Below are positions 1 to 14,739 of a stretch of DNA of 14,739 nt, one piece after another (the stretch's first letter is position 1; each line of letters opens with the position of its first letter). The translations under genes were made by a program, and so were the position numbers. Origin of the DNA: Thermoproteota archaeon (lineage in GTDB: Archaea; Korarchaeota; Korarchaeia; Korarchaeales; Korarchaeaceae); NCBI GenBank assembly GCA_015522685.1, contig WALU01000001.1, forward strand, positions 1-14,739, written 5' to 3'. Under the pieces are notes generated by a model that saw only the letters and a list, made by a program, of their open reading frames with translations, did not search any database and was not told where the DNA came from.

Positions 1-352
1 ATCCAGTGAGATTCATCTTACTTTTAATTATCAGAAGGGTCAACTCACATATAACAAATTTCTTCATACAATTTGATTTATCTATTTATTATTTAAATTG
101 ATTTCTTCGATCGATCGAAAAATAGAGAATTTACGCTGTCTTACAGTAAACATAAGCCCTATGAAGAACTCTAATCCCAGAGCGATCATAAGTATGAATA
201 TAAAGATATAAGCCTAAAAACGCGAAGTAATTACCAGTAACGCTCATGAGCTCAAATAATTTTTATTTAGGATCCTCCCTTCAAAGTTTTTCTTAAAAAC
301 GTAAAATTTCGAGATTAAGTTGCAAAGGGTATGCTAACTAAAAGATAGACCT

Positions 353-358
353 AAAAAA
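353..358 (-). terminator. Candidate archaeal oligo-T terminator of acs
   Basis: TTTTTT on the minus strand about 22-27 nt past the acs stop, within a pyrimidine-rich tract. Confidence 0.35.
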
Positions 359-379
359 TAGTAAGGAAGTTTTAAGGCT

Positions 380-2314
380 TCACTCAAGTTCCTTTTTAAG
401 CTCATCATATGCTTTCTTTATTTCTTCGACTGATGCTTCATCTTCCAGAGTTGTTATATCACCCAATGGCTGATCTGAAACGACTGATTTGAGTAACCTC
501 CTCATTATCTTTCCGCTTCTCGTTTTAGGTAACTTATCCACAAAGAATATGTTTGCAGGTGTAGCTATTGGCCCTATCTGATTCCTCACGTATTTGACCA
601 ATTCCTCTCTAAGGCTATTTAGTGGACTATAGCCTTCTCTCAACACGACGAACGCGACAGGAACTTCTCCCTTGACGGGATCAGCTTTTCCTGCAACGGC
701 TGCTTCAGCAACCGCTGGATAAGAGACTAAAACGCTTTCTAGCTCAGTAGTTCCAATTCTATGCGCAGCTACTTTCAATACTTCATCAGCTCTACCTAAG
801 AGCCAGAAGTATCCATCAGAATCTCTCATAGCATAATCACCAGTATAGTAGAATCCAGGGAACTTCTTATAGTAGACCTCTACGTATCTCTCAGGATCCT
901 TCCAGAGAGTTTGTAGCATGCCAGGCCAAGGCTTCTTTATGATGAGGTAGCCTCTTTCACCTGGTTCAACACGTTTTCCATTATCATTTACGACTTCAGC
1001 ATCGATGCCCGGCAATGGAAAAGTTGCTGAGCCTGGTTTTAACGGAGCCAGTTCCACTCCAGCTGATGGTGATATCATAAAGCCACCTGTTTCTGTTTGC
1101 CACCATGTATCGATTATCGGACATCTCTCTCCCCCGACATTCTTATAGTACCAGTTCCATGCTTCAGGATTTATTGGTTCACCCACGCTTCCAAGTATTC
1201 TAAGAGAGCTCAAATCATGTTTTTTAACCCATTCTTCACCGTATCTCATGAATGCTCTGATTGCCGTTGGAGCCGTATATATGATCGTAACACCATATTT
1301 CTCTATTATACTCCACCACCTATCCGGATGTGGGTAGTCTGGTGCACCTTCATACATTATGGAAGTTAGCCCATGCATAAGGGGAGAATATACGATGTAG
1401 CTGTGACCAGTTACCCATCCTATGTCAGCTGCGCACCACCAAACATCCTCCTCTCGTGGATCAAAGGCCCATTTAAGTGTCCAGTACACCCAAGCTAAGT
1501 ATCCCCCTGTACTGTGCTCAACTCCCTTAGGTTTTCCTGTTGTTCCAGAAGTATATAAGATATAGAGCGGATGGGTCGACTCGACAGGCTCCGGTTCAAC
1601 GTAGGTATCTGGTTCTATCCCAGCGAGAAGCTCATGAAGCCAATAATCTCTATTTTCTACCATATTAACTTTGCTGCCCGTTCTCCTAACAACTATCACG
1701 CTCTCAATGGATGGAGTCAGCTTCAGAGCTTTATCAGCCCATTCTTTTAAGGGGATTATTTTCCCTCTTCTATAGGCGCCATCGGCTGTTATCAGAATCT
1801 TCGAGTTGGAGTCGTTTATCCTGCTCGCTAGAGATTCACCGCTAAACCCGGAGAAGACAACGCTATGTATTGCTCCTATCCTAGCGCATGCAAGCATTAC
1901 CATCGGAAGTTCAGGAATCATGGGAAGATAGAGAGTTACTCGATCGCCTTTCTTAACGCCCATATTCTTTAAGATTTTCGCTATCCTGTTCACTTCTTTG
2001 TAAAGCTGATAGTATGTGATCACGCGTGTATCTCCCGGCTCACCTTCCCATATGTAAGCTACCTTGTTCTTCCTCCACGTTTTAATATGAACATCGAGTG
2101 CGTTATAGCTAGCGTTTATCTTACCTCCAACGAACCATTTGTAGAATGGAGGATTGGATGCGTCCAGAACCTTATCCCATGTTTTAAACCATTGAAGCGC
2201 ACGTGCATGCTCTGACCAGAACCCTTCAGGGTCTTCTATAGATCTTTCCCAATACTCCTCTAGCCTCTTGACTGGAATTATTCTAGACTCAACCGGAAGC
2301 GTCTCTTTGCTCAT
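380..2314 (-). CDS. acs: Acetyl-CoA synthetase (AMP-forming acetate--CoA ligase)
   Basis: Motifs [14 protein letters not shown] (A3), [38 protein letters not shown] and [12 protein letters not shown] (A10 Lys). The ORF track starts at 2338, but ATG 2314 (MSKETLP) follows a GAGGGA SD-like stretch and is the likelier start. Confidence 0.96.
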
Positions 2315-2407
2315 TTTGCATCCCTCATTTCCCTTCAAACTCGGTTTCTTTAATTGATGAAGCTAAATTTTTAAAGTTAATCCTTTCAGAGAACAAGTAT
2401 TCGTAAT

Positions 2408-2827
2408 TTATCTCAGTAGTATTCCTGCATCAAGGATCATTTTCTTATGATCAAATGCTAACTTAAGAGATTTTAATTCGTTCATCTGTAAGATGGCTAC
2501 TCCTCCAGCATCTAGAGAAGCTTTAGAATAACCTCCCATCTTCCTGTACAAGTGGTATATAGATATCACATATTCTGTTCTCTCAGATCTTACTTGGATT
2601 GAATTGAAGTAAACACCAAATAGCCTTACCTTAACACATTAACTCTTAAATACGTCTCCTCCAATACTTCCCTTTTCGTCGCCTCCTCGGTCATTTCACT
2701 GTATTCGAAGAAGCTGTCTATAAGAGGCCAAAAGTCCTTAAATGGCTTTTGTTTAACTGAGATTATTCCTTCACCAGTTAAAACTATCCCATTTACAGTA
2801 ACTAGGAGATTTCTAGATTTGCCCCAT
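2408..2827 (-). pseudogene. Degraded Nudix hydrolase (ADP-ribose pyrophosphatase-like)
   Basis: Manual translation: M / GKSRNLLVTVNGIVLTGEGIISVKQKPFKDFWPLIDSFFEYSEMTEEATKREVLEETYLRVNVLR* / RLFGVYFNSIQVRSERTEYVISIYHLYRKMGGYSKASLDAGGVAILQMNELKSLKLAFDHKKMILDAGILLR*. It has Nudix box spacing (G)x5Ex7REVLEET(G)L with both glycines mutated and the C-terminal LAFDH motif. Frameshifts lie in the G4 run after the ATG and at a TAAGG duplication (2624-2633). Confidence 0.85.
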
Positions 2828-2961
2828 TTAAATTAAATAAGCTGATAGTTCAGGTGATTTTGATTTGCGAATAAGACTTTAAAGAGACTTTCCAAATCTA
2901 AACTTCTAGAAGAGTACATCATGCATAAGCCAGTTCACTCCTAACTAACATATCCTGACGA

Positions 2962-2969
2962 TTAATAAG
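2962..2969 (+). promoter_or_regulatory. Candidate TATA box for ORF 2990 (likely leaderless transcript)
   Basis: TTAATAAG 21-28 nt upstream of ATG 2990, with no SD motif before the ATG. Confidence 0.4.
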
Positions 2970-2989
2970 TTAAGTATACTCGATTCTTT

Positions 2990-3619
2990 ATGCCAAATTC
3001 AAAGGCCTTCAGATTGGATCTGGAGACATTAGCTGAAAGGATAGCAGAGATAAGTGTACCAAAACAGAGGCTCTTACCTCTAATAGATAGACTGACTAAT
3101 CTTTATAAAATGGGAGCAGTGAAGATTAATCATTCTGCTATGGAACTTGTTATTGCAGCTCATCTCATAGAAAAAGGATATTTAGTAGATATAGAGGTTC
3201 CTTTGGGCGATTTAAGATGCGATGTTATGGGAATAAATAATGAAAAGGTTATTGTCGAGGTTGAGACAGGCTTCGTCCCACCTGACCATGCTTTAGACCC
3301 AGATAGCTTTTGCAGGGCTAGAATAGCAAGCAAGATAGCTAGGTATAGTAGATATGCGGATAAGTTTTACCTTGCAGCCCCACCCACTTACTTTATGGAA
3401 ATACCGTCGTTTCTACTGATGCCTCCTCATATTCATTCCGAGATTGGGCTAATGAAATGGAAAGAGTTATTGGATAGATATTATAAGAATCCACCTATAC
3501 CACTAAAGTTACTGAGAATCGCGAAGCTAAATGGAGTTCTTGTAACGTACGTTGATGAGGGGAGGGTTATAGAGCTGAGCGTTGGATCATATGTTAGGCT
3601 GTGCCTCCAAGGAAAATAA
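2990..3619 (+). CDS. Conserved archaeal hypothetical protein, PD-(D/E)xK nuclease-like fold
   Basis: 209-aa ORF. The pattern H..ME helix ... IEVPLGDLRCDVMG ... VIVEVETG fits the E-D-ExK topology, with E in place of K. Confidence 0.7.
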   Translation: MPNSKAFRLDLETLAERIAEISVPKQRLLPLIDRLTNLYKMGAVKINHSAMELVIAAHLIEKGYLVDIEVPLGDLRCDVMGINNEKVIVEVETGFVPPDHALDPDSFCRARIASKIARYSRYADKFYLAAPPTYFMEIPSFLLMPPHIHSEIGLMKWKELLDRYYKNPPIPLKLLRIAKLNGVLVTYVDEGRVIELSVGSYVRLCLQGK

Positions 3620-3673
3620 AAAGATAATTGAAAGGATATACCTGTATACCATAAAAGAAGAGCATAGGAATTT

Positions 3674-3784
3674 TCGGGGGGATCCTCAGTCATTGACCGA
3701 GTTTTCTCTAATCCACCCCTTTCGGGGCTTATAGAATTTCAGTAATCAAGGCTAACCTCAATTACCTACTCCTCCCTTTCCCGA
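3674..3784 (-). ncRNA. Candidate structured RNA / 3'-UTR element (four-way junction), family unknown
   Basis: A closing stem (UCGGG-aaa-GGGA / UCCC-CCCGA) encloses three hairpins at 3741-3766, 3706-3736 and 3685-3701. Several pairs are G-U on the minus strand but A-C on the plus strand, and the central hairpin has a GAAA tetraloop. Confidence 0.5.
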
Positions 3785-3792
3785 CAATACTT

Positions 3793-4335
3793 TTAGTAGA
3801 TGGCGGCTAATAAACCTTTGGTATTTTTCTTTAATAGCCATTGATTTCCGCTGAAGGTCGCAATGGTTGCAGTTGTAAGTAATTGTTCTTCTCTTATCCC
3901 TAACCATATATCTATCGCCTCCTCAACAGTTCTGATCAGTTTCTGATTAGGCTTCCCTAGGGAAACCCCAGGGCATCTCTGGTCCACATATACGTAAAAG
4001 CCTCCGAGTTTGTGTTGAAAATAAGCTTCTTCATCCCTTCCATATTCCGGTCTCTTATATACATGAAAGGGCCATAGCTTACAGGCTACAGGTTTAAGCC
4101 CAATATCTTGGAGAGAGCACATAAGCTTGCCGTTTCGACTTACAAGAAATGGACAGGCCTTTCCTTCTTCTTTCTCTATGTACTCCTTCCCTCCAATAAT
4201 TGCTATCTTATCTAGCCCAAATGCCTCTGCAATTTTCAAAGCCTCATAAGACTTGAGGGGTACTCTAAAGTAAAAGCAGCATAATCCGCATCTATAGCAT
4301 GTGAAGTTGCTTATCCTCCTCCAAGGTAGGAGCAT
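3793..4335 (-). CDS. YkgJ-family cysteine-cluster (CxxCxxCC, putative Fe-S/Zn-binding) protein
   Basis: Motifs FTCYRCGLCC, CPFL, CSLQ...KPVACKLWPF and CPG. SD GAGGTGA lies 4 nt before the ATG. Confidence 0.85.
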   Translation of the reverse strand: MLLPWRRISNFTCYRCGLCCFYFRVPLKSYEALKIAEAFGLDKIAIIGGKEYIEKEEGKACPFLVSRNGKLMCSLQDIGLKPVACKLWPFHVYKRPEYGRDEEAYFQHKLGGFYVYVDQRCPGVSLGKPNQKLIRTVEEAIDIWLGIREEQLLTTATIATFSGNQWLLKKNTKGLLAAIY

Positions 4336-4339
4336 AGGC

Positions 4340-4375
4340 TCACCTCTAGAGTTAATTATATTTCAAGTATATTTA
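4340..4375 (-). promoter_or_regulatory. SD (GAGGTGA, 4340-4346) and TATA-like box (TAAATATA, 4368-4375) for the ykgJ-like gene
   Basis: Read directly in the 85-bp nuoN-ykgJ spacer. Confidence 0.5.
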
Positions 4376-4420
4376 CTTACACTTTCCATGATCATCTATC
4401 GAATGGCAGTCTAGCAGTTG

Positions 4421-5824
4421 TTAGGAAAGGAGCGAAGCCAGTACATTTATAAGCCCTAATCCAGGGATTATTGTTAGGAGCGCGGTTATTACTAACACAT
4501 ATATCTCCAAGTCTGGTGTCTCTTCCTTAACATCAACCTTTGGCGGATCTGAGAAGAGTAGATACCTTATGACCATTGCGTAGTAGCCAACTGAGATACC
4601 ACTGTTTATTATGCCAAGGAAGGCAAGCCAAGGAGCTACTTCCATTATAGAGTAGAAGATATACATGAATTTGCTCCAGAATCCCATTAGGGGAGGCATT
4701 CCCATTAAGCTAAGCAGTAATATAGATATGGATGTGCCAGAGAAGGGCAACTTTCTACCAACTCCACTCAGCCCTTCCAATGTGAGGTCGAATCCTTTTC
4801 TAGCAAAGTAAGCCAGCCCAACGAATATTCCTACCTTAGCTAGGACATATGTCGTGACGTGAAGTCCTATTCCCTCAAGAGCTATAATTTTAGTGTTAGA
4901 GAAGGATAAGGCAGCGAATGCTATGAGGAAGTAGCCTGCCTGACCTATACTAGAGTATGCCATCATCCTCTGAACATTTTTCTGCACGAGTGCAGCTAGA
5001 TTGCCATAGAACATAGTTATTACGGAGAGAAAAGTCATTATCCAGAACCATTCATTTTGAATCGATGGTATCAGGGGCTGGAGAACCCTAAGAAATGCTC
5101 CTATGCTTATGAGCTTTATTACACCAGCGATGAATGAGACTATCAAGGGATGAGCTCCTCCATAGACATCAGGTAGCCATCCATGGAAGGGAACCACGCC
5201 AAGCTTGAAGCCGAAAGAAGCTATAAGCATCATAACTCCCATTAAGAGGATCGCTTTTATTGAATGAGGAACTACCGTGAATTGTACAAAAGCACTCGTT
5301 TTAGTCACACCTAAGACCAAAGCCAAGCCAAATATTAGGAGGGATGAAGATGCAACTCCCATTAAAGCATACTTAGCTGCGGCTTCCAAGGAATTATCAT
5401 CTTTCTTTATGCCTACTAACACATAAGAAGCAACTGACACTAGAGCCCATGCTGGGACAAGTACAGATGCATCAGCCACGTAAAGCACGAAGTAGACACC
5501 AAGCAAAGCCAGCATCATGAGAGAATATAAGCTAGGAGACGTGCTCCATTCTTTAGCTTGAGCAAGAGAGGCTAAGCTAACTAAAAATGCTCCTAGTGTT
5601 GCGATTAGTGCTATATATGTAGCTAGTGGACCTATTCTTAGTACTCCGTTAAAGAGATATCCGCTCTTCCCTACTAGAGTAGTAAGAAGCCCGAGTGCTA
5701 TGGCAGTCGCTAATACCGTTAGATAGGGACTTATTCTACTACTTTCCTTCAGACAATCTATCGTTGGAAGCATGAGCCCAAGGCCGCCTAGCAAGACAAT
5801 TAAGGACCATATTACAGCTTCCAT
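4421..5824 (-). CDS. nuoN: Complex I-like antiporter subunit N
   Basis: 467 aa, polytopic. Motifs EAAAKY, GFKLGVVPFHGWLPDVYGGA, RMMAYSSI and GMPPLMGFWSKF. Confidence 0.93.
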   Translation of the reverse strand: MEAVIWSLIVLLGGLGLMLPTIDCLKESSRISPYLTVLATAIALGLLTTLVGKSGYLFNGVLRIGPLATYIALIATLGAFLVSLASLAQAKEWSTSPSLYSLMMLALLGVYFVLYVADASVLVPAWALVSVASYVLVGIKKDDNSLEAAAKYALMGVASSSLLIFGLALVLGVTKTSAFVQFTVVPHSIKAILLMGVMMLIASFGFKLGVVPFHGWLPDVYGGAHPLIVSFIAGVIKLISIGAFLRVLQPLIPSIQNEWFWIMTFLSVITMFYGNLAALVQKNVQRMMAYSSIGQAGYFLIAFAALSFSNTKIIALEGIGLHVTTYVLAKVGIFVGLAYFARKGFDLTLEGLSGVGRKLPFSGTSISILLLSLMGMPPLMGFWSKFMYIFYSIMEVAPWLAFLGIINSGISVGYYAMVIRYLLFSDPPKVDVKEETPDLEIYVLVITALLTIIPGLGLINVLASLLS

Positions 5825-5827
5825 ATT

Positions 5828-7933
5828 TCATCCCATCCATAATAGCAGGTAAAGGAGAATTAGCATCAGTCCTAGGAAAAATACTAGAAGATACTGGTTT
5901 ATGATGCCTGTCTGAATCTTTCTTACAGCAGAGCCTAACGCTTTGAATGCTTTGACAACCCTATCATTGTAAGTATCATCAATCACATCTGTTTCAAAGT
6001 ACTTGAAGCCTAGAATGCTCAGCTTATTGGTCAACCAGGGTATGAAGCAATGATAGAAGCCGTCTATCATAAGAGTTTCAAAGTACTTGAAAATAGTCCT
6101 GGAAAGCCAGGCAAATCCTTCCACTATAACTATGTAATAGATCGAGTTTATGTACCATCTATCATAGAGGAAGTCATGGAGCACCTTACCTGTGGGATTC
6201 TTTATGGCAGTATGGATCCATTTCCTTCCGCCTGAAGTATAATAGAGACCTATTGCTATCAGAATGCCCATGAACATCATTGCTAGCGAGATAGCAAGCA
6301 TTCCTAGATTGAACTCGAGGCTAGGATAGAACTTATCAGCTATACCCAATACATTACTCACCATGGCCTTTAGGAGTTCAGTACCGTAGATGGGCCATAC
6401 CAATCCTATTATGAACGCTAGGAGGGCTAGAGTGAGGTATGGTAGTAGCATGAGTAGATGGACCTCATGAAGGCGATGCTCCTCCTCCAGACGGAGGACA
6501 TTTTCAGATTTCTCATATAAAAATGTTCTGATAACCATTCTAGTTGAGTAGAAAGCTGTGAGCATTGCTGTTACGACTCCGAAGAAGTATCCTATGAAGA
6601 CTCCTGATTCATGAGCTACTTCTATTATTGTATCCTTAGTCCAGAAGCCCATGAATGGAGGCATCCCCATTAAGCTCAAGGCAGCAAGGCTCATGGCTAA
6701 GAAGGACCATTTCATGATCTTCCAGAGGCCCCCCATATCATCTATAAATCTAGAGCGAACTACATGAATCACAGCACCAGCAACGAGAAATAGAGATGCT
6801 TTAAATATCGCATGGCTCATCAGATGAGATAATCCAGCCAAGAAGCCCAGTGGAAACTCTGCGATGAGTCCTGCTGAACCAAGAGCTAGGAACATGTACC
6901 CGAGCTGAGAGGCTGTTGAGAAAGCAAGTATGAGCTTCAGCTCCCTAGCGACTAGAGCTTGGGTTGCCATAAAGAATGCAGTGAATCCCCCGATTATAGC
7001 CACTGTCGAGAAGAATGCATGTACTTGAGGCCTAGCTGCAGGGATTTCCTGTGCAGCCAAGACGAATATTGGAGAGAACCTGAGAAGAAAATAAACTCCA
7101 GCCTTGACCATGGTTGCAGCATGTATTAAAGCGCTAACTGAAGTAGGACCTGCCATTGCTGTGACAAGCCACTCGTGGAAGGGAAACTGAGCTGACTTGG
7201 CGAAAGCCCCCAAAGAGAACAGCAGAAGGAATGGAAAGAGAAGACCATTGTGAGCCAGCGGACCAGCCCACTGAACAACTTTCTGAGCTATTCCTGGAAT
7301 TGAGAACGTTCCTGTTAGATAATAGAGCGCCCCTATACCTGCTACAAAGCCTACATTTCCTAGCCTCGTGAATACCATTGCTCTAAGCCCAGCATGGCTT
7401 GGAGAGAACCACATAGGCTTTCCTAGAGCCTTTCTCCCTATGTCTCCCATGCACCTCCTGTCCTCATCGGTATACCAATGCCCTATCAGGGCGTAAGATG
7501 CTAGCCCTGTGCCTTCCCATCCTAAGAACATAAGTACCAAGTTATCGGCAAGCACCAGCAGAAGCATGTTCCCTACGAAGAAATCGAAGAAGAACCAGTA
7601 CCTTGTTAGGCCCGAGTCTCCTTCCATGTATTTCAAGCTATATATAGCTATTAGGAAGCTAAGCCAAGCAACAATCAACGCCATGAAGGCGGACAGGGAG
7701 TCTATGTAAACACCGAAAGTAACTCCTATCGATGATATCCATGGATATGATATATGTATTGCATGATTAGCAGTCAGTTCTTCTTGAAGAACTAATGTGG
7801 AGAATATCGCAGAGCCAAAGATCGCTAAGACAGCTATTATATCCCTAGATTTACCTGCTCTATTTAGAAGAAGCGTCAGTATAGCACCTAGATAGGGAGT
7901 TAGCCAAGTGAAGAAGGCATAATCCATTATCAT
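5828..7933 (-). CDS. nuoL: Complex I-like antiporter subunit L with extended transverse helix
   Basis: 701 aa. Motifs FLGWEGTGLASY, AKSAQFPFHEWL, GPTSVSALIHAATMVKAG, LAFSTASQLGYM, HAIFKASLF, GFWTKD and a C-terminal IQTG plus TM helix. Confidence 0.95.
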   Translation of the reverse strand: MIMDYAFFTWLTPYLGAILTLLLNRAGKSRDIIAVLAIFGSAIFSTLVLQEELTANHAIHISYPWISSIGVTFGVYIDSLSAFMALIVAWLSFLIAIYSLKYMEGDSGLTRYWFFFDFFVGNMLLLVLADNLVLMFLGWEGTGLASYALIGHWYTDEDRRCMGDIGRKALGKPMWFSPSHAGLRAMVFTRLGNVGFVAGIGALYYLTGTFSIPGIAQKVVQWAGPLAHNGLLFPFLLLFSLGAFAKSAQFPFHEWLVTAMAGPTSVSALIHAATMVKAGVYFLLRFSPIFVLAAQEIPAARPQVHAFFSTVAIIGGFTAFFMATQALVARELKLILAFSTASQLGYMFLALGSAGLIAEFPLGFLAGLSHLMSHAIFKASLFLVAGAVIHVVRSRFIDDMGGLWKIMKWSFLAMSLAALSLMGMPPFMGFWTKDTIIEVAHESGVFIGYFFGVVTAMLTAFYSTRMVIRTFLYEKSENVLRLEEEHRLHEVHLLMLLPYLTLALLAFIIGLVWPIYGTELLKAMVSNVLGIADKFYPSLEFNLGMLAISLAMMFMGILIAIGLYYTSGGRKWIHTAIKNPTGKVLHDFLYDRWYINSIYYIVIVEGFAWLSRTIFKYFETLMIDGFYHCFIPWLTNKLSILGFKYFETDVIDDTYNDRVVKAFKALGSAVRKIQTGIINQYLLVFFLGLMLILLYLLLWMG
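5991..6091. repeat. 17-bp exact direct repeat GTTTCAAAGTACTTGAA at 84-bp spacing inside nuoL
   Basis: Copies at 5991-6007 and 6075-6091, both encoding FKYFET. Confidence 0.9.
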
Positions 7934-7939
7934 TAAGGT

Positions 7940-9460
7940 TCACCCTGGAACGGGCAACTTGAGAAGGTTGTTTAAGCTGGAGATCATTGGATCCACTAGG
8001 AACTGAGGCATGAGGAAGAATATCATGCCTACTGCAGCGATGACTATCATGGGAATGAGTAGAGTCCATCTCGCCTCTATTGCATGCTCTGTAGATTCAG
8101 TGGTCTTACCAAAGAATATCCTCTTCATGGCGATGAACGAGTAAGCCGTGGATAATCCTATCCCTATCAGGAGGAGTATTGTTGTGGAGATGAATTGATT
8201 TATCTCTATAGCGAAATTAGCTACGCCAGTTAGTATCAGAATCTCGCTCCATAGCCCAAGAGAAGGAGGAACTCCTGTTATATGCATGAAGCCTATGAGA
8301 GCTAGGGATGCCGTTATCGGCATCTTTGAGGCGAGGCCCCCCATCTTACTCAGGCTCCTCAGTCCATGAAGCTGAGTTATCAGCACACCTGCCGTGGCAA
8401 ATAACAGTGCCTTACCAATGGCATGAGCAGCATAGTGCATCAAAGCGCCTGCCATACCAATTGCAGATACGCTTGCCACTCCCATGAGTATATATCCCAT
8501 TTGGGAGACACTAGAGTATGCGAGGAACCTCTTGAAGTCGTCTTGAGCCAAAGCCATCAAGCCTCCATATATAATAGTCAATAATGCCCATCCAAGCATG
8601 TAAGGTGCTATAGCTCTGAAATCAGCTGGAAATAGCACGTAAGCTATTCTTATTAGAGCATATCCAGCTATGCCTATAAGATTTGAAGATAAAAGAGCTG
8701 AAACTGTTGTTGGAGCCTCCGCGTGAGCGTATGGTAACCATATATGTACTCCAAAGACTGCCATTTTCACAAAGAGCCCTATCACTATAGTCATGAAGGC
8801 TGCGAACCTTATGGCCTCAGGCAGCGTCTCACCTAACCCTAGGTTCGCGACTATCTTTATCGGATTGAAATAGTCAAAGGTTCCGACGTTGAGTCCGAGG
8901 ACTAAGGCACCTACTAGAAAGGATAAAGCGCCAACATGAGCCCATATTAGATACAGCAGGGCTATTCTCTCTCTTTTTCCGTATCCATAGAAGGCTATGA
9001 GGAGGAAGCTTGGAAGGAGAGCTACTTCCAGGAATATGTAGAACTCTATTAGGTTATTAGAGAGGACAGTTCCTATCATTGTAGCAGAGAAGAGTATGTA
9101 TAGCATGTAGTAAACTCCCCAACTCGCTGGTTTATGATCCTCTTTCTTCATCTCCTCAAATCTATGATCCATATACTTCAGTGAATACCAAGCTATCATT
9201 GAGGTGACTAAGCCAATGGAAATAGCGAGGGGAGCACTTATAGAGTCAAGCAGCATGGAGAAGTTTCCTATTGCTGGATTTGAGAAAAACACCGGATCCA
9301 AAACTGGTTCCCTAAGACCGTAGATAACCGAAAGCCAGGAGATCACTGCTAGTGGTATAAGTAGCAGGATCGTGCTGATAGTTGCGAATGCCTTCTTTCT
9401 CCAGTTCAGAAATGGAAAAACTAGAGATATTATCATAGGTATAACTATAGATAGGAACAT
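7940..9460 (-). CDS. nuoM: Complex I-like antiporter subunit M
   Basis: 506 aa. Motifs FYIFLE, VKMAVFGVHIWLPYAHAEAPT, KRFLAYSSVSQMGY and GLWSE. Confidence 0.94.
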   Translation of the reverse strand: MFLSIVIPMIISLVFPFLNWRKKAFATISTILLLIPLAVISWLSVIYGLREPVLDPVFFSNPAIGNFSMLLDSISAPLAISIGLVTSMIAWYSLKYMDHRFEEMKKEDHKPASWGVYYMLYILFSATMIGTVLSNNLIEFYIFLEVALLPSFLLIAFYGYGKRERIALLYLIWAHVGALSFLVGALVLGLNVGTFDYFNPIKIVANLGLGETLPEAIRFAAFMTIVIGLFVKMAVFGVHIWLPYAHAEAPTTVSALLSSNLIGIAGYALIRIAYVLFPADFRAIAPYMLGWALLTIIYGGLMALAQDDFKRFLAYSSVSQMGYILMGVASVSAIGMAGALMHYAAHAIGKALLFATAGVLITQLHGLRSLSKMGGLASKMPITASLALIGFMHITGVPPSLGLWSEILILTGVANFAIEINQFISTTILLLIGIGLSTAYSFIAMKRIFFGKTTESTEHAIEARWTLLIPMIVIAAVGMIFFLMPQFLVDPMISSLNNLLKLPVPG

Positions 9461-9485
9461 ATAGGGAATTTTCAGTATCGTATCA

Positions 9486-9791
9486 TCACCCTTTGAATTT
9501 CCTCAATTCGTACACATCTAGGGTCTTTCTCATCCTGAACATCATTATGGCTATGGAGACTATGACACCAACCTCAGCAGCTGATAGGGAGATAGCTATT
9601 ATTACAATAGCACCCCCCATGGCCCCATAAGCAGCATCTAATGATGCTAGGGAGAGAAAGGTCAAGAGTGCGGCATTGAAGATAACTTCAGCAGAGAGGA
9701 GCATTCTTATTATGTTCCTCTTTGTGATAAGCCCATAAACGCCAATAGCGAAGAGAATAGAGGATACTATCAGATACCAAAATACCTCCAT
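9486..9791 (-). CDS. nuoK: Complex I-like subunit K
   Basis: 101 aa, 3 TM helices. Motifs LFAIGVYG..KRN, SAEVIFNAA and AAEVGV (both conserved Glu). Confidence 0.93.
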   Translation of the reverse strand: MEVFWYLIVSSILFAIGVYGLITKRNIIRMLLSAEVIFNAALLTFLSLASLDAAYGAMGGAIVIIAISLSAAEVGVIVSIAIMMFRMRKTLDVYELRKFKG

Positions 9792-9796
9792 TTTCC

Positions 9797-10279
9797 TTAT
9801 ACCTCCCTCCTCGCTATTGTTATTGCTCCAATCAGGGCAGTCATTAGCGCCATAGCAGCAACTATGAGGGCAAACCAGTACTTAGTAACTAGGAGAGATG
9901 TTAGCTCCCTGTAGTTTAGGAAGAATGAAGGCTCAGCCGAGAAGGGCGAGAGGACTTTTATGAGAATTATGGTGAGTATTATAACAGATAACACTGCTAA
10001 GGCTTTGATAGGAGGTTCAACTGAAGGAGCTTCCTTTAACATTGCGACTGAGAATAGTATGAATGTAACTGCAGCACCAACATAAACTGAGAGGTGAAAA
10101 AGTGATATTATAGGGAAGCCGAGCAGTGCGAATAGGATCGCATTTCCAACCCCGAGCATTGAGAGGAAGAATGCAGAATATACTATCGACTTATGATAGA
10201 CTATGAATATCGCAGCTATTATTGATAGAGTCGAGGAGAGAAGGAAAATCATTGTAATAGGATTACTCCACAGGCTCAT
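9797..10279 (-). CDS. nuoJ: Complex I-like subunit J
   Basis: 160-aa hydrophobic protein. Motifs VYSAFFL, VYVGAA and ALIGAITIARRE. Lies between nuoI and nuoK. Confidence 0.9.
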   Translation of the reverse strand: MSLWSNPITMIFLLSSTLSIIAAIFIVYHKSIVYSAFFLSMLGVGNAILFALLGFPIISLFHLSVYVGAAVTFILFSVAMLKEAPSVEPPIKALAVLSVIILTIILIKVLSPFSAEPSFFLNYRELTSLLVTKYWFALIVAAMALMTALIGAITIARREV

Positions 10280-10754
10280 ATCTCAATCCCCTCTCTTCAT
10301 CCAGAATGGCTCTCATTTTTTTGGGCTTCTTCTTGTATTGAGGCTTAGGAACTCCCTCCCTGAACTTTTCGGGTGGATATACCTGTTCCTCGAGTGTATT
10401 ATAAACAACATCATGCACTTTAGTGAATTTCAATGAATTGGTTGGGCAGATTGCGACACAGAATCCGCAGAAAACGCACCTCGCGTAGTTAATGCCTGGC
10501 CTTCTCACGGGCTTCTTTCCCTCCTCCGATTCTTCCTTTGATATATACATCTTCATAGCATCTGCTGGACATACCATGGCACAGAGGCCGCACTTTATGC
10601 ATGTATCCCAATTGTACTTTATCATCCCCCTATATCCATCTGGAAATTCCTCTATCTCATCGGGATACATTAGAGTCATTCTCTTACTTGAAACTAAGTA
10701 CTTAATGCCTGTAGCTAGGGCTTTAACATGACGAATGGTCTTATCAACGGACAT
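10263..10754 (-). CDS. nuoI: Complex I-like subunit I (2x[4Fe-4S])
   Basis: TLMYP...GYRG, CIKCGLCAMVCP and CVFCGFCVAICP. Confidence 0.95.
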   Translation of the reverse strand: MSVDKTIRHVKALATGIKYLVSSKRMTLMYPDEIEEFPDGYRGMIKYNWDTCIKCGLCAMVCPADAMKMYISKEESEEGKKPVRRPGINYARCVFCGFCVAICPTNSLKFTKVHDVVYNTLEEQVYPPEKFREGVPKPQYKKKPKKMRAILDEERGLRYEPVE

Positions 10755-10755
10755 T

Positions 10756-11775
10756 TCACATGCCTCCCGTTATCGTAACAATACCTAACGAGATGAATAT
10801 GGCTAGTATGGAAAATGGAAGAGCCATTTTCCAGCCTATATTCATCGCCTGATCTATCCTGAACCTTGGATAGACAGCTCTAAGGAATACCCCTATGGCG
10901 ATAAGGATGAATGCCTTGGCAAACAGCATAGCTCCTGGTAAGAGAGGATTATCCATCATTGAAGCTGGCAGTGGGTTCCACCCCCCTAAGAACAGGATTG
11001 CATAAACTAGGCTTAGGACATAGAGCTTCACGTAAGATGCACCCATTACTAGGCCATACATTATTCCACTGTATTCTGTATAAGCTCCAGCTACTATCTC
11101 GCTTTCAGCCTCAGGTATTTCAAACGGGAACTTGCCCGTCGACATGTATATAAGCACAAGCATAGATATTCCAGCTACTGGGTTAAGAAAGAGTCCCCAT
11201 ATTCCTTTTTGGGCCTCAGCTATATCTACTAGATCTAAGCTGCCGTAAAGGACGGCCATAGATAGTGCAGAGAGAAACATAGGTATCTCATAGGAGATGA
11301 CTAAATATCCCTCTCTAAGGCCCCCGATAAGAGAAAACTTATTATTACTGGCCCATCCCATCAATACGGTGAATATTGGAGCTAATGTCGTAAGGGTCAG
11401 TAATAATAAGAGGCTAAGATCACTTCTGAACGCGTAGAATGTTGGACTAACTGGTATAACTACCGTGGGCAAGTAAGCTAGGCCGAATAGCATGATAGGA
11501 GTAAGGAGAAATGCTATTTTATCAACAGTCTTGGGAATTATCGGCTCTTGGAATAGATCCTTTAGGAGGTCTGCTACTGTCTGTATGACTCCCCCTAGAG
11601 GCTTAAATACATATAAAGGTCCATACCTAAGCTGAACCTTCGCTGCTATTTTTCTCTCTAACCAAATAATCATCAATAGCATTATGAATATGACCGTTAG
11701 CCCAGGAAATATTAAGGGAATGAATATGCAGGGCCTGAATAACAAGCTTATTAGGAAACTTAATAGATCCTGCAT
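10756..11775 (-). CDS. nuoH: Complex I-like subunit H
   Basis: WLERKIAAKVQLRYGP, GWASNNKFSLIGGLR, ISYE, PFEIPEAESEIVAGAYTEYSG and PRFRIDQ. Confidence 0.96.
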   Translation of the reverse strand: MQDLLSFLISLLFRPCIFIPLIFPGLTVIFIMLLMIIWLERKIAAKVQLRYGPLYVFKPLGGVIQTVADLLKDLFQEPIIPKTVDKIAFLLTPIMLFGLAYLPTVVIPVSPTFYAFRSDLSLLLLLTLTTLAPIFTVLMGWASNNKFSLIGGLREGYLVISYEIPMFLSALSMAVLYGSLDLVDIAEAQKGIWGLFLNPVAGISMLVLIYMSTGKFPFEIPEAESEIVAGAYTEYSGIMYGLVMGASYVKLYVLSLVYAILFLGGWNPLPASMMDNPLLPGAMLFAKAFILIAIGVFLRAVYPRFRIDQAMNIGWKMALPFSILAIFISLGIVTITGGM

Positions 11776-12944
11776 TATCTATCAGCCTCCGGTGGGAAGT
11801 AATCTAAGCTACCGTAAATCGCGGGTATATCCGCAACCCTAACTCCTCTGTTAAGGTGCTCGAACAGAATAACATTCCTGAATGAAGGAGTGACCATTCT
11901 CATCCTGTAGGGACTCATCTTACCATCGCTAATTATGTGAAAAATTACCTCTCCTCTACCTCCCTCAACCCTGCTTATCGCCTCTCCTGCTGGGATCCTT
12001 AGGTTCGCAAATATTCCAGGAAACTTTACTTCTCCTGTCTCCTTCATATATTCCCTCATCTTAGGTGAAATTGCCTTTATATACTTCTCATGGAGTATAG
12101 GGCCTTCTGGCATCTTCTTTAGGACCTGCCTGATTATCCTTATGCTTTCCTGTATCTCCTTCACCCTCACCATCACCCTAGCAAATGCATCGCCTACTTT
12201 CTCTGTTATGATGTCAAAATCTATGTCTGGATAAGCGGCGTATGGCTCTACCTTTCTGACATCGTAGGGAACTCCACTCGCCCTCAGGTTCGGTCCAGCC
12301 ACTCCTAATCTTATTGCATCCTCTTTGGATAGTACGCCTACTCCTTCAAGCCTTGCTCTTGTAACTGGATTATTTAAATAGAGATTGAAGTAATCCTTCA
12401 TCCTGTTTTCCATATATCTCAATGCTTTCTCCACTTTCTCAGTGAACCTACTTGGTAGTTCCCTCCTCACACCTCCAGGTATTATATAGGAGTATGAGAG
12501 CCTCGCTCCGGTGAGCTCCTGAGCTAATTCTATGAATGGCTCTCTATCACCGAAGCACCACATATAGGCCGTTGAGGAGCCTATCATTACCCCATGGATT
12601 CCTAAACCATAAAGGTGACTGTGTATCCTGTTTATCTCTGCCAGCAGGGTCCTCAGATATTGAGCTCTGGGTGGGGCCTCTAGGCCTAGAAGCTTCTCAA
12701 GGGCCATTACATAGGCTAGATTATTGGCAGTAGTATCAGCTAGCGATGGTCTCTCGACTAAGGGTATTATTTGGAGGAACTTCTTCGCCTCAGCCAGTTT
12801 CTCAACAGATCTATGAACGTATCCTATATTAGGCCTGAGTTCGACCACTATATCGCCGTCTATCTTCGCTATCATTCTCATGTGGCCCGATGCCGGATGC
12901 TGAGGCCCTATCAATACTTCAAGCTCTCTTTCCTCCAAGCTCAT
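11775..12944 (-). CDS. nuoD: Complex I-like subunit D (no NiFe-binding cysteines)
   Basis: GPQHPASGHMR, IGYVHRSVEK, AEINRIHSHL, TGARL, GPNLRASGV.YDVRK, EGGRGE, PYR...TPSF and GSLDYFPPEADR. No CxxC at either end. Confidence 0.94.
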   Translation of the reverse strand: MSLEERELEVLIGPQHPASGHMRMIAKIDGDIVVELRPNIGYVHRSVEKLAEAKKFLQIIPLVERPSLADTTANNLAYVMALEKLLGLEAPPRAQYLRTLLAEINRIHSHLYGLGIHGVMIGSSTAYMWCFGDREPFIELAQELTGARLSYSYIIPGGVRRELPSRFTEKVEKALRYMENRMKDYFNLYLNNPVTRARLEGVGVLSKEDAIRLGVAGPNLRASGVPYDVRKVEPYAAYPDIDFDIITEKVGDAFARVMVRVKEIQESIRIIRQVLKKMPEGPILHEKYIKAISPKMREYMKETGEVKFPGIFANLRIPAGEAISRVEGGRGEVIFHIISDGKMSPYRMRMVTPSFRNVILFEHLNRGVRVADIPAIYGSLDYFPPEADR

Positions 12945-13417
12945 GCATTTATTCCCTCCGTCTTTATTTTGAACTCCTTCCTCAATGGAGGTAAGCCCTC
13001 ATAGGATTCCGGTAGGAGTAACCTTTCCCCCATCCTTGGGTGCCCCTCGAACACTATTCCCATGAGATCATGCTCCTCATGCTCTTGGTAAAAAGCACTA
13101 GGCCATACCTCTATGAGGGATGGTGTTGTAGGGTCGTTGTAGGGTAGATCTGTCCTTAGATTGATTAGGAAGAATGCTAAATCAAGATTGGAGTATGATG
13201 AGGCTATGTAAACCACTTCAAACCTTTCATTGGGATAATCTATGGCTGTCACTGCTTTAACATGATCGAATCCCAAGGCCTTCAGCTTCTTAGCTACCTC
13301 TACTATCTTATCCCTAGAAACATTGATATTTATCACGTTGGGCTCTTTTCCGCTGATCTCTGCACTCAGCTCTCTTAATCCTTCTTCAATCCTGCTCTTA
13401 AGCTCCTCAAAATTCAT
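12941..13417 (-). CDS. nuoC: Complex I-like subunit C
   Basis: GFDHVKAVTAIDYP, WPSAFYQEHEEHDLMGIVFEGHP and PPLRKEF. Confidence 0.94.
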   Translation of the reverse strand: MNFEELKSRIEEGLRELSAEISGKEPNVININVSRDKIVEVAKKLKALGFDHVKAVTAIDYPNERFEVVYIASSYSNLDLAFFLINLRTDLPYNDPTTPSLIEVWPSAFYQEHEEHDLMGIVFEGHPRMGERLLLPESYEGLPPLRKEFKIKTEGINA

Positions 13418-13907
13418 ATTTCACCAACTCTCCCTTCCTTATCTTCCTTTGCAGCATAATTATGGCCTGAGCTATCCCTTCTGGCCTTGGAGGACATCCA
13501 GGTACGAAAACGCTTACTGGAAGTATATCCTTCGGCCTCACTATGTTGTAACTGTTCCAGAATATGCCGCCATCTATACCGCAAGCCCCCATTGCTACCA
13601 CGAATTTAGGTTCAGGCATTTGCTCATATACCCACTTTGCTGCTTCTCCCATCTTCTTGCTCAGAGTTCCCTCTATGAAGAGAACATTGCACTGCCTTAT
13701 CCCAATGAAGGGGAGGAAGCCAAATCTCTCAGCATCGAACTTTGGAGCTACTGCAGCAGCGAACTCAGCACCACAGCAAGATGTAGTAAAGTGTACTGGC
13801 CATAGAGAGAAAGCTATACCCCAATCCCTTATGTTCCTGATTGGAGTCTTATTTATTAACCATGCCGCCGCCTTCTTGGCAGCCTTATCCAAGTTAGCAA
13901 CCCACAT
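13407..13907 (-). CDS. nuoB: Complex I-like subunit B (cluster N2)
   Basis: SLWP..TTSCCGAE (tandem CC), YEQMPEPKFVVAMGAC and VPGCPPRPE. Confidence 0.96.
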   Translation of the reverse strand: MWVANLDKAAKKAAAWLINKTPIRNIRDWGIAFSLWPVHFTTSCCGAEFAAAVAPKFDAERFGFLPFIGIRQCNVLFIEGTLSKKMGEAAKWVYEQMPEPKFVVAMGACGIDGGIFWNSYNIVRPKDILPVSVFVPGCPPRPEGIAQAIIMLQRKIRKGELVKYEF

Positions 13908-13919
13908 GCTATCTACCCT

Positions 13920-14306
13920 CTAACGCATAGACCATAGTTCAAGCCTCTTTGCATAGCATATACCAAAGATGAGGGGAGATACTAGAATAGCTACCATGGC
14001 CGTGAAAAGGAGAGAGACATTGAAGATGTACCTATGAGCTTCCAATAAAAACAGAAACGAATATATCATTACAGGTTCCAGCATCAAGAATAGTATCAGA
14101 AATGGATAATATTGCATTATAAAAAGTCCTCTTGCTCTCCCCTGCGGTGGATTGGCGCATTCATATCGTTCCTTTTTCTTAGGAAGGTCCTTAGAGGGGG
14201 CTAGTAATTTTCCTAAGATTAGCCCAATAGCTCCTAAACCTACACCTATAACTATGCCTAGGGAAAATGTTATGAGCACATTGTTTACTAAACCAAGACC
14301 TTCCAT
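13920..14306 (-). CDS. nuoA: Complex I-like subunit A
   Basis: KKERYECANPP, QYY..LILFLMLE, 3 TM helices and a LELW end. The ORF track starts at TTG 14336, but ATG 14306 (MEGLGL) fits the promoter spacing better. Confidence 0.92.
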   Translation of the reverse strand: MEGLGLVNNVLITFSLGIVIGVGLGAIGLILGKLLAPSKDLPKKKERYECANPPQGRARGLFIMQYYPFLILFLMLEPVMIYSFLFLLEAHRYIFNVSLLFTAMVAILVSPLIFGICYAKRLELWSMR

Positions 14307-14338
14307 TGTCCCTTGCCCTATTCGAAATCGAAACAATA

Positions 14339-14350
14339 GTTAAAAGCTTT
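14339..14350 (-). promoter_or_regulatory. BRE/TATA promoter of the nuo operon (AAAGCTTTTAAC)
   Basis: Purine-rich BRE followed by TTTTAA 34-39 nt upstream of ATG 14306. Confidence 0.55.
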
Positions 14351-14739
14351 CCTAGGTATCCCCTCTATATTTTTCATATTAATATGTTCAATATTATATA
14401 AAAAAATAAGGGAAATTGCTGAGATCAGCTTATTTAATATTCACATTATAGATATAAAGAGAATAATACATTAATGGACTAATCCCCTTTAAGAGCATTA
14501 GCTAAATTCTCTGGTATCCCTCTTATAACCACAAATTTGCAGCACTAGGTTCCAAGCGAGTGGTTTGCACTCACAAATCAAATCGTAATTCTATGAATAT
14601 CCTGACTGCATTAAAAGCTAAGATCTTGGCATAAATATTTATTATATCTAGTAGAATAAGAGATTCTTTCTCTATAAGAAATATTAATGCTAAAAATCTT
14701 GAGCTTTATATAGGCTCATTTATTAATGTATCGTAATAC

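Follow-up and report, generated by a model that had tools for sequence, protein, structure and literature searches.

A 28-residue extra module in the lateral helix of a korarchaeal NuoL encoded with a single NuoM

The NuoL encoded in the window, a 14,739-nucleotide stretch of a Korarchaeota contig, carries a confirmed extra 28-residue module in its lateral helix (HL). Three modules of 26-28 amino acids each lie in register between the WY and QTG motifs, and three units are the common state in the NuoL clade to which this protein belongs. Many related archaea with a single NuoM have helices that are equally long or longer, so the length of the helix is no reliable sign of an extra proton pump. 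Our best explanation, a tentative one, is an enzyme that has NuoL, NuoM and NuoN (L, M and N) in single copy, with the helix as a modular strap prone to slippage. Features are collected in Table 1.

Table 1. Genes, helix modules and DNA repeat copies in the window.
Feature	Position	Strand	Description and basis
nuoA	13920-14336	-	
nuoB	13407-13907	-	
nuoC	12941-13417	-	
nuoD	11775-12944	-	
nuoH	10756-11775	-	
nuoI	10263-10754	-	
nuoJ	9797-10279	-	
nuoK	9486-9791	-	
nuoM	7940..9460	-	506 aa, sole M-type gene found in the genome; PF00361 8.7e-60, archaeal-M clade of M/N tree, whole-genome searches
nuoL (P0001)	5828..7933	-	701 aa, antiporter-like subunit L with TM15, lateral helix HL and TM16; ORF
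nuoN	4421..5824	-	467 aa; PF00361 3.7e-49, N clade of M/N tree
HL module U1	6068..6151	-	Residues 595-622 (INSIYY...FKYFETLM); aligns to Paracoccus 8qby_L 613-657
HL module U2 (extra module)	5984..6067	-	Residues 623-650 (IDGFYH...FKYFETDV); double alignment, length bands, AF2, conservation
HL module U3 (canonical last module)	5906..5983	-	Residues 651-676 (IDDTYN...RKIQTG); alignments to Paracoccus 651-698 and T. thermophilus 567-603
TM16 (C-terminal anchor helix)	5834..5902	-	Residues 678-700; AF2 helix, aligns to Nqo12 C-terminus
DNA repeat copy 1	5979..6007		29 nt (17 exact), encodes end of U2
DNA repeat copy 2	6063..6091		84 nt away, encodes end of U1

NuoL matches the antiporter core family PF00361 (Proton_antipo_M, 8.4e-54) and PF00662 (Proton_antipo_N, 2.9e-13). 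Its top PDB sequence matches are NuoL, Nqo12, ND5 and NdhF, and its AF2 model (pLDDT 90.8) aligns to NuoL/ND5 chains in a Foldseek search of the PDB with TM-scores of 0.7-0.8. The predicted C-terminal helices (543-565, 567-673 in three pieces, and 678-700), together with alignments to the C-termini of Nqo12 and the Paracoccus protein, give the TM15, long lateral amphipathic helix and TM16 that characterize NuoL/ND5. E140, K246 and K378, putatively the TM5 Glu, TM7 Lys and TM12 Lys of the E. coli proton path, are invariant among 111 homologues.

The core complex I genes nuoA, B, C, D, H, I, J, K, M and N are encoded on the same strand as nuoL. The block nuoA-B-C-D-H-I-J-K (9486..14336, minus strand) was assigned from PF00507, PF01058, PF00329, PF00346, PF00146, Fer4 families, PF00499 and PF00420, respectively. 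The resulting 11-gene operon, nuoABCDHIJKMLN, is of the archaeal 11-subunit Nuo type, with NuoF standing for the NADH-oxidising module; a search of the 92%-complete genome gave no match to NuoF (PF01512). By Pfam, the operon encodes no further membrane subunit.

The preliminary description of this DNA had noted a single nuoM in the operon, which holds genome-wide as well. It had also suggested a paralogue encoded elsewhere, but PF00361 and NuoM protein searches of the 92%-complete genome matched M, L and N only. One nuoM, one nuoL and one nuoN also occur in 14 of the 15 genomes of the genus, including one assembled into a single contig and 99% complete (G011), so an orphan paralogue is excluded. 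Judged by gene coordinates, M, L and N are the only antiporter-like genes in 20 of 29 genomes from the phylum, and one of these is a single contig.

Positions 5906-6151 correspond to codons 595-676 of the minus-strand ORF 5828-7933, and its translation gives the three in-register units as they had been quoted. That the third unit is real follows from alignments and from length. A single Paracoccus NuoL segment (8qby_L 651-657, VIDGTIN) aligns to the start of U2 and also to the start of U3. Relative to T. thermophilus Nqo12, residue 562 corresponds to 510 and residue 659 to 567, leaving 40 additional residues in the window protein. The canonical NuoL/Nqo12/ND5 proteins (T. thermophilus 4he8, E. 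coli 3rko, Paracoccus 8qby) share its fold and TM15-HL-TM16 order, and their helix has the same WY...Y start, IDG junction and QTG end, yet the solved proteins have two modules where the window NuoL has three. Foldseek superpositions give an rmsd of ~10 Å at full length and 3.3-4.0 Å for chains without the helix end, the pattern expected of a core that fits and a strap end that does not.

In the AF2 model, U2 lies inside one continuous 82-residue helix (592-673; pLDDT 79-89 over 590-640). Along residues 592-673 the phase of the hydrophobic moment drifts, with the strongest period at 4.0. Constraint on U2 is about equal to that on the rest of the NuoL C-terminus: in 40 three-unit NuoLs the mean top-residue frequency is 0.51 for U1, 0.42 for U2, 0.45 for U3, 0.43 for TM16 and 0.39 for TM15. 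Conserved U2 residues are D624, Y627, H628, P632 and E647, the first four near-invariant across the whole clade, and U1 and U2 have conserved positions in common (N/D2, Y5, Y/H6, S17 and D/E25).

The ends of U1 and U2 are encoded by two 29-nt repeat copies that are 83% identical and spaced 84 nt apart. Their 17-nt exact core encodes FKYFET, a peptide common to both modules; the window contains it twice, and two matches were never obtained in 200 shuffles. The exact repeat, earlier put forward in support of tandem duplication, is thus real, but it is not the sign of a recent event. Identity between U1 and U2 is only 39% at the protein level and 48% at the DNA level, so their duplication is old. 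Third-codon matches at residues common to U1 and U2 (9/11 here, 2/8 to 7/9 in relatives) fit shared codon use, and we rejected the repeat as proof of recent duplication; the 17-mer reflects a conserved motif kept in the same codons. The three-unit state is common to Korarchaeota and several Thermoproteota lineages, which makes the duplication that gave U2 ancient. Tandem repeats are prone to mis-assembly and a 17-nt identity could reflect codon use, but chance similarity or an assembly artefact has practically no chance of explaining U2: an assembler cannot collapse or expand copies whose DNA is just 48% identical, and this reading is refuted by the presence of the same three units in dozens of independent assemblies and at 15 loci fetched from other Korarchaeota genomes.

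The number of modules varies in whole units. Korarchaeota and Thermoproteota NuoLs have two, three, four or, once only (P0044), five modules, in steps of 27-28 aa. We measured how far the WY motif lies from the start of TM16 in 157 NuoL ORFs (the window and fetched loci; 4 were mis-anchored and 6 had no anchor) and found bands of 48-56 (60 ORFs), 76-84 (73 ORFs) and 104-112 residues (14 ORFs). The window NuoL, with ~82 residues from W to Q, lies in the middle band. Bacterial NuoL, the solved NuoL structures and ammonia-oxidiser NuoL have two modules, in agreement with what had been said of standard NuoL. From W to the C-terminus, all 42 measurable, unambiguously anchored bacterial L-M-N loci have 77-84 residues (two units), compared with 108 in the window. 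The WY-to-QTG length proposed as a check gives a divided answer: it exceeds that of bacterial and ammonia-oxidiser NuoL but is standard for single-M NuoLs of the window protein's own clade. Three modules are also found in Thermofilum pendens and Infirmifilum lucidum.

On a 146-row tree of the NuoL core, from which the helix was left out, module number changes at least 20 times. Some copies, fourth modules among them, are recent: L154 and L192 carry 84-nt tandem copies that are 100% identical, and L182 carries 81-nt copies at 96%. In two-unit Desulfurococcales-like NuoLs, the last module starts as U2 (IDAFYHIGIP) and ends as U3, a form that an in-register deletion from three units would produce. 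A diverged clade (L145-L149, L157) has stably inherited four units. At every module number the chain enters TM16 through QTG-x4-Y, so that this entry gives no sign of a new docking site, a point against the strap explanation.

Module number is mostly unaccompanied by extra antiporter genes. Among three-unit archaeal loci with enough flank, 37 of 50 have only two further antiporter-like genes. This is the most frequent archaeal state in our sample, in which frequencies are biased because loci were partly selected by full-length alignment to the query, favouring three units. All six four-unit loci with enough flank have only M and N alongside. The first impression that the helix is a special '2M-like' signature of this complex is thus not supported. 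Genome-wide, exactly three PF00361 genes were found in eleven genomes (G419, G415, G307, G058, G170, G207, G372, G264, G163, G127 and G055), and four-unit G028 and G349 likewise have only three. G027, a congener of G028, has three units and the same gene set. A third antiporter-like gene does occur near nuoL at 12 of the 50 three-unit loci and at none of the 26 two-unit loci.

Where the third gene is a second M (M'), in four archaeal loci, the order is M-L-M'-N with three units (L006, L008 and L114, with L099 basal). In a FastTree tree of M and N proteins, M' groups with bacterial NuoM and apart from archaeal M (support 96-100). The same tree placed some loci as N-L-M, and an 'M-L-M' order suggested for them by BLAST labels was rejected. 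L006, L008 and L114 belong to a NuoL clade sister to that of the window, together with the ammonia oxidisers, which have two units and no M'; none of the 100 rows of the window's own NuoL clade has M'. Elsewhere, the one-unit Hodarchaeota NuoL (L010) adjoins a single other antiporter gene, a Nitrospira locus (L017) combines L-M-M-N with a three-unit helix, and Thermofilum-like genomes carry two further antiporter-like genes directly upstream of nuoA.

The M/L/N-only gene content, the frequency of three- and four-unit single-M loci, the lability of module number, the recent perfect tandem copies and the deletion-like last module of two-unit Desulfurococcales-like NuoLs all support the strap explanation, as do the continuous predicted helix and a constraint on U2 near that of U3, TM16 and TM15. 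U2 would have originated by an in-register 84-bp tandem duplication across the junction of two ancestral modules. Unequal pairing of the repeated modules could then add or remove whole 27-28-aa units, giving two, three, four and rarely five, while the antiporter genes stay M, L and N. In the enzyme of this genome, L:M:N is most likely 1:1:1. Helices rise by ~1.5 Å per residue; the extra 28 residues (~42 Å as a helix) would lengthen the clamp and add no pump. We would guess that the added length takes TM16 beyond NuoN and along the NuoK/J/A bundle toward NuoH; no archaeal Nuo complex structure is among the PDB matches, by sequence or Foldseek. Against the strap stands the scaling of helix length with the subunits spanned wherever their numbers are known or inferable: one unit with one other antiporter gene, two with M and N, three with M, M and N. 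The conserved positions shared by U1 and U2 would also fit U2 touching an M-like surface as U1 does. Five modules would overrun the whole membrane arm, so a straight strap cannot explain every case; the AF2 model of P0044 (9-row alignment) has a mean pLDDT of 54.6, too low for use.

In a different, rather doubtful reading, the single NuoM is present in two copies (three in four-unit species) between L and N, their count set by the HL modules. In that case an 84-bp slippage would alter the ion/electron ratio with no new gene, and a second M gene, duplicated or acquired later, would fix the state, as in true 2M complexes. The module equals in size the insertion reported for 2M complexes in excerpts of PMC9040806 and that seen in L017. 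Third antiporter-like genes occur only with three units, and within the ammonia-oxidiser NuoL clade the second-M loci have three units where ammonia oxidisers without one have two. U2 repeats the conserved positions of U1, and the stable inheritance of four units implies that long forms work. With no NuoF found, the donor may be ferredoxin, in which case energy for an additional pump would be available. However, no precedent is known for one antiporter-like gene filling two non-equivalent positions; all known or inferred 2M cases covered by excerpts of PMC7300363, PMC9040806 and PMC7117926 encode M1 and M2 separately. The congeners G027 and G028 would differ in pump number despite identical gene sets, and five modules would mean six antiporter-like subunits. 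A predicted NuoM pair complex (residues 1-498, 48-row alignment) scored 0.00 and, being without controls, has no bearing either way. We regard as unlikely the wider proposal that the lateral helix is a molecular ruler with one antiporter-like subunit per 28-residue module, the single NuoM filling two or three positions, slippage retuning ions per electron between close relatives, and 2M complexes as the gene-fixed end point.

It is similarly improbable that the module is a relic of an ancestral archaeal enzyme that was truly 2M (M, L, a bacterial-type M' and N) with a three-unit helix, M' having been lost on the line to this genome and the spare module tolerated and then randomly lost or duplicated. 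M' does exist in archaea and groups with bacterial NuoM; within the sister NuoL clade its loci lie interspersed with two-unit loci and with three-unit loci lacking M', a pattern that repeated loss would give, and there are many independent returns to two units. Yet the window's own clade shows no M' in its 100 rows, and U2 is as conserved clade-wide as U3 and TM16, including its near-invariant residues. Fourth modules have been gained and retained, and the length bands are clean, where decay or ragged indels would be likelier in a segment of no use.

A non-homologous membrane protein from outside the operon, filling a ~40 Å gap under the extra module, would fit the length rule with no need for a second M, and the two extra antiporter-like genes upstream of nuoA in Thermofilum-like genomes indicate that accessory membrane parts vary. 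We consider this very unlikely here, as the window holds no candidate and the operon is a plain set of 11 genes.

The 2M complex I was reportedly described by Chadwick et al. 2018 (ISME J 12:2668). It has a second nuoM, which the window genome lacks in the operon and elsewhere, and the modules of the window NuoL, unlike those complexes, are recognisable mutual repeats numbering up to four or five in relatives. According to excerpts of PMC9040806, 2M complexes carry an insertion of about one module at the same place in the NuoL C-terminal amphipathic helix (26 aa there, 28 here), which bears out the comparison of size made earlier, as does the three-unit L-M-M-N locus L017. A further parallel in those excerpts is 'Ca. 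Manganitrophaceae', whose Complex_I_1 and Complex_I_2 NuoLs (Yu et al. 2022, PMC9040806) have, like the window NuoL, a 2M-size helix insertion in a gene cluster without an extra NuoM. The authors propose there that such complexes accept extra pumping subunits or are in transition toward or away from that capacity. 'Ca. Manganitrophaceae', as excerpted, have several complex I operons, one with extra pumps able to lend subunits, whereas the window archaeon has a single M/L/N set; the excerpts describe neither a series of two to five modules nor recent perfect duplications. Literature searches, which covered papers without their supplements, found none on module variation in archaeal NuoL, and a Korarchaeota genomics paper (PMC12787533) makes no mention of Nuo or complex I.

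Insertions in the NuoL helix are used to recognise, from sequence, complex I variants that have an extra pump. This mark is common in a large archaeal group, where it often changes and is mostly uncoupled from pump gene number. Either gene-based surveys of respiratory stoichiometry cannot rely on it, or a single gene product is used repeatedly and would be missed by operon-based surveys. The natural two-, three- and four-module enzymes, some of them in cultured thermophiles, offer a direct way to test the role of the strap and the reading of its length.

The window encodes, on its minus strand, a complex I operon of 11 genes in the order nuoA-B-C-D-H-I-J-K-M-L-N, as assigned from ORFs and Pfam matches. 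The lateral helix of its NuoL carries three in-register units of 26-28 amino acids (modules U1 to U3) between the WY and QTG motifs. Canonical NuoL has two, and U2 is the extra one. By the source labels of its closest homologues, the genome belongs to the Korarchaeota.

Coordinates of nuoL, its lateral-helix units and the genes 3' of nuoN
Feature	Window position	Strand	NuoL residues	Description
nuoL	5828-7933	-		701 aa, P0001
Three in-register units	5906-6151	-	595-676	codons 595-676; TM16, the C-terminal anchor, is next
U1			595-622	
U2			623-650	
U3			651-676	
180-aa protein	3793-4335	-		3' of nuoN; weak CxxCxxCC (PF03692) match just under the Pfam cut-off
209-aa ORF	2990-3619	+		3' of nuoN; no Pfam match
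AMP-binding enzyme	380-2338	-		3' of nuoN; acetyl-CoA synthetase type, 652 aa

The third unit, proposed in the preliminary description, is real. An insertion of 28 aa is proved most clearly by the sequence of the Paracoccus structure 8qby_L, whose segment 651-657 pairs in one HMMER domain with the beginning of U2 and in another with that of U3. The aligned stretch from TM15, the transmembrane helix before the lateral helix, to the helix end is 40 residues longer than in Thermus thermophilus Nqo12, and the W of WY lies 108 residues from the C-terminus versus 77-84 in bacterial L-M-N loci with a clear anchor. AlphaFold2 (111-row alignment, mean pLDDT 90.8) predicts an uninterrupted single helix at residues 592-673 followed by TM16 at 678-700; pLDDT along the lateral helix lies at 79-89 as far as residue 640 and at 64-75 past it. 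Foldseek aligned the model to NuoL, ND5 and NdhF chains with TM-scores of 0.7-0.8, at an rmsd of ~10 Å for full-length chains versus 3.3-4.0 Å for chains without the helix end. We give practically no credence to an artefact. Compared with T. thermophilus Nqo12, NuoL also contains ~16 residues inserted between transmembrane helices (HWYTDEDRRCMGDIGRKALGKPMWFSPSH; window 7400-7480, NuoL residues ~153-178), a segment that is conserved in the 111 archaeal homologues and modelled at lower confidence (pLDDT ~70).

Between U1 and U2, 11 of 28 residues and 48% of the nucleotides match, so their duplication is old. The exact 17-bp repeat first read as its trace does exist, with exactly two occurrences versus none in 200 shuffles, and forms the core of a 29-nt repeat in nuoL (83% identity, copies 84 nt apart). 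However, it reflects a conserved FKYFET motif that uses the same codons in both copies rather than a recent event. We conclude that the third helical module is the product of a real, ancient, in-register duplication.

Module number varies widely across NuoL. The W-to-QTG distance is quantised in the 120 closest NuoL clusters, at ~52, 80-82, 108-111 and once 137 residues. Neighbourhoods came from a scan of named genomes (source of the bacterial L-M-N loci), 401 Thermoproteota genomes (NuoL match in 308; 40 neighbourhoods taken, mostly from matches aligned over the query's full length and thus biased to long helices), 20 Korarchaeota-phylum loci and 80 metagenome loci. Among 157 NuoL ORFs, W to TM16 start spans 48-56 (60 ORFs), 76-84 (73) or 104-112 residues (14); four mis-anchored ORFs and six without an anchor were assigned by eye. 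A FastTree of the NuoL core (146 rows), built after removal of the helix, needs at least 20 changes in module number. Some of them are very recent. Two related four-module species each carry two 84-nt tandem copies with 100% identical DNA in nuoL (L154, 2355-2522; L192, 11860-12027), and a further nuoL carries 81-nt tandem copies with 96% identity (L182, 7536-7697). The copies differ between L154 and L192, a sign of either two recent events or gene conversion. In two-module Desulfurococcales-like NuoL, the last module is U2-like at its start and U3-like at its end, which suggests an in-register deletion. We conclude that the NuoL helix in the window's clade is modular and prone to gain and loss of entire modules. 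At L010:9956-13396, a Hodarchaeota NuoL-like protein of 621 aa has only about one module (27 residues from the YY motif to TM16); a single antiporter-like gene follows, with no N within 8 kb. One Thermoproteota NuoL match (G307:C5:112686-114806) contains an in-frame TGA.

The preliminary description was right about the single nuoM, but the genome holds no gene for the fourth antiporter-like subunit it envisaged. In this genome (92% complete, 63 contigs), a search with PF00361, the antiporter-like core family covering L, M and N, matched the three window genes only, and the NuoM protein as query matched only itself, L and N; the operon trio is the whole PF00361 set, with no paralogue found elsewhere. 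NuoF was not found in this genome either. In the phylum sample, 28 of 29 genomes have PF00361 matches, and in 20 of the 29 the only matches, adjacent as judged by coordinates, are single frames of M, L and N size. Among these 20 are 14 of the 15 genomes of the window's genus, including a single-contig genome scored 99% complete (G011); the fifteenth has no PF00361 match. A second M gene is absent.

Other antiporter-like genes within 7 kb of nuoL were counted at the 83 of 134 unique archaeal loci with flanks of at least 4.7 kb on each side. Two-module loci have two (25 loci) or none (1), three-module loci two (37), three (12) or one (1), all six four-module loci two, and the single one-module locus (Hodarchaeota) one. 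Module number thus follows gene number only loosely. The 12 three-gene loci comprise four true M-L-M'-N clusters, where M' is a second, bacterial-type NuoM, and eight Thermofilum-like loci in which two further genes, one L-like and one antiporter-like of 430 aa, directly precede nuoA. On the M/N FastTree, M' (L006:12105, L008:13341, L114:11039, L099:12579) groups with bacterial NuoM, apart from archaeal M, which these clusters encode upstream of nuoL; this placement suggests an old paralogue or transfer from bacteria. An M-L-M reading of some loci was dropped, as the same tree shows N-L-M. The Thermofilum-like clusters (L088:2-2482; same layout in L087, L089-L092, L178 and L183) carry an L-like frame of ~555-570 aa and the 430-aa M-like gene on the nuoA strand. 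Each has five antiporter-like genes, and the 430-aa proteins form a separate long-branch clade.

Genome-wide, PF00361 matches exactly three genes in eleven three-module genomes and in the four-module G349 and G028; G027, a congener of G028, combines the same genes with three modules. Bacteria show the same uncoupling of module number from M genes in the cluster, with three modules and one M at Ignavibacteria and Zixibacteria loci. The Ignavibacteria (G031, G032) have more PF00361 genes on other contigs, which might be a detached second M. Zixibacteria G033 has a second full L-M-N cluster (C25:61971-66431 and C31:338418-343049); one of the two has a three-module NuoL and no adjoining second M.

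U2 could be a relic of a lost M', which we consider unlikely. This history is a better match for the sister clade than for the clade of the window, where no M' was seen and U2 remains conserved. Across 40 three-module NuoLs, kept after filtering to <85% identity, the most frequent residue at a position reaches on average 0.51 in U1, 0.42 in U2 and 0.45 in U3, alongside 0.43 in TM16, 0.39 in TM15 and 0.66 in the transmembrane core. The 111-row alignment shows conservation of at least 90% for D624, Y627, H628 and P632, and U1 and U2 have conserved positions 2, 5, 6, 17 and 25 in common. From this conservation level and these common positions, U2 is not decaying.

According to excerpts of PMC9040806, PMC7300363 and PMC7117926, a 26-aa NuoL insertion linked to a second NuoM was already known (Chadwick 2018). 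Excerpts of PMC9040806 also note NuoL insertions in 'Ca. Manganitrophaceae' where the cluster itself has no additional NuoM, as in the window. Our literature search, which covered Chadwick 2018 through citing papers only, found no report of the long helix as the common state of a large single-M archaeal NuoL clade, of the helix as a 2-5-module array with frequent, sometimes perfect tandem duplications, or of a bacterial-type second M in archaea.

The single M could be employed more than once in the complex. Helix length in general scales with the number of subunits spanned, extra antiporter genes are confined to three-module loci, and the conserved positions of U2 show an M-like pattern; even so, we rate this as possible but rather doubtful. 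A filler subunit of another kind under the extra module is very improbable. With a little less than even confidence, we favor an enzyme that has a lengthened clamp and single copies of L, M and N, since a long helix beside an unaltered gene set is so frequent and so labile a state, even among congeners. An α-helix rises ~1.5 Å per residue, and one module is roughly as long as an antiporter-like subunit, or the NuoK/J/A bundle, is wide, so TM16, carried by the added helix length, may sit one station closer to NuoH.
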